This document shows, in pieces, positions 1 to 52,243 of a stretch of 52,243 bases of DNA. The position numbers and the translations under genes are program-made. The first letter of the stretch is position 1. Each line of letters begins with the position of its first letter. Under the pieces are notes generated by a model. The model did no database searches. It had not been told where the DNA came from and saw nothing but the letters and a program-made list of their open reading frames with translations. Source of the DNA: an uncultured Pseudomonadota bacterium (GTDB taxonomy: Bacteria; SAR324; NAC60-12); the NCBI GenBank assembly GCA_913052275.1, contig CAJXDX010000001.1, positions 1-52,243 on the forward strand, given 5' to 3'.

Positions 1-49
1 GTGCAAAGGTATTTGTTTCATGTTGAAATCCGGCAATAAGTATTTTCAT
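1..49 (-). CDS. 5' end (16 codons) of a gene running off the left edge; N-terminus resembles MlrC/M81-family (DUF1485) metallopeptidases
   Basis: The reverse strand from the ATG at 49-47 reads MKILIAGFQHETNTFA, with no stop before the window edge. The GFxHETNTF start is what I recall for MlrC-like proteins. With only 16 residues, the family call is weak. Confidence 0.3.
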   Translation of the reverse strand, partial: MKILIAGFQHETNTFA

Positions 50-177
50 GCTGAACTGCGCAGAAGAGTTTACTCTCCTGGTAATAAGGAATGCTGGAAT
101 TTATGGATTAAATCAAACCGGCTTTTTTTGAAGAAAGCTAAGGTTTTCAGAAATTAATGAAGGGAAACTTTTGTTAA

Positions 178-1035
178 TCAGAACCCACGGATTTGAAACA
201 GCGACTGTTCAACAGCATTGCGGATACGTTCACTGTCATGCTGGCTGTAGCTTTCCAGCATTTCGATCCCCTGCTTTGCTTTGAGCAATCCAAGAATCCG
301 GATCAGTCTCTCAGTAACCAGCAAATCTCCAGACTTTTTCTGCTTTTGAAGTGCAGTTATAGTTGCCTCTACGGCGTTGCTTCCAAGGTTTCTCATTGCT
401 TCAACAACCTGTTCTGCAACTTCCTCATCAGCAAGATAAGGCATCATCAGTGTGGCAACACGGGGATTTTTGATTTGGCGCAGTATTTCAAATGTGTCGC
501 GATTCTCAAAGAAAGAACGGCCCTTGAGCAGTTTACTGATGGAATCAGCAATTTCCGGTCCGACAGCAATCAGTAATTCCTTGTAAGCGGCACGAATTCC
601 ACTTTGATTTGATGAATCATATCGGGACACAATCACATCTATTGCGGGCTTTCCATACTCTCTGAAAGCATCTGCCAGAGCCCTTAACATATCCGAATTG
701 GATTCAGTCGCCATGTCAGCAAGATCCTCAATGGCAGGTTCATATTTGACCTTCCCCAGATTCCGCACTACTTCTCGGAGAACACGCGCATCAGTTTCAA
801 CAATACGCTCATGCAGTGCAGGACCTGCTTGTGGACCGCCAATTGATCCAATCAGCTTTACTGCTCGAAGTCGCACTTTTGGACTGTCATCCTCCAGCAA
901 AGAAATAGCCATTTCGAGTGCTTCCTGTTTTTCACCCTGGCGGTAAAGCGATTCAGCTTTTTCGATGCTGGAGCATCCCACGGCAAACAACATGATTAAC
1001 ATTATCCAGGCGACATTTTTTCTGATTGCACGCAT
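178..1035 (-). CDS. HEAT-repeat lipoprotein (function unknown)
   Basis: 285-aa ORF. Signal peptide plus lipobox (IMLFAVGC-SS). Repeated helical units of the HEAT/PBS-lyase type (VRLRAVKLIGSIGG, VLREVVRNLGKV, RIRNAVEQSL). Confidence 0.6.
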   Translation of the reverse strand: MRAIRKNVAWIMLIMLFAVGCSSIEKAESLYRQGEKQEALEMAISLLEDDSPKVRLRAVKLIGSIGGPQAGPALHERIVETDARVLREVVRNLGKVKYEPAIEDLADMATESNSDMLRALADAFREYGKPAIDVIVSRYDSSNQSGIRAAYKELLIAVGPEIADSISKLLKGRSFFENRDTFEILRQIKNPRVATLMMPYLADEEVAEQVVEAMRNLGSNAVEATITALQKQKKSGDLLVTERLIRILGLLKAKQGIEMLESYSQHDSERIRNAVEQSLFQIRGF

Positions 1036-1100
1036 AAGATTTCCTTATTTTGTAAGTTATTATTAACTGAATTGTGGCAATTTATGATAAACGAACATCA

Positions 1101-2462
1101 TTATTCTTCATCAGGAATTCTTGCAAAAACAAGGTCCGTTAAATCAGGAGCAACAATCGGTTCCCTCGCGTTGATTCCTTCAGAATCGAGTATTTCCATA
1201 ATTTTATCTCCAAGATCCTCCACTTTTCCTGCGTGGCGCACAACGATCGTCACAATTGTCGGTACAGAATTGTCGAAGCTTATGTAGCGGAATTCATCAT
1301 CTTGAATTTGCTTCAGTTTTGTGCGGAGCTTTCGTACCTCCTTGCTTTTAAAATCCTTCAGTACCAGTTCAAAGGCAATCAGGCGTCTACCGCTGATTGA
1401 AATTGTGGACATTTCCTTGATCACCTGGGGGATGAATTCTTTCTGCATTTCTTCATAAGTGTCATTAACGAGACCGGCGATCATTGCTGAAGTAATCACA
1501 TTCGGTCCGCCACGTCTCGCAACATTGATTACGGTATTTGCAAAAGCCCCTCCCCGTCCAGTGGAAACATTCTTGGCGGTCACGTTCAGTGAGAGTGCAA
1601 GGTCACCCTTGATATTTCCGCTTACGGACATGATATTTACTTCCACTACAACTTTAGCCATCTGCTTTAGCAGACTTAAACCGGTGGTGTAAAACTGTTC
1701 CGCGTCCTGGATTTGAGTGGCAAGCAAGGCTCTGTCAGCAGGACTTCCGGAAACAATTGCCATGAACTGTTCCTTGGAAATTTTAGCAAACTTCTTTTTT
1801 ACTTTTTCATCTGTTTGCATAGATGTCACAGCGTTCCTAAAATCCATTGCGCGTAATCCACGCTGATTCAAATCAGTTTGAATTTGATTCATCATTACAT
1901 CCTCCAAATCCCTGAAGGTGAAACCGGAACCACTGAGATCAATATCCTTTCTGCTGGTAATAACCGGCACCAATGTGCTGGCGCTGTTGTTTATAAGCTT
2001 GAGGTCTTTCTGCAGAGCAACAAGCACCCTCTGGCGGTTAACCTTGTGAGCTGTATCCAGACCGTAATATTTGCCGCCAAAGATCTTTTTCTCGTCATTG
2101 ACTTCGCTGCTGTCAATATATTTTTGAACATTTTTTGAAAGATATTTTTCTATTTCTTCAAAATTGTTGTTGTAATCCTCATCAGGCAACAATTCGCGTA
2201 CCATTGCGTCAACAGCCTGTGTACTGGCGATTTCCATGGCCTTTGCTTTTGCTGCACGTATGTCGTTGCGCTTGATAAAGGCTTTGGATTTTATGCGGAT
2301 CACACGGACGTCCGGAGAGTCCTCCTTCAGAGTGACGCGCCCGCTCAAATCAGCCAGCGTGAGAAATTCCTCTGGTTTTGGCTCCTGCTTTTTTGCGGCA
2401 CATCCGCTGAGAAGTATTGTCAAGATCAGTAGAGATGAAATTATAAAATTCTTATTTAGCAT
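1101..2462 (-). CDS. large lipoprotein of unknown function (LPP20/FlgT_N-like N-terminal pattern)
   Basis: The ORF runs 1101..2477. The likely start is the ATG at 2462 (MLNKNFIISSLLILTILLSGC-AAKK, a perfect L-S-G-C lipobox). The N-terminal segment RAAKAKAMEIASTQAVDAMVRELL resembles LPP20/FlgT_N-type domains. It lies 65 bp upstream of the HEAT lipoprotein on the same strand. Confidence 0.55.
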   Translation of the reverse strand: MLNKNFIISSLLILTILLSGCAAKKQEPKPEEFLTLADLSGRVTLKEDSPDVRVIRIKSKAFIKRNDIRAAKAKAMEIASTQAVDAMVRELLPDEDYNNNFEEIEKYLSKNVQKYIDSSEVNDEKKIFGGKYYGLDTAHKVNRQRVLVALQKDLKLINNSASTLVPVITSRKDIDLSGSGFTFRDLEDVMMNQIQTDLNQRGLRAMDFRNAVTSMQTDEKVKKKFAKISKEQFMAIVSGSPADRALLATQIQDAEQFYTTGLSLLKQMAKVVVEVNIMSVSGNIKGDLALSLNVTAKNVSTGRGGAFANTVINVARRGGPNVITSAMIAGLVNDTYEEMQKEFIPQVIKEMSTISISGRRLIAFELVLKDFKSKEVRKLRTKLKQIQDDEFRYISFDNSVPTIVTIVVRHAGKVEDLGDKIMEILDSEGINAREPIVAPDLTDLVFARIPDEE

Positions 2463-2769
2463 TTTGGCTCCTGTCATTTTATGAGGAGGATTAATTATTA
2501 CCTGGTAATCGTTACTGATGAAATTAGAGATAATAAATTGAGCATATGTTTACTATTCACGTGAATCATTGTCAGGCATTAAAATTAAAACAATTAATGA
2601 TTAAATTAAATACAATTATTTAATTTTTGATCCCATGTTGAGAACAATTTGTTAATGCCTTGAAATTGCTTCCTCAGTACAATCAGTTGATATGGATAAA
2701 ACTAATTGGTTCGGGATTGCGCATTTTGCTAAAAACTGTGAATCTTGAATGTAACATTTTACGTGATTA

Positions 2770-3609
2770 ATGAAAAGGGGATATTTGTTTATGACAAGAA
2801 TTGCCATTATTTATTTTGCAGTATCTTTCTTAATTCCTGTTTTAACAGCCGTCGCGTATTATCCTCTCAGCTGGGACGATTTAATGTACCAGATGGAATC
2901 GCGCATGAGCTGGAAGCGTTTGAAAATGGAGACCGTTGTTCAGGTATTTGATCCATTTGCTAAAACTGAGGAAAACGATATTCCAGAACATCCTGTTGAA
3001 ATACCGGCGAGAGGATACAAACAGATGATTCATTGGAAAGATGGAGAAGTACTTGTGGTAGAAACCTACAGTATGAATGGACAGTTATTACATTTTTACT
3101 ATGAATACAATGAAGATTTACTGTCAGTTTCTTTGAATGATAACCGAACTTTTGAAGCAGAAGACATTATGCCGGTGCAGCTGCGTTTTCGTTCCAAATT
3201 TGGTGAAATCCGAAGCAAAGCGCTGCAGGAAGTTGGAATTGTAAATAAAGAAATAGCCTATCACATTCGGGAAGACAATCATGTTTTTTTAAGGATAGGA
3301 GATTTGGAGTCAGGACACTATGCGCTTTTGAATCCAAAAACCTATGATTTATCAGCTGTTCACAACAGAATCTGGAAGCCAGACGGAAGCTGGCTTGATT
3401 TAAAAATTATCTTCAAAAATTATGAAAAGTATCGCTGGCAGACTTATCCAAAGGTGACAGAATATTTTTTGGATGAACAGTTGTTTAAGCGAGTTTCTGT
3501 GAGCAGTGTACGCACAATTTCCCGTGTGCCGATAAAAAGACTTAAAGACATGGCGACAAAATTACGTCACAAACAAATTGCAACTCTCAAATATGACTAT
3601 GCTCTTTAA
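2770..3609 (+). CDS. membrane-anchored hypothetical protein
   Basis: 279-aa ORF with one N-terminal TM/signal anchor (IAIIYFAVSFLIPVLTAVAYY) and no motif I recognise. Its 3' end overlaps the start of the SurA-like gene, which implies co-transcription. Confidence 0.5.
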   Translation: MKRGYLFMTRIAIIYFAVSFLIPVLTAVAYYPLSWDDLMYQMESRMSWKRLKMETVVQVFDPFAKTEENDIPEHPVEIPARGYKQMIHWKDGEVLVVETYSMNGQLLHFYYEYNEDLLSVSLNDNRTFEAEDIMPVQLRFRSKFGEIRSKALQEVGIVNKEIAYHIREDNHVFLRIGDLESGHYALLNPKTYDLSAVHNRIWKPDGSWLDLKIIFKNYEKYRWQTYPKVTEYFLDEQLFKRVSVSSVRTISRVPIKRLKDMATKLRHKQIATLKYDYAL

Positions 3610-4663
3610 TCATATTTTACGTTATCTGGCAGCTTTTTGCGGACTTGTTTTTGTAGTTTTGCTTAATGTGCATGCCGAAACTATTGTGGTTGACCGAATT
3701 TATTTGATTGTCAACAGCCAGATGCTAACTCGCAGTGAGGCGCAGGATGTTAAGTCAGCAATTATGTCTCAAAAATCATCAGGGGAAAAAACACAGGTTG
3801 AGCTGGATAATCAATTGCTGATGAACCTGATGCAGGAAATGCTGTTGCTTGACCGTGCGAATGCCTTGAAAATCGTACCGATGGAGAATGAAATTGATTC
3901 ACGTTTGAACAGTCTTGCAGATGAGCAGCCACAATTACTGGATATATATTCTGAGGAAGATTTAAAAGAACAACTGGTGAGGGATTTCAAAAAACATCGT
4001 GTGATTAGCAGGGAGGTGGACTCAAAAATTCACGTTAATTCGCTGGATATTGAAAATTTTTGCTATCGGCAAATGCGTAATCAAAGAAAAATAGGGCTTG
4101 CACAAATACTTTTACAGGGTTCCGAAGAAGAAATAAGCAAGCAGGTTGATACAATTCTGCAGGAGTTCGAAAACGGTGTTCCCTTTGAAGAACTGGCAAA
4201 GAGCTACTCGGCAGATTCAAGTGCAAAACAAACAGGAGGCAAGCTTGGAGTTTTTAAGCCTGGAGATTTGCTGGAGGCAATAGGGGAGGTTACTAAAAAT
4301 TTGGAGCCCGGACAAATCAGCGAGATTGTTGAAACAAATATGGGGAAACATCTACTTTATATTTACAAGCAAGACTTTCCACCGGGACTGGATTGTCAGA
4401 ATCTCTCAGAAGAACAAAGAGCAGACTATTCCAATGTTTTACATAAACAAAAACGTGAAGGGTTATTAGATACCTATATGAATGAACTTTATGCCTGCGC
4501 AAATATTGAAATTAAAGATCCGGGTGCTTCAGGACTACCTGACGCTTTGTCATTGCCTGAAGTCAAGGCAGAAAATGTAAATTGCCAGGCTCGCAGGTTT
4601 ATGGTGATTCCACAGAAAAAAAAGAAAAATAAAAAGAGAGCTGGAAGGAACGCAAAAAGCTGA
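3593..4663 (+). CDS. SurA-like periplasmic chaperone / parvulin-type peptidyl-prolyl isomerase
   Basis: The ORF runs 3578..4663 with a TTG at 3578 and ATGs at 3593 and 3599. It has a signal peptide (LAAFCGLVFVVLLNVHA-ET) and a SurA_N-like region (VDRIYLIVNSQMLTRSE). The parvulin/rotamase block is GGKLGVFKPGDLLEAIGEVTKNLEPGQISEIVETNMGKHLLYI. The C-terminal tail is unusually Lys-rich (KKKKNKKRAGRNAKS). Confidence 0.7.
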   Translation: MTMLFNHILRYLAAFCGLVFVVLLNVHAETIVVDRIYLIVNSQMLTRSEAQDVKSAIMSQKSSGEKTQVELDNQLLMNLMQEMLLLDRANALKIVPMENEIDSRLNSLADEQPQLLDIYSEEDLKEQLVRDFKKHRVISREVDSKIHVNSLDIENFCYRQMRNQRKIGLAQILLQGSEEEISKQVDTILQEFENGVPFEELAKSYSADSSAKQTGGKLGVFKPGDLLEAIGEVTKNLEPGQISEIVETNMGKHLLYIYKQDFPPGLDCQNLSEEQRADYSNVLHKQKREGLLDTYMNELYACANIEIKDPGASGLPDALSLPEVKAENVNCQARRFMVIPQKKKKNKKRAGRNAKS

Positions 4664-4772
4664 AATGATTTAAGAATATCGTTTCATGGTTCTGAAATAT
4701 CGAATCAGTCTTCTAAGTGAAATTAGAAAAAATTATATCCACCTGTCAGCTTCAACTGTACAGATTCAGAAG

Positions 4773-5654
4773 TTACCCATCAGCTTTCAGCGAATTGTAA
4801 AGTTCAAAAGCTTTTTCTGCAGTTTCATTTTCATGAACAACAGACCTAACAGCCTTGATCATGGCAACCGGAGCTTCTGATTGAAAGATGTTTCGACCCA
4901 TGTCCACACCGGCGGCACCCTGCTGTATTGCGTTATAAGCCATTTTCAAAGCATCCGATTCAGGAATTTTTTTGCCTCCAGCAATAACTATAGGCACAGG
5001 ACAACTGGCCGTGACAGTTTCAAAATCCTTTTCTACATAATAAGTTTTTATGTAATGAGCACCTAATTCCGCGCATATGCGTGTTGCCAGCCGGAAGTAT
5101 CTGGCATCACGCACCATATCCTTACCTACTGCGGTAACAGCCAAAGTTGGAATTCCGTACCGAGTTCCCTGATCAACAAGCCTGGTCATATTGATGATGG
5201 ACTGTTTTTCGTGTTCACCACCTATAAAAACCTGAACAGCCATGGCTGAGACATTCATCCGGATTGAATCCTCGATATCCACCGCAATTTCCTCGTTGGA
5301 TAATTCCTTTAGCATACTGGTTCCGCCGGATGCACGCATCACAATGGATTGTGTAAATGAAGGCGGCACAATACTGCGTAATATTCCGCGTGTCAGCATC
5401 AGAGTGTCCGCGTAGGGTGCGAGCGGCATTATTTTGACGTCGATACGTTCCAGACCTGTGGTTGCTCCCTGAAAATAACCGTGATCAAAGGCCAGCATTA
5501 CTGTGCGTCCCGTTTTTGGGTTAAATATTCGCGCCAACCGGTTTTGCATTCCCCAATCAATCGCGTTCAACCCTTTGAGGTAAAAAGCATCTGATTTCTG
5601 TGGAATGTCAAGGTAGTATTCTTTCGTATCTTTTAATTCATCTAAATCAGCCAT
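4773..5654 (-). CDS. DhnA/LsrF-family class I aldolase; closest by memory to LsrF (3-hydroxy-5-phosphonooxypentane-2,4-dione thiolase)
   Basis: 293 aa. It aligns by eye along nearly its whole length to E. coli LsrF as I remember it (MADLD..., [87 protein letters not shown]). No lsr transporter, lsrK or lsrG gene is nearby. Confidence 0.8.
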
Positions 5655-5684
5655 TTGTGTATTGTATATTTTAAAGTAAGAGTT

Positions 5685-7709
5685 TTAAATGACACGTTCA
5701 TTGCCCCCGTCAATTGGAATTTGCGCGCCTGTGGTTTTCGCGAAGACTGAACCTGCCATTGCACAGACCATCCGCGCCACTTCAATTGTTTTAACATCAG
5801 TTTTCAGAATATTCCTGCTTTTGTATTCTTCTACGGTTAATCCGTAACGCCTTGCGGACCTTCCCAGCGCTTTTGAAGTCCATAGACCTGTATCATAAAC
5901 ACAGTCAGGATGAATAATATTTACTCTTATACCATATTCACCCAATTCAAGAGCCGCAATCCTTGCCAATTGAGTCTGCCCTGCTTTAGGCACTGAGTAG
6001 GCAGACGCTCCAGGTCCAGGAGCAGGAACATTTCTTGAGGCGATAAAAACAACTGACGGATCAATACCTTCCTTCAAAAACGGCACACAGGACTGCAATA
6101 ACTGCTGAGGTGCGGTTAAATTTGTCTTCAGGCTTTTGTTCCAGGTTTCATCTTCCATTTCTTCGATGGTCTGTCCTGCAGGAAAAGTTCCGGCATTCAA
6201 AACAAGAATGTCTATGCCGCCAAAATATTGTACAGTTTTTGCCACTGCCTTTGCAACAGCATGTTTTTCCGTAACATCACACTGAATACCCAATATGTGT
6301 GTGCTGCCGGATTTAGTATGTTCCGAAAGGATGTTATTTATTTCAGGATTTATATCCAGCCCGGCTACCGCCGCACCCTGTTGGTTAAAATGTTCAGCAC
6401 AAGCAAGTCCGATTCCGCTGGCAGCCCCTGTAACGACAGCAATTTTTCCCTCAAATTCCGGAGGCTGGGATTCTGTTTTTAATTTTGCCTGTTGTAATTC
6501 CCAATACTCTGCCTCAAAGAGATGATCTTCAGAGATAGGTTTCCAGCCGCGGCAATTTAAGGAATTCATATTTTCCGCCTGTTGAATTGCTTTCGCAGTA
6601 TGCATAGCGATGTCTGAGATTATTTCAGTTTCATCCGGGTTCCCTCCGAAAGATACAATACCCTGTTCAGGCCAGACGCCCCAGCGTGGTGCGCTGTCCA
6701 GGCGGGTTTGTTTTCCGTCTGTGTGTCGATCAAAATAAGCTTCATATTTGGAAGCAAAGTCTTCAATGCTTTTCTCCACATTTTTCTGGTTAAGATACAT
6801 CGGAGCAGGTTTGGTACGGATAAGATGATCCGAGGTAATAGGACCGCGAGTGGAAATCTTTTTTACGTTCGGCAAACCGGAAAAAACTCGTGCTTCCGGA
6901 CTGTTATTTAACCTCGCAAGTGAAGCGGCCCCTCGGATGTTGGAGACCTTTTTTCTGATACGTGCAAGTTTTCTTAAGGTTTCCTGATGTAATGCTGGTG
7001 CTTTTTTCTTAATATTATTTTTTGGCAAGGAAGAATGTTTTTTCAGAAACTTTTCTGCCAGCGTAACTGCATTGATCATTCTTTCATAACTCTCATGTGC
7101 TTCTGCACCAAATGAAATTATGCCATGATTCAGCAGAATCATTCCTTCGTATTGTTGCCAGTCCACCTTCTGCGTAATTTCAAAAACCTTGCGAGCCAGT
7201 TTGAAACCTGGCATTACATACGGAATGATAAGCAAACGGTCACCGTAAACATCTTGAATTAATTTCTCTCCTTTTGGTGTATTTGTTAAAGTGACAACAG
7301 CATCAGCATGGGTATGGTCGATCCAGCTAAAGGGAATGATAGCGTGAAGAAGAGCTTCTACTGAGGGACTGGGGGCATCCGGATTGGTCATGGCAAGCTG
7401 CTGTTCACGTACCATCATTGTGTCGCTGATATGCACAAGCTCCGCCAGTTTCTTCATATTTGTCAGACGAAGCGGAGTGAATCCTTCTGCATCAATTGTG
7501 GCTAAATTCCTGCCGCTCCCTTTAACGTACAGGATATCTTCTTCTTCTCCAAATATGTTTGTTTCACGGAGCTTTACTGAAGTATTGCCTCCACCGTGCA
7601 GCACCAGGTCTGAATCAAGTCCAAGCAGTTGTGAAGAATAAACACGCAGCTGTAGGGAGTTTTCTTCAAGCCTGGAAGCTGTTTTTTGATCCCACAGGTT
7701 TTTCATCAA
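5685..7709 (-). CDS. bifunctional class II aldolase/adducin-domain + short-chain dehydrogenase fusion (RhaEW/YuxG-type)
   Basis: 674 aa. The N-terminal half has LHGGGNTSVK and IDHTHADAVV (class II aldolase metal/His motifs). The C-terminal roughly 250 aa is an SDR (VVTGAASGIGLA, LVLNAGT, YSVPKAG = YxxxK). There is a 30-bp gap to the LsrF-like gene. Confidence 0.8.
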   Translation of the reverse strand: MMKNLWDQKTASRLEENSLQLRVYSSQLLGLDSDLVLHGGGNTSVKLRETNIFGEEEDILYVKGSGRNLATIDAEGFTPLRLTNMKKLAELVHISDTMMVREQQLAMTNPDAPSPSVEALLHAIIPFSWIDHTHADAVVTLTNTPKGEKLIQDVYGDRLLIIPYVMPGFKLARKVFEITQKVDWQQYEGMILLNHGIISFGAEAHESYERMINAVTLAEKFLKKHSSLPKNNIKKKAPALHQETLRKLARIRKKVSNIRGAASLARLNNSPEARVFSGLPNVKKISTRGPITSDHLIRTKPAPMYLNQKNVEKSIEDFASKYEAYFDRHTDGKQTRLDSAPRWGVWPEQGIVSFGGNPDETEIISDIAMHTAKAIQQAENMNSLNCRGWKPISEDHLFEAEYWELQQAKLKTESQPPEFEGKIAVVTGAASGIGLACAEHFNQQGAAVAGLDINPEINNILSEHTKSGSTHILGIQCDVTEKHAVAKAVAKTVQYFGGIDILVLNAGTFPAGQTIEEMEDETWNKSLKTNLTAPQQLLQSCVPFLKEGIDPSVVFIASRNVPAPGPGASAYSVPKAGQTQLARIAALELGEYGIRVNIIHPDCVYDTGLWTSKALGRSARRYGLTVEEYKSRNILKTDVKTIEVARMVCAMAGSVFAKTTGAQIPIDGGNERVI

Positions 7710-7724
7710 AATAGGTTACATGAA

Positions 7725-8768
7725 CTAAAGATATTTATTCTGCAGATTTTCTTTATATGGAGGCCCTATAATTCCTTTGTCCGTAATCAGGCCAGTTACT
7801 AAATCATTCGGAGTTACGTCAAAAGCAGGATTTTGGGCTTTCATATTTTCAGGAGCTGTTCTCTGCAGTCCGAAATTTGTTACTTCTTCTGTCTTCCTTT
7901 GCTCGATCAAAATATCCTTGCCTTGCTTTGTTTTAAAGTCAATCGTGGAGTATGGACAAGCCACGTAAAAGGGAATTTCAAAATGTCTGGCCATGATGGC
8001 TAATCCATGAGTACCGATCTTATTGGCTACATCCCCGTTAGCAGCCACGCGGTCGGTTCCTGTAATAACCAAATCAATCAGTCCCTGTGACATAATATGA
8101 GCCGCCATATTGTCTGTTAGAAGGGTAACGTCCAGTCCGGACTGTTGAAGTTCCCAGCTTGTCAAACGAGCTCCCTGAAGCAGCGGGCGTGTTTCACTGG
8201 AGTACACTCGAAAGCTAATCTTTTCACGGTGTGCCAAATACATTGGAGCAGTGGCGGTACCAATCCCTGTAGTTGCCAGAGCACCTGCATTACAGTGTGT
8301 CATTACACCCATGTCTTTTTTAATCAGTGAAACACCGTATTTACCAATGTCCAGGCAAAGCTGTTCATCCTCATTATGAATGCGAATTGCTTCCTCCTCC
8401 AGGTACTTGAATAATTCTTTTGAATCGTCTCCAGAAAATGATTTTGCGTATTCCAGCATTCGGTCCAGTGCCCATTTTAAATTGACAGCCGTTGGCCGGG
8501 CACTGTCCAGATATGCTGCTTTAGCTTTAATTAACTCATTAAATCTATTTTTATGCAGCTCTGTTTTATCCCGAATTGCCAAAAGTAAACCGTATGCTCC
8601 TGCTACTCCGATTGCAGGAGCCCCTCTTACTTTGAGCTGCTTAATAGAATCCCAGACCTGTTCCACAGTTTCCTGCTTTTCTTCCACCACTTTGTGAGGC
8701 AGCAGTGTTTGATCAAGGAAGTATAATTCTCCTGAGTTCCAGCGAATGGTCTGAGGTAGAGATAACAT
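7725..8768 (-). CDS. mtnA: S-methyl-5-thioribose-1-phosphate isomerase family (eIF-2B alpha/beta/delta-like)
   Basis: 347 aa. MtnA-type N-terminus (IRWNSGELYFLDQTLLPHK), LKVRGAPAIGVAGAYGL, RPTAVNL, THCNAGALAT, GTDRVAANGDVANKIGT, NPAFDVTP. There is a 15-bp gap to the aldolase/SDR gene. Confidence 0.8.
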   Translation of the reverse strand: MLSLPQTIRWNSGELYFLDQTLLPHKVVEEKQETVEQVWDSIKQLKVRGAPAIGVAGAYGLLLAIRDKTELHKNRFNELIKAKAAYLDSARPTAVNLKWALDRMLEYAKSFSGDDSKELFKYLEEEAIRIHNEDEQLCLDIGKYGVSLIKKDMGVMTHCNAGALATTGIGTATAPMYLAHREKISFRVYSSETRPLLQGARLTSWELQQSGLDVTLLTDNMAAHIMSQGLIDLVITGTDRVAANGDVANKIGTHGLAIMARHFEIPFYVACPYSTIDFKTKQGKDILIEQRKTEEVTNFGLQRTAPENMKAQNPAFDVTPNDLVTGLITDKGIIGPPYKENLQNKYL

Positions 8769-9045
8769 AGTAGTTTGAAAAATTATTAAATGAAAATGTT
8801 GAAGTGTTTTATCAGCAGAATATCACAGCACAACCAATTGCATTGCTCAAATCAAAAACATTAAAAGCACAGCCTGGTATTTAATTTCGAAGCTTACTCA
8901 AACTATGTTAACTATTTGTTTAGCTTGTTGTTTTTTCACCAAAATATTACATTTACAATTCAATCTTAAACAGTATTTTGATTGAGAATTCAAACAAATT
9001 AAAGCTGTTCTAATTGCCTAAGCAGTCTTTTCCTTTGCATTTTTG

Positions 9046-10461
9046 ATGGACAACACGCGTATAAAAACAAAAATAATATGTACAATCGGGCCTGAGACTG
9101 CATCATTTGAAATGATACAGCGTATGGCTGGTGCAGGAATGAATATCGTTCGATTGAACATGTCACATGGTGATCAGGACTGGCATTTTCGGGTAATCAA
9201 GCACATCAAAACACTAAACCGCAAAGTTAAATTCCCTATCGCGATTCTGCTTGACACACAGGGACCGGAAATACGTACAGGCCATCTGTCGTCCAATTTG
9301 GATCTGAAAAAAGGCTCTGTGATTTCGATAACGATTCGCGGAGCGAGTGAAGTTGAGGAAACTTCAATACATATAGACTACGACGACCTGATCAGTTCTG
9401 TGCATGCCGGAGACAAAATTACTGTTGACAACGGTTTGATAAATCTTGAAGTATTAGAAAAACAGGAACGAATCATGCGATGTCGAGTTCTGGATGGCGG
9501 AGTACTCAAGAGTAAAAGTCATGTAAATCTACCGGGCGTACGTGTTAATCTGCCGGCTATTACCCAGAAAGACCGTCGTGACATATTATTTGGAATCAAA
9601 CATGATGTGGATTTCATCGCACTTTCTTTTGTCAGGGAACCTGCTGATGTTTTACAGTTAAAAGAGTTACTTGGAGACAAAGTTGGAAAAATCAAGATCA
9701 TAGCGAAAATTGAAGATCAGGAAGGAGTTACCAATATTGAAAAAATCATTTCAGAAGTAGATGGTATTATGGTTGCCCGTGGAGATTTAGGAATCGAAAT
9801 ACCAATTCATTCTGTACCAACTGTTCAGCGTAAAATTGTCAGGTCATGTTCGGAACAGGGAAAAAGAGTAATTATTGCCACGCATTTACTGGAATCAATG
9901 ATTAAAAACCCTCTTCCTACGCGTGCTGAAGTGACTGATGTGGCAAATGCTATTTATGAAGAAGTAGATGCTGTGATGTTGTCTGGTGAAACTACTGTAG
10001 GAAAGTATCCATTGCGTTGTATCGACCAACTGGTCAATATTGCTCAAAACGTTGAAAATCAGCCAGGATTGCGTTTTGTTGACAATCTAAACACAGACAA
10101 TGATAAACAAAAGTTTTCACTTGCTGCAGTGGATCTGGCGCAATCACTTGGTGCAAGCTGCATAGTTGTTATCACCAGGCGTGGGATAATGGCTGAAATG
10201 GTTTGTAATTGCCGTCCGGTTTACAGTGATATTTATGCTTTCACGAATGTAAGCCAGGCCAGAAGAACTATGATGCTGGGCCGTGGAATTAGATCTTTCC
10301 GGATTGCCTTCAGTCAGGACCCGGAGAAAACTCTTCAAAACGCATTCAAAGTGCTTAAGGAAAGGGAAGGATTTCAAGCTGGTGAAAAGGTTGTGGTAAT
10401 TTCAGATGTACTTGCAGGTTCAGGAAAAATTGACGCGATTCAAATACGTCACCTGCCTTGA
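9046..10461 (+). CDS. pyk: pyruvate kinase
   Basis: TKIICTIGP, RLNMSHG, DTQGPEIRTG, MVARGDLGIE, ATHLLESM. The ORF track starts at TTG 9043, and an ATG follows immediately at 9046. Confidence 0.9.
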   Translation: MDNTRIKTKIICTIGPETASFEMIQRMAGAGMNIVRLNMSHGDQDWHFRVIKHIKTLNRKVKFPIAILLDTQGPEIRTGHLSSNLDLKKGSVISITIRGASEVEETSIHIDYDDLISSVHAGDKITVDNGLINLEVLEKQERIMRCRVLDGGVLKSKSHVNLPGVRVNLPAITQKDRRDILFGIKHDVDFIALSFVREPADVLQLKELLGDKVGKIKIIAKIEDQEGVTNIEKIISEVDGIMVARGDLGIEIPIHSVPTVQRKIVRSCSEQGKRVIIATHLLESMIKNPLPTRAEVTDVANAIYEEVDAVMLSGETTVGKYPLRCIDQLVNIAQNVENQPGLRFVDNLNTDNDKQKFSLAAVDLAQSLGASCIVVITRRGIMAEMVCNCRPVYSDIYAFTNVSQARRTMMLGRGIRSFRIAFSQDPEKTLQNAFKVLKEREGFQAGEKVVVISDVLAGSGKIDAIQIRHLP

Positions 10462-10505
10462 GTGCTCTTTTGAATGACTTTACCGTGTATTAAAACCGTT
10501 TTGCC

Positions 10506-11675
<1,170 letters not shown>

Positions 11676-11742
11676 TCATTAATTTTTGATTTCATTTTAG
11701 CCTGTTTTTATGCATCTCAATCTGAAAACAATTAATCACTTG

Positions 11743-13899
11743 TCATCGAATCGGATGGAATAACTGGCCGTCCTTAACCATCTTCCTGATTTGCTCTGTG
11801 GGTTCATATATTTTTCCAAAAGACTTAAGTTTTTCGGCTCGCTGCAGTAATTCATCCAACCCTGCAGAATCAGCCCAACGGAAAATTCCACCACGGAATG
11901 GTGGGAACCCAAGTCCGTATATCAGTCCCATATCAACTTCCATGGGAGTCTCTACTATATTATCTTCCAAACATCGAGAACTTTCCATCAACATTGGAAG
12001 CATCATCCTGTCAACAATATCTTCGTCGCTTATATCATCTCCGGAGCTTGCATTAAAATCACGGATAAAATTTCCAGTTTCCGGGTTTACCTCTTTTTTG
12101 GGTTTACCTTTCTTGTCTTTGGAATGAATATAAAACCCTTTTTCGTTTTTCTTGCCGAACCATTTCTGTTCAAACATTTTAGATATAATTGTAGGATCTT
12201 CCCTGCTCATTCGGTCAGGGTACCCTTCAGCCATCACACTGCCTGCATGGAAAGCTGTGTCAATGCCCACCACGTCCAGCAGACATGCGGGGCCCATTGG
12301 CCACCCGAATTTTTCCATAACTTTATCAATATGCTCATAATCAACTCCGTCACTTACCAAACCTGTAAAACCTGCAATGTAAGGAAACAACACTCTATTT
12401 ACAAGAAAACCTGGACAGTCATTTACCACGATCGGACTTTTTCCCATTGCAGCTGCAAAGGCAACTGTGGAAGCAATTGTTGGTTCAGAACTTTTTTCAC
12501 CACGGATCACCTCAACAAGGGGCATTCTGTGAACCGGATTAAAAAAGTGCATACCGCAAAACTGTTCCGGACGTTTAAGTCCTTTAGCCAGTTTTGTAAT
12601 TGAAATGGTGGAGGTATTAGAAGCAAGGATCGCGTTTTTACGGATGATTGATTCAGTTTCGGACAGTACTGCTTTTTTCACACTTTCCTTTTCTACCACT
12701 GCCTCGACCACCAGGTCCGCCTCAGCAATATTTTCATATGAAAGTGTTGGAGTAATATCAGTCAAAATATGAGTCATTTCCTCTACTTCCATTTGCCCGC
12801 GGTCAATACGTTTTTGCATTATTTTAGCAGCTTCCTTTATGCCCAATTCCAGTTGAGATTGGGCAATATCCTTCATGGCTATTGGAATCCCTTTGAAGGC
12901 GGATTGATAAGCAACCCCTCCACCCATAATACCTGCACCAAGAACTGCAGCACGATTTACCGGTTCAGCCATTTTTTTTGAACTTTTGGCTTTTTTCTTC
13001 AGTAATTGATCACCTAAAAATAAGCCTATTAATGAAGTTGCTTCCGGAGACTTTGCAAGTTCCGCAAATCCTTCCGCCTCAATTTCCAGTGCTCCTTCAA
13101 GTGGAAGATTTGCACCGGCCTGCATAACTCCGACAATAGTCAAAGGTGCAGGATAGTTTGGACCTGCCTTTCCTGCAATGAATGCACGCGCTGTCTCAAA
13201 AGTCATCATTGCTTCGTTTTCATTCAACATCAAGGGCTGTTGTTTTACTTTACGTTTTGTTTCCCAGTCCAGTTCACCCCTGATTGCTCTAGCAAGCAGG
13301 TCCAAAGAGGCATCCCGTAATATTTCAGGTTCGACCACTGAATCTACAGCACCTGCCTTAAGAGCATTTTCTGGATTGTTATCCTTCCCTCCTGCTATCC
13401 ATTCAATGGCATTATCAGCACCTATGAGTCTTGGCAGTCTTGCTGTGCCTCCAAATCCGGGCAGCAAGCCAAGTTTAACTTCAGGCAAGCCTACTTTTGC
13501 TTGCTTAGAGGCTACACGATAAGTACATGCTAGACATATTTCAAATCCTCCTCCAAGTGCAAATCCATTTATTGCGCATACACTGGGTATATTTAAATTT
13601 TCAAGATTTGAAAAAACCTGCTGGCTGTCTTTTACCCATTGCACAAGCTTGTCCAGTGGTTCCTGAAAAATCCCCAGAAACTGGTTAATATCTGCACCAA
13701 CAATGAATGTGTCTTTTCCGCTGGAGATAAGCAGTCCTTTTACTGATTGATCTTTTTCCAGTAGCTTAACAACTTCATTGAGTTCCTGAAGCGAGTTTTT
13801 GTCAAACTTATTTACTGAACCATCCTGTAAGTCAAATACCAGCTCAGCAATATTGTTTTCCAGAGTATGGCATTGTAGAGTCTGGCCTTTGTATTCCAT
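11743..13899 (-). CDS. fadB: fatty-acid oxidation complex alpha subunit (enoyl-CoA hydratase / 3-hydroxyacyl-CoA dehydrogenase)
   Basis: 718 aa. N-terminal crotonase fold (FIVGADI, GFALGGGFE) and a central Rossmann motif (AVLGAGIMGGGVA). Forms a FadB-FadA pairing. Confidence 0.9.
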   Translation of the reverse strand: MEYKGQTLQCHTLENNIAELVFDLQDGSVNKFDKNSLQELNEVVKLLEKDQSVKGLLISSGKDTFIVGADINQFLGIFQEPLDKLVQWVKDSQQVFSNLENLNIPSVCAINGFALGGGFEICLACTYRVASKQAKVGLPEVKLGLLPGFGGTARLPRLIGADNAIEWIAGGKDNNPENALKAGAVDSVVEPEILRDASLDLLARAIRGELDWETKRKVKQQPLMLNENEAMMTFETARAFIAGKAGPNYPAPLTIVGVMQAGANLPLEGALEIEAEGFAELAKSPEATSLIGLFLGDQLLKKKAKSSKKMAEPVNRAAVLGAGIMGGGVAYQSAFKGIPIAMKDIAQSQLELGIKEAAKIMQKRIDRGQMEVEEMTHILTDITPTLSYENIAEADLVVEAVVEKESVKKAVLSETESIIRKNAILASNTSTISITKLAKGLKRPEQFCGMHFFNPVHRMPLVEVIRGEKSSEPTIASTVAFAAAMGKSPIVVNDCPGFLVNRVLFPYIAGFTGLVSDGVDYEHIDKVMEKFGWPMGPACLLDVVGIDTAFHAGSVMAEGYPDRMSREDPTIISKMFEQKWFGKKNEKGFYIHSKDKKGKPKKEVNPETGNFIRDFNASSGDDISDEDIVDRMMLPMLMESSRCLEDNIVETPMEVDMGLIYGLGFPPFRGGIFRWADSAGLDELLQRAEKLKSFGKIYEPTEQIRKMVKDGQLFHPIR

Positions 13900-13922
13900 A
13901 TATTCAGATTGAGTTAAATAGA

Positions 13923-15773
13923 TTAAAAAGTTATTTCAAGCGCATCGAAGTTCTGTTTTTTACCTCCTTCAAGTAAAGCATGGTATTGAGGTATGACAGC
14001 TTCCAAAAAATAACGTGCGGTTTTCAGCTTATTTGAGTAAAAAAGAGCGTTCTCATTTTCCACCAGCAATTCTGAATCATCAAGGTCTTCCAGTCCTTCT
14101 TTCGATCTTATCCTTGACAATTGTTCTGATGCTACAACTGCTTGCTGCAATAACAGCCAGCCTGCTGTAACTGAAGAAATAAACATTAAAAATGGTGTTG
14201 CATAAAGCGCGATGGATTCCATACCCCGTTCCTTCAATATTTCCTGCGTTGACATTGAAGTTTCGTAAAGTGATTCGCAATAACCTTCAAATATATTGAT
14301 TAATTGTCCCATTTCTTGGTGGTCCCTGTGCTCATTTATTAATTCACTATAATTTCCCATAAGTTGCTGAAAAAGAGCACCATCGTTGCGGAGAATTTTT
14401 CTGCCGATTAAATCCAGAGCTTGAATATCGGTTGTACCTTCATAAATTGTAGAAATTCTTGCATCTCTGTACAATTGCTCAAGAGGGAAGTCTTTGGTAT
14501 AACCTACGCCGCCCATTACCTGAAGCCCAGCTTGTACAACTTCAAGTCCAACCTCCGTACACCAGCCCTTGCACATTGGTGTAAGCAGATCGATCATGTT
14601 CTGTCTATTTTCTTTTTCCTTCTCAGTTTCAGCAATTTTCTCCAAATCGAATTGCAATGCAGTATAGTAAAGCAGAGCGCGCATAGCTTCGACCCTTGAC
14701 TTCATATTGATCAGATTGAGCCGAACGGCAGGGTGTTCAATTATTGATACACGTTGAGCATTTAAATCACGGATTTTTGAAATGTTTGTACCCTGAACAC
14801 GCTCATGTGCATAAGTTTTTGCGTTTTCGTATGCAGCTCCGCCTAGGGACAAGCCAATTAATCCGGTAAAAATTCGTGCTGTATTCATCATCTGAAACAT
14901 GGCAGCAATTCCCTGGCCTTCACTGCCAAGAATCCAGCCCAGACAATCGTCATTTTCTCCAAAACTCAGAACTGCGGTTGGACTTGAATGGATTCCCATT
15001 TTATTCTCAATGGATACAACTGTGACGTCATTCCAGTCTCCTAATGAGCCGTCATCGTTTACTCTGAAATATGGAACCACAAACAGGCTCAAACCTTTTG
15101 TGCCATCTGGAGCTCCCTTGACACGTGCTAAGACTGCATGAATTACGTTTTCACCCAAGTCATTATCTCCAGAAGAAATCCAGCATTTAGTACCTTTAAT
15201 TTTGTAAACACCATTCCCCAGCGGTTCGGCGCTTGTTATTCCTGCTCCGACATCGGACCCAGCATGCGGCTCACTCAAACACATAGTCCCTGTATACTGT
15301 CCCTGAAACATTTTTGCTATGTATTTTTCCTTCAACATGTCTGAGCCATATGTTTCAATCAATTTTGCGGCTCCTGAAGTGAGTCCGAAAAACATCCCTA
15401 ATCCGAGATTTGCGCCGTTTATTGCTTCACTGACTATTAAGCCTATAGTTGCGGGAGCACCCATGCCACCGTATTCTGGCGAATCGGAAATCGAAGCCCA
15501 TCCCAATTCATAGGCCTTTTGAAAAGGCTTGTGTAAACATTCAGAAACTTTTACCCTGCCCTCTTCCAGTCTGCAGCCCTTACGATCACTTTCTGCTCGA
15601 GTTGGGAAAACCACCTCAATCGCAAAACGTATTCCTTCCTGTACCATCATTTCAAGGGTGTCCTGATCAAATTCAGCATATTTTTCGGAATTGTTCAGTT
15701 TCCCAAGTTGAAGCCATTCACTGATTGCGAAGCTGATATCACGCTGGTCAAGTGTTAAATCAGTACTACTCAT
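13923..15773 (-). CDS. long-form acyl-CoA dehydrogenase (about 600-aa class with extra C-terminal domain)
   Basis: 616 aa. ACAD blocks (LSEPHAGSD, GTKCWISSG, IYEGTTDIQALDL). First gene of the beta-oxidation operon, with a 23-bp gap to fadB. Confidence 0.85.
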   Translation of the reverse strand: MSSTDLTLDQRDISFAISEWLQLGKLNNSEKYAEFDQDTLEMMVQEGIRFAIEVVFPTRAESDRKGCRLEEGRVKVSECLHKPFQKAYELGWASISDSPEYGGMGAPATIGLIVSEAINGANLGLGMFFGLTSGAAKLIETYGSDMLKEKYIAKMFQGQYTGTMCLSEPHAGSDVGAGITSAEPLGNGVYKIKGTKCWISSGDNDLGENVIHAVLARVKGAPDGTKGLSLFVVPYFRVNDDGSLGDWNDVTVVSIENKMGIHSSPTAVLSFGENDDCLGWILGSEGQGIAAMFQMMNTARIFTGLIGLSLGGAAYENAKTYAHERVQGTNISKIRDLNAQRVSIIEHPAVRLNLINMKSRVEAMRALLYYTALQFDLEKIAETEKEKENRQNMIDLLTPMCKGWCTEVGLEVVQAGLQVMGGVGYTKDFPLEQLYRDARISTIYEGTTDIQALDLIGRKILRNDGALFQQLMGNYSELINEHRDHQEMGQLINIFEGYCESLYETSMSTQEILKERGMESIALYATPFLMFISSVTAGWLLLQQAVVASEQLSRIRSKEGLEDLDDSELLVENENALFYSNKLKTARYFLEAVIPQYHALLEGGKKQNFDALEITF

Positions 15774-16072
15774 AATTTATAATTTTTTTTTTAGTAATCT
15801 GTGGTTAGCAACAAGGCAGAATCAAGATGATTAATTAATATCTATCTCTAAAATACTCTAAATTAAACGGAGTAAAAAGGATTATTTGGATTCATAAAAT
15901 TAAATGCATTATATCAGGTATAAATCTACATTCGAGTTTCAGTGAAATGTGTATTTTAAATGTTTGGGATAGTTTGTGCAGAAGTATTAGTATATTCAAT
16001 ATTTTAATACGTTAATGACTTGCTGAGTAGAACAATTGAATTTCGCATTTATTATTTAAGAGAAAATTTTTT

Positions 16073-16459
16073 ATGTCACTCAAATCATTAATTCATTCCT
16101 CACGAAGGACTCCGAGTTCCTTAAAGAATCAGTTCCGCTGGAAACTTGTTCCTGGATTTATTTGGAAATCAGTACAATCATTTAGAATCACTTTGCTGAT
16201 ATGGGGTCTGGTAACAGCAGGATGCATCTTCTACCTAACACAATGGATGAATTTCAGGCAAGTAGCTCACAGAATTGATTTGCTTGAAACATATCGATCA
16301 AAATTGTCTTCTCAGTTGGAGTTATTGGAAGTTGAAATAAGTTACCTTACACGTCCTCAGCGTCTGGAATTTCTGGCAGGAGGTACAATGCTCATGCAGC
16401 CTCCAGAGTCTGTCCAATACAAATTGTCCTGGCTGGATATAACCAGCGAAAAAGACTAA
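16073..16459 (+). CDS. ftsL: cell division protein FtsL-like
   Basis: 128 aa. One TM segment (ITLLIWGLVTAGCIFYL) is followed by a leucine-zipper-like coil (LETYRSKLSSQLELLEVEISYL) and then RPQRLEFLA. Its stop abuts the ftsI start (TAA ATG at 16457-16462). The call rests on position and architecture rather than strong sequence identity. Confidence 0.6.
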   Translation: MSLKSLIHSSRRTPSSLKNQFRWKLVPGFIWKSVQSFRITLLIWGLVTAGCIFYLTQWMNFRQVAHRIDLLETYRSKLSSQLELLEVEISYLTRPQRLEFLAGGTMLMQPPESVQYKLSWLDITSEKD

Positions 16460-18244
16460 ATGAGTCAATCACCACGTTTTCAAGTCTACAGCTTCAAATC
16501 CCGTCTTCTGACAGTTCTGGTTTTTTTTGGAATATGTTTTGTTGCGGTTTTGGGCAAAGTATTTTTTTTACAGATCATTAAGGCGGATTACTATATTCAG
16601 AAAGCAAAGTCTCAACATGAACTTACGGTCAAAGTGGAGCCGCACCGTGGAAGAATTTTGGACAATAACGGACGAATTTTGGCTGTCTCTGTTAAACTGA
16701 AATCATTATTTGCAAAACCAAACCAGCTGGAATCCCCTTCTGAATATGCAAGAAGACTTTCCCCGATTCTCAAAATTCCCTACCACAAACTGTTTAATGA
16801 ACTGAAATCAAGACAACAGTTCATCTGGATAAAACGCAGATTACATCCTCAACAGGCAAGACTTGTTCAGAAACTTGGATTGAAAGGAATTGGATTTATA
16901 GAAGAATATCGAAGATTTTATCCTAATGGTAGTTTTGCCGGACAACTTTTGGGGTATTCCGGAATTGACACTCAAGGATTGGAAGGTATAGAACACAAAT
17001 ATGAATCTTTGCTTGCAGGCATGCCGGTCACATATGTACTTGAGAAAGAAGGTATGTTCCGCACGGACCCTCTTTCAAATATTTCAAAAAAAATCCCTGA
17101 TCAGTATTCACTCTATTTGACTATAGACAGTACGATTCAACATTTTGCAGAAAAATCCTTAAGAGAAGGAGTTATTAAGTCACGTGGTGAACGAGGAACA
17201 GTTGTTGTAATTCACGCTAAAACTGGAGCGGTCCTGGCAATGGCTAATTATCCCGGCTATGATCCAAACCGTTATCAGCGTTACACTAGGGAGCGTCAGC
17301 TGAATTATGCGGTAACTGCAGGTTATGAGCCGGGATCTACCTTCAAAATGATTACTGTTGCTGCAGGACTAAACGAGGGGCTTATATCGTCTGATCAGGA
17401 ATTTTTCTGTGAAGAAGGAGAGTACAGGATAGGGAATAACTTAATCAGAGACTCCTCACCTCAGGGTGTGCTGACACTCGAGCAGGTTTTAAAAAAATCA
17501 TCAAATATATGTGCGGCAAAAATTGGCATGAGCATACCGCCTTCGCGGTTTTATGATTACATCATGCTTTTCGGTTTTGGACAAAGGCCAAATTCCGGTA
17601 TTGCCGCTGAAGCATCCGGCAGGGTTATTTCTCCCAAAAAATGGAAAACTATTGATCATGCAGCGATTTCTTTTGGTCAGGCTATACTTGTTTCACCATT
17701 GCAAATGGTAAGTGCAGCCAACGTTTTTGCAAATCAGGGAGAGTGGATTCAACCATATATCCTTGATCATGTCCGTGACAAAAAAGGAAAAGTAATTAAG
17801 GAAATCAAGGACAATGACGGAAGGTTGATTCAAAAATTTGGTGCAGGCATTCGCAGTCGTGTAGTTGACGCTTCAGTTTCGGAATTAATTAAAGAGTATC
17901 TTATATCTGTGACACAGCCGGGGGGTACAGCAGAATTAGCGGCGATAAAAGGTTATCAAGTTGCAGGTAAAACCGGTACCAGCCAAATTTTCGATCATCA
18001 GCTGGGAAGATATTCCAAAACTCGTTACATTGCCTCATTTGTCGGTTTTGCCCCTGCATCGGATCCATTGGTAACAGTTCTGGTTATAGTTGAACAGCCT
18101 CAAACTTCTTATTACGGCGGAACCGTTGCCGCGCCAATATTTAATGAAATTGTACATAGAACTCTTTTGTTTAAAGATGTATTGCCCCTGCCAGATGAAA
18201 GTTATTCAGAAATCCCCGCACATCAAAGTACCGCATCTCGCTGA
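16460..18244 (+). CDS. ftsI: class B penicillin-binding protein / peptidoglycan D,D-transpeptidase FtsI
   Basis: 594 aa. N-terminal TM segment, a PBP dimerisation region, and the transpeptidase triad SxxK (GSTFK), SxN (KSSNI), KTG (GKTGTS). Confidence 0.85.
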   Translation: MSQSPRFQVYSFKSRLLTVLVFFGICFVAVLGKVFFLQIIKADYYIQKAKSQHELTVKVEPHRGRILDNNGRILAVSVKLKSLFAKPNQLESPSEYARRLSPILKIPYHKLFNELKSRQQFIWIKRRLHPQQARLVQKLGLKGIGFIEEYRRFYPNGSFAGQLLGYSGIDTQGLEGIEHKYESLLAGMPVTYVLEKEGMFRTDPLSNISKKIPDQYSLYLTIDSTIQHFAEKSLREGVIKSRGERGTVVVIHAKTGAVLAMANYPGYDPNRYQRYTRERQLNYAVTAGYEPGSTFKMITVAAGLNEGLISSDQEFFCEEGEYRIGNNLIRDSSPQGVLTLEQVLKKSSNICAAKIGMSIPPSRFYDYIMLFGFGQRPNSGIAAEASGRVISPKKWKTIDHAAISFGQAILVSPLQMVSAANVFANQGEWIQPYILDHVRDKKGKVIKEIKDNDGRLIQKFGAGIRSRVVDASVSELIKEYLISVTQPGGTAELAAIKGYQVAGKTGTSQIFDHQLGRYSKTRYIASFVGFAPASDPLVTVLVIVEQPQTSYYGGTVAAPIFNEIVHRTLLFKDVLPLPDESYSEIPAHQSTASR

Positions 18245-18494
18245 CGAAGAGAAAGTATTACTCCGGTTTTATACTTTATCTTAGGCTCTGTTTTATTTGA
18301 GAATTTCTACTCATGAGCCACCTTACCTGATAATATACTGATATTATTATTTTAGTTAGTACACACGATTGATGGGGAAGATTTAAAATTGCATAGAATT
18401 CTTACAAAATTTCTTACATTTTTTCGGGATGACAGGACAAATCCTGAAACTGTGGAGATTTATAAAAATGTGTGCAGATAAAAAAACTAAAAAT

Positions 18495-19562
18495 TTATTT
18501 TGAATTCTTCAGAGATGATTTTGAGTGATTATAACCAGTTAAGAAATAACTGGATGGTGAGGCCATCTTAACAGCCATCTTGATTGACTCTATCATAGAA
18601 CTTGGATTAGCCTCCATTTTTGGAGCAAGCTGGAAAGCAGTCCCATGGTCAGGGGATGTTCTAATAACAGGCAATCCTAATGTTATATTTACTGCACGAT
18701 CAAATCCGTACAATTTCAGAGGGATCAATGCCTGGTCGTGATACAGTGCAACTACTGCGTCAAACATTCCTTTTCGATGTTCCAGGAAAATAGTATCCGG
18801 AGGAAAAGGTCCTTCACATAGCAGACTTTTTTTGCGAGCAAGTTCCAATGCAGGAAGAATGATTTGATTTTCTTCATCACCAAATAACCCCTTTTCTCCT
18901 GCATGTGGATTAAGCCCTGCAATACCAAGCTTAGGATTCGGAATCCCCATTCTTCTAAGTCCAGAATCAGTAATCTCAATTACTTCAAGTATCAATTCTG
19001 GTGTAAGTGAATCCAGAGCTTGACGTAAAGACATGTGAAGCGTTACCATTGAAGCTCTTAGATCATCTACTGCCAGCATCATCACAGAGCGGGCCCCGTT
19101 GCTGTAGTGTGAAATGATTTCTGTGTGTCCCGGGAAATTATGCCCTGCTGAAAAAAGTGCCTCCTTGGAAAGCGGGGCTGTTACAATAGCATCAATTGTT
19201 TTATTATTTGCCCATAGTATGGCGTTGTGAACAAATTTAAATGCTGATTGCCCGCCCCATGAGGAACACAAACCCAGTTCCCACTTTCGATTTTTTTTGA
19301 CTGGTAAATCGACCACAGGAATGCAAAAAGAATCATTAAGCTTTTCAATAGGCAAATTATGTTTTTTGGGAATTGGCTTGTATGAGAAAGGAGCCCCAAC
19401 TGCTTTATTGATTTCTTTTATGATTTCGATATCACCAAAAATCAAAGGCTTCCATTCATGAAAGGGATGAAGGTAATGGAGGGCACGTATCAAAACTTCC
19501 GGACCAATCCCGTTTGGATCACCCATTGTAAAACCAATTTTGATTTCTGATTCCTTTGGCAT
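18495..19562 (-). CDS. pdxA: 4-hydroxythreonine-4-phosphate dehydrogenase
   Basis: TMGDPNGIGPEV, FPGHTE, GLNPHAGE, LYHDQALIPLK, RTSPDHGTAF. The 392-aa ORF (to 19673) is trimmed to the ATG at 19562 (MPKESEIKIGFTMGDP...). The upstream 37 codons overlap the divergent SDR gene and look non-native. Confidence 0.85.
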   Translation of the reverse strand: MPKESEIKIGFTMGDPNGIGPEVLIRALHYLHPFHEWKPLIFGDIEIIKEINKAVGAPFSYKPIPKKHNLPIEKLNDSFCIPVVDLPVKKNRKWELGLCSSWGGQSAFKFVHNAILWANNKTIDAIVTAPLSKEALFSAGHNFPGHTEIISHYSNGARSVMMLAVDDLRASMVTLHMSLRQALDSLTPELILEVIEITDSGLRRMGIPNPKLGIAGLNPHAGEKGLFGDEENQIILPALELARKKSLLCEGPFPPDTIFLEHRKGMFDAVVALYHDQALIPLKLYGFDRAVNITLGLPVIRTSPDHGTAFQLAPKMEANPSSMIESIKMAVKMASPSSYFLTGYNHSKSSLKNSK

Positions 19563-19584
19563 TTTTAATCTTTGTGAATAGTTT
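19563..19584. promoter_or_regulatory. 22-bp start-to-start spacer between divergent pdxA and the SDR gene (promoters must lie inside the neighbouring coding regions)
   Basis: The pdxA ATG is at 19562 (minus strand) and the SDR ATG at 19585 (plus strand). The spacer is tttttaatctttgtgaatagtt. No specific -10/-35 assignment is attempted. Confidence 0.3.
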
Positions 19585-20316
19585 ATGGATTTAGAGAATA
19601 AAGTAGCCCTTGTAACCGGAGCAGGAGTTCGTATTGGACAAGCAGTAGCAGTGAAACTGGGACAACTTGGCATGCGTTTGGTGATACATTATCATCACTC
19701 TGAAGAAGGAGCAAAACAAACAATTCAAAAGCTTCCAGGAAAAAAGTCCAGACACCTGGTTCTTCAAGCGGATTTGAAGGACGTTTCCGCAATCAAAGAA
19801 CTTGTACATAAAGCTGAAAAGCAGGCCGGTCCTGTATCGGTACTGGTTAACAATGCAGCAGAATTTTTCCCTACTCCATTATTTTCCGTAGCTGAAGAAG
19901 AATGGGATCATCTTTTAGCACTAAATTTAAAAGCACCCTTCTTTTTATCACAAGCTTTAGGGGAAATTATGAAATCTTCTGGAGAAGGAAAAATCATCAA
20001 TATGGTAGATGTCTCTGCTGAACGCCCATGGAAAAGTTTTCTGCCATATTGTGCTTCAAAAGCTGCTTTGATTTCATTGACCAGGGGTTTGGCACGTGCA
20101 TTATCACCTGAAGTACAGGTTAACGGAATTGCTCCGGGAACAGTTTTGCCTCCTCCCGAACATATTGAGATGGACTTAACTGCATCTGTTGAAAACAGCC
20201 TGCTTAAGCGCATTGGTAAAGTAGAAGATATTGTGCAGGCAGTTGAATATTTGCTACAATCTGACTTTGTAACTGGAACAATCCTTCCTGTTGATGGTGG
20301 ACGTTCTATTTATTGA
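19585..20316 (+). CDS. SDR-family oxidoreductase, FolM/pteridine-reductase-like
   Basis: 243 aa. VTGAGVRIG, NNAA, YCASKAAL (YxxxK), SPEVQVNGIAPG, FVTGTILPVDGGRS. It aligns well by eye with E. coli FolM in the C-terminal half. The SDR call is firm, and the pteridine-reductase subfamily call is tentative. Confidence 0.75.
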   Translation: MDLENKVALVTGAGVRIGQAVAVKLGQLGMRLVIHYHHSEEGAKQTIQKLPGKKSRHLVLQADLKDVSAIKELVHKAEKQAGPVSVLVNNAAEFFPTPLFSVAEEEWDHLLALNLKAPFFLSQALGEIMKSSGEGKIINMVDVSAERPWKSFLPYCASKAALISLTRGLARALSPEVQVNGIAPGTVLPPPEHIEMDLTASVENSLLKRIGKVEDIVQAVEYLLQSDFVTGTILPVDGGRSIY

Positions 20317-20325
20317 AGCAATTTT

Positions 20326-21402
20326 TTGATTAAATATATGATTATTCAAAAATTTATTACCCTGATAATTGTTCTTAATCTTTACTTATACTCTGCCTAT
20401 GGAGTTTCACGTTTTTCAGTAGAAGAGCAGGAAAACATCAGGATATATGAAAAAAGCAGTAGAGCGGTTGTTAATATCAGCAATATTGGTCTAAACTACG
20501 ATTTTTTTTACCGGGCTATTCCTGCCGAATCCGGATCGGGAACCGGATTTATAATTGATGATTCTGGAACAATTGTTACGAATTATCATGTTGTGGAAAA
20601 TGCCAGTAAACTGATTATCACTCTATCAGACAATAGTCAATGGCCCGGGGAACTTATAGGCGCAGACCCAAACAACGACCTGGCTGTAATACGAATTGAT
20701 GCACCTTCCAGCAGTTATGAATATCTCGCATTTTCAAGTTCAAGAGACATTGTTGTTGGCCAGAAAGTATTGGCACTGGGAAATCCTTTTGGATTAAGAC
20801 TGACTTTGACAACAGGAATAATAAGTGCTTTGGGTCGTACCATTGCCGCAAAAAACGGGCGTAAAATTGAAGGGATCATTCAGACTGATGCAGCAATAAA
20901 TCCAGGTAATTCTGGCGGTCCTTTACTGGATTCAGAAGGTAAAGTAATTGGGATTAATACCGCAATTATAGGTACTTCTGGCAGTGTGGGTATTGGATTT
21001 GCCGTGCCAAGCGACACAGCGCTGAGGATTCTTCCGGATTTACTGGAATACGGATATGTCCGTCGCCCGTGGCTGGGAATTGAGCCGATACCGACTGTTT
21101 ATCTTCAAAGGATAGGAATTGATGTACCTGAAGGTCTGCTGATTGCCAGAGTTGTGAAAGGAGCTTCTGCAGACCAGGCCGGATTGCTTGGTGCTACCAA
21201 AACAGTCAAAGTGGGGAATTACAAAATTCCATGGGGTGGTGACATTATCACACATATCAATCAAACCAAGGTTACTACAATGGAAGATTTGGCACAGCAA
21301 ATAGAAACACGCAGATCTGGAGATGCAATCAATATTAAGTTAATCCGCAATGAACGTGTGCTCTCCATTAAGGTTGAGTTGTTTTTAAGACCAAGATCTT
21401 AA
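20326..21402 (+). CDS. HtrA/DegP-family (S1C) serine protease with one PDZ domain
   Basis: 358 aa. Signal peptide, triad context TNYHVV / NNDLAVIRI / GNSGGPLLD, and a C-terminal PDZ-like region (GLLIARVVKGASADQAGL). TTG at 20326, with an alternative ATG at 20338. Confidence 0.85.
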   Translation: MIKYMIIQKFITLIIVLNLYLYSAYGVSRFSVEEQENIRIYEKSSRAVVNISNIGLNYDFFYRAIPAESGSGTGFIIDDSGTIVTNYHVVENASKLIITLSDNSQWPGELIGADPNNDLAVIRIDAPSSSYEYLAFSSSRDIVVGQKVLALGNPFGLRLTLTTGIISALGRTIAAKNGRKIEGIIQTDAAINPGNSGGPLLDSEGKVIGINTAIIGTSGSVGIGFAVPSDTALRILPDLLEYGYVRRPWLGIEPIPTVYLQRIGIDVPEGLLIARVVKGASADQAGLLGATKTVKVGNYKIPWGGDIITHINQTKVTTMEDLAQQIETRRSGDAINIKLIRNERVLSIKVELFLRPRS

Positions 21403-21493
21403 TTAAATTTTTATTCCTTCCTGATCAAATTTTCCTTAAACTACCCTTTAAGTTAAATTACACAATTAATTTCAGTAGTACTTTAATAAAAAA

Positions 21494-22582
21494 ATGACTA
21501 ATCGTATTTACAATTTTGGAGCAGGGCCGGCAATGATCCCTACTCCGGTAATGCTGAAAATTCAGCAGGAATTTCTGGATTATCATGGGCTGGGGGCTTC
21601 AATTGTTGAACTCAGTCACAGGCTTCCATTATTTAAGGAGATACTTGATGAAGCAGAATCAATTTTCAGGGAATTGACAGGTCTTCCTGACAACTACAGA
21701 CTAATGTTTATGCATGGTGGTGCACAGATGCAGTTTTCTGCGGTTCCGCTTAATTTAATGGCCCGCAAGTCACACAAAGGCTCTTACTTCATTACAGGAA
21801 GGTGGGGAACTCTGGCTGAAAAAGAGGCACGCCGTTATGGCAAAACGGAGGTGCTTGCGGACGGAAAAGAGTTTGAATACAGGAGAATACCGGATTATGA
21901 CATCAGTATGCTTGATCAAAATACCAGTTATGTTCACCTGACATCAAACAACACGCTCTATGGAACGCGCTGGCACAAATTTCCATACACAAATGACATT
22001 CCTCTTGTAGCTGACTCTACTTCGGACATCTTATCCAGGGAAATGGATTATTCTCTTTTTGGAGTTGTTTATGCCGGCCTGCAAAAAAATCTTGGCATTC
22101 CCGGTACTGCTTTGGTAGTTGTTCGTGAAGACTTGCTGGGTAACGCACTTCCGGAAACACCGAAACTGCTTGATTATTCACTTATCGATGAATCACAGTC
22201 TATTCTAAATACAATAAATGTATTTGCAGTTTACGTGGCACGTTTAGTTTTAGAATGGGTAAAAGAGCAGGGGGGAATTCCGGAAATGGAAAAACTTGCA
22301 GAACAAAAATCCGGACTTTTATATCAGATACTTGATGACTCTGATTTTTATATTGCTGTTGCTCATCCGGATCACCGCTCTACTATGAATGTTACCTTTC
22401 ACTTTGGGCAGGAAAAACTGCTCCATAAATTTTTATCAGAATCAGAAAAAGAAGGGTTATTTGCTCTCAAAGGACATGCCTCAGTAGGAGGAGTCAGGGC
22501 TTCAATATACAATGCCATGCCTCTGGATGGTGTTAAACAACTGGCTGATTTTATGAAGGAATTCGAACGGAAAAACGGCTAG
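21494..22582 (+). CDS. serC: 3-phosphoserine / phosphohydroxythreonine aminotransferase
   Basis: 362 aa. NFGAGPAMIP, MHGGAQMQF, the GLQKNLG PLP-lysine region, and GGVRASIYNAMP. Confidence 0.9.
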   Translation: MTNRIYNFGAGPAMIPTPVMLKIQQEFLDYHGLGASIVELSHRLPLFKEILDEAESIFRELTGLPDNYRLMFMHGGAQMQFSAVPLNLMARKSHKGSYFITGRWGTLAEKEARRYGKTEVLADGKEFEYRRIPDYDISMLDQNTSYVHLTSNNTLYGTRWHKFPYTNDIPLVADSTSDILSREMDYSLFGVVYAGLQKNLGIPGTALVVVREDLLGNALPETPKLLDYSLIDESQSILNTINVFAVYVARLVLEWVKEQGGIPEMEKLAEQKSGLLYQILDDSDFYIAVAHPDHRSTMNVTFHFGQEKLLHKFLSESEKEGLFALKGHASVGGVRASIYNAMPLDGVKQLADFMKEFERKNG

Positions 22583-23130
22583 GCGGCTTTGGCCTGATTT
22601 ATCTTTACCAGATGACTTGGCCATTGCAAATATTCCTGCCAGCAGGAGTCTGGAATCTGGATATGAAGTGTTTTGGCTATATTAACCATTTGCCAGTAAT
22701 TTGGCTCATACGGAGTCTTGGAAGGCGGTACAATGTTTGCTCCCTTGCTTAAATTACATTTCAGGCAAGCTGCTACAACATTTTTCCAACGTAGTCTTCC
22801 TCCCAGACTTTTGGGGATGACATGATCTACAGTAAGATGTTCAGATGAGAAGTGTCGCATGCAATATTGACAATGAAAACGGTCCCGCAGGAAGACATTA
22901 CGACGAGTAAAGTTAACAGTTCCTTTCTGATGATGATATCGATTCATCATTACCACACTGGGAACCGGAATGGATATGTGCTGTGAATGGCATATCCAGT
23001 CGTCATAAGAACGTAAAACAGTCACCTTCTCCAGAAAAAGGGCTTTAATTGCCTGCTGCCAGGTAAGTGTGCTCAGCGGCCATAAGGTCAACGGATTCCC
23101 ATCCTGGTTCAGTAAAAGAACTTCTCTCAT
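22579..23130 (-). CDS. standalone HNH endonuclease-domain protein
   Basis: 183 aa. HNH/zinc-finger core CQYC...LTVDHVIPKSLGG...WKNVVAACLKCNLSKG. Its stop overlaps the serC stop (CTAG at 22579-22582). Confidence 0.8.
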   Translation of the reverse strand: MREVLLLNQDGNPLTLWPLSTLTWQQAIKALFLEKVTVLRSYDDWICHSQHISIPVPSVVMMNRYHHQKGTVNFTRRNVFLRDRFHCQYCMRHFSSEHLTVDHVIPKSLGGRLRWKNVVAACLKCNLSKGANIVPPSKTPYEPNYWQMVNIAKTLHIQIPDSCWQEYLQWPSHLVKINQAKAA

Positions 23131-23156
23131 ATTGAAATAGATTTAAAAATGATTGT

Positions 23157-25850
23157 TTAATTAATCATATCCTGCTTATTTTCACGCATGAATTTTCTCA
23201 AAACAGTATGTAAAATACCACCATTTTTGTAATATTCAATTTCAACCTGCGTATCCAGGCGGCAAGTTACAGGAATTTTTTGATCTCCAGCCTGTAAAAT
23301 CAAATCCTGACCAGGCACGAGATTATCATTCAATCCCAATACAGCATATTCTTCCTCACCACTCAAACCAAGCGATTTATGTGTTTGATTATCTTTGAAC
23401 TGAAGAGGGAGTACTCCCATTCCTACCAGATTTGAACGGTGTATCCTTTCAAAACTTGATGCAGCCACAGCTTTGACTCCAAGCAATGAGGTCCCTTTTG
23501 CTGCCCAGTCACGAGATGAACCTGTACCATATTCTTCACCTGCCAGAACAATAAGAGGGGTGCCGGTCTCCATGTATTTTAACGATGCTTCGTAAATTGA
23601 AGTTATTTCTCCTGATGGAATCAGTTTAGTAAATCCTCCTTCATGTTCGGGCACCAACTCATTACGTAAACGTATATTCGCAAAAGTTCCGCGTGTCATT
23701 ACTCTGTCATTTCCGCGGCGGGAACCATAAGAATTAAAATCATTTTTTGCAGTCCCATTTTCCAGCAAGTATTTCCCTGCAGGACTTTCTGGAGAAAACG
23801 CTCCTGCGGGTGAAATATGGTCTGTAGTAACTGAGTCACCAAGTTTTGCTAAAACTCTTGCACCAGTGATGTCCTTTACTGGTTTAGTTTCAAGTCCCAT
23901 ATTTTTGAAAAAAGGGGGATTCTGTATATACGTGGAAGATTCGTTCCACTGAAAAACTTCTCCGGCTGGTGCTTCAATGGCATTCCACATTGGGGAACTT
24001 TTATCTGCACTGTCATATTCTTTCAGGTACATTTCACTGGAAATAAGTTTTTCAGCATTCTTAATCGCTTCATTACTTGGCCAAATATCTTTAAGATAAA
24101 CTGGTTGTCCATTGTCTCCAATCCCGAGAGGATCATTATTGAAGTCATGATTTACACTACCAGCGATTGCATAGGCAACCACAAGCGGCGGACTGGCCAG
24201 ATAATTTGCCTTTACATGCTGATTGATCCTTCCTTCAAAGTTTCTATTGCCTGACAACACAGATGCAACTATTAGATCTCCCTCGTTAATCGCATTAACA
24301 ATCTTCTCTGGAAGTGGTCCTGAGTTGCCAATGCATGTGGTGCATCCAAAGCCCACTGTGTGAAAACCAAGTGCATCAAGGGACTCATCCAGTAGTGAAG
24401 CTTTAAGGTAATCTGATACTACACGTGAACCGGGTCCAAGAGAGGTTTTAACCCATGGTTTTCGTTTCAATCCTTTTTCAACTGCTTTTTTTGCCAAAAG
24501 ACCAGCAGCAAGCATCACTGAAGGATTGCTGGTGTTTGTGCAGGACGTGATAGCCGCAATTACTACTGATCCATGTGTTAACTTTTCTGATGCAATTCCT
24601 TCTAGTGGAATAGCAGTTTCGAGTTTATCTGCACTCAATTCAAAACCACCATCACTTCTATTAGAACGCAGAGTTTTTTGCCATGTAGGTTTCATCAATG
24701 AAAGCCTGACACGATCCTGAGGACGTTTTGGTCCGGCAAGAGAAGGTTCAACTGTTGAAAGATCAAGCTCTAAAGAATCAGAAAATTCAGGGTCGAGAGT
24801 TTCACTTGTCCGGAAGAGTCCCTGTGTTTTGCAGTATCGCTCTACTCTCTGAACAAGTGATTCTGGGCGCCCGGTACCACGCAAATAAGTTAAAGTCTCC
24901 TCATCAACCGGGAAAAAACCCATGGTTGCTCCATATTCCGGAGCCATGTTTGAAAGAGTTGCCCGGTCAGCTAATTTCAGATTATTTAAACCGGGTCCGA
25001 AAAATTCAACAAATTTTTCCACTACCCCTTTTTGACGCAGCATCTCCACAACGCGCAGCACCAAATCAGTAGCTGTTGTGCCTTCTCTCAGTTTACCCTG
25101 CAAACGGAAACCGATTACTTCAGGTATCAGCATATAGATCGGCTGCCCTAGCATTACCGATTCTGCCTCTATTCCTCCTACTCCCCATCCCATAACCCCA
25201 AGGCCGTTTATCATTGTTGTGTGAGAGTCTGTACCAACAAGTGTGTCCGGAAAACAAACTCCATTTCTAAATTGAACAACACTTGCCACAGTTTCCAGAT
25301 TTACCTGATGTACAATTCCTACACCTGGAGGGTAGACATTAAAATTGTCGAATGCCTGCTTGCCCCATTTGAGAAATTCATAACGTTCGCGATTACGTTT
25401 AAACTCAATATCCATATTACTTTTGAGAGCATCAGAACTTCCAAAAACATCGACTTGTATTGAGTGATCAATTACCAAATCAACAGGCACACGAGGGTTA
25501 ATAACTGCGGGGTCACCATCCATTTCAACCACAGCGGATCTAAGAGCAGCAAGATCAACAACTGCAGGCACACCGGTAAAATCCTGTAAAATGACACGCG
25601 CAGGCCTGTATGGAATTTCTTCAGATGACTTTTCTGAAGCATTCCAGTTAGCCAGTAAATTCACATCCTCAGTATTAGATTTTGACTCTTCAACATTTCG
25701 AAGGGCCTGTTCCAGTAAAATACGGATAGAAAACGGAAGAGTGTCAATGGGTCCTACACCTCTTTTTTGCAGCTCTTCCAGACTGTAAATTGAAGCAGTT
25801 CCTTCCCCACTTTCGAAATCAATACGGCATCCAAAATTGTTTTGCGACAT
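23157..25850 (-). CDS. acnA: aconitate hydratase A
   Basis: About 897 aa from the ATG at 25850 (the ORF track starts at TTG 25871). [34 protein letters not shown], and the [11 protein letters not shown] swivel-domain motif. Confidence 0.9.
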
Positions 25851-26138
25851 TACCAATACAAATGCATTCAAAAAAGATTAATAAAACATGAGATAAAAAA
25901 ATGCATTCAAGCATTAATAAAAAATTGAGAATAATATATATGGAAATGTATTCAGCTTATCAGTAAATTTCAAGTTATTAGGGCTGTGTAGAAAAATTTC
26001 GGCACTAATTCAAATTGAACTTGAATGAATAACAATGGTGCTTCAATAGTTGAAAAATTCATTAAAATAAGGGATAATGCGCTCGTAATAAAAAAGCATT
26101 TCATTCAATTTATCTGTATAAAAAATAAATATTTAATC

Positions 26139-27185
26139 ATGCTGAAACCTCTATTAATAATTACCACAATTTTGTTTTTCATCGGTGGAGGAATGTATTT
26201 TTTTCATGAGGGCTCAAACTTCAATAAATCCCCAAAATACGTTCAAAGCAGTCAAAAACTTTTAAAACAGCTTGATACTAAAACTTTAGACAGAATAAAA
26301 ATCTTTGGTAATGGTTCTCAGGTTGATTTGGTCCAGCTGCAGGGAGGAGGCTGGAAAGAGCAGTCTTTAAATTACGAGGCAGATATACTTTCAATTCAGG
26401 ATTTGTTAGTAAATTTATCAAAAATAAGTTTGGGAGATTTAGTTACAGATAATCCTGATTATCATGAACGGTTCCAGCTACTTGACCCTCCGGATAATAT
26501 AGACCTGTGGGAAAAAGAACGTCATGGATTTGCATTAAACCTTTTACGTGGAGACGGGACATCAATTGTTTATTTACTGCTTGGTAAAGAACGTATTAAC
26601 GGTCCTGGGCAATATATTCGTCAAGCAGGGTCGGATAAGATTTATTTGATTCCTGAACCTTTATTAATATATTCAGAAGCGGATGATTGGCTTAGAAAAG
26701 ATTTACTTGCTCTGGAATCTAAGCATATTCAAAGACTTGATCTTCAAAAAGTAGATAACAGCTCCTATTCCATCAGCCGGGTAGATGATAAAAGCGACTG
26801 GGTAAATGAGCCTGAAAATTCAGACTTAATTGAAAAAAGCAAAATAAACAGGGCACTTAGTAGACTGGAAGATCTAACCTTTTCAAAATTATATAAAAAT
26901 GATGAAGTGACACAGGAGCTGACAGAGGGAAACTACAAAGAGGACTCTTTATCAGTTACGTTGTTTGATGGCAGTGTTTATTCATTAATCTTCAAAAAAA
27001 ATGTATCAGGTGATGAAAATTACCTGCTGAGACTGCGAATGGGAATATCACTTGAAGCATCAGGCAACCCTGATACAGATGACTCTAAACTGCGTAAGGA
27101 AATGGAAGAATTTAATCAGCGAGTGAATAGCCGTTTGTTTGAAATCAGTTCCTGGGAAGCCAAGGAACTTTTGTTCAGTGACTAA
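26139..27185 (+). CDS. membrane-anchored hypothetical protein, DUF4340-like
   Basis: The ORF runs 26025..27185. The likely start is the ATG at 26139, giving MLKPLLIITTILFFIGGGMYFF (N-terminal anchor). The repeated pattern (KIFGNGSQVDLVQLQGGGWKEQ...ADILSIQDLLVNLSKISLGDLV) is reminiscent of DUF4340. Family call is tentative. Confidence 0.45.
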   Translation: MLKPLLIITTILFFIGGGMYFFHEGSNFNKSPKYVQSSQKLLKQLDTKTLDRIKIFGNGSQVDLVQLQGGGWKEQSLNYEADILSIQDLLVNLSKISLGDLVTDNPDYHERFQLLDPPDNIDLWEKERHGFALNLLRGDGTSIVYLLLGKERINGPGQYIRQAGSDKIYLIPEPLLIYSEADDWLRKDLLALESKHIQRLDLQKVDNSSYSISRVDDKSDWVNEPENSDLIEKSKINRALSRLEDLTFSKLYKNDEVTQELTEGNYKEDSLSVTLFDGSVYSLIFKKNVSGDENYLLRLRMGISLEASGNPDTDDSKLRKEMEEFNQRVNSRLFEISSWEAKELLFSD

Positions 27186-27219
27186 TGAATACCAGCCTTC
27201 CCTCATATAAAAGCCTTTA

Positions 27220-28182
27220 ATGTCAATCAAAATGACATCCGGGCATACTGAACTAAGTTTCCATTATATGCGTTTAGGTGGTCAGGTGGAAACTCTCCTT
27301 CAATTTTTACTCAGGCGATTCCGTTATTTGGATGATCAACAATGGAAGGAAAATATTAATGCTAAACGTATTTGGGTCGATGGTAAATTAGGCAAAGCTA
27401 ATCTTAAGTTACATGACAACCAAAAAATTATTTATTTTCGTCCTGATTTTCTTGAACCAGAAGTTGACCCACAATTTGACATTATCTACGAAGACGATGC
27501 GCTGATCGCATTGTGCAAGTCAGGGAATCTTCCTACCAGCCCTTCAGGCAAATACTATAAAAATACACTGGTTAATTTAGTCAAGTCACGTTTTGGCATG
27601 AAAAAGCTGTATACGCTCCATCGGCTTGATCGTGAAACAAGCGGAGTGATTATTTTTGCAAAAAGGCATGAAATTGCTCAAACTATGGCCGCTCTTTTCA
27701 GAAAAAAACGAATTCAAAAAATATACTCTGCAATTCTTAATGGGCATCTGCCTAAAAGTTCTGGAAAGTCCATTCCAGAAGCATTCATTTATCTGCCTAT
27801 AGGGAAGGACTCAAACAGCAAAATCAGGATTAAGCAAAGCGTTAATTCTCTAGGTAAACCTTGCCAGACGTATTTCAGGGAAAAAGAAAAAATTGGTGAT
27901 TTTTCCCTTGTTGAAGTGCGTCCTCTCACTGGAAGAACCCATCAAATCAGAGTTCATGCCGCTCACATTGGCTGTGCTGTTCTGGGTGACAAGCTGTACG
28001 GACTCCCTGATGATGGATTTATTCGCTGGCTAAGTGATGGTGATGATTATCTGCTCGAGCAAAATTTTCCACTACACAGGCAATTACTCCATGCATCTGA
28101 GATACGTTTCGAGCATCCTGTTAAAAAAATTGAAACTGTAATTCGGGCTTCAGATGAAATTCTGTTAAAAGAATTAAATTAA
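27220..28182 (+). CDS. RluA-family pseudouridine synthase
   Basis: 320 aa. Catalytic-Asp motif HRLDRETSGVIIFAK, LTGRTHQIRVH, and an N-terminal S4-like region. Confidence 0.85.
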   Translation: MSIKMTSGHTELSFHYMRLGGQVETLLQFLLRRFRYLDDQQWKENINAKRIWVDGKLGKANLKLHDNQKIIYFRPDFLEPEVDPQFDIIYEDDALIALCKSGNLPTSPSGKYYKNTLVNLVKSRFGMKKLYTLHRLDRETSGVIIFAKRHEIAQTMAALFRKKRIQKIYSAILNGHLPKSSGKSIPEAFIYLPIGKDSNSKIRIKQSVNSLGKPCQTYFREKEKIGDFSLVEVRPLTGRTHQIRVHAAHIGCAVLGDKLYGLPDDGFIRWLSDGDDYLLEQNFPLHRQLLHASEIRFEHPVKKIETVIRASDEILLKELN

Positions 28183-28223
28183 GTTAACAAGTCCACAATA
28201 CACACAATAGATTTCACTAGAAA

Positions 28224-29945
28224 ATGGATTTTATAGAAAAAGCAAATTTCTGGGCTGAAAATCCTTGTTTTGACAGTGAAACTCAGGCAGAAGCCAGAAA
28301 ACTTCTAAAAGATCAAAACAGAGATTTATGTAAAGATTCTTTCGGCAGTATTCTGGAATTTGGTACAGGCGGACTTCGTGGAATTATGGGTGTGGGAACA
28401 AATCGTGTAAATCGCTACACAATACAAACTGCTACAGAAGGAGTGGCACGGATAATCAAGAAAAACAAGATTGGATCTGCAGCAAGAGAAGTGATAATTG
28501 GATATGATACCAGGCACCGTTCATTTGAATTTGCAAAAGTGGCATGTGAAGTTTTGGCCGGGCATGGAATTCCTGTGTATTTGTTCTCAGAAGCTTCACC
28601 AACACCGCTCGTCTCATGCGAGCTATTGCGGAGAAATGCTGTTGCCGGAATTATCATTACAGCCAGCCATAATCCTCCCGAGTACAACGGCTATAAGGTT
28701 TACTGGAAAAACGGCGGACAGATTGTACCTCCGTTAGACGGTCAGATAATTAATCAAATCCGGAATATTACAAGAATTGACGAAATCCCGGTAATCCCTT
28801 TTGAAAAAGCATTGGAGCAAAGGAACATTGAGTGGATAAATAAAGAGGCTGATGAGTATTATCTGAATACTGTCAGTAATTTAAGTTTAGGAAACTGTGA
28901 AAATAATAAGAAGTTAGGAGTAGTTTTTACTCCACTGCACGGAACAGGCGGACGTTTGGTACCAGAACTGCTTCGGCGACATTGCTTTGAGAAAGTGAAA
29001 GTTGTTGAAAAACAAATGGTCCCAGATGGAGAATTCCCTACAGTAGCATCTCCAAATCCGGAAGATATTGATGCCTTCAATATGGCTGTATCTCAAGCAT
29101 CGGACCAGGATGAGCTGATTTTGGCAAATGATCCTGATGCAGACCGCTTAGGTGTGATGATACGGGACTCAGAGAAAAAATGGCATTGGTTAACAGGCAA
29201 TCAAATTGGAGTATTAATTCTGGATTTCATCCTTTCGAATTTAAATCAGCAAAACCTTCTTCCGGGAAATGGTGTAATTTTTACTACTGTGGTCACTTCC
29301 CCTCTAGTATCAAAAATAGCTGGGGAATATGGTTTGAAAGTAGTTGAGGTATTAACAGGATTTAAATGGATTAGACAGGCGGCATTAAAGTATGAAAAAG
29401 ATCATGACTTCAAGTTTGTTTTTGGAATGGAAGAAAGCCACGGATATTTAATGGGTAACCATTCAGGCGATAAAGACGGGATTTGGGCATCTCTGGTCTT
29501 TGCTGAATTGGTGGCATCACATAAGGCAAACAACCTGACACCACTTGACAGGCTTAATCAGATTTACCTGCATCATGGGACTTATCTTGATGTACTTAAG
29601 ACTCGCACTTTCTCAGGGGCTGGAGGAATTGAGAAAATTCAGCAGCTTATGAAAATATTACGCGACTCACCTCCTGAAACTGTAGCAGGAAATTCTGTAG
29701 TTCAAATTACAGATTTTTTGCACAATACAATCACTTACACGGATAAGACATCTCCACCTAAGATTGGTCCCGGATTACCTCCCTCCAATGTTATTTCTAT
29801 TGAACTGGATGACAGGACCAGAATAATTGCTCGGCCATCTGGTACTGAGCCTAAAATAAAATATTATTTTAATCTGTGCGGAGAGAATTCTTTAATATTA
29901 GAGAAGAAACTTGATGCTATTCAGCAAGAATTTCTCAGAGATTAA
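28224..29945 (+). CDS. phosphoglucomutase/phosphomannomutase-family phosphosugar mutase (PgcA-like)
   Basis: 573 aa. Phosphoserine loop TASHNPPEYNGYK, metal loop DPDADR, sugar loop GMEESHG, phosphate loop RPSGTEPKIK. Confidence 0.85.
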   Translation: MDFIEKANFWAENPCFDSETQAEARKLLKDQNRDLCKDSFGSILEFGTGGLRGIMGVGTNRVNRYTIQTATEGVARIIKKNKIGSAAREVIIGYDTRHRSFEFAKVACEVLAGHGIPVYLFSEASPTPLVSCELLRRNAVAGIIITASHNPPEYNGYKVYWKNGGQIVPPLDGQIINQIRNITRIDEIPVIPFEKALEQRNIEWINKEADEYYLNTVSNLSLGNCENNKKLGVVFTPLHGTGGRLVPELLRRHCFEKVKVVEKQMVPDGEFPTVASPNPEDIDAFNMAVSQASDQDELILANDPDADRLGVMIRDSEKKWHWLTGNQIGVLILDFILSNLNQQNLLPGNGVIFTTVVTSPLVSKIAGEYGLKVVEVLTGFKWIRQAALKYEKDHDFKFVFGMEESHGYLMGNHSGDKDGIWASLVFAELVASHKANNLTPLDRLNQIYLHHGTYLDVLKTRTFSGAGGIEKIQQLMKILRDSPPETVAGNSVVQITDFLHNTITYTDKTSPPKIGPGLPPSNVISIELDDRTRIIARPSGTEPKIKYYFNLCGENSLILEKKLDAIQQEFLRD

Positions 29946-31585
29946 TGAGCAGTAATTTTTTAAATAAATTTAAAAAGTATGTTTCAGTTTTGCTGACGCT
30001 TTTTCTGGCCTTACCATTGATGGGGCAAAGCCTGTTGGTGGAGAGGGCCGAATCTACAGTTGTTATTAACAGAGACAACCTGGTAAGAGCAAAAGCTGAT
30101 GCACTAAAGGACGCTAAGGGGCAGGTTGTTATGCAGGCTGTTGCCAGGTATTTGGATTATAACAGCATGGTTTCTCTGAAACCACTTCTGAAAAAACATT
30201 TTTTCGAAAATCCGGACGATTTTATTGAATCAATTCGAGTAATAAGTGAAGGTAATACAGAGGATCTGAGTGAGTTCACGATAAACATTGAAACGCGGAT
30301 ATTTCAATCTCGAATAATATCAGCTTTCAGGAAATTAGGACTTCCTCCACTAGATGAACGCGTTCCATTCAGGGATTATTATTTGATTTATAATGCTGAG
30401 AATGAATTTCGTCAAACAGAATTTTTAACTAAGTTTTTGGAGCAACTGCACGCTCGTTTAAAACCCTATCGTATACGCACAAAAGATATCCTTGTTAATG
30501 AAAAATTTCTTCCAGTGAAAGCAGGCATGCAGGCTAGGCTTAATCTGCTAAAAAGCAATCATGACGAGCAAACTGACAAAAATTCATTTCCATTACTTGA
30601 ACTAAAGTCCAGCAAAATTGCTGATGGAAATGATCCGCAACAACATAATCTGAAGACAGAGATAATCTTCTGGTCTCCGGAAAATAAACTTACTGATAGC
30701 CCAATAATTATAGCCAGTGCAACAGCCTTAATGCCCTATTCTTCCAAACAAATTGATAGTATCATTCCACAATTGCTTGACAGATTAATGCTCAACTGGA
30801 CTCCTGTTATTAAAAAGGCCTTAATTTTTAATGAAGGAAGAGGAATAAAAGTGAAAATCAAATTCATAGGTTTATATGGTCCAGTTGAAGAGCAGCTGTT
30901 AGTTAAGACTTTGTTTCATAACAACCCTCGCTGGAAAAACCTGCGTCTGGATACGATTTCCAGTAATTTTGTTTCTTATAGGTCCCTTTATTTAGGAAAT
31001 AAAGATAAAATGCTTAAGGAATTTATTCTACCTCCTGATTCACAATTTCAAATTTCCGAATTAAAATGGGAAGACAATTACCTTGTGGTAAACGTTACAT
31101 GGCATGAATTGATTGCTTCACTTGAACCATATTTTACTTTGGATGAGGGTAATGATATTGATGAGGAAACTGAAGAAAATAATTTGCCCATTCCAGAATT
31201 TCAAGTTCCATTAAGTCCTTTCAAACAAACCTACAGACTGCCGTTGACGAGTACAGTTTATGATAATATCAGACATCGCGGTGACAGCACATTGTTCATG
31301 ATAAAAGCAGATAAAGATAATGAATCATATGAAGAAAAAAATTTGATCAAAATAACCTGGAATCGTCTTGGTCCTACTCATCTGCAGCCAAAACTGACTA
31401 TATATGATCACAATCGTAAACGAGTGAAGGGGTATCTGCTGAAAAGAAAAAAACATTTTTCTTTTCAATATATATTACCTGAAGGGAAAGATGCCTTTTA
31501 TTTGAGAATTTCTGATGAGATAGGTTTTCTTGAAGGTGTTGCAGGCAGTTACCAGTCTTTCCGTTATATTTTAACAGTGAATTAA
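29945..31585 (+). CDS. secreted protein of unknown function (LPP20/FlgT_N-like N-terminus, PPC-like C-terminal beta domain)
   Basis: 546 aa. The start overlaps the mutase stop (TAATG). Signal peptide VSVLLTLFLALPLMGQS. N-terminal RAKADALKDAKGQVVMQAVARYL. The last roughly 110 aa show a pre-peptidase-C-terminal-like pattern (GDSTLFMIKA...KLTIYDHN...AFYLRISD...YILTV). Domain calls are by eye only. Confidence 0.5.
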   Translation: MSSNFLNKFKKYVSVLLTLFLALPLMGQSLLVERAESTVVINRDNLVRAKADALKDAKGQVVMQAVARYLDYNSMVSLKPLLKKHFFENPDDFIESIRVISEGNTEDLSEFTINIETRIFQSRIISAFRKLGLPPLDERVPFRDYYLIYNAENEFRQTEFLTKFLEQLHARLKPYRIRTKDILVNEKFLPVKAGMQARLNLLKSNHDEQTDKNSFPLLELKSSKIADGNDPQQHNLKTEIIFWSPENKLTDSPIIIASATALMPYSSKQIDSIIPQLLDRLMLNWTPVIKKALIFNEGRGIKVKIKFIGLYGPVEEQLLVKTLFHNNPRWKNLRLDTISSNFVSYRSLYLGNKDKMLKEFILPPDSQFQISELKWEDNYLVVNVTWHELIASLEPYFTLDEGNDIDEETEENNLPIPEFQVPLSPFKQTYRLPLTSTVYDNIRHRGDSTLFMIKADKDNESYEEKNLIKITWNRLGPTHLQPKLTIYDHNRKRVKGYLLKRKKHFSFQYILPEGKDAFYLRISDEIGFLEGVAGSYQSFRYILTVN

Positions 31586-32604
31586 GTTGTTTGGGTCTTA
31601 TGGGCAGTCTCAATTTTTTGTCTGGGCATCTGCCTGAATTTGGTTTTGCTTATGTTGAACCTGATTAATACATCTCCTATTGTCACCTCATCACCATCCT
31701 GCAGAAATCGCTGATCAATCCTCCTGCCGTTTACAGAAGTTGTTTCATGAATGTGCAGATTTTGAATTTTCCAGGTTTCACCAACCTTGTATATTTTTGC
31801 GTGACGAGAAGCAACTTCATTGCTTTCAATAACAATATCATTGGAATTAGATGTGCCCATGGTGTTCAGGTTACGAATTAAAGGGATTTTCTGCTGACTT
31901 CCGAGGAATGTAAGGATTGGGGTTCCTTTCTGAACAGGTCCTTTAAGTTTAGCGCTTGCCGCAGGTAAGTCTAAGCTCCCGTCAACATTGCGTTGCATAT
32001 TGTCAGATGAAAGATCAGGGTTTCGGTAAAGCAGGACCATTTCCCCAACATCCAATATGTCATCATTACACAGTAGAATTCGATGGGAACGCCTTCGATT
32101 GATCAGCAGGGCGTTTTTATAGTTCTTGTCCTCCATCAGAAATGAATTTTGGTGAGGAGTCAGAGTAACTCTGTTTAAATTTGCAGATAAACGATACTTT
32201 TTCCCAGTATTAATCTGGGAAAGCAATTCAAGAGTTTGAACTTCGGGCTTAAGAGGGATGAACATACCCTGTTCACCAATATTTAATAATTGAAAACCAG
32301 GACTTGATGGTATCCTGACCTTTGGTTTTTGCAGCAGCCACAGAACAAATACAAGCAAAACTGTACCTGCAAATACCAGAAGGGACTCGGAAATTGTCAG
32401 AGAAGTTTCCTGACTTATTTTGAGGAAAAAATTATCTTGAAAGAATAAATCAAGTATCGCAGAGTGCGATACGTCTTGTTTCAAACCGTAACTCTGATCG
32501 ACTTGATTAGCCGCCAGCAGGTTATTAACGTTTAGTAAACTGATAAATTCCAGGTATACACTAAGCAGGCATACCCGCAATAATCGACCAATGTGATAGA
32601 ACAT
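31582..32604 (-). CDS. membrane-anchored protein with C-terminal FHA domain (plus a second, degenerate FHA-like region)
   Basis: 340 aa. TM segment LVFAGTVLLVFVLWLL. C-terminal FHA pattern NDIVIESNEVASRHAKIY...TSVNGRRI...LQDGDEVTIGDVLIRF. Middle region ALLINRRRSHRILLCNDDILDVGEMVLLY. The start overlaps the upstream gene's stop by 1 nt. Confidence 0.7.
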   Translation of the reverse strand: MFYHIGRLLRVCLLSVYLEFISLLNVNNLLAANQVDQSYGLKQDVSHSAILDLFFQDNFFLKISQETSLTISESLLVFAGTVLLVFVLWLLQKPKVRIPSSPGFQLLNIGEQGMFIPLKPEVQTLELLSQINTGKKYRLSANLNRVTLTPHQNSFLMEDKNYKNALLINRRRSHRILLCNDDILDVGEMVLLYRNPDLSSDNMQRNVDGSLDLPAASAKLKGPVQKGTPILTFLGSQQKIPLIRNLNTMGTSNSNDIVIESNEVASRHAKIYKVGETWKIQNLHIHETTSVNGRRIDQRFLQDGDEVTIGDVLIRFNISKTKFRQMPRQKIETAHKTQTT

Positions 32605-33479
32605 TAAATTTCATAGTACTGCAACAGCGCTGTACCAATTTTAATCACATCTCCTTTTTTCATGGATTGTTGATCGATCAAACGATAGTTAACCAGAACA
32701 TCTCCTCCTGTGTCTGCACTCTCAATATAATTTTGATTCCCTTTCTTGAAAATATGTGCATGTGTATCACAAACTTCTGCATAACCACGTAATATGAGAT
32801 TATTCTGTGAACCGTAACCCAGTGTAAATCTGTTTTGATCAAGAAGAAAAATTTGTCCTTCCTGCTTACCTGATAAAACTCTTATGGCAAAGGAAGTAAC
32901 TCTATTTTCAGCAATTCCAATAATTAAAAAGATGCTGAAACCGGCAAGGAGCAAACCTGCTAGGTGTTCTGTACCGGTTAAATGATACTGCAGCAATAGT
33001 TCAAAAATTCCACCTCCGATTACTCCACCAATACCCCCGCTTATAATTCTTGGTCCTGAAAATCCAGATGCGGAGCAAAACAATTCTGAGGTGCCCGTAA
33101 TTGATAATCCTAAAAGTGTCCAACTTGTTATACGACTGATCGAAGGTGAAATTTGTCCTGCTGTCAAAAAATTACCAATACCAAAACAAATCAGTCCGAA
33201 AATCGCACCTAGAAAAGCTCCTATAAACATTTTGAACAAAACACCCATCAAATCATGATGGTTCAATATTGAAGCTCTTGCCTGTAAAACCAGGCCCAGT
33301 CCAAGTCCAATTAAAGCACCTTCATAGTTAAATTCATTGATCCAGTTAGAATTTAATTCTGGAAATACTTTTGTGGAAAGAGCATCAAATATGTTAAATC
33401 CGCTTTGCAAAAGTGACCATCCAAGGACTCCTCCCAGAAGTCCAAGTAAAGAAGTATGCAATAGACGAATAGATTTCAC
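32604..33479 (-). CDS. polytopic glycine-rich membrane protein with C-terminal FHA-like domain
   Basis: 291 aa. The first roughly 190 aa consist of Gly-rich hydrophobic segments (LLGLLGGVLGW, GALIGLGLGLVL, FIGAFLGAIFGLICFGIG, GGIGGVIGGGIFELL, LLLAGFSIFLIIGIA). The C-terminus is FHA-like (NNLILRGYAEVCDTHAHIF...VLVNYRLI...KKGDVIKIGTALLQY). Confidence 0.65.
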   Translation of the reverse strand: MKSIRLLHTSLLGLLGGVLGWSLLQSGFNIFDALSTKVFPELNSNWINEFNYEGALIGLGLGLVLQARASILNHHDLMGVLFKMFIGAFLGAIFGLICFGIGNFLTAGQISPSISRITSWTLLGLSITGTSELFCSASGFSGPRIISGGIGGVIGGGIFELLLQYHLTGTEHLAGLLLAGFSIFLIIGIAENRVTSFAIRVLSGKQEGQIFLLDQNRFTLGYGSQNNLILRGYAEVCDTHAHIFKKGNQNYIESADTGGDVLVNYRLIDQQSMKKGDVIKIGTALLQYYEI

Positions 33480-33701
33480 AAAAATTTAAATGATATAAAA
33501 TTTCCTTGGTAATTTAGTAAAATTAATGAACCAGGAAATATTCTTTAAAGAAACTTAGGGAATTATGTCAGAAGCCGACTAGCGATGTATGAAAATCGGA
33601 ACTTGTGGATATGTATATTGTACTCACAGTTTCCTTTAAGCTCTCAGCTTTTTGACTCTAAAGCCAAGCATAATGGGAAAGCTTTATAACCACAAGTTTT
33701 T

Positions 33702-35423
33702 TTATTGTCGAGGCCTGCTTGATCCTCGTCTTCGAAGAAAAGTAGGAATGTCTAAATTTTGAAAAAATGCTGGATTATCAGTTTGATTTGCCCATTCCGG
33801 GATAAGGGGGCTGGTTTCAACTTCACTGGCCTCCGTTTCGCTATCTTTTTCAGAAAGAAGGTCTGGGTAGGAAAGTGAATTTGCACCAGGAATAGTCTTA
33901 CCATTGAGATCGGCTGATTCCAAAGCAGAATCATGAATTGAATAAGTTTCTGCATCAATTAAATTAGTGGACGTCATGTCCAGAGGCAAATCCTCAAATG
34001 TTGAATTATTCTCTAAATTGGAATTCGAATCTTCATGGTCAATATTATCATCCAAAGAGGTTTCAATTTCGGAGGAATCAGAGTTTTCCATATTTTGCTG
34101 ATTCATTTGAGTAATGGTGTTTTCAGATGATTCAGACTTCATTTCACTTGCTTCTTCAGCATCAATCTCCTCTTTTTCGGCTTGATCGTCAGATAATTGA
34201 CTGGAAACGCCTTCATTATCAGAAAGAATAAATTCCCTGTTTTCTCCAGGTTGGATAATTTCATCAGAATCTGTGCTTTCTGTTTCATCTGGTTCATGAA
34301 TATTACCCTCATCTTCAGTATTTTGTGAAGTATAATCATAGTTGTCTACAACCAGATTAGGATCGGTTACAACTTCTGATTTATCTTTTGTTTCAGCAAG
34401 TGCATCAAATGGCATGGCAGGAATACTAGCAGTAGATTTCTTCTCAGCTGCCTCATCATTTTCATCAAATCCGGTTGCGATTACAGTGATCATCATTTGA
34501 TCTTCAAAATCCGGATTAATAGCTGCACCCCAGATTATTTCCGCATCTTTGTGACCGTGTTCTTTGATGAATGTAGAAGCTTCATCAACTTCCTGCATAC
34601 CCATTGAAACTCCTCCAACAACATTGATCAAAATTCCGCGTGCACCGTCAATTCTATTGTCGTTTAACAGTGGGCTGTGCAGAGCTTGTTCTGCCGCATG
34701 TCTTGCTCTGTTTTCACCTGAGGCAAGTCCAGTCCCCATCACTGCTTTGCCTTTATTTGCCATTACGGTTCTAACATCCGCAAAGTCTAAATTTACCAGT
34801 CCGTCTCTGGTAATTAAGTCAGAGATACCTTGAACCCCCTGACGCAGTACATCATCTGCATATCCAAATGCTTCAGTCATAGGGGTTCGTCTATTGATGA
34901 TACTGAACAAGTTTTCATTTGGTACAACTATTAATGTATCAACCCGGTCTCTCAATTCGCTTACCCCTCCACTCGCGACTTTACGCCGTCTTTTTGCCTC
35001 AAAGTTAAAAGGCAGGGTTACAACACCTACCGTAAGTGCTTTCATGTCTTGGGCAACCTGAGCCACCACAGGTGTTCCTCCAGTGCCTGTTCCTCCGCCC
35101 ATACCTGCAGCAAGAAAAACCATATCAGCTCCTTGAAGGGAATCCCTGATTTCATCAATGCTTTCAAGGGCGGCGTTACGTCCTATTTCCGGTTTGGCTC
35201 CGGCGCCCAGGCCGCGTGAACACTGGCTGCCTATCTGAAGTTTCTGAGGTGCTAAAGATTTTCTTAAATCCTGCAAATCAGTGTTTGCCGCAATGAATTC
35301 CACACCTTGAACTCCTGATTGAATCATCCGATTGACGGCATTTCCACCACCACCGCCAACACCAACAACCTTGATGCTTGGCGTATCATCGCGTATAGGC
35401 TGGATATCAGAAAAATTTAGCAT
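33702..35423 (-). CDS. ftsZ: cell division GTPase FtsZ with an unusually long acidic C-terminal linker
   Basis: 573 aa. [15 protein letters not shown], the tubulin signature [23 protein letters not shown]. The core ends near residue 320, followed by an acidic linker of about 235 residues. The conserved C-terminal peptide is retained (DIPTFLRRR). Confidence 0.95.
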
Positions 35424-35479
35424 GTTACCCCCATGTTTTATTTATTAATTCAGGTTTAATACTGAAAAAAATGTAAATA

Positions 35480-36721
35480 CTAAAAGAAATTTTGCATCCA
35501 GTCTTTCATTCTTCTGGACACTTTATGAAACAGATTTGTGTCGTCTCCAGCAAAATTCAGTTTTCCTTGATTGCTTGTTATACCATAACGTACAAGTCCT
35601 ACACTTGTTGCATATTTAGGTGAATATATCATTTCACGCAAACCAGTAATATTTTCAGGAAATCCCACACGTACTGGTAAATTTAAAACTTGTGAAGCAA
35701 GCTGGTCTGCTCCGGGCATAATACATGTTCCTCCAGTAATAACTACTCCTGATGCCATCAAAGTATGAAAATGAGTTTTTTCAATTTCATGAGCAATCAA
35801 TTCAAATATTTCCCTGAATCGATCCTCAATGATGCTTGCAAGCACTCGTTTTTTCATAGTACGGTTATTACGCCCCCCAACACTTGGTACTTCAATCATT
35901 TCATCTTCCTTAACCATGCTGGTCATGGCCACTCCGAAATTGTGCTTTATTTCTTCTGCTTCATGAAGTGGCGCGCCCAGGCCAATTGCAATATCATGAG
36001 TTAAATGATTACCACCCAAAGCTAAAACTGCAGTATGCACAATACTGCCTTCCGAATAAATTGTTACATCTGTGGTGCCTCCACCTATGTCAACCAGTAC
36101 CACCCCCACTTCCTGCTCATCCGGACTTAGTACAGCCTGACTTGAAGACAAAGGCTCCAAAACTATGTCTTCAACATCAAGTCCGGACTGGTTGCAGCAT
36201 TTAATTATATTTTGCGCGGAGGTTACTGAACCGGTCACAATATGTACATTCACCTCCAAACGTGCCGCTGCCATGCCAAGCGGATTTTGTACTCCATCCT
36301 GGTCGTCAACAATGAATTCTTGAGGAAGAATGTGTAATATTTCTCTGTCATTCGGAATCAGGACCTGAGCAGCGTCTATTACCCTGCGAATGTCTTCATC
36401 AGTTACAATTCGGTTATGATAAACTGTAACCATTCCTCTGCTGTTTTGCCCCCTGATATGATGGCCTGCGATTCCCGCATAGACGGAACGTATCTGTGTT
36501 CCACACATTAACTCACATTCTTCAACCGCTTTCTTTATCGCTTTAACTGTTTTTTCAATGTTGACTACAACACCTTTTCGCAATCCTTCTGATTTTGCAG
36601 TTCCAACTCCAACCACATTCAGTGCTTCAATATCATCTCCTTCAACAGCAATTGCACAGATTTTTGTGGTGCCAATATCAAGCCCAACAATCAGATTATT
36701 GCTTTTAGTTTGCGATGGCAT
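35480..36721 (-). CDS. ftsA: cell division protein FtsA
   Basis: 413 aa. Actin-fold phosphate loops VGLDIGTTKICAI and VDIGGGTTDV, then VITGGTC. Lies 56 bp upstream of ftsZ. Confidence 0.9.
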   Translation of the reverse strand: MPSQTKSNNLIVGLDIGTTKICAIAVEGDDIEALNVVGVGTAKSEGLRKGVVVNIEKTVKAIKKAVEECELMCGTQIRSVYAGIAGHHIRGQNSRGMVTVYHNRIVTDEDIRRVIDAAQVLIPNDREILHILPQEFIVDDQDGVQNPLGMAAARLEVNVHIVTGSVTSAQNIIKCCNQSGLDVEDIVLEPLSSSQAVLSPDEQEVGVVLVDIGGGTTDVTIYSEGSIVHTAVLALGGNHLTHDIAIGLGAPLHEAEEIKHNFGVAMTSMVKEDEMIEVPSVGGRNNRTMKKRVLASIIEDRFREIFELIAHEIEKTHFHTLMASGVVITGGTCIMPGADQLASQVLNLPVRVGFPENITGLREMIYSPKYATSVGLVRYGITSNQGKLNFAGDDTNLFHKVSRRMKDWMQNFF

Positions 36722-36939
36722 CCATGTTCCTCGACTTAGAAATTTATTTTCTTACTGGAAAAATTTTTTAAAAAACAAAAAGAACCCTTGGTCGTTTGCA
36801 ATTTACTGTCCATGTTATTCCCGCATTAGGACTGTGATTGATAATTTTTCACTTAGTTCAGATAACTAAAACATTTTTATTGATTCTAAGTTGCTGGATA
36901 AAAAAATTAATATATTAAAATCCAAATGATATCAATGTT

Positions 36940-37272
36940 TTATCTGGAAAAAGAACAATTTTGGGATTTAATTCTATATTCATTTGCAATTGGACAGGGC
37001 GCATCTTGCAATCTATAATTCCCGCAAAAATATCCTGCATCTTTCAAGTCAGTTCTAATTTCTTCCAATTCTGCAGTTTTCCCATCATTATTAAGGGGGT
37101 AAATTTTACCCAACAAAACCATAAAACGTTTTGTATTTCTGGAACTTACAGCACGACAGACCCTCTGTAATTCAAGACGTTCATCCGTTGGATATACGTA
37201 TCTTCGCTGCTGGCTGCATCCCCCCGATGACAGGATTAACAGGGAGGTAAAAGCCATCAACAGTATTTTCAT
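36940..37272 (-). CDS. small Cys-containing probable lipoprotein
   Basis: The ORF runs 36940..37302. The likely start is the ATG at 37272 (MKILLMAFTSLLILSSGGC-SQ). The mature part has four further Cys residues. No family recognised. Confidence 0.45.
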   Translation of the reverse strand: MKILLMAFTSLLILSSGGCSQQRRYVYPTDERLELQRVCRAVSSRNTKRFMVLLGKIYPLNNDGKTAELEEIRTDLKDAGYFCGNYRLQDAPCPIANEYRIKSQNCSFSR

Positions 37273-37362
37273 TGAAATAGTATATACCCATTCAATTAAC
37301 AATGGTAGGACTAAATGAAAAAATAGTAAAAAAAGTTCAGGTGGGCAAGAAAAGTAATTATT

Positions 37363-38751
37363 TCAATTAAATAACTGCCTTACTTTGTTGAGGTGCTGAG
37401 AGGAACATACGGCAACCACCCTGTTATGAGGTTGAATTTCAGTTGAACCTACTGCCACTTTCCAGACTCCGTCCTGTTCGACACCTCCGATCAAAATATT
37501 ATGCTGGCGAAAATTTTTCGCTAATTTGTTTAAAGGTTTGCCTGCAATTTCTGAGCCCGGTGCAGCAAATAGTTCTATCACTTCAGCATCAACTCCATGA
37601 AGATGTGCCACTGATAAAAGTTCATTGCGACGTACAAATTTTAGTATTTCATTTGCAGCTGAAATTTTTGCGTTAAGTGCAATGTCCAGCCCGATTGTGG
37701 ATGCTAAAACAAGGTAATCTTCCTTGTTTACCAGAGCAATCGTTTTTCCATATCCTCCTTGTGGGTCTCTATTATTTCTGTTCATCAAGTGTTTAGCCAG
37801 CAGACAACTGACAATATTAGTTTCGTTATCTCCTGTTGTGGCAATGAAAGATTCTGTAGTATCCAGACCTGCCATAACGAGTATATTTGCGTCTGTTCCG
37901 TCCCCGTGGATTACTTGTGTGTTTTTTAAGTCAGAGGCAAGCTCCTCAGCACGTTCAGGATTATTTTCAATCAGAATAATATCCACTTCTTTTTCCAACA
38001 GCTGTGCAACTCTCCTTCCTACTAAACCCCCACCAAGAATCATCAGACATTCAATTTTTTTATGCTCTATTTTCATCATATCCATCAATGGCATCATATC
38101 CTCCTTACGCGACATGATGAATACCTGGTCAAATGGACGAATTTGTTCTTCAGCTTGAGGAATTATTGTAGAAATTCCACGTGCGATAGCCACTACCCTG
38201 AAAAAAAAATCAGTGTGAGTTTCAGAAAGCTCTTTTGGAGTTTTGTTTAAAAGTGGGGAGTATTCATTAATTCTCATAGCAAGTACAAGCATATTACCCT
38301 CACCCACAGCTGTGAGGTCATTGCATGAAGCTCTTTTAACCAATCGGTATATTTCCTGTGCAACCAGTTCCTCTGGATGAACCATCAAATCGATCTTCAA
38401 CTCATCCGGAGAGAAAATGCTGTCATCCGTAAAATCAAGGGAACGTGACCGGACAATTTTTCGATCGATACCAAATTTATCCGCGATCAGTGAAGACAAC
38501 ATGTTTGTGGAATCATTGTTTGTAGCAGCAATCATAAGTCCCATATCTTCCGCATTTGCCTCATGCCAGCTTGACAGCTGCATTGCATTTCCACATATCA
38601 GGCGGGCATCCAATGACTCTGAGGCATGTTCCAGTAATTCAGAATCAGATTCAATAACAGTAATTGGATAACCCTCATGAACCAAACGCTGCGCCAGGTG
38701 CATTCCCACTCCACCAATACCTAGGATAAGCGTATTTTCGTCTTTGGGCAT
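37363..38751 (-). CDS. trkA: Trk potassium-uptake system NAD-binding subunit
   Basis: About 462 aa. Two Rossmann/RCK_N units (ILGIGGVGMHLAQRL and MILGGGLVGRRVAQLL), each followed by an RCK_C-like region. The ATG at 38751 lies 2 nt after the upstream stop, and the alternative TTG at 38757 gives a TTGA overlap. No trkH in the window. Confidence 0.85.
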   Translation of the reverse strand: MPKDENTLILGIGGVGMHLAQRLVHEGYPITVIESDSELLEHASESLDARLICGNAMQLSSWHEANAEDMGLMIAATNNDSTNMLSSLIADKFGIDRKIVRSRSLDFTDDSIFSPDELKIDLMVHPEELVAQEIYRLVKRASCNDLTAVGEGNMLVLAMRINEYSPLLNKTPKELSETHTDFFFRVVAIARGISTIIPQAEEQIRPFDQVFIMSRKEDMMPLMDMMKIEHKKIECLMILGGGLVGRRVAQLLEKEVDIILIENNPERAEELASDLKNTQVIHGDGTDANILVMAGLDTTESFIATTGDNETNIVSCLLAKHLMNRNNRDPQGGYGKTIALVNKEDYLVLASTIGLDIALNAKISAANEILKFVRRNELLSVAHLHGVDAEVIELFAAPGSEIAGKPLNKLAKNFRQHNILIGGVEQDGVWKVAVGSTEIQPHNRVVAVCSSQHLNKVRQLFN

Positions 38752-38753
38752 AC

Positions 38754-39983
38754 TCAAATAGTTAATTCATATTGTTGGACACGTGATTTATTATGCAGGG
38801 GATTTTTTGTGGAAAGGTCAACTTCGTAAAGTTCATCTGATTGTGTAACTGAATTAATTCCATAAATATCTTCCGGAAGCTGAGCTTCTTCCAGACAATG
38901 TCTGATCGCATTAGCAATCCATTTTTCAATTTTCAAAATTATAATTTTTTTTCTAAGTCGACCCTGAACATCACGGTTAAGTACACCGGGAATCGAGTTG
39001 CTGGTAATGAATTGATTCAGGTAAGGTGAATTCAGGTTCTCCCGTGCTTCCTGAGAGATTGTTGTGTGTGTGCTGTAGAAGAAAATATTTTCAGGCCGAC
39101 ATCGTTTTGATTCTGCTATTGCACTGATATTTGCCGCAATTGTACCTCCTGTGCGTACCATATCATCGAGAATGAAAATATCACGATCTTTCAGCAGTTC
39201 CACATCTTCACTGATGTTAACTGTTACGTCCCGCTGGCCGCTCCGAGTTTTTTTGAATGTAACCAATACTGAATTATGAAGACCACTAAACTCTCTCACA
39301 CGGTTCACAAATTCTACTGCTCCTTCATCGGGTGCTACAAACCCTACATGTTCGCCGTAGTTCCAGAGCCGCACAAGACCTGAACGGAGAATGTAGTTTG
39401 CAATCAGCGGAGAAATGTCAAGATTCAACAACGGTGGAATATTGCGTGTATTTCCTTCAGGATAGACATTTTGATATATTTTACTCATCACATCAGGTTT
39501 ATGGTTATGAACAGTCATCACGCAATCTACTCCTGATGTTTTTAACAGCTGTGCGTACATTTCCGCAGAACACGGCTGTCCTACAAATTTTTCTCGTGAG
39601 GCAAAATCAGTAACTTGCGGATGATCGAGAGTTCTTGGACCGCGGTCCTGAGCAGAGTAAAATAAATCAGGCTCTACTAAAGCAACAAATTCTGCACCGT
39701 TTTCCTTGGCTGCAGAAGCAATTAAATAATTGCGCATAGCCAGCTCGTTGCGAGAATAGTATGCAGAGTGAGAAGATACAATGTATACAGATTTGCCTTC
39801 CAGTCCATAACCAAGTGTTTCTTCTGTAACGTGATCCTGCAAAAATCTTGGACAAAACTCATTGTTGATAAATGTTTTAAGGGCAATTATATCTGAAATG
39901 TCATTTTCCTGGGAATGCGCATAACCTACGCCAAGTGCAAAAGGGGCGTCACTAACGTTTGATACAATGATGTGCTTGTTCAC
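38754..39983 (-). CDS. divergent, insertion-bearing ribose-phosphate pyrophosphokinase (Prs)-family protein
   Basis: 409 aa versus about 315 aa for classical Prs. It can be aligned to E. coli Prs by eye: YSAQDRG (YARQDRR), VMTVHNH (VLTVDLH), FVAPDEGAV (VVSPDIGGV), ILDDMVRTGGTI (LVDDMIDTGGTL), YSTHTT (YATHPI). Extra segments occur in the N-terminal half and at the C-terminus. Confidence 0.6.
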   Translation of the reverse strand: MNKHIIVSNVSDAPFALGVGYAHSQENDISDIIALKTFINNEFCPRFLQDHVTEETLGYGLEGKSVYIVSSHSAYYSRNELAMRNYLIASAAKENGAEFVALVEPDLFYSAQDRGPRTLDHPQVTDFASREKFVGQPCSAEMYAQLLKTSGVDCVMTVHNHKPDVMSKIYQNVYPEGNTRNIPPLLNLDISPLIANYILRSGLVRLWNYGEHVGFVAPDEGAVEFVNRVREFSGLHNSVLVTFKKTRSGQRDVTVNISEDVELLKDRDIFILDDMVRTGGTIAANISAIAESKRCRPENIFFYSTHTTISQEARENLNSPYLNQFITSNSIPGVLNRDVQGRLRKKIIILKIEKWIANAIRHCLEEAQLPEDIYGINSVTQSDELYEVDLSTKNPLHNKSRVQQYELTI

Positions 39984-40029
39984 AATTCCGGTTTAATTAT
40001 AGATTGATCTACTTTTCATTCCGTCTTAT

Positions 40030-41469
40030 TCAGTATGCAATCGCAAAAAGCGCTCTTTGCGCAGAGGGCAATCCGGTTACCATGCATTCTCCAGGCTCAG
40101 GATTTTTTTCAAGCGGGAGACAGCGGATCGTTGCCTTTGTTTCCTGTTTAATTTGTGCCTCAACTTCTTTGGATCCGTCCCAGTGTGCCGAAATGAAGCC
40201 GCCTTGATTACTAATAATTTCCTTGAATTCTTCATAAGATGAGGCAGTCCTGGTGTTTTGTTTCCTATAATTCAAAGCCCGTTCAAACAGGTTTTGCTGA
40301 ATCTTTTCCAGTAAATCTACAACATGTTGTGTGATTTGTTCAACTGGAACAGCGTTTTTCTCGCGGATATCTCTTCTTGCCACCATAGCCGACTGTTTTT
40401 TTACATCACGCGGACCAACTTCAATCCTTACGGGAACTCCCTGCTGTATCCAGTGAAAAAATTTATCGGCAGGCCTCAGATTATCCGAACTGTCGATTTT
40501 TATCTGGAGCTGATCAATTTTTTCTTTCAGTCGGTTTGATATTGTATCCGCAAACTCCTGGGTTTCACTGCGTTCCTGGTCATTATTAAAAATTGGAACA
40601 ATTGCCACTTGAACAGGTGCTATTTTTGGTGGGAGTATCAATCCGTCATCATCACTGTGAGTCATTATCAAACCACCTATCATGCGTGTTGAAGCTCCCC
40701 AGCTTGTTGTCCAGACATATTTTTGGTTGTTGTTTCTATCAAGAAAATCAATTTCAAAAGCTTTCGCAAAATTTTGACCTAAATTATGAGATGTCCCTGA
40801 CTGAAGAGCTTTACCATCCTGCATCATTGCTTCTACTGAATATGTGGATAACGCCCCGGGAAATTTTTCTGATTCAGATTTAATACCTTTGATCACTGGA
40901 ATTGCCAAATATTCTTCCTGAAAAATACGGTAGATTTCCAGCATCCGTAATGTTTCTTCCTGTGCTTCCTCTGCTGTTTCATGAGCAGTGTGTCCTTCCT
41001 GCCAGAGAAATTCTGAGGTGCGCAGAAACAGTCTTGTGCGCATTTCCCAGCGCAGCACATTGCACCACTGATTTATCAGTACAGGAAGGTCCCTGTAACT
41101 TTGAATCCACTGGGAATACATGTGTCCGATAACTGTCTCTGAAGTGGGGCGAATCATCAGAGGTTCTTCAAGCTCTTTTCCTCCTCCATGTGTTACGACA
41201 GCACATTCAGGACTGAACCCTTCAACATGCTCCGCTTCACGTTCCATAAAATGCTTAGGAATCAACAAGGGGAAAGATGCATTAACATGACCTGTTTCTT
41301 TGAACATTCGGTCCAAACGGGACTGCATAGCTTCCCATATAGCAAAACCGGAAGGTCTGATTACCATGCATCCTTTAACAGGTGCATAATCAGCAAGCTG
41401 CCCGGCCGCAATTACATCAAGATACCACTGAGAGTAATTTTCTTTGCGGGGTGTAATGTTTTTTGCCAT
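40030..41469 (-). CDS. proS: proline--tRNA ligase, archaeal/eukaryote-like type
   Basis: 479 aa. N-terminus [10 protein letters not shown]...[21 protein letters not shown], class II motifs ([23 protein letters not shown]). There is no bacterial-type INS editing domain. The C-terminal extension ends in Tyr (...FAIAY), typical of this ProRS type. Confidence 0.9.
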
Positions 41470-41773
41470 TTTGGCAGATATCTATCGGGAAAAACGAAAG
41501 GAGGTTCTATACCATCATTCAATGGAGAAATGTTTGCCGGAATGAATGGGCTTTGTTGGATTGAGCATTCAAAAATACAAATTTTACAGCATATTTACAA
41601 GGCCAATTTGAAATGCCGTAAACAATCGTAAATCTTGAAATAGTAATATTTCGTTCATTGCTTGAGCATGCATAAATCAAAGTATATCATTAACTTCAAT
41701 TCTGAACAAATTTTTCAGTTGCCATAATTTAAGTTTAAAATACCAGAATATCATTTTTCTTGAAGGACTGATC

Positions 41774-42772
41774 ATGAAGGCTATGATGCTTCACCATCCA
41801 GGAATGATTGAGGATGTACAGCTTAAATGTGAAACATTAGATATTCAGGAACCGAAAGAGTCAGAAATTTTAATTCGAGTAAAGTTTTGCGCTGTTTGCC
41901 GTACAGATTTACATCTAATTGAAGGAGACCTTCCTGTACCAGAATTACCTATAATTCCCGGCCATCAGGTGGTTGGAATAATAGAGGAGACAGGTGATTG
42001 TATAGATGAATTTAAGAAAGGTGAACGAGTGGGTGTACCATGGATGAGTTCAACATGCTGTCGCTGTGGGTATTGTAGAGGAGGAACAGAAAACCTTTGC
42101 GATCTTGCGCAGTTCACAGGACTTGATCGCCATGGTGGATATGCGGAATATATTACAGTACCAGGTCAGTTTGTTTATAAGCTGCCTGATGAAATAGCTG
42201 ACCATCAGGCGGCCCCATTACTTTGTTCCGGAATTATTGGGTATAGATCACTTAAACTCTGCGGGTTACGGTCCGGACAGAAGTTGGGAATATTTGGTTT
42301 TGGAGCGTCAGCACATATTACTATTCAGGTTGCCATCCACTTGAATTGTGAGGTCTACGTCTTTACACGAAGTGAAGAACACAGGATCCATGCTGAGGAA
42401 TTGGGCGCAGTTTGGTCCGGTGGCTCCAATGACGATCCTGGAACAGAACTGGACAGTGTGCTGATTTTTGCGCCGTCAGGTGTTTTAATGGTGGACAGCC
42501 TGAAAAATTTGCGCAAGGGGGGAACTGCGGTTTCAGCCGGTATTCACATGAGCGATATCCCAAAGTTCCCTTACCGCCTTCTTTACGGAGAAAGAGTAAT
42601 GATGAGCGCCACAAATGCCACCCATCAGGACGGCTTGGAATTCCTGAAACTGGCCAGCGAGATTCCAATCCGAACGGAAGTGAAACTCTACCAGCTGGAA
42701 CAAGCAAATCAGGCTTTGCTGGACCTCAAGCAAAGTCGTATAAAAGGAGCTGCTGTTTTGACTATTGATTAA
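41774..42772 (+). CDS. zinc-dependent (MDR-family) alcohol dehydrogenase
   Basis: 332 aa. CAVCRTDLH, GHQVVG, structural-zinc Cys cluster CCRCGYCRGGTENLC, Rossmann motif GIFGFGASAH. An AAGGA Shine-Dalgarno sequence lies upstream of the ATG. Confidence 0.85.
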   Translation: MKAMMLHHPGMIEDVQLKCETLDIQEPKESEILIRVKFCAVCRTDLHLIEGDLPVPELPIIPGHQVVGIIEETGDCIDEFKKGERVGVPWMSSTCCRCGYCRGGTENLCDLAQFTGLDRHGGYAEYITVPGQFVYKLPDEIADHQAAPLLCSGIIGYRSLKLCGLRSGQKLGIFGFGASAHITIQVAIHLNCEVYVFTRSEEHRIHAEELGAVWSGGSNDDPGTELDSVLIFAPSGVLMVDSLKNLRKGGTAVSAGIHMSDIPKFPYRLLYGERVMMSATNATHQDGLEFLKLASEIPIRTEVKLYQLEQANQALLDLKQSRIKGAAVLTID

Positions 42773-42867
42773 TTGCCTCTGGGCATATTTGCAAGTTGAA
42801 GTTGAAATTTTGTAATACTGACTATGCAAATTGTTGTGGGCCAGAAAGCAGCGAAGTCATTTCAGAT

Positions 42868-43746
42868 TCACCGATCAAACTGTTTTTTTTGTTTTACAGT
42901 AGCTGGGGTTCTGGATTTATCAGTGTTTTGAAGATGTTCTTTCAGTTGCTCAAAAGTATATCCTGTGACTTGCGCGGCCGCTGAAATATCAGGAAAATTC
43001 TGACCCTCAACAGAAACTGCCCCACCTTCGCCTCCTTTTGAAGCAGTTTTTGACAAGGAATCGTTTCGAGAATTTTCGATTGGAGAGAGCAGGAGCTTTG
43101 CTTTTTCGGTGTCTCCGTGCTGTATAAGAGAAATGTACTGGCCAAGCGAAGGTACCATCTCAAACCATCCGTTTCCAGAATGATGAGTTTGAAACAGGCT
43201 CTGCAGGGTATTGACAATAGTGTCTGCAGATTCGTCCTGACTTGTTTCGAAACTTGCCAGAATATGAAGAGTCTCTGAAGAACCCTGCTGCAAGTTCTCC
43301 AAATCAAGATATGGATTGCTTCCAGAAGAAATTTTAACTCTGTTATTTCTTGAATCCTGAATGAAATAAACAGATTTCCCGTCAGGATGATGTTTGCGTT
43401 TCTGCTTCAGATTATAATTCTCGTCCATGCAATTTTTGCATGAAGATGTTTTTCCGTCTTGAGAATGTGAAGACATGTAAAATTCCCGCAGTGGCTTTCT
43501 TTCACCACATTCTTTGCATACCTTCTCAAGCAGATTTGCCTGTGATAATTTTGTATCCATGTTTTTAGCAAAAGAGCTCAGCTGAACTCTGAGATGAGCA
43601 CATTTTCTGCAGAATGATGCCATCCCGTCATTGCAACGACCGTCAGGGAAAAACTCTGCCGAGCGTGGGAATTCTCCTCTGCAAATACTGCATAAACGGG
43701 TATATTGCTCTGGACCGAACAACTCTTCCTGAATAACTAATCTCAT
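42868..43746 (-). CDS. hypothetical: two CxxC...CxxC zinc-ribbon modules + degenerate GIY-YIG (T5orf172/MUG113-like) domain + C-terminal NUMOD/HTH-like tail; homing-endonuclease-like
   Basis: 292 aa. CSICRGEF...DGMASFCRKC and CKECGERKPLREFY...DGKTSSCKNC (a repeated module seen in phage/intron endonuclease-like proteins). VYFIQDSRNNRVKISSGSNP...LHILASFE...SGNGWFEM fits the T5orf172 pattern with substitutions. The tail VEGQNFPDISAAAQVTGYTFEQL resembles NUMOD1-type HTH. All of this is judged by eye. Confidence 0.4.
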   Translation of the reverse strand: MRLVIQEELFGPEQYTRLCSICRGEFPRSAEFFPDGRCNDGMASFCRKCAHLRVQLSSFAKNMDTKLSQANLLEKVCKECGERKPLREFYMSSHSQDGKTSSCKNCMDENYNLKQKRKHHPDGKSVYFIQDSRNNRVKISSGSNPYLDLENLQQGSSETLHILASFETSQDESADTIVNTLQSLFQTHHSGNGWFEMVPSLGQYISLIQHGDTEKAKLLLSPIENSRNDSLSKTASKGGEGGAVSVEGQNFPDISAAAQVTGYTFEQLKEHLQNTDKSRTPATVKQKKQFDR

Positions 43747-44204
43747 GCTTTAATACTGATGATGAATTGTTGAAAAAATATGAATTGAACAGGCCTGCCT
43801 TATGTTAAAGTTAACAATCCAATTCTCGGTTAAAAATAACAGAATTATTTGAATAGTCAAATTCTGAATGCAATAACTGTTCTGTAATTAATACTGTTCA
43901 AAAAATTTGCTTTCGCGCTTGAATCAAAAAATTAAGTACATTTAAAGAATGTCTTTTAAGAACACTTTTTGAATTTGATCTTGTATAAAAGCATAAGATT
44001 TTTTTAGTTTAATTATGAAAATGTCAGGGCACCTTTGGAAGAAAATCATTGTATATTATTTCATAGTATATAAACTGGGCCTGATGCATTAAATATCAAC
44101 ATGTAGCTTTGAATTGTTAACAAGTTTGTTTGATATGCAATATCAAAAATTTGATAACTCAGCTAGTAATTATCTTAAACACTCTGACCTTGATTATATA
44201 AATA

Positions 44205-45155
44205 ATGTCCGAATCAAAATTTTGCAGTTTACTTACAAGGCAATCAGGCGAACCTCTTGCGGGGACAGCTCCTTTTGCAAAGCATTTCGTCTTCATTACA
44301 TGGCCCAAAAAATACTGGCAATATGAGGCTCTTGACTCAAAAGGGGGTTTCCCGGAGGGTTTGAAAGAATGGATGAAGGCTCAAAGCGAAATAAGCGGAA
44401 AAGTAAGCATTCGACTTGTAAGCCGTAAAGAGCTGAGCAACGAAAGCGCAGACCTTTTTATTTATCCGGAAAAAATACATTATTCAAATATCCTTCCGGA
44501 AGAAATAACTGATGTTTTAAAGTCACATTTTCTGCATGAATCCAATTCGGGAAATACAACTGATAAAATAGAAAAAGATCATATTTTAGTATGCACCCAC
44601 GGGAGGCATGATAAATGCTGTGCCAAATTTGGGCAGGAACTGGCTGATAATTTGCGTAATCATCTTAAAGATCAGCAGGATACTATTGAGGTATTGGATA
44701 GCAGTCATCTTGGCGGACACAGATTTGCGCCTACGATGATTGATTTTCCAGCTGGCAGAGCTTATGGACAACTTACACCTGAAGAAATTCCTGATTATTT
44801 AGAAAGTCGTAAGCAGGGAATGGTTTATGCCCCTGCTTATCGAGGATCAGTTTTTCTTCCTGAGCTTGTGCAGGTTGCTGAGGCTTATGTGCAACGTTTT
44901 CGCTCCAGTAAGCAATGGAATTGTCAGGTTAATATCAGTAATGTAGAAAAATTAAATGATGAAAAATTTGGATGTATTGCGTCATTTAACAGTCCCGAAA
45001 ATAGTCTTGCATCACAAACTGATATTCCTGATGAATTACCTTTTACATTTAAACTAAAGGGATATGAAGGTCCAGCAGGATGTAATGGTCTCAACCAGCC
45101 CAAAATGAGAAAGTGCTGGGAGTTGGAAACTCCCCTTCCCGTAAATATCATGTGA
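44205..45155 (+). CDS. sucrase/ferredoxin-like (thioredoxin-like [2Fe-2S]) family protein
   Basis: 316 aa. The VCTHGRHDKCCAKFG and SHLGGHRFAP motifs are characteristic of the Suc_Fer-like family. Confidence 0.6.
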   Translation: MSESKFCSLLTRQSGEPLAGTAPFAKHFVFITWPKKYWQYEALDSKGGFPEGLKEWMKAQSEISGKVSIRLVSRKELSNESADLFIYPEKIHYSNILPEEITDVLKSHFLHESNSGNTTDKIEKDHILVCTHGRHDKCCAKFGQELADNLRNHLKDQQDTIEVLDSSHLGGHRFAPTMIDFPAGRAYGQLTPEEIPDYLESRKQGMVYAPAYRGSVFLPELVQVAEAYVQRFRSSKQWNCQVNISNVEKLNDEKFGCIASFNSPENSLASQTDIPDELPFTFKLKGYEGPAGCNGLNQPKMRKCWELETPLPVNIM

Positions 45156-45165
45156 TGGAGTAAAT

Positions 45166-45684
45166 ATGGCAAACGAGGAAGAGCAGGAAAAAAAGGAAGC
45201 TGCCAACGCGGAAGATGATATGGATTCGTTGATGGACGAGTTGGAGGAACAGCAAACCAAACCTGAAAATATTGAAAGAAGTGAAGATCTGAGTTCATTA
45301 GTAACAGAAAAAACAGTTTCTTCAGATGAAAATCTTGATCAGATGCTTGAGTCTGCGGCGGATTCTTCCACTCCTGAGGCTGACGCCTCCTCAGATGAGG
45401 AAGGTGTAGATTTAAAATTGTTGCTGGAATTGCCTTTGACAATGACGTTTGAGGTTGGACGGGCAAAAATGTCTATCAGCAATCTTCTTTCACTCGGTCA
45501 GGGATCTGTATTGGATTTGCACCGCCTTGTAGGTGAAGACCTGGATATTTTAGTAAATGGCAAATTAATTGCCCAGGGAGAGGTTGTAATATCCAATGAA
45601 AAATTTTGTGCAAAGATTACCAACGTCATTCCACCAGAAGAGCGTGTGAAAAAAATGGCAGGCATGGATAAATCAAATTTGTAA
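45166..45684 (+). CDS. fliN: flagellar motor switch protein FliN (SpoA domain) with acidic N-terminal extension
   Basis: 172 aa. The C-terminal roughly 85 aa align closely by eye with E. coli FliN (LPLTMTFEVGRAKMSISNLLSLGQGSVLDLHRLVGEDLDILVNGKLIAQGEVVISNEKFCAKITNVIPPEER). Lies 10 bp after the preceding gene. Confidence 0.85.
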   Translation: MANEEEQEKKEAANAEDDMDSLMDELEEQQTKPENIERSEDLSSLVTEKTVSSDENLDQMLESAADSSTPEADASSDEEGVDLKLLLELPLTMTFEVGRAKMSISNLLSLGQGSVLDLHRLVGEDLDILVNGKLIAQGEVVISNEKFCAKITNVIPPEERVKKMAGMDKSNL

Positions 45685-45762
45685 AATCTGCAGCAATAAA
45701 GAAAATGTAAATATTTTTTAGACTCGCGTCATGAAGATGAATATATCCAATCCATAAACCAA

Positions 45763-46815
45763 ATGTCTTCTATTGACTGGAAGCTTAGTTCTTATCATTA
45801 CAAACTCCCAGAATCCCTCATTGCCCAGCATCCCACCCCGAGACGTGATCAATCAAGAATGCTTTTTCTTGATCGTTCAAAAGACATAGTTTCACATCGT
45901 AACTTTTCTGAAATAATTACACTTTTACCAGAAGACTCCTGCCTGGTGATAAACAACACCAGGGTTCTTCCTGTGCGTCTACCAGGAAGGCGAAAAACAG
46001 GTGCCAGGATTGAAGCCTTGCTTATTGAAGAAGTAGGTGAGGGACACTGGAGTGCTGTTATCCGTAAAGCCAAGCGAATCAGGCAAGGCGAACAGCTGGA
46101 TTTTTGCGGTGGAGCACTTTGTGCGGTGGCTTTGGAAAGGAAGGATGGAGGTGAATGGCTACTGGAATTTGAAGAACCGGAATCTTTAAAAGAACGTTTG
46201 GAGAAGGTGGGACTACCTCCATTGCCGCCTTATATTAAAAGACAAAAGGCGAATGAAATTCAGAACGCTGAGGACAGAGAACGCTACCAGACCTGTTTTG
46301 CTTCCAAACCCGGTGCGATAGCCGCACCAACCGCAGGGTTACACTTTACACCAGAAATATTGAATGCAATCAGGAATCGAGGTATTGAGATTCTTGAAGT
46401 AACTCTGCATGTAGGTCTTGGTACCTTTACACCTATTGAAAAAGAGGATATCAGAGAACATAAAATGCACGCTGAATATTTTTCAATTTCTTCAAATTCC
46501 CTTCTTAAATTGCAAAGTTTTAAGAGATCGCGAAAACCAATAATCTGCCTTGGAACGACATCTGTGAGAGTTTTGGAAACTCTGGTACTAAACAATTTTA
46601 AAAAGAATTCAGGTTGGACAGATTTATTTATTTATCCACCTTACAATTTCAGGATGGTGCAGGGATTGCTGACGAATTTCCATCTTCCAAAATCAACCCT
46701 GCTGATCATGGTTTCGGCTTTTTATGGACGCGAAAAATTACTTGAAGCGTATCGCGTAGCTGTAGAAGAGAAATACCGCTTTTTCAGTTATGGAGACTGT
46801 ATGCTTATACTTTAA
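45763..46815 (+). CDS. queA: S-adenosylmethionine:tRNA ribosyltransferase-isomerase
   Basis: 350 aa. YHYKLPESLIAQHPTPRRDQSRML, GAIAAPTAGLHFT, LHVGLGTF, GTTSVRVLE, FFSYGDCMLI. Confidence 0.9.
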   Translation: MSSIDWKLSSYHYKLPESLIAQHPTPRRDQSRMLFLDRSKDIVSHRNFSEIITLLPEDSCLVINNTRVLPVRLPGRRKTGARIEALLIEEVGEGHWSAVIRKAKRIRQGEQLDFCGGALCAVALERKDGGEWLLEFEEPESLKERLEKVGLPPLPPYIKRQKANEIQNAEDRERYQTCFASKPGAIAAPTAGLHFTPEILNAIRNRGIEILEVTLHVGLGTFTPIEKEDIREHKMHAEYFSISSNSLLKLQSFKRSRKPIICLGTTSVRVLETLVLNNFKKNSGWTDLFIYPPYNFRMVQGLLTNFHLPKSTLLIMVSAFYGREKLLEAYRVAVEEKYRFFSYGDCMLIL

Positions 46816-46868
46816 CTGAGAATTAATTGATTTAAGACAGTAGCCGTACTTCTATTAGGGGAATCACT

Positions 46869-47447
46869 TTAAAGTCCATTTTCGTGGTACTGTTTGTACT
46901 TAGGCAACTCGTCCTCAATTAAGTAATAATCAGGCTTGTCAATCATGAATATATGACTGATCGTTTTCAGTCCTGCAGTGGAATCCAGCATGCCTGCAGC
47001 TATGCTGATATTTTTTTCTCCAATCCTCTCATAAAATAGACTTGCACCGCACTCCTGGCAAAAACCCCTCCTTGCTTTATCCGAGGAGCGAAACCATTTC
47101 AATCCTGTGTCACTTATGAACTGAAACTTGGTTTTTTCAACAGAACTATAGGCAGCATAATGTCCGTGAGTGCGTCGACATTGTCCGCAATGACAGTTAA
47201 TTATCTGACGCAATTGTCCGTAAATTTCGAACTTTACAGCTCCACATAAACATCCTCCCTGATATCTTGCTTCTTTAACTTTGTTCTCTTTTGAATCTTC
47301 TTTCATATCACCTGTCACACGATTTTCACGACGGTCTGATTTTGTGTAAATCTTTCCTGATGGTTTAACTTTTTCTGCATAACGACTCCTCATTTTGTTG
47401 CTGTAATCCGCACCCAGTGCAGGAGTATTTTTTTTAGATTTTGCCAC
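46869..47447 (-). CDS. GFA/CENP-V-family (glutathione-dependent formaldehyde-activating-like) zinc protein with basic N-terminal extension
   Basis: 192 aa. GGCLCGAVKFE, NCHCGQCRRTHG, FCQECGASLF. GTG start at 47447 preceded by GAGAGGG. An internal ATG at 47306 is an alternative start. Confidence 0.7.
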   Translation of the reverse strand: MAKSKKNTPALGADYSNKMRSRYAEKVKPSGKIYTKSDRRENRVTGDMKEDSKENKVKEARYQGGCLCGAVKFEIYGQLRQIINCHCGQCRRTHGHYAAYSSVEKTKFQFISDTGLKWFRSSDKARRGFCQECGASLFYERIGEKNISIAAGMLDSTAGLKTISHIFMIDKPDYYLIEDELPKYKQYHENGL

Positions 47448-47504
47448 TTTTTGCCCTCTCAGATCATTTTATTATTTTGAATTTTTTCCGTCAATACACA
47501 TTCG

Positions 47505-49586
47505 TTAACTGATTGTATCATTCTTAATTACCTGCACTGTGTACCCTTCCAGCCAGGCACAACCATCAACAGGAGAAATGTAATCGGAAGGTTCTTTATC
47601 AGTATCAATTATCACCAGCCAGTTTTTTTCTTCAGGGACTTCAAATTTAACAGGCCGATCAAAACAATTGATCAAGACCCGTATTGTCTGTTCCGGGAAT
47701 TCATTATTTGTTACTTCATAATGTAATGTTCGAACATGAGGTTCATGATCTTCCGGACCACCTGAGGCATTGAACCACTGATAATTGCTTTTTTTTGAAA
47801 ACAGGAAAGGAAAAAGCTGTTTCCTCAATGCAATCATCATTTTGGTGAACTCAAGCAGTTTTAAGTTTTTTTTAGCCAGTGTCCAGTCCAGCCATGTTAA
47901 AGGTGAATCATGGCAATAAGCATTATTATTGCCCTGCTGGGTTCTGCCAAATTCATCGCCTCCAGCAAGCATGGGAATCCCGTTTGACAGCATTAGAAGG
48001 CAATGAAACATACACAGCTTACGGAATCGCAAATTCAATATTTGCTGATTGTTTGTCTCACCTTCAATTCCACAGTTATCTGAATAATCAGTGTGATGAC
48101 CATCCTGGTTTTCTTCAGCGTTGTCCTCATTGTGTTTTGTGTTGTATGAAACCAGATCCATCATTGTCATTCCATCGTGTGATGCGATGAAGTTGATACT
48201 TCCCTTTCTTCCTTTCTCTGCAGACCCAAAAATCCCTGGACTGCCCAACAGCGACTCTTTAAGTTCAGCCATCATATTGTTCTCTCCCTGAACCGCACGT
48301 ATTAATGTATCACGGTATTTGTCGTTCCATTCTGACCAATCAGCATGAGAAGCCGCTTTGCCCAGTTCATAACCTCCGGAAGCATCCCAAGGTTCGGAAA
48401 TAAGCTTTATGTTTTTCAGTCTCGGATCATCTCTTAATTCCCAAAGTAACTGTGGAAAATCCATAATTTCCCCGCAAATATCCCTGTTAAGAATGGTTGC
48501 AAGGTCAAAGCGAAATCCGTCAACACCAATAATGTTTGACCAGTAATAAAGGCACTCAAGAATTAATTGCCTTGTTACATTGTGGGCGCATTTCAATGTG
48601 TTTCCACATCCGGAAAAATTCAAGTAGCTTCCGTCATTTTCAAGCAAATACCACTGTTCTGCCGCCAATGACTTTAAATGATCAACTGGACCATCTGCCC
48701 CAAATTCTGCTGTATGGTTAAAGACTACATCCAGCCAGATTTCAAGGCCTGCTTGATGGAATTCATCAACCATAGATTTAAATTCCTGCACAGAATCTTG
48801 AACATCTGCAGAGTAATTTTGTTTTGGTGCAAAAAACAACAGCGGTGAGTATCCCCAGTAGTTTAATAATGATTGCCTTTGTTTTGAGTTTGAATAAAGT
48901 GTCTCGTTTTCATCAAAATCAAAAACCGGGAGAAGCTCAATTGCAGTAACGCCAAGTGATTTTATATACGGAATGCAATCAACCAGACCCCGGTAAGTTC
49001 CGGAAAATGATGAATCTGTAAAGGTGCAAGAAGGGCTGCGTGTCATGCCTCGTACATGGCATTCGTAAACGATGCTATGCTCTTTTCTATGATTGGGACG
49101 TGGTGGACGGATAGGAGCGTTATCAGAAAACTGAGTTTCCGGAAAAATTACAGGCAATCTGCGCAGCCCATTAAACTTTTTTCCTGATTGACGTTTAATG
49201 ATGGTGAGACTGTGATCATGTTTATCCACAGCAAATCCAAGAGGCATTCCCCATCTCTCTCCTCCACGGCTGTCCTTTGCATATGGATCGATAATAAAAT
49301 GTGTGGAGCCGTCGGTTTTTTCTAATTGAATCAGATAAGCCAGAGATGTTGTTTCGGGACCATAAAATTCTGCTTCCCATCCCCATACATTTTCTGATTG
49401 AAAACTTAAATCCAGCTGAACGTCAGACAACAGGGCATGAGTATCTCCAGGCTGGGGCATGAAGTTTGGATAAAACAGATAGCGGATGGAAACTGTATCA
49501 GCTGCAGGAAGCCCAAATTGAATTCTGTTATTCAGCCAATGTCCGCCAATTACCGGTCTTGATAAGGGTCGGATTGAATGAAACAT
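47505..49586 (-). CDS. glgX: glycogen debranching enzyme (isoamylase-type, GH13)
   Basis: 693 aa. GH13 regions DVVFNHT, GVDGFRFDLA, LISEPWD, FIASHDG. N-terminal CBM48-like region. Confidence 0.85.
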   Translation of the reverse strand: MFHSIRPLSRPVIGGHWLNNRIQFGLPAADTVSIRYLFYPNFMPQPGDTHALLSDVQLDLSFQSENVWGWEAEFYGPETTSLAYLIQLEKTDGSTHFIIDPYAKDSRGGERWGMPLGFAVDKHDHSLTIIKRQSGKKFNGLRRLPVIFPETQFSDNAPIRPPRPNHRKEHSIVYECHVRGMTRSPSCTFTDSSFSGTYRGLVDCIPYIKSLGVTAIELLPVFDFDENETLYSNSKQRQSLLNYWGYSPLLFFAPKQNYSADVQDSVQEFKSMVDEFHQAGLEIWLDVVFNHTAEFGADGPVDHLKSLAAEQWYLLENDGSYLNFSGCGNTLKCAHNVTRQLILECLYYWSNIIGVDGFRFDLATILNRDICGEIMDFPQLLWELRDDPRLKNIKLISEPWDASGGYELGKAASHADWSEWNDKYRDTLIRAVQGENNMMAELKESLLGSPGIFGSAEKGRKGSINFIASHDGMTMMDLVSYNTKHNEDNAEENQDGHHTDYSDNCGIEGETNNQQILNLRFRKLCMFHCLLMLSNGIPMLAGGDEFGRTQQGNNNAYCHDSPLTWLDWTLAKKNLKLLEFTKMMIALRKQLFPFLFSKKSNYQWFNASGGPEDHEPHVRTLHYEVTNNEFPEQTIRVLINCFDRPVKFEVPEEKNWLVIIDTDKEPSDYISPVDGCAWLEGYTVQVIKNDTIS

Positions 49587-49618
49587 TGGTCAGTACAGGA
49601 CAGAAACAGAAGATTTGA

Positions 49619-50422
49619 TTAATGACCTGCAGCAGAAAACAATTTTTGCATTGCGTCCCGGGTTCCAGGAGAGGACGCAACAATCGGATTCCCTGAAATC
49701 AAACCATCATCTGCTAAAAAATCATTAGTCCACCCCCCGGTTTCCTGAACCATGCATAAACCAGCGAGACAGTCCCATGAATTTATCTTGTATTCATATA
49801 TTCCAATATATCGTCCTGCGGCTACATAGGCTGTCATTAAAGCACATGAGCCAATGTCATGATAAACACCACCATTTTTGAACAAATAATCAAAAGCCTT
49901 CTGTGTGGCTTCAATAGAACTGTTAGGTGAATAACCCAACCCGACTATGCCTTCTGAAAGAGAAGTTGCCTTACTGGGCAGCATTGGCTGTCCGTTTAGA
50001 GTGGCTCCATGTCCACGATGTGCTGCAAATAATTCATCAGAACATGGTGAGTAAATAACACCTATCTCAATTCTGTTTTTTAAGACATAGGCAATAGATA
50101 CGCACCATGATGGAATTCCATTTAAGAAGCAGCTTGTACCATCAATAGGATCAACCACCCAGATGCCCTCGGCATCCAAGTTTCTTGTTCCGCTTTCTTC
50201 TCCAAGAAATCCATCTTCAGGAAATAATTCTTCCAGTTTCCCTCGTATCATCTTTTCAACCTCATGGTCAGCTATACTCACCCAGTTCTGTGGCCCTTTT
50301 TTTTCTGTTTGAAGGTTTTTATTGGTCCTGAACCACTGCATTGCATATAAACCGGCATCTCTCGCCAGTACCTGGGCAGATTGGAATCGGTTCAGAATCG
50401 GCTGATCTCTAATTTTTCTCAT
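49619..50422 (-). CDS. inositol monophosphatase-family phosphatase (SuhB-like)
   Basis: 267 aa. FLGEE, WVVDPIDGTSCF, SWDCLAG. Confidence 0.8.
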   Translation of the reverse strand: MRKIRDQPILNRFQSAQVLARDAGLYAMQWFRTNKNLQTEKKGPQNWVSIADHEVEKMIRGKLEELFPEDGFLGEESGTRNLDAEGIWVVDPIDGTSCFLNGIPSWCVSIAYVLKNRIEIGVIYSPCSDELFAAHRGHGATLNGQPMLPSKATSLSEGIVGLGYSPNSSIEATQKAFDYLFKNGGVYHDIGSCALMTAYVAAGRYIGIYEYKINSWDCLAGLCMVQETGGWTNDFLADDGLISGNPIVASSPGTRDAMQKLFSAAGH

Positions 50423-50892
50423 CGGATGAAATCTGTTTCACAAATTTAGAGTCGTTTCTATATGTGATTAAGAGGTAAAAGTCTAAATTACGACCATATT
50501 TTTCATTCCAGCGAACGAGGGAATACATTATTGCAGTAACTTACAAGTTCCTGGAATCCTTCTTTCACTGGAACAACGATTTAAACATTTTAATCGAAAA
50601 TGAATAATTTTTATCATTTCAATTTTTATCGCACTATTATGCATCTAATCTTACAATTCAAAAAGGTTTGTTTGCCAGCAATTTCTTCATCTGATCTTTG
50701 TATAATTGATTGTTTTTTTAATTCACAAAAAGCATCTTGTTCAAATAATAATGGATATTTTTCTTATCGGCAGCAGACTTTTTTAGTTAAAGTTAAATTA
50801 TTTGTTTCTTTTTTATAGTTCGATTTGCTCCGATCATACATTTTGGCCGGAAATGTGAAGGTGTAATTGCTGGCTAAACTTCACAAAAGCAA

Positions 50893-52243
50893 ATGTTCAG
50901 TAGTTTACGTAATAAAATATTGCTTGTCGTTTCTGTATGTGCGTCGATCACACTGCTGGGTTTTTTGGCAGTGTACTGGCTGACACTGGAACAGCAGAAG
51001 TCTTTGCAAAGGCATCACGATCTGCCTTCAATTTCCCAAACATGGTTTCAGCTTAATAACGGCATACATCGAGCAGCCCATGCACAACAGGCATGGTTGA
51101 ATAACAGTGATTCAAAATTTCTCCAAGAGCGTGACATGTCCTGGGGGGAGCAAATACATCCTGCTTTCAATTTGCTTGGAAAGCTTTATAAGGATGCTCG
51201 GATATGGGAAGGAGAACGATCTGTAGAGAGGAGTGTTTTTTATGACTTGAGGTTAATGATCCTGGAACTGGAAAATCTGCAGCATAAAATTGTTTCACGT
51301 GCACAGGAACTTGGTCCAGAAAAAGCTCTGATTGCCTGGTCAGAAAATGAAAGGCCTCTGGTTCAGAATATCAGCAAGCAGGTTGAAATTCTCTTGCGCT
51401 GGCAAACTGATTTTGCACGTCAGCAAGATTCAAGTCTGAAACAGGGCTTGTTAGGACTGGGGATATGGATCTGGATAGTTGCTTCCATAGTCCTGCTGAC
51501 GGTTTTTGTTTTAGCAGTTTTTTTTGCAAAACGAATCACTGACCCATTGAGAAAATTGAGAAATGCAGCACAGAAGGTAACCAGAGATTATTTTATTAAT
51601 CAAAAAATCAAAGAAGCTGAAATACAGGGTAAGGTAGAAAAACCCCATGATAATTTGGATGAGGTGCAAACCCTGACCGACGCTTTTCAGAAAATGGAAT
51701 CTGTCATCCGGGAGCGTACTGCATTGCTGGAAGCTTCAAATCGCAGGCTTGATCAAGCAAGTCGTGCCAAGGGGATGTATCTTATCAGCATGTCGCATGA
51801 ATTGCGCACTCCTCTTAACGCAATAATAGGATTTGCGGAAGTTTTGCTTGAATCAGGAAGAGAGCAGTCGCTGTCTGAATATCAAGTTGATCGTCTACGC
51901 AGAATATTAAAAAGCGGGAAGCATCTGCTGGAACTGATCAATTCACTTCTTGACCTCTCTAAAATTGAATCCGGACAAATGGAGTTGCAAAAAACAGAGT
52001 TTGATATAGAAAACTTGCTCAGGGACGTGGTGGAATTATTGGAGCCGTTGATGCAGGAAAAGAGTCTGCACCATGAGCTTATTATTCAATCCGAACAGCA
52101 GATTATGCTTTATACTGACTACGGCAAACTGCGTCAGGTATTGATCAATCTGCTGGGGAATGCAATAAAATTTTCAGATCCTGAGGGACACATCGGGATC
52201 AATTGCCGGAAAGATGAAACAGGCATTTCAATAGCAATTGAGG
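50893..52243 (+). CDS. sensor histidine kinase, 3' end truncated by the window edge
   Basis: Not in the ORF track because there is no stop codon. From the ATG at 50893 the frame is open to the edge. TM1 is ILLVVSVCASITLLGFLAVYWL, followed by a periplasmic region of about 150 aa. TM2 is GIWIWIVASIVLLTVFVLAVFF, followed by a HAMP-like region (AKRITDPLRKLRNAAQKV). H-box MSHELRTPLNAIIGFAE and N-box INLLGNAIKFS. Confidence 0.8.
   Translation, partial: MFSSLRNKILLVVSVCASITLLGFLAVYWLTLEQQKSLQRHHDLPSISQTWFQLNNGIHRAAHAQQAWLNNSDSKFLQERDMSWGEQIHPAFNLLGKLYKDARIWEGERSVERSVFYDLRLMILELENLQHKIVSRAQELGPEKALIAWSENERPLVQNISKQVEILLRWQTDFARQQDSSLKQGLLGLGIWIWIVASIVLLTVFVLAVFFAKRITDPLRKLRNAAQKVTRDYFINQKIKEAEIQGKVEKPHDNLDEVQTLTDAFQKMESVIRERTALLEASNRRLDQASRAKGMYLISMSHELRTPLNAIIGFAEVLLESGREQSLSEYQVDRLRRILKSGKHLLELINSLLDLSKIESGQMELQKTEFDIENLLRDVVELLEPLMQEKSLHHELIIQSEQQIMLYTDYGKLRQVLINLLGNAIKFSDPEGHIGINCRKDETGISIAIE

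Follow-up and report, generated by a model that had tools for sequence, protein, structure and literature searches.

Three adjacent genes on the minus strand of a contig from a marine SAR324 cluster bacterium, encoding MtnA, an aldolase/SDR fusion and LsrF, may constitute an operon that runs the DHAP shunt (5-deoxyribose salvage) in a variant, oxidative and CoA-linked form, a reading that we put forward tentatively and rate, from sequence comparison, at slightly less than an even chance. In the window, i.e. the whole stretch of 52,243 nucleotides analysed, mtnA (7725..8768, 347 aa), the fusion gene (5685..7709, 674 aa, stop codon at 5685-5687) and lsrF (4773..5654, 293 aa) are separated by 15 and 30 bp in the ORF map, exactly as the initial annotation had described. 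Note that an ATG at 7706, one codon further in, is a likelier start of the fusion than the TTG; fusion homologues are 673 aa long, and the mtnA-fusion gap would then be 18 bp. The 274-bp region between mtnA and a divergent pyruvate kinase gene (8769..9042, from the ORF map) is presumed to be the promoter region of the putative operon, and in a promoter/terminator consensus scan the sites in the real sequence were not above those in shuffled sequence. Around the trio, NCBIfam scans of 39 larger window ORFs returned solely housekeeping genes or no family match. The absence of mtnB/C/D, mtnK/P/N, rhamnose, lsrK/lsrG and lsr transporter genes from the window, noted earlier by reading, held in these scans, and tblastn with RhaI, RhaM, RhaK, RhaS, LsrK, LsrG, LsrB and MtnK gave no match in the window.

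The three family names, which the NCBI annotation of the products already carries (MtnA, bifunctional aldolase/SDR and LsrF) and which had also been assigned from the sequence, were borne out by NCBIfam scores above the cut-offs. The 347-aa protein scored 465 bits against NF004326 (cut-off 271) and 432 against TIGR00512 (cut-off 279), its top PDB match was B. subtilis MtnA (2yrf, E 1e-99), and it retains the CNAG cysteine and the GxDRxxxNGD aspartate, which we take to be the catalytic residues of MtnA. Judged by these features, it is a bona fide MtnA, S-methyl-5-thioribose-1-phosphate isomerase, and presumably accepts 5-deoxyribose-1-phosphate as a further substrate. Its identity as a ribose-1,5-bisphosphate isomerase, the other placement that had been considered, was ruled out (TIGR00511, 181 bits vs a cut-off of 314). 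The 293-aa protein scored 515 bits against the LsrF equivalog NF006081 (cut-off 297) and matched the PDB LsrF structure 3gkf with an E-value of 5e-128. Its nearly end-to-end similarity to E. coli LsrF, previously judged by eye, corresponds to 192 of 290 identical residues (66%) without gaps; other annotated LsrFs are 61-67% identical to the E. coli protein, and the window LsrF is equally close. The sole difference of PDB 4p2v from wild-type LsrF is K203A, and the window protein has K203 at the same position; in the ungapped alignment to E. coli LsrF, the codon of this Schiff-base lysine is at 5046..5048 on the minus strand. The LsrF ligand site comprises H58, K203, G226, G227, D251, M252, G253 and R254 (Diaz 2009, PMC2728841), and all eight residues are invariant in our LsrF alignment (A2). 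By these comparisons, the protein is a true LsrF orthologue and a predicted 3-hydroxy-2,4-pentanedione-5-phosphate (P-HPD) thiolase. LsrF acts on what LsrG makes, P-HPD or the hydrated form, and yields DHAP and acetyl-CoA (PMC8016206).

The fusion scored 859 bits against NF006196, 'bifunctional aldolase/short-chain dehydrogenase' (cut-off 831), and was below the cut-offs of both TIGR02632 and NF006189. Orthology to RhaEW was rejected (399 vs a cut-off of 568; 28-29% identity to Rhizobium rhamnose-locus RhaD). The four motifs quoted in the initial annotation are all in the translation, namely HGGGNTS (aa 38-44), DHTHAD (aa 131-136), TGAASGIG (aa 427-434) and YSVPK (aa 571-575). The N-terminal class II aldolase-like (RhaE-like) domain (7035..7664, minus strand, aa 16-225; Pfam Aldolase_II aa 32-219) matched PDB 3m4r, the class II aldolase domain at the N-terminus of a T. 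acidophilum protein (E 2e-48; Foldseek TM 0.91), and GGGNTS, S116, E118, H132, H134 and H195 are kept in 34-36 of 36 family members. Its Zn site is fully conserved and its phosphate site is conserved too, LsrF-linked fusions included. Pfam and PDB searches with the middle domain (6465..7034, minus strand, aa 226-415) gave no match; it has conserved residues (T292, H295, K300 and E401-Y402-W403), is confidently predicted in the AlphaFold model of the whole protein, and always accompanies the RhaE-like domain, also in the SDR-less homologues of Sagittula and S. meliloti. The C-terminal classical SDR domain (5688..6464, minus strand, aa 416-674; Pfam adh_short aa 422-612) keeps TGAASGIG, S558, Y571 and K575, and D452 ends strand beta-2, a position where an acidic residue favours NAD. 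Its closest solved folds are NAD-dependent secondary-alcohol dehydrogenases.

In the proposed route, MtnA would convert 5-deoxyribose-1-phosphate, and probably also 5-methylthioribose-1-phosphate, to the ribulose-1-phosphate forms, whose C4 hydroxyl the fusion, through its NAD-dependent SDR domain, would then oxidise. By our own structural reasoning, the 5-deoxy substrate would give CH3-CO-CHOH-CO-CH2-OPO3, which is identical in constitution to P-HPD. LsrF, forming a Schiff base via Lys203, could then transfer the acyl group to CoA, yielding DHAP and acetyl-CoA, or DHAP and methylthioacetyl-CoA from the methylthio substrate. The family scores and the retained catalytic and ligand residues of all three proteins are consistent with this route. 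RhaEW produced neither DHAP nor lactate from rhamnulose-1-P without NAD+ (PMC3870299), which fits oxidation ahead of cleavage. Clusters for 5-deoxyribose disposal are far from ubiquitous, and further strategies must exist (Beaudoin 2018, PMC6079011); our literature search found no paper describing an MtnA-SDR-LsrF route. The aldolase-like domain, in the reading that we prefer, would cleave the hydrated diketone to DHAP and a free acid by an ordinary retro-aldol reaction, a hydrolytic parallel to LsrF that is the weakest part of the explanation. The oxidative route leaves the domain without an essential job despite its conserved Zn and phosphate sites, and the published assignment of RhaEW, the only characterised relatives, is to an aldolase and a lactaldehyde dehydrogenase (PMC3870299). 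The absence from the window of the feeder enzymes, MtnP or MtnN plus MtnK, also counts against the route.

The conserved sites and the RhaEW-like architecture, with its assignment as rhamnulose-1-P aldolase and lactaldehyde dehydrogenase (PMC3870299), favour instead a fused DHAP shunt, which we regard as unlikely. Here the class II aldolase domain would cleave 5-deoxy- or 5-methylthio-ribulose-1-P to DHAP and acetaldehyde or methylthioacetaldehyde, the SDR domain would then oxidise or reduce the aldehyde, and LsrF would be separate or auxiliary. The canonical DHAP shunt likewise has a class II aldolase after MtnA (PMC6079011; PMC10986504), and the existence of LsrF-free MtnA-fusion pairs (four loci, see below) and of many fusions alone suggests that the fusion by itself could finish the job. 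However, such a shunt explains neither the tight LsrF linkage nor the recurring adjacency of LsrF to the fusion and to dehydrogenases. SDRs normally work on secondary alcohols or ketones, as do the enzymes of closest solved fold, and a free-standing aldolase step predicts DHAP release without the NAD+ that RhaEW needs (PMC3870299). In addition, the slot after lsrB that lsrF fills in E. coli is taken on S. meliloti pSymB by a RhaE-like class II aldolase, and this lsr operon was reported to lack lsrF (PMC2561040). That AI-2 operon acts on a diketone phosphate rather than an aldol, and by analogy the RhaE-like domain and LsrF may share chemical space, in line with oxidation before cleavage.

Gene neighbourhoods were compared in one locus set for the fusion and one for LsrF, each the best 80 of the first 600; many contigs in both are short, and the loci are phylogenetically non-independent. 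The conservation of the neighbourhood, which the initial annotation had left to comparison, turned out to be pairwise outside SAR324. Within these best-80 samples no complete trio came from any other group, and of the 80 fusion homologues nearest to that of the window, 72 lack both MtnA and LsrF in the surrounding 10 kb; both results weigh against the oxidative route. On the other hand, SAR324 relatives keep the trio down to about 66-71% fusion identity and its flanks down to about 70%, and each pairwise link recurs in other phyla. Fusion and LsrF occur together in Desulfobacterales and other Deltaproteobacteria MAGs (L007, L008, L011, L064); in Shinella sp. H4-D48, the gene next after lsrF is the closest plasmid-borne fusion (44.7% identical), and in Sagittula an SDR-less RhaE-like protein, adjoining an FAD dehydrogenase, comes after lsrF. 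In Planctomycetota (L043, L077) and a Bacteroidetes MAG (L069), the gene immediately upstream of the fusion encodes MtnA; one uncharacterised ORF separates the two in the Bacteroidetes MAG L050, and MtnA adjoins LsrF plus an SDR at L155. In Pararhizobium and Shinella oryzae (Rhizobiaceae), the fusion sits inside an island of mtnK and mtnA, and MtnA or MtnK next to the fusion recurs in four lineages. Note that in Pararhizobium transketolase-like and RuBisCO-like genes come after mtnK-mtnA and could round off a pathway in which the fusion has no part, a point against the oxidative route.

These data also bear on whether the three genes are neighbours only, with mtnA in ordinary methionine salvage and the fusion and lsrF acting on unrelated substrates, which we consider very unlikely. 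If mtnBCD are elsewhere in the genome, mtnA might indeed belong to methionine salvage, and in most close homologues of the fusion the flanking genes vary and are unrelated (best 80 of the first 600), the rest of the region is housekeeping, and the promoter/terminator scan defines no transcription unit. Such a view is at odds with the single strand and 15-30 bp gaps, with the retention of the trio across SAR324, and with the independent recurrence of every pairwise link. Embedding in rhamnose loci, which had been named as a possible objection, was not seen: no rhamnose gene was present at any of the closest fusion loci (80 loci, the best of the first 600).

The LsrF loci speak against the annotated function, namely handling, in the manner of E. 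coli, of phosphorylated autoinducer-2 (P-DPD/P-HPD) imported from other bacteria, a role that we judge extremely improbable here. The orthologue has a complete active site, and lone LsrF genes have been so interpreted, e.g., Sfum_2464 (PMC10787695). However, lsrK, lsrG, lsrR and lsrACDB are absent from the window (NCBIfam scans, tblastn); lsrK, lsrG and lsrB were found in 0 of 80 metagenome loci of the window's LsrF clade (best 80 of the first 600), yet they cluster with each other in E. coli and S. meliloti, and the MtnA and dehydrogenase partners would be unexplained. A Zn-MDR dehydrogenase adjoins LsrF in 36 of 80 loci, and a fusion, SDR or truncated fusion in 17 of 80; where at least 1.1 kb is available on both sides of LsrF, 35 of 36 loci have an adjacent dehydrogenase (best 80 of the first 600 throughout). 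Because the neighbours vary between Zn-MDR and fusion or SDR, the dehydrogenase around a constant LsrF is, on present sequences, a case of non-orthologous replacement. That MDR, not SDR, pairs with most orphan LsrFs (best 80 of the first 600) counts against the route proposed for the window. Taken together, the fusion-LsrF, fusion-MtnA/MtnK and dehydrogenase-LsrF links nevertheless lead us to favour oxidation followed by CoA-linked cleavage.

The same chemistry might serve another substrate, which for the window seems to us quite unlikely: ribose-1-P could pass via ribulose-1-P to glycolyl-CoA and DHAP, a 1-deoxy-pentulose-5-phosphate could be used, or an aldehyde could become acyl-CoA with catalytic DHAP, the aldolase domain building a ketose-1-P from DHAP and the aldehyde, and the dehydrogenase and LsrF releasing acyl-CoA. 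Most orphan LsrF modules lack MtnA and consist of a dehydrogenase only, to which a class II aldolase or Rpe-like epimerase is sometimes added (best 80 of the first 600). The epimerase is paired with eight orphan LsrFs (best 80 of the first 600), which by analogy hints at pentulose-5-phosphate-type substrates in those lineages and likewise counts against the route proposed for the window. LsrF-fusion pairs are also part of polyol- or sugar-type loci that carry an ABC transporter, FGGY kinase and EryB-like dehydrogenase, and of one locus with L-rhamnose isomerase (L158); from these varied contexts, LsrF modules evidently serve several substrates. In the window, however, the sole substrate-defining gene is mtnA, far over its equivalog cut-off, MtnA or MtnK accompanies the fusion in the four lineages above, and NCBIfam scans found no kinase, transporter or second isomerase. 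Single acylating aldehyde dehydrogenases already convert aldehydes to acyl-CoA, and the cycle with catalytic DHAP would duplicate them.

The DHAP shunt or 5-deoxyribose salvage comprises MtnP or MtnN plus MtnK/DrdK, MtnA/DrdI and Ald2/DrdA. It shares with the proposed route the SAM by-products as input, an MtnA-family isomerase making 5-deoxy-/5-methylthio-ribulose-1-P, a class II aldolase-fold protein after the isomerase, and DHAP plus a C2 fragment as output (PMC6079011; PMC10986504). In contrast, the trio has a RhaE-like domain-SDR fusion and an LsrF thiolase in place of a stand-alone FucA-like Ald2/DrdA, its feeder genes are not clustered with it, and its C2 fragment is predicted to leave as an acyl-CoA (or acid) rather than a free aldehyde. 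With the Lsr pathway of E. coli and Salmonella (LsrK, LsrG, LsrF) it shares LsrF as the terminal enzyme, predicted to convert P-HPD to DHAP and acetyl-CoA; however, P-HPD would come from 5-deoxyribulose-1-P oxidation rather than from DPD via LsrK and LsrG, and transporter, kinase, LsrG isomerase and LsrR are absent around the window LsrF. RhaEW and rhizobial RhaD have the same order of class II aldolase-like, middle and SDR domains with the same conserved Zn-site and SDR residues, and act NAD+-dependently after an isomerase on an omega-deoxy ketose-1-phosphate, as predicted for the window fusion, which differs in its NCBIfam equivalog (NF006196), its MtnA and LsrF partners and the lack of rha genes. 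The MTA-isoprenoid shunt of Rhodospirillum rubrum uses MtnP, MtnA and a RuBisCO-like protein (RLP) and ends as DXP. It too gives the MtnA product a non-canonical fate by moving a carbonyl along the pentulose phosphate chain, and the Pararhizobium mtnK-mtnA-transketolase-like-RLP operon beside a fusion gene comes near it. The trio differs in having no RLP or cupin, in predicted carbonyl formation by oxidation instead of isomerisation, and in a predicted carbon fate of DHAP and acyl-CoA, not DXP.

Every factual statement of the initial annotation that was checked proved correct. Of the two routes that it offered, oxidation before LsrF cleavage gained comparative support (35 of 36 LsrF-dehydrogenase loci, lsrK/G/B in 0 of 80), and direct aldol cleavage keeps its fully conserved Zn site in its favour; the interpretation is only partly supported because the aldolase domain is jobless in the former and the trio was seen only in SAR324, with 72 of 80 nearest fusions lacking both partners within 10 kb (best 80 of the first 600 for all counts). 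If the oxidative route is true, these bacteria would turn the waste sugars of SAM enzymes into DHAP and acetyl-CoA, gaining one NADH and conserving a thioester, and the role of LsrF here would be waste disposal rather than signal quenching.

The three minus-strand genes that form the trio are mtnA (7725..8768, 347 aa), a gene encoding an aldolase/SDR fusion (5685..7709, 674 aa as listed) and lsrF (4773..5654, 293 aa), and they are separated by 15 bp and 30 bp in the ORF map. The coordinates, gaps and family assignments made for them in the initial annotation were confirmed in full by the ORF map and curated profiles, and every motif it quoted was found in the translations. The fusion ORF as listed opens with TTG at 7709, and an ATG follows as the next codon at 7706; given that fusion homologues are 673 aa long, the ATG at 7706 is most likely the true start, in which case the gap to mtnA is 18 bp. 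Pfam searches identified IF-2B in MtnA, Aldolase_II (aa 32-219) and adh_short (aa 422-612) in the fusion, and DeoC/LacD in LsrF, and the NCBI product names of the trio in this SAR324 cluster bacterium are already those of these families. The remaining genes of the window were housekeeping genes as examined by NCBIfam scans; they include pyruvate kinase (divergent), fadA-fadB-acyl-CoA dehydrogenase, PBP, pdxA, serC, acnA, ftsZ/ftsA, trkA, proS, queA and glgX. RhaI/M/K/S, LsrK/G/B and MtnK gave no tblastn match anywhere in the window, and a scan for consensus promoters and terminators returned site numbers no different from those of shuffled sequence. At 9043-15773, the divergent pyruvate kinase gene and then a fadA-fadB-(616-aa acyl-CoA dehydrogenase) operon flank the trio; this synteny, with an acetyl-CoA-producing operon close by, is kept in SAR324 relatives whose fusions are about 70% identical (loci L001-L005).

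The first gene is firmly placed in the MtnA family, with profile scores of 465 bits for NF004326 (cut-off 271) and 432 bits for TIGR00512 (cut-off 279), and activity on MTR-1-P/5-deoxyribose-1-P is predicted. A ribose-1,5-bisphosphate (R15P) isomerase, which the initial annotation had raised as the alternative, was rejected with 181 bits for TIGR00511 against a cut-off of 314; among PDB matches, R15P isomerases gave E values of 1e-33 to 1e-35 as compared with 1e-99 for MtnA. When the protein was aligned to B. subtilis MtnA (2yrf), the Cys of CNAG and the Asp of GxDRxxxNGD, which we take to be the catalytic Cys160 and Asp240 of the B. subtilis enzyme, were both kept.

The third gene is a true LsrF orthologue as judged from its sequence, with predicted thiolase activity on 3-hydroxy-2,4-pentanedione-5-phosphate (P-HPD). 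It scored 515 bits for the LsrF profile NF006081 (cut-off 297) and was 66% identical to E. coli LsrF across 290 residues without a gap, and the annotated LsrFs of Salmonella, Klebsiella, Sagittula and Shinella were comparably close (61-67% identity). Matches in a database homologue search with the window LsrF were all at least 98% identical. The other assignments considered, namely ADH synthase (179 bits vs 299), archaeal class I FBP aldolase (114 bits vs 430) and an FbaB or MJ0400-type aldolase, were all below cut-off and far weaker, so that the LsrF model alone among these exceeded its threshold. PDB entry 4p2v, in which K203A is the sole change from wild-type LsrF, marks the Schiff-base lysine, and K203 of the window protein is in the same position. 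This lysine was invariant in our LsrF alignment (A2), as were H58, G226, G227, D251, M252, G253 and R254, the residues described for the ligand site (Diaz et al., PMC2728841). With the E. coli lsr operon as the reference layout, none of lsrK, lsrG, lsrR and lsrACDB was found in the window.

The fusion between them consists of a class II aldolase-like (RhaE-like) domain, a middle domain and an SDR, and it matched NF006196 (PRK08324.2-4, bifunctional aldolase/short-chain dehydrogenase) over its full length with 859 bits against a cut-off of 831. Its architecture is like that of RhaEW, as examined by Pfam, alignment over the full length to the PRK08324 models and AlphaFold. Orthology to RhaEW was rejected, with 399 bits vs 568 for TIGR02632 and 375 vs 634 for NF006189, and identity to RhaD of R. 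johnstonii 3841 was 28.8%. We compared residues among 36 family members drawn from every genomic context. The aldolase-like part keeps GGGNTS, S116, E118, H132, H134 and H195, which are conserved in 34-36 of the 36; we take GGGNTS/S116 to be the phosphate site, E118 the acid/base Glu and H132/H134/H195 the Zn ligands, with E73, H92, H94 and H155 as the presumed FucA equivalents of the last four. Likewise, TGAASGIG (427-434), S558, Y571, K575 and D452 of the SDR part are present in 34-36 of the 36 members, and D452 suggests that NAD would be favoured over NADP as the cofactor. The middle domain (aa 226-415) is conserved, and searches of Pfam and the PDB found no known relative of it. The AlphaFold model of the full-length fusion had a pLDDT of 87 and a pTM of 0.87, while the N-terminal and middle region modelled alone with a shallow alignment reached a pLDDT of 41. 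Foldseek matched the N-terminal domain to the class II aldolase domain at the N-terminus of a Thermoplasma protein (3m4r, TM 0.91), and the C-terminal domain to NAD-dependent secondary-alcohol dehydrogenases; the matches to the full-length model were confined to these single domains, with no relative of the whole protein or of the middle domain among them. An SDR is normally a secondary-alcohol enzyme.

MtnA-type isomerases yield 5-methylthio- and 5-deoxy-ribulose-1-P, on which a class II aldolase then acts in the DHAP shunt (PMC6079011, PMC10986504), and LsrF acetylates CoA with the product of LsrG (P-HPD or its hydrate) as the acetyl donor, so that DHAP and acetyl-CoA result (PMC8016206). 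The DHAP shunt/Drd cluster comprises a kinase or phosphorylase (MtnK/DrdK or MtnP), an isomerase and a stand-alone FucA-like Ald2/DrdA, whereas the window shares the isomerase only and contains no MtnK, MtnP or stand-alone class II aldolase. The mechanism we prefer for the operon, one of two routes proposed in the initial annotation, is isomerisation by MtnA, followed by oxidation at C4 by the SDR and thiolysis by LsrF; from the sequence comparisons we regard it as tentative, a little short of an even chance. Oxidation at C4 would convert 5-deoxyribulose-1-P (CH3-CHOH-CHOH-CO-CH2OP) to CH3-CO-CHOH-CO-CH2OP, which has the constitution of P-HPD, so that the chemical point on which this route was built is correct by structural reasoning. 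A role of the aldolase domain as an MtnB-like dehydratase was rejected by our own chemical reasoning, because its product, a 2,3-diketone, would be unusable for an LsrF-type retro-Claisen reaction.

A first homologue search with the fusion returned SAR324 relatives alone. In these, the mtnA-fusion-lsrF order was kept with fusions only 66-71% identical, and relatives with enough flank shared the same neighbours, namely pyk, fadAB and a PPIase. A wider scan, using one genome per GTDB species and an alignment of diverse fusion homologues as the query, gave fusions of 49-56% identity (best 80 of 600 loci) in many lineages, including Desulfobacterales, Omnitrophota, large sulfur bacteria, Zetaproteobacteria, Saprospiraceae, Cyclobacteriaceae, Caldilineaceae, Planctomycetota, Gemmatimonadota and Verrucomicrobiota. 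This set and the LsrF set described below are each the best 80 of the first 600 pattern matches, and their counts come from loci that are not independent and often lie on short contigs. Among the 80 fusion loci, LsrF was immediately 3' of the fusion in four (L007, L008, L011 and L064, from Desulfobacterales and other Deltaproteobacteria), where it was 78-81% identical to that of the window. MtnA was upstream on the same strand in another 4/80, adjoining the fusion directly in L043 and L077 (Planctomycetota) and L069 (Bacteroidetes) and with one ORF between in L050 (Bacteroidetes). In the other 72, neither LsrF nor MtnA was present within 10 kb and the neighbours varied, and NCBIfam scans of other neighbours in Desulfobacterales, Planctomycetota and Bacteroidetes fusion loci found nothing pathway-related.

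These neighbour counts indicate that the full trio is a SAR324 arrangement and that the fusion is the hub of two recurring pairwise links. Thus, of the neighbourhood conservation considered in the initial annotation, the pairwise links recur outside SAR324, whereas the full trio was found in SAR324 only among the best 80 of 600. Mere adjacency of the three genes is unlikely because they are tightly spaced and each pairwise link recurs. The other route initially proposed, aldol cleavage followed by oxidation of the aldehyde as published for RhaEW, is possible and fits the MtnA-fusion pairs that have no LsrF, but it leaves LsrF unexplained. When the N-terminal 412 residues were placed in a rough NJ tree, fusions from SAR324 and from Desulfobacterales (LsrF-linked) clustered together, the subfamily that contained them also included the MtnA-linked fusions, and Rhizobium rhamnose RhaD was distant. 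A rhamnose context for the fusion, with the Rhizobium locus as the reference, was also rejected, since rha genes (rhaA/rhaI, rhaB/rhaK, rhaM, transporter) occurred neither in the window nor in the closest fusion loci, none of which lay within a rhamnose locus (best 80 of the first 600). Separately, PEP_hydrolase-like (PF09370) and UPF0261 genes, the two halves of a Tm-1-type protein pair, were near the fusion in 9-10 Bacteroidota genomes (L014, L016, L026, L039, L052, L055, L056, L061 and L078; L030 has the PEP_hydrolase-like gene without UPF0261), mostly just 3' and on the same strand, and an alpha/beta hydrolase gene often overlaps upstream.

A metagenome scan with the LsrF alignment gave loci whose LsrF was 69-97% identical to that of the window (best 80 of 600), and partners were found by de novo clustering of neighbours. 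Neither lsrK, lsrG nor lsrB was present in any of these 80 loci; processing of AI-2 by the window LsrF is unlikely, and was rejected, because this LsrF clade has no lsr partners there. The dominant partner was a ~340-aa Zn-dependent MDR dehydrogenase, which adjoins lsrF in 36/80 loci and is usually 6-100 bp 3' of it. The full aldolase/SDR fusion was present in 11/80, with an SDR or a fusion truncated at the end of the contig in 6 more, a small protein with a faint, sub-threshold glyoxalase-fold match in 14, a free-standing FucA/AraD-like class II aldolase (in most cases upstream and divergent) in 8, a ribulose-phosphate-3-epimerase paralogue in 8, and MtnA in 4, plus one partial MtnA at a contig end. 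When counting was restricted to loci flanked by 1.1 kb or more on each side, a dehydrogenase adjoined LsrF in 35 of 36. The dehydrogenase type varies while LsrF is constant, the mark of a dehydrogenase step that is functionally coupled to LsrF.

Several of these loci deserve separate mention. The order lsrF, ~340-aa Zn-MDR and ~129-aa protein with the faint sub-threshold glyoxalase-fold match constitutes a widespread orphan module (L121:8001-10685; also L089, L091, L092, L094, L113, L115, L116, L119, L122 and others), often with the FucA/AraD-like aldolase divergently upstream and with no kinase or transporter present. The epimerase paralogue is directly 3' of lsrF in L143, L144, L146, L150, L156, L161 and L163, and lies between the fusion and lsrF in L104, which hints that in some lineages pentulose-5-phosphate-type substrates, e.g. 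1-deoxy-pentulose-5-P, enter the module. The only LsrF locus with a rhamnose gene among the best 80 of 600 was L158 (430-8816). Here, genes for L-rhamnose isomerase (715 bits) and a permease come before lsrF; two small ORFs follow, and then an SDR and a RhaE-like protein are encoded by separate genes, in an order opposite to that of the fusion. This locus suggests that LsrF can also serve in the cleavage of 6-deoxyhexulose-1-phosphate.

Further contexts were found in annotated records from cultured bacteria, and they agree with the picture from the metagenome loci. In Shinella sp. H4-D48 p1 (L171:204-10142), lsrF is directly followed by a fusion 44.7% identical to that of the window, the closest plasmid-borne one, and then by a sugar ABC transporter, an FGGY kinase and an EryB-like FAD dehydrogenase. 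In Sagittula sp. MA-2 p3 (L167:1-8081), genes for an FAD dehydrogenase and an FGGY kinase precede lsrF, and the gene that follows lsrF encodes a 397-aa RhaE-like protein that lacks the SDR and shares 33% identity with residues 19-413 of the fusion. Both are polyol-like catabolic loci with a sugar ABC transporter, a SorC- or DeoR-type regulator, an FGGY kinase and an EryB-like FAD dehydrogenase. In the S. meliloti pSymB lsr operon (lsrK, lsrR, lsrACDB), the gene next after lsrB encodes a 416-aa RhaE-like class II aldolase 45% identical to the window aldolase domain (L172:7001-8251 = CP140934.1 1029842-1031092), whereas in E. coli that position is held by lsrF; a VOC-family gene lies two genes beyond. 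This operon was listed as lsrBDCARKG, with no lsrF, by Rezzonico and Duffy (PMC2561040), and our literature search found no paper describing the RhaE-like gene, whose position suggests non-orthologous replacement of LsrF. Pararhizobium qamdonense and Shinella oryzae have a fusion (34% identical) and a SorC-type regulator, with a sugar ABC transporter and an mtnK-mtnA operon alongside. In P. qamdonense p3 (L178:186-5617, NZ_CP119568.1 256185-261616), this operon, divergent from the transporter, reads mtnK, mtnA, a transketolase/DXS-like enzyme split into N and C subunits and a RuBisCO-like protein, with the fusion and regulator on the far side of the transporter. The locus has the appearance of an uncharacterised island for MTR/5-deoxyribose catabolism. 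A caveat is that the transketolase-like and RuBisCO-like genes after mtnK-mtnA could take a pathway to completion unaided. In a third kind of LsrF context, in Bacteroidota, lsrF comes after dhaK-dhaL, which encode both subunits of a dihydroxyacetone-kinase-type enzyme (Aureibacter tunicatorum pAT4, L168:4224-6894; Parabacteroides distasonis plasmid, L169:4291-6873), possibly a different way to phosphorylate a DPD-like or ketose substrate.

The contexts in cultured bacteria and in L158 indicate that the module works with various upstream isomerases or kinases; in the window operon it is MtnA that defines the substrate. Across the wider family, another substrate (ribulose-1-P, 1-deoxy-pentulose-5-P) or an aldehyde-to-acyl-CoA cycle is possible, but this is a poorer fit to the MtnA-containing operon of the window. 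Between the two routes initially proposed, C4 oxidation followed by thiolysis is favoured by the dehydrogenase-LsrF coupling, the links of MtnA/MtnK to the fusion and the RhaE-like protein in the LsrF slot, while aldol cleavage keeps the standing of a possible alternative. In the former, the aldolase-like domain might act as a hydrolytic counterpart of LsrF, performing a retro-aldol reaction on the C4 gem-diol of the hydrated diketone, for which such a gem-diol is chemically suitable, to give DHAP and the free acid. RhaEW gave neither DHAP nor lactate without NAD+ (PMC3870299), and gem-diol cleavage would explain both this NAD+ requirement and the fused SDR partner. Extended further, a dehydrogenase would convert omega-deoxy ketose-1-phosphates to 2,4-diketo-3-hydroxy-1-phosphates, which either the RhaE-like Zn domain, using water, or LsrF, using CoA, would then cleave; that this is a general, widespread strategy we consider rather doubtful.

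5'-Deoxyadenosine and MTA are produced by nearly every cell, and SAR324 is one of the abundant dark-ocean lineages. Since the clusters known to dispose of 5-deoxyribose are "far from ubiquitous", missing disposal routes are an acknowledged gap and further strategies must exist (Beaudoin 2018, PMC6079011). The three protein families were already known and annotated. Our literature search found no paper on the MtnA, fusion and LsrF combination, no description of an oxidative route from 5-deoxyribulose-1-P and no paper on LsrF outside AI-2 metabolism. The operon is a concrete candidate for a 5-deoxyribose route that would avoid free acetaldehyde and yield NADH and acetyl-CoA. It also suggests a function for the large multi-phylum family of "bifunctional aldolase/short-chain dehydrogenase" proteins, prompts re-examination of the RhaEW mechanism, and offers a non-signalling explanation for many orphan "LsrF / AI-2 thiolase" annotations, which are currently taken as evidence of AI-2 quorum sensing, e.g. 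in Syntrophobacter (PMC10787695). If the general reading of oxidation followed by retro-Claisen cleavage were true, the accepted RhaEW mechanism (aldolase and lactaldehyde dehydrogenase) would be misassigned, most environmental "LsrF" genes would be unrelated to quorum sensing, and SAR324 and others would recover acetyl-CoA and NADH from 5-deoxyribose, a radical-SAM by-product.

What the first reader, a model, noticed from the sequence alone, without database searches (positions are those of the whole stretch)
31582..33479. Translationally coupled pair of membrane FHA-domain proteins directly downstream of ftsA-ftsZ
Seen: two minus-strand ORFs start 222 bp after the ftsZ stop and are joined by a TAATG 1-nt overlap at 32604. 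The first (291 aa) is a Gly-zipper-rich polytopic membrane protein (e.g. GGIGGVIGGGIFELL) ending in an FHA-like domain. The second (340 aa) has a TM anchor, a degenerate FHA-like middle region and a clearer C-terminal FHA domain (SRHAKIY...VNGRRI...GDEVTIG). In my by-eye alignment, the Gly-Arg dyad that normally contacts phosphothreonine reads GY in one and GT in the other. The first protein also has CDTHA in place of SRxHA, so phospho-recognition may be altered. No Hanks kinase or PP2C phosphatase is in the window. Established: FHA domains read pThr, and in mycobacteria a small TM-FHA protein (FipA/FhaB) links Ser/Thr kinase signalling to FtsZ/FtsQ. Inference: this pair may be a membrane-tethered FHA module acting on the divisome, possibly on the Ser/Thr/Asp/Glu-rich FtsZ linker next door. 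I know of no characterised equivalent with this architecture in diderm bacteria.
Basis: partly seen in the sequence, partly recalled or inferred. Interest (0 to 1): 0.6.

Follow-up and report, generated by a model that had tools for sequence, protein, structure and literature searches.

The report
SAR324 membrane FHA pair after ftsZ
Two overlapping genes just after ftsA-ftsZ encode an uncharacterised pair of inner-membrane proteins with FHA-fold domains; the pair follows ftsZ across almost the whole SAR324 phylum, so it is a strong untested candidate for a lineage-specific cell-division component, and in this kinase-less genus it has lost its phosphothreonine-reading residues.

Summary
P1 (32604-33479, 291 aa) and P2 (31582-32604, 340 aa) overlap by one base (TAATG) and start 222 nt after ftsZ.

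- **P1** is six TM helices plus a C-terminal FHA sandwich (AF2 pLDDT 88; GarA/OdhI TM-score about 0.9).
- **P2** has a hydrophobic N-terminus, one TM helix, a degenerate FHA-like middle domain with an invariant LEDKNYKNALLINRRR motif, and a C-terminal FHA.
- **Synteny:** the window is a SAR324 MAG. ftsA-ftsZ-P1-P2 is kept in 74 of 76 resolvable genomes. The P2 family was found only in SAR324, always unannotated.
- **pThr pocket:** P1's FHA and P2's middle domain lack the pThr-binding Arg/Ser/Asn phylum-wide. P2's C-terminal FHA is canonical in basal, kinase-bearing clades but degenerate here (GT; Ala for Ser). This genus has essentially no Hanks kinase or PP2C.
- **Selection:** all three domains remain under purifying selection (dN/dS 0.07-0.18).
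- **Origin:** a paralogous kinase / P1b / vWA-TM-FHA operon, and a degenerate vWA ectodomain in long P2 orthologues, point to a kinase-linked signalling module.

Best reading is a divisome-associated membrane complex that is phospho-independent in this genus. Function is inferred from synteny alone.

The parts
35480..36721 (-). ftsA, first gene of the conserved ftsA-ftsZ-P1-P2 run
   Evidence: ORF. Orthologues are 49-98% identical and lie directly upstream of ftsZ in every locus with enough flank.
33702..35423 (-). ftsZ (573 aa): core aa 1-323, hyper-acidic linker of about 243 aa (net charge -56), C-terminal peptide DIPTFLRRR
   Evidence: The tubulin signature GGGTGTG is readable in the translation. 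dN/dS is 0.015 for the core and 0.44 for the linker.
33480..33701 (-). 222-nt ftsZ-P1 spacer with sequence blocks conserved within the genus
   Evidence: alignment shows blocks AACTTGTGGTT, CACAAGTT and GTCGGCTTCTGACAT. There is no consensus promoter or terminator and no Rfam match. In some basal genomes the gap is only 0-3 nt.
32895..33479 (-). P1 membrane domain, aa 1-195: six TM helices with GxxxGxxxG glycine zippers
   Evidence: AF2 helices 2-37, 49-72, 77-107, 112-134, 141-164 and 170-194; pLDDT 88, pTM 0.81. The conserved columns are almost all Gly (G13, G54, G58, G62, G87, G91, G95, G152) plus W120. No Pfam or NCBIfam family matches.
32604..32894 (-). P1 C-terminal FHA domain, aa 196-291 plus stop; pThr-binding Arg, Ser and Asn absent across the phylum
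   Evidence: Pfam. Foldseek to GarA/OdhI gives TM-score about 0.9, rmsd 1.1-1.3 A. The alignment shows GY/GK/GT/GS for GR, Cys or variable residues for Ser, Gly or Cys for Asn, and His kept. dN/dS is 0.10-0.18.
32497..32604 (-). P2 N-terminal hydrophobic helix (aa 1-36) and short loop: remnant of a signal/anchor plus a deleted ectodomain
   Evidence: Selection is relaxed (dN/dS 0.35-0.74). Orthologues of 550-600 aa carry a roughly 280-aa degenerate vWA domain here.
32329..32394 (-). P2 transmembrane helix, aa 71-92
   Evidence: Hydropathy. AF2 helix 71-92.
32017..32313 (-). P2 juxtamembrane beta domain, aa 98-196: degenerate FHA-like fold with invariant motif LEDKNYKNALLINRRRxxR..L..D.LD.GE
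   Evidence: AF2 predicts beta strands at pLDDT about 80-88. hhalign gives 87% against the P2 FHA and 77% over 87 columns against the P1 FHA. Invariant columns are N142, E158, N161, N169, R170-172, R175, D185 and G187. It has the lowest dN/dS of the pair, 0.07-0.09.
31645..31929 (-). P2 C-terminal FHA domain, aa 226-320: pThr pocket degenerate here (GT for GR, Ala at the Ser position), canonical in basal orthologues
   Evidence: Pfam FHA E 5e-13. Foldseek TM-score 0.86-0.88. Residue table across 51 orthologues. dN/dS 0.09-0.11.

Best explanation
P1 and P2 are the two subunits of a SAR324-specific inner-membrane complex made together with FtsA and FtsZ, and it most likely acts at the division site. 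P1 contributes a glycine-zipper six-helix membrane bundle and a cytoplasmic FHA-fold domain that cannot bind phosphothreonine. P2 is a membrane-anchored protein (one clear TM helix plus a hydrophobic N-terminal helix). Next to the membrane it carries a pseudo-FHA domain with an invariant basic NRRR patch, and it ends in a second FHA domain. Together they put three FHA-fold interaction surfaces at the inner face of the membrane. I propose these bind a divisome protein (FtsZ, FtsA or a later component). The complex would then tether or tune the Z ring as a lineage-specific accessory, in the way ZipA, SepF or FzlC do elsewhere. The pair descends from a kinase-linked transmembrane signalling module of the form 6TM-FHA plus vWA-TM-FHA. 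In basal SAR324 clades P2's last FHA probably still reads a pThr mark written by Hanks kinases. In the window's streamlined pelagic genus, the kinases, the vWA ectodomain and the pThr-binding Arg and Ser are all gone, so here the module works constitutively and without phosphorylation. Shown here: gene structure, folds, residue states, synteny, paralogy, selection, and absence of kinases. Inferred: that the two proteins form a complex, that they act on the divisome, and which protein they bind.
For: Synteny: ftsZ, P1 and P2 lie on the same strand within about 3 kb in 74 of 83 P1-bearing genomes, covering 40 of 43 genera. Seven cases are unresolved at contig ends. In 46 of 47 loci with upstream flank, ftsZ lies directly upstream of P1; ftsA precedes it wherever the flank reaches. 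The ftsZ-P1 gap is 0-3 nt in some basal genomes, and P1/P2 overlap by 1 or 4 nt in most. Coupling of the two proteins: they always co-occur, and in one lineage they form a single ORF called independently as a 738-aa protein (G002). Folds. pThr-pocket states. Kinase distribution: none in the own genome, none in 17 of 18 genomes of the genus, and 12 of 35 high-quality genomes lack one while 34 of 35 keep P1. PP2C_2 occurs in 1 of 18 genomes of the genus. Purifying selection inside the kinase-less genus: dN/dS 0.07-0.18 for the three FHA-fold domains, against 0.35-0.74 for P2's N-terminal stub. Paralogy: an operon of kinase (647 aa), P1b and vWA-TM-FHA exists in basal clades. The long-P2 ectodomain is homologous to the P2b vWA domain (hhalign 98-99%, E 4e-14 and 5e-18). 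Published parallel: membrane vWA proteins and Ser/Thr kinases recur in operons with FtsZ-like GTPases (Makarova & Koonin 2010, PMC2875224).
Against: No experiment or interaction prediction links either protein to FtsZ or FtsA; the link rests on gene order alone. Two genomes (G010, G059) carry the pair away from ftsA-ftsZ. Three small basal genomes (G064-G066) lack the pair but divide with FtsZ. The single fusion could be an assembly indel, because the two frames normally overlap. The link between Arg loss and kinase loss rests on essentially one clade-level event out of about four changes on the tree. P1-like 6TM-FHA proteins in other phyla are not next to ftsZ. No AF2 multimer prediction was available.
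Confidence: 0.5

Rival explanations
1. The pair is an envelope or peptidoglycan/membrane-homeostasis regulator that merely rides in the ftsAZ operon. It would act like mycobacterial FhaA, which acts on MviN/MurJ. It would control a transporter, a flippase or lipid-linked synthesis through P1's six-helix domain, and would not touch the Z ring.
For: P1 has a polytopic membrane domain of unknown function. FHA adaptors of Actinobacteria regulate wall synthesis (NCBIfam gives weak hits to FhaB and OdhI). P1-like proteins in other phyla sit with another FHA protein and not with ftsZ. The ancestral ectodomain (vWA) looks outward.
Against: Phylum-wide adjacency to ftsZ is much tighter than simple hitch-hiking predicts (74 of 76, with gaps down to 0-3 nt). 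P1's membrane domain has no conserved polar or charged residues, only Gly and Trp, which fits a scaffold better than a transporter. No peptidoglycan-synthesis genes adjoin the cluster in this window.
Confidence: 0.25
2. The module is still phosphorylation-dependent in this genus. It would use an atypical kinase outside the Hanks family, or it would read pSer or clustered acidic residues such as the expanded acidic FtsZ linker with a re-shaped pocket.
For: P2 keeps Gly, His and a Ser shifted by one position. The FtsZ linker became about 250 aa and hyper-acidic in exactly this genus. The MAG is only 83% complete.
Against: The phosphate-contacting Arg is replaced by Thr, Ser or Lys, and the canonical Ser by Ala, throughout the genus. 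Losing the Arg should weaken binding of any anionic ligand rather than strengthen it. Seventeen of 18 genus genomes lack Pkinase. The one exception is a 7.3-Mb bin with 5% contamination. PP2C_2 is absent in 17 of 18.
Confidence: 0.12
3. The FHA domains belong to a secretion-system scaffold of the T3SS YscD/PrgH type or the T6SS TagH/Fha type.
For: The best Pfam hit of P1 is Yop-YscD_cpl. TIGR03354 (TagH) gives a weak hit to P2.
Against: The TagH score is 26 against a cut-off of 120. The YscD periplasmic ring domains are absent. No secretion genes adjoin the pair in any of about 70 loci examined. The context is always ftsA-ftsZ.
Confidence: 0.02
4. In this kinase-less genus the pair is a decaying relic without function.
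For: The vWA ectodomain is lost, the pThr pocket is lost, and P2's N-terminus is evolving nearly neutrally.
Against: dN/dS is 0.07-0.18 for all three cytoplasmic domains across the genus. Reading frames are intact in most genus genomes with complete loci (one, G035, splits P2 into two ORFs at an in-frame TGA). The overlapping stop/start is kept.
Confidence: 0.03

Closest known systems
Mycobacterial FhaB/FipA (Rv0019c) and FhaA (Rv0020c)
   Same: These are small membrane-associated FHA proteins tied to growth and division. NCBIfam FhaB_Rv0019c is among the best named hits for both proteins.
   Different: Scores of 28 and 35 bits fall far below the 125-bit equivalog cut-off. FhaB is a roughly 155-aa protein with one TM helix and one canonical FHA, encoded with pstP-rodA-pbpA-pknA-pknB and not with ftsZ. 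Here there are two proteins, six TM helices, three FHA-fold domains and no kinase. The paper claiming a FipA-FtsZ interaction is flagged retracted (PMC2797604).
pThr-independent FHA domains of T3SS inner-membrane ring proteins (YscD/PrgH/PscD; Pfam Yop-YscD_cpl)
   Same: Both are cytoplasmic FHA folds on an inner-membrane protein that lack the pThr-binding residues and serve as a structural interaction surface. The Pfam model matches above its cut-off. Foldseek hits 4a0e, 4d9v and 6uid.
   Different: There is no secretion-system context and there are no periplasmic ring-building domains. The membrane part is a six-helix bundle.
vWA / Ser-Thr kinase / FtsZ-like (FtsZl1, Tubulin_2) operons predicted by Makarova & Koonin 2010 (PMC2875224)
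   Same: A signal-peptide vWA membrane protein, often with protein kinases, is encoded beside an FtsZ-superfamily GTPase. Long P2 orthologues carry a degenerate vWA ectodomain, and the paralogous P2b has an intact vWA next to a kinase.
   Different: The GTPase here is the canonical FtsZ with FtsA, not FtsZl1. The window's own P2 has lost the vWA domain. The 2010 paper does not mention FHA domains or a 6TM-FHA partner.
Lineage-specific FtsZ membrane tethers and regulators (ZipA, SepF, FzlC, EzrA)
   Same: This is a functional analogy only. P2, like ZipA, has an N-terminal membrane anchor, a flexible segment and cytoplasmic globular domains, and is encoded next to division genes.
   Different: No sequence or fold similarity was detected. 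Binding to FtsZ is untested.
6TM-FHA-Zn-ribbon-FHA proteins of Armatimonadota and other uncharacterised 6TM-FHA proteins
   Same: They share P1's glycine-rich six-helix module followed by an FHA domain. The profile search found 403 clusters at E<1e-30.
   Different: They carry a second, fully canonical FHA domain. One examined locus is not beside ftsZ but beside another FHA protein. All are annotated only as 'FHA domain-containing protein'.

Membership tests
FHA domain (Pfam PF00498 / Yop-YscD_cpl PF16697, same clan) | Beta-sandwich FHA fold detectable by HMM and by structure | tested here: met
   P1 scores 39 bits against 33.2 (PF16697). P2 scores 49.6 bits against 20.7 (PF00498). Foldseek TM-score is 0.86-0.93 to GarA/OdhI/FhaA.
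FHA domain, phosphothreonine-reading subtype | Conserved Gly-Arg, Ser-x-x-His and Asn that contact the pThr peptide | tested here: not met
   P1 has GY, Cys for Ser and Gly for Asn, and lacks these residues phylum-wide. The window's P2 has GT, Ala at the Ser position and no Asn. Basal P2 orthologues do meet the feature (IGRS, VSxxHS, and in some NGT).
FHA domain: P2 middle region aa 98-196 | Recognisable FHA fold | tested here: inconclusive
   hhalign gives 87% (42 columns) against the P2 FHA and 77% (87 columns) against the P1 FHA. AF2 predicts a beta domain. There is no Pfam hit for this region in the window protein, and no separate fold search was possible.
FhaB/FipA (NCBIfam NF049868, equivalog) | Score over the curated cut-off of 125 bits | tested here: not met
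   28.0 bits for P1 and 34.6 bits for P2.
FhaB/FipA (NCBIfam NF049868, equivalog) | Encoded with pknA/pknB, pstP, rodA and pbpA | tested here: not met
   The own genome has no Pkinase and no PP2C_2. The neighbours are ftsA, ftsZ and a convergent secreted protein.
T6SS TagH/Fha (TIGR03354) | Score over the curated cut-off of 120.25 bits, plus T6SS context | tested here: not met
   26 bits. No T6SS genes are present in about 70 loci.
T3SS YscD/PrgH inner-membrane ring protein | One TM helix followed by periplasmic ring-building domains, inside a T3SS cluster | tested here: not met
   P1 ends at the FHA domain and has six TM helices. P2 has no periplasmic ring domains. No T3SS genes are adjacent. 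A genome-wide T3SS search was not run.
vWA/FtsZl1 operons (Makarova & Koonin 2010) | FtsZl1 (Tubulin_2) GTPase as the core gene | tested here: not met
   The adjacent GTPase is the canonical FtsZ. It is 43-99% identical to the main FtsZ copy of 86 of 88 SAR324 genomes, follows ftsA, and carries the C-terminal FtsA-binding peptide.
vWA/FtsZl1 operons (Makarova & Koonin 2010) | Membrane vWA-domain protein in the operon | tested here: inconclusive
   It is absent from the window's P2. It is present as a degenerate, MIDAS-less vWA in 550-600-aa orthologues (hhalign 98.2% to P2b vWA). Pfam VWA_2 hits only the paralogue P2b.
Known FtsZ tethers (ZipA, SepF, EzrA, FzlC) | Sequence or fold homology to the family | tested here: not met
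   There are no such Pfam or NCBIfam hits, and only FHA chains appear among the Foldseek matches.

The most novel reading that the evidence does not exclude
SAR324 bacteria recruited a whole transmembrane Ser/Thr-kinase signalling module (6TM-FHA plus vWA-TM-FHA) into the ftsAZ operon as a new Z-ring membrane anchor or regulator. The juxtamembrane pseudo-FHA domain with its invariant NRRR patch would bind FtsZ or FtsA directly. Basal lineages would gate this binding by phosphothreonine and a periplasmic vWA sensor. The abundant pelagic genus stripped away sensor, kinase and pThr pocket, leaving a constitutive FHA-fold tether. That would be a natural series showing a phospho-reader turning into a plain structural divisome subunit. 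It would also be an experimentally tractable model for the never-tested vWA/kinase/FtsZ-like systems.
Probability: 0.3. Interest if true: 0.75.

Novelty: new variant of a known kind. Interest (0 to 1): 0.55.

Why it matters
SAR324 is among the most abundant bacterial groups of the dark ocean, and most of its genomes here are MAGs. Nothing is known about how it divides. A two-protein membrane module that follows ftsZ across almost the whole phylum is the best available lead to lineage-specific divisome parts. It also offers a clean evolutionary series. The same FHA domain has a canonical phosphothreonine pocket where Hanks kinases exist and a decayed pocket where they do not, yet it stays under strong selection. 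That makes the question 'what do FHA folds do without phosphate?' directly testable with paired orthologues. Finally, it links canonical FtsZ to the architecture (membrane vWA protein plus kinase) that was predicted in 2010 to work with FtsZ-like GTPases and has never been tested.

Tried and rejected
- **Taxonomic range of P2.** The search for related loci with the 17-sequence P2 alignment failed because no stretch was conserved enough. A 6-sequence alignment worked. That search is motif-limited, so distant P2 relatives outside SAR324 could be missed. The HMM-based word search also gave only SAR324-type names.
- **Signals in the spacer.** The promoter/terminator scan found nothing in the ftsZ-P1 spacer. 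Rfam found nothing. RNAalifold on the spacer gave only weak, mostly invariant pairs.
- **Secretion-system reading.** The T3SS/T6SS interpretation was rejected on scores and context.
- **Acidic FtsZ linker as the conserved target.** Rejected, because the linker is short and only mildly acidic in basal clades that keep the pair.
- **Arg loss versus kinase loss as a statistical correlation.** The raw Fisher test gives p = 2e-5 (25/5 against 4/16). The FtsA tree shows only about 4 changes, with one main clade-level loss, so I treat the association as suggestive only.
- **The roughly 770-aa representatives as P1-P2 fusions.** Only the G002 protein contains the P2 middle domain. The others are 6TM proteins with two FHA domains of another kind.
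- **Organism behind P0107.** It could not be named. Relatives with names are Armatimonadota.
- **P1's membrane bundle.** No fold match was found among the top 50 Foldseek hits, which were all FHA chains.

Full report
**1. Observation**

The window carries, on the minus strand, ftsA (35480-36721), ftsZ (33702-35423), a 222-nt spacer, and two ORFs. The first ORF is 291 aa (P1, 32604-33479, GTG start). The second is 340 aa (P2, 31582-32604). The P1 stop and the P2 start share one base (TAATG).

Pfam places an FHA-clan domain at the C-terminus of each protein. P1 aa 200-287 matches Yop-YscD_cpl (E 1e-9). P2 aa 248-310 matches FHA (E 5e-13). Both score above the curated cut-offs. NCBIfam gives only sub-threshold hits to FhaB/FipA, OdhI and TagH.

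AlphaFold2 models built on 49 and 51 orthologues gave the following.
- **P1:** pLDDT 88, pTM 0.81. Six TM helices followed by a beta sandwich.
- **P2:** pLDDT 72. An N-terminal helix, a TM helix at 71-92, a beta domain at 103-194, a disordered linker, and a beta sandwich at 229-318.

Foldseek matched both C-terminal sandwiches to GarA, OdhI, FhaA, EmbR and YscD FHA domains (TM-score 0.86-0.93, rmsd 1.1-2.1 A).

**2. Organism and conservation**

Named homologues are 'SAR324 cluster bacterium', 'Candidatus Lambdaproteobacteria' or 'Deltaproteobacteria' MAGs. The genome is a 1.95-Mb, 83%-complete MAG.

Across 88 species-level genomes of the phylum:
- P1 is present in 83 and P2 in 82.
- The three basal small genomes G064-G066 lack both; G024 and G033, incomplete genomes of the own genus, also gave no hit; G023 lacks only a P2 hit, its contig ending inside P1.
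- Comparing coordinates with ftsZ: in 74 genomes ftsZ, P1 and P2 lie in that order on one strand within about 3 kb.
- In 7 genomes a contig end prevents a call.
- In 2 genomes (G010, G059) the pair is truly elsewhere.

ORF-level inspection of 20 and then 52 loci gave the same picture. ftsA-ftsZ-P1-P2 appears wherever the flank reaches ftsA, and ftsZ-P1-P2 in 46 of 47 loci with upstream flank. The ftsZ-P1 gap is as small as 0-3 nt in basal lineages. P1/P2 overlap by 1 or 4 nt in most.

In one lineage (G002) P1 and P2 form a single reading frame, which NCBI called independently as a 738-aa protein. Because the two frames normally overlap, a single assembly indel could also produce this fusion. 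I count it as weak support for physical coupling.

The P2 family was found only in SAR324-type genomes. The evidence is a motif scan of 185,579 species and a profile search of 5.8 billion proteins. It is annotated nowhere beyond 'FHA domain-containing' or 'hypothetical'. No paper in the library connects SAR324, FtsZ and FHA.

**3. Anatomy of the domains**

*P1 membrane domain.* The conserved positions are almost entirely glycines in GxxxGxxxG spacing (G54/G58/G62 and G87/G91/G95), plus W120. There are no conserved charged residues. This fits a tightly packed scaffold better than a transporter. That last point is inference.

*P1 FHA.* I aligned it to the GarA, Rv1747 and EmbR sequences returned by the PDB search. 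It keeps only the structural Gly and His. The phosphate-binding Arg is Tyr, Lys, Thr or Ser. The Ser is Cys or variable. The Asn is Gly or Cys. This holds in every SAR324 lineage and in the paralogue P1b.

*P2 middle domain (aa 98-196).* It aligns to both FHA profiles: hhalign 87% and 77%, the latter over 87 columns. It is the most conserved part of the pair. Its motif LEDKNYKNALLINRRRxxR..L..D.LD.GE has invariant N161, N169, R170-172 and R175.

*P2 C-terminal FHA.* Its pocket varies with lineage.
- Basal clades have IGRS...V-S-x-x-H-S, and some also have N-G-T. This is a canonical pThr pocket.
- The window's genus has G-T/S/K and V-A-(S/L)-R-H-A.

**4. Kinases and phosphatases**

- The own genome has no Pkinase and no PP2C_2. 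P2 is its only PF00498 match.
- Across the phylum, 48 of 88 genomes have Hanks kinases.
- Seventeen of 18 genomes of the own genus have none. The exception is a 7.3-Mb bin with 5% contamination.
- The neighbouring genera g8, g11 and g12, and nearly all of g10, also have none or only marginal hits.
- Among high-quality genomes, 12 of 35 lack a kinase while 34 of 35 keep P1.
- PP2C_2 is found in 15 of 88 genomes and in 1 of 18 in the genus.

The pThr Arg of P2 is kept in 25 of 30 kinase-bearing genomes and lost in 16 of 20 kinase-less ones. On an FtsA tree this needs only about four changes. The main change sits at the base of one kinase-less clade. The association is therefore suggestive, not statistically independent.

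**5. Selection**

I compared the window with four genus relatives.

| Region | dN/dS |
|---|---|
| P1 FHA | 0.10-0.18 |
| P2 middle domain | 0.07-0.09 |
| P2 C-terminal FHA | 0.09-0.11 |
| P2 N-terminal 66 residues | 0.20-0.74 (0.35-0.74 in three of four comparisons) |
| FtsZ linker | 0.38-0.58 |
| FtsZ core | 0.015 |

dS approaches saturation in the more distant pairs. The closest informative pair (L066) gives the same ranking. The genes are therefore functional here despite the lost pocket.

**6. Origin**

Basal SAR324 (family f7, G086 and G042) carry a second P1-like gene, P1b (296 aa). In most of these genomes it lies directly after a 647-aa membrane Hanks kinase; in G042 no kinase was found beside it. 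It is followed by a protein with a signal peptide, a VWA_2 domain with an intact DxSxS motif, one TM helix and one FHA domain.

The 550-600-aa P2 orthologues of other f1 genera have a roughly 280-aa ectodomain before the TM helix. That ectodomain is homologous to this vWA domain: hhalign 98.2%, E 4e-14 over 265 columns, and 99% for the full length. It has lost the MIDAS motif.

So ftsZ-P1-P2 and kinase-P1b-P2b are paralogous two-gene modules. The window's genus, and independently f7, deleted the ectodomain of the ftsZ-linked copy.

P1-like six-helix-plus-FHA proteins are widespread: 403 clusters at E<1e-30. They include a 6TM-FHA-Zn-ribbon-FHA form in Armatimonadota. One such locus was examined. 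It lies beside another FHA protein and not beside ftsZ.

A lead from earlier notes of this scan pointed to Makarova & Koonin 2010. I read that paper. It predicts operons that join membrane vWA proteins and Ser/Thr kinases to FtsZ-like (FtsZl1) GTPases. The SAR324 arrangement is a parallel built on canonical FtsZ.

**7. What it most likely does**

The tightest inference is that P1 and P2 work together and with the ftsAZ gene products. The evidence is constant co-occurrence, overlapping genes, one fusion, and phylum-wide adjacency with gaps down to zero.

I propose an inner-membrane complex that presents three FHA-fold surfaces to the cytoplasm at the division site and binds a divisome protein. 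In basal lineages it would be gated by pThr. In this genus it would be constitutive. I put this at about 0.5.

The main rival (0.25) is an envelope or wall-synthesis regulator that only shares the operon. Continued phospho-dependence through an unknown kinase or an acidic ligand is possible but disfavoured by the loss of the Arg (0.12). Secretion-system and relic readings are essentially excluded.

The roughly 250-aa linker with net charge -48 to -65 exists only in this genus. Basal clades with the same pair have linkers of 83-143 aa and net charge -5 to -19.

**8. Comparison and novelty**

The fold family is known. pThr-blind FHA domains on membrane proteins are known (YscD/PrgH). FHA adaptors in actinobacterial growth and division are known. 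None of these families' membership criteria is met beyond the fold itself (see the membership table).

The following features appear undescribed:
- the two-protein architecture;
- the NRRR pseudo-FHA domain;
- its restriction to SAR324;
- its fixed place after ftsZ;
- the decay of the pocket in parallel with kinase loss.

I class it as a new variant of a known kind, with moderate-to-good interest. Its function is untested.

**9. Limits**

- All genomes except possibly one are MAGs.
- Absence of a gene in a single MAG is weak evidence. The kinase absence rests on many genomes of the clade.
- No multimer prediction and no transcript data could be obtained.
- The identity of the binding partner is inference.

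Noticed in passing
own genome contig C4:13046-14017 (outside the window); L056-L058 (G008, G007, G009): Nearly all SAR324 genomes of families f1 and f2 carry a second, short FtsZ paralogue. It is about 323-340 aa and about 45% identical to the main copy. In the own-genome copy there is no linker or C-terminal peptide. In three f2 genomes it lies convergent, 1-2 kb downstream of P2, so the FHA pair sits between two FtsZ genes.
   Followed up: partly
window 33759-34463 (FtsZ linker): The hyper-acidic FtsZ linker (243-266 aa, net charge -48 to -65) is confined to the window's genus. Other SAR324 have 83-330 aa with much lower net charge. Its dN/dS of 0.38-0.58 shows weak constraint on sequence.
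   Followed up: partly
window 33480-33701: The ftsZ-P1 spacer has blocks conserved across the genus. They include an inverted repeat AACTTGTGG...CCACAAGTT about 85 nt apart and a small hairpin GTCGGCTTCTGAC followed by a T-rich stretch. This may be a processing or attenuation signal. There was no Rfam hit and little covariation.
   Followed up: partly
L051-L055 (e.g. L054:4306-10155), L064: A paralogous operon occurs in basal SAR324. It encodes a 180-aa protein of unknown function, a 647-aa membrane Hanks kinase, P1b (6TM-FHA, 296 aa) and a signal-peptide vWA-TM-FHA protein (about 477 aa). In G042 (L064) the same P1b/vWA-FHA pair sits beside two large proteins of 825 and 863 aa that were not annotated here; no kinase was found beside it.
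   Followed up: partly
L045:6500-8812 (G002): P1 and P2 are joined in one 738-770-aa reading frame (6TM - FHA - TM - TM - pseudo-FHA - FHA). This is the only such case among the top 150 representatives. It could be a true fusion or an assembly indel.
   Followed up: partly
whole genome G000 and its genus: The whole pelagic genus, together with the neighbouring genera g8 and g11, lacks Hanks-type kinases and almost all PP2C_2 phosphatases. Larger-genome SAR324 have up to 25 kinases, many of them 1,500-2,400-aa multidomain proteins.
   Followed up: yes
L118/L119; proteins P0107, P0379, P0381, P0396, P0435: A large uncharacterised family of 6TM - FHA - Zn-ribbon (CPFCG...CAC) - canonical FHA proteins exists. 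Named members come from Armatimonadota. In one locus the gene is preceded by another 439-aa FHA protein.
   Followed up: partly
window 36940-38757 and 28224-31585: trkA and a 110-126-aa lipoprotein-like gene precede ftsA throughout family f1. The convergent 546-aa secreted protein and the phosphosugar mutase downstream of P2 are conserved only in part of f1. They are therefore not part of the module. The P2 stop and the 546-aa gene's stop share TTAA at 31582-31585.
   Followed up: partly
literature: The paper usually cited for a phosphorylation-dependent FipA-FtsZ interaction in mycobacteria (PLoS One 2010, PMC2797604) is marked RETRACTED in the library.
   Followed up: no
L120-L122 (G059, G010): In two genomes the P1-P2 pair is not next to ftsA-ftsZ, although both regions have ample flank. 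One of them has congeners (G058, G060) with the normal linkage, so a recent rearrangement or a binning problem is possible.
   Followed up: partly
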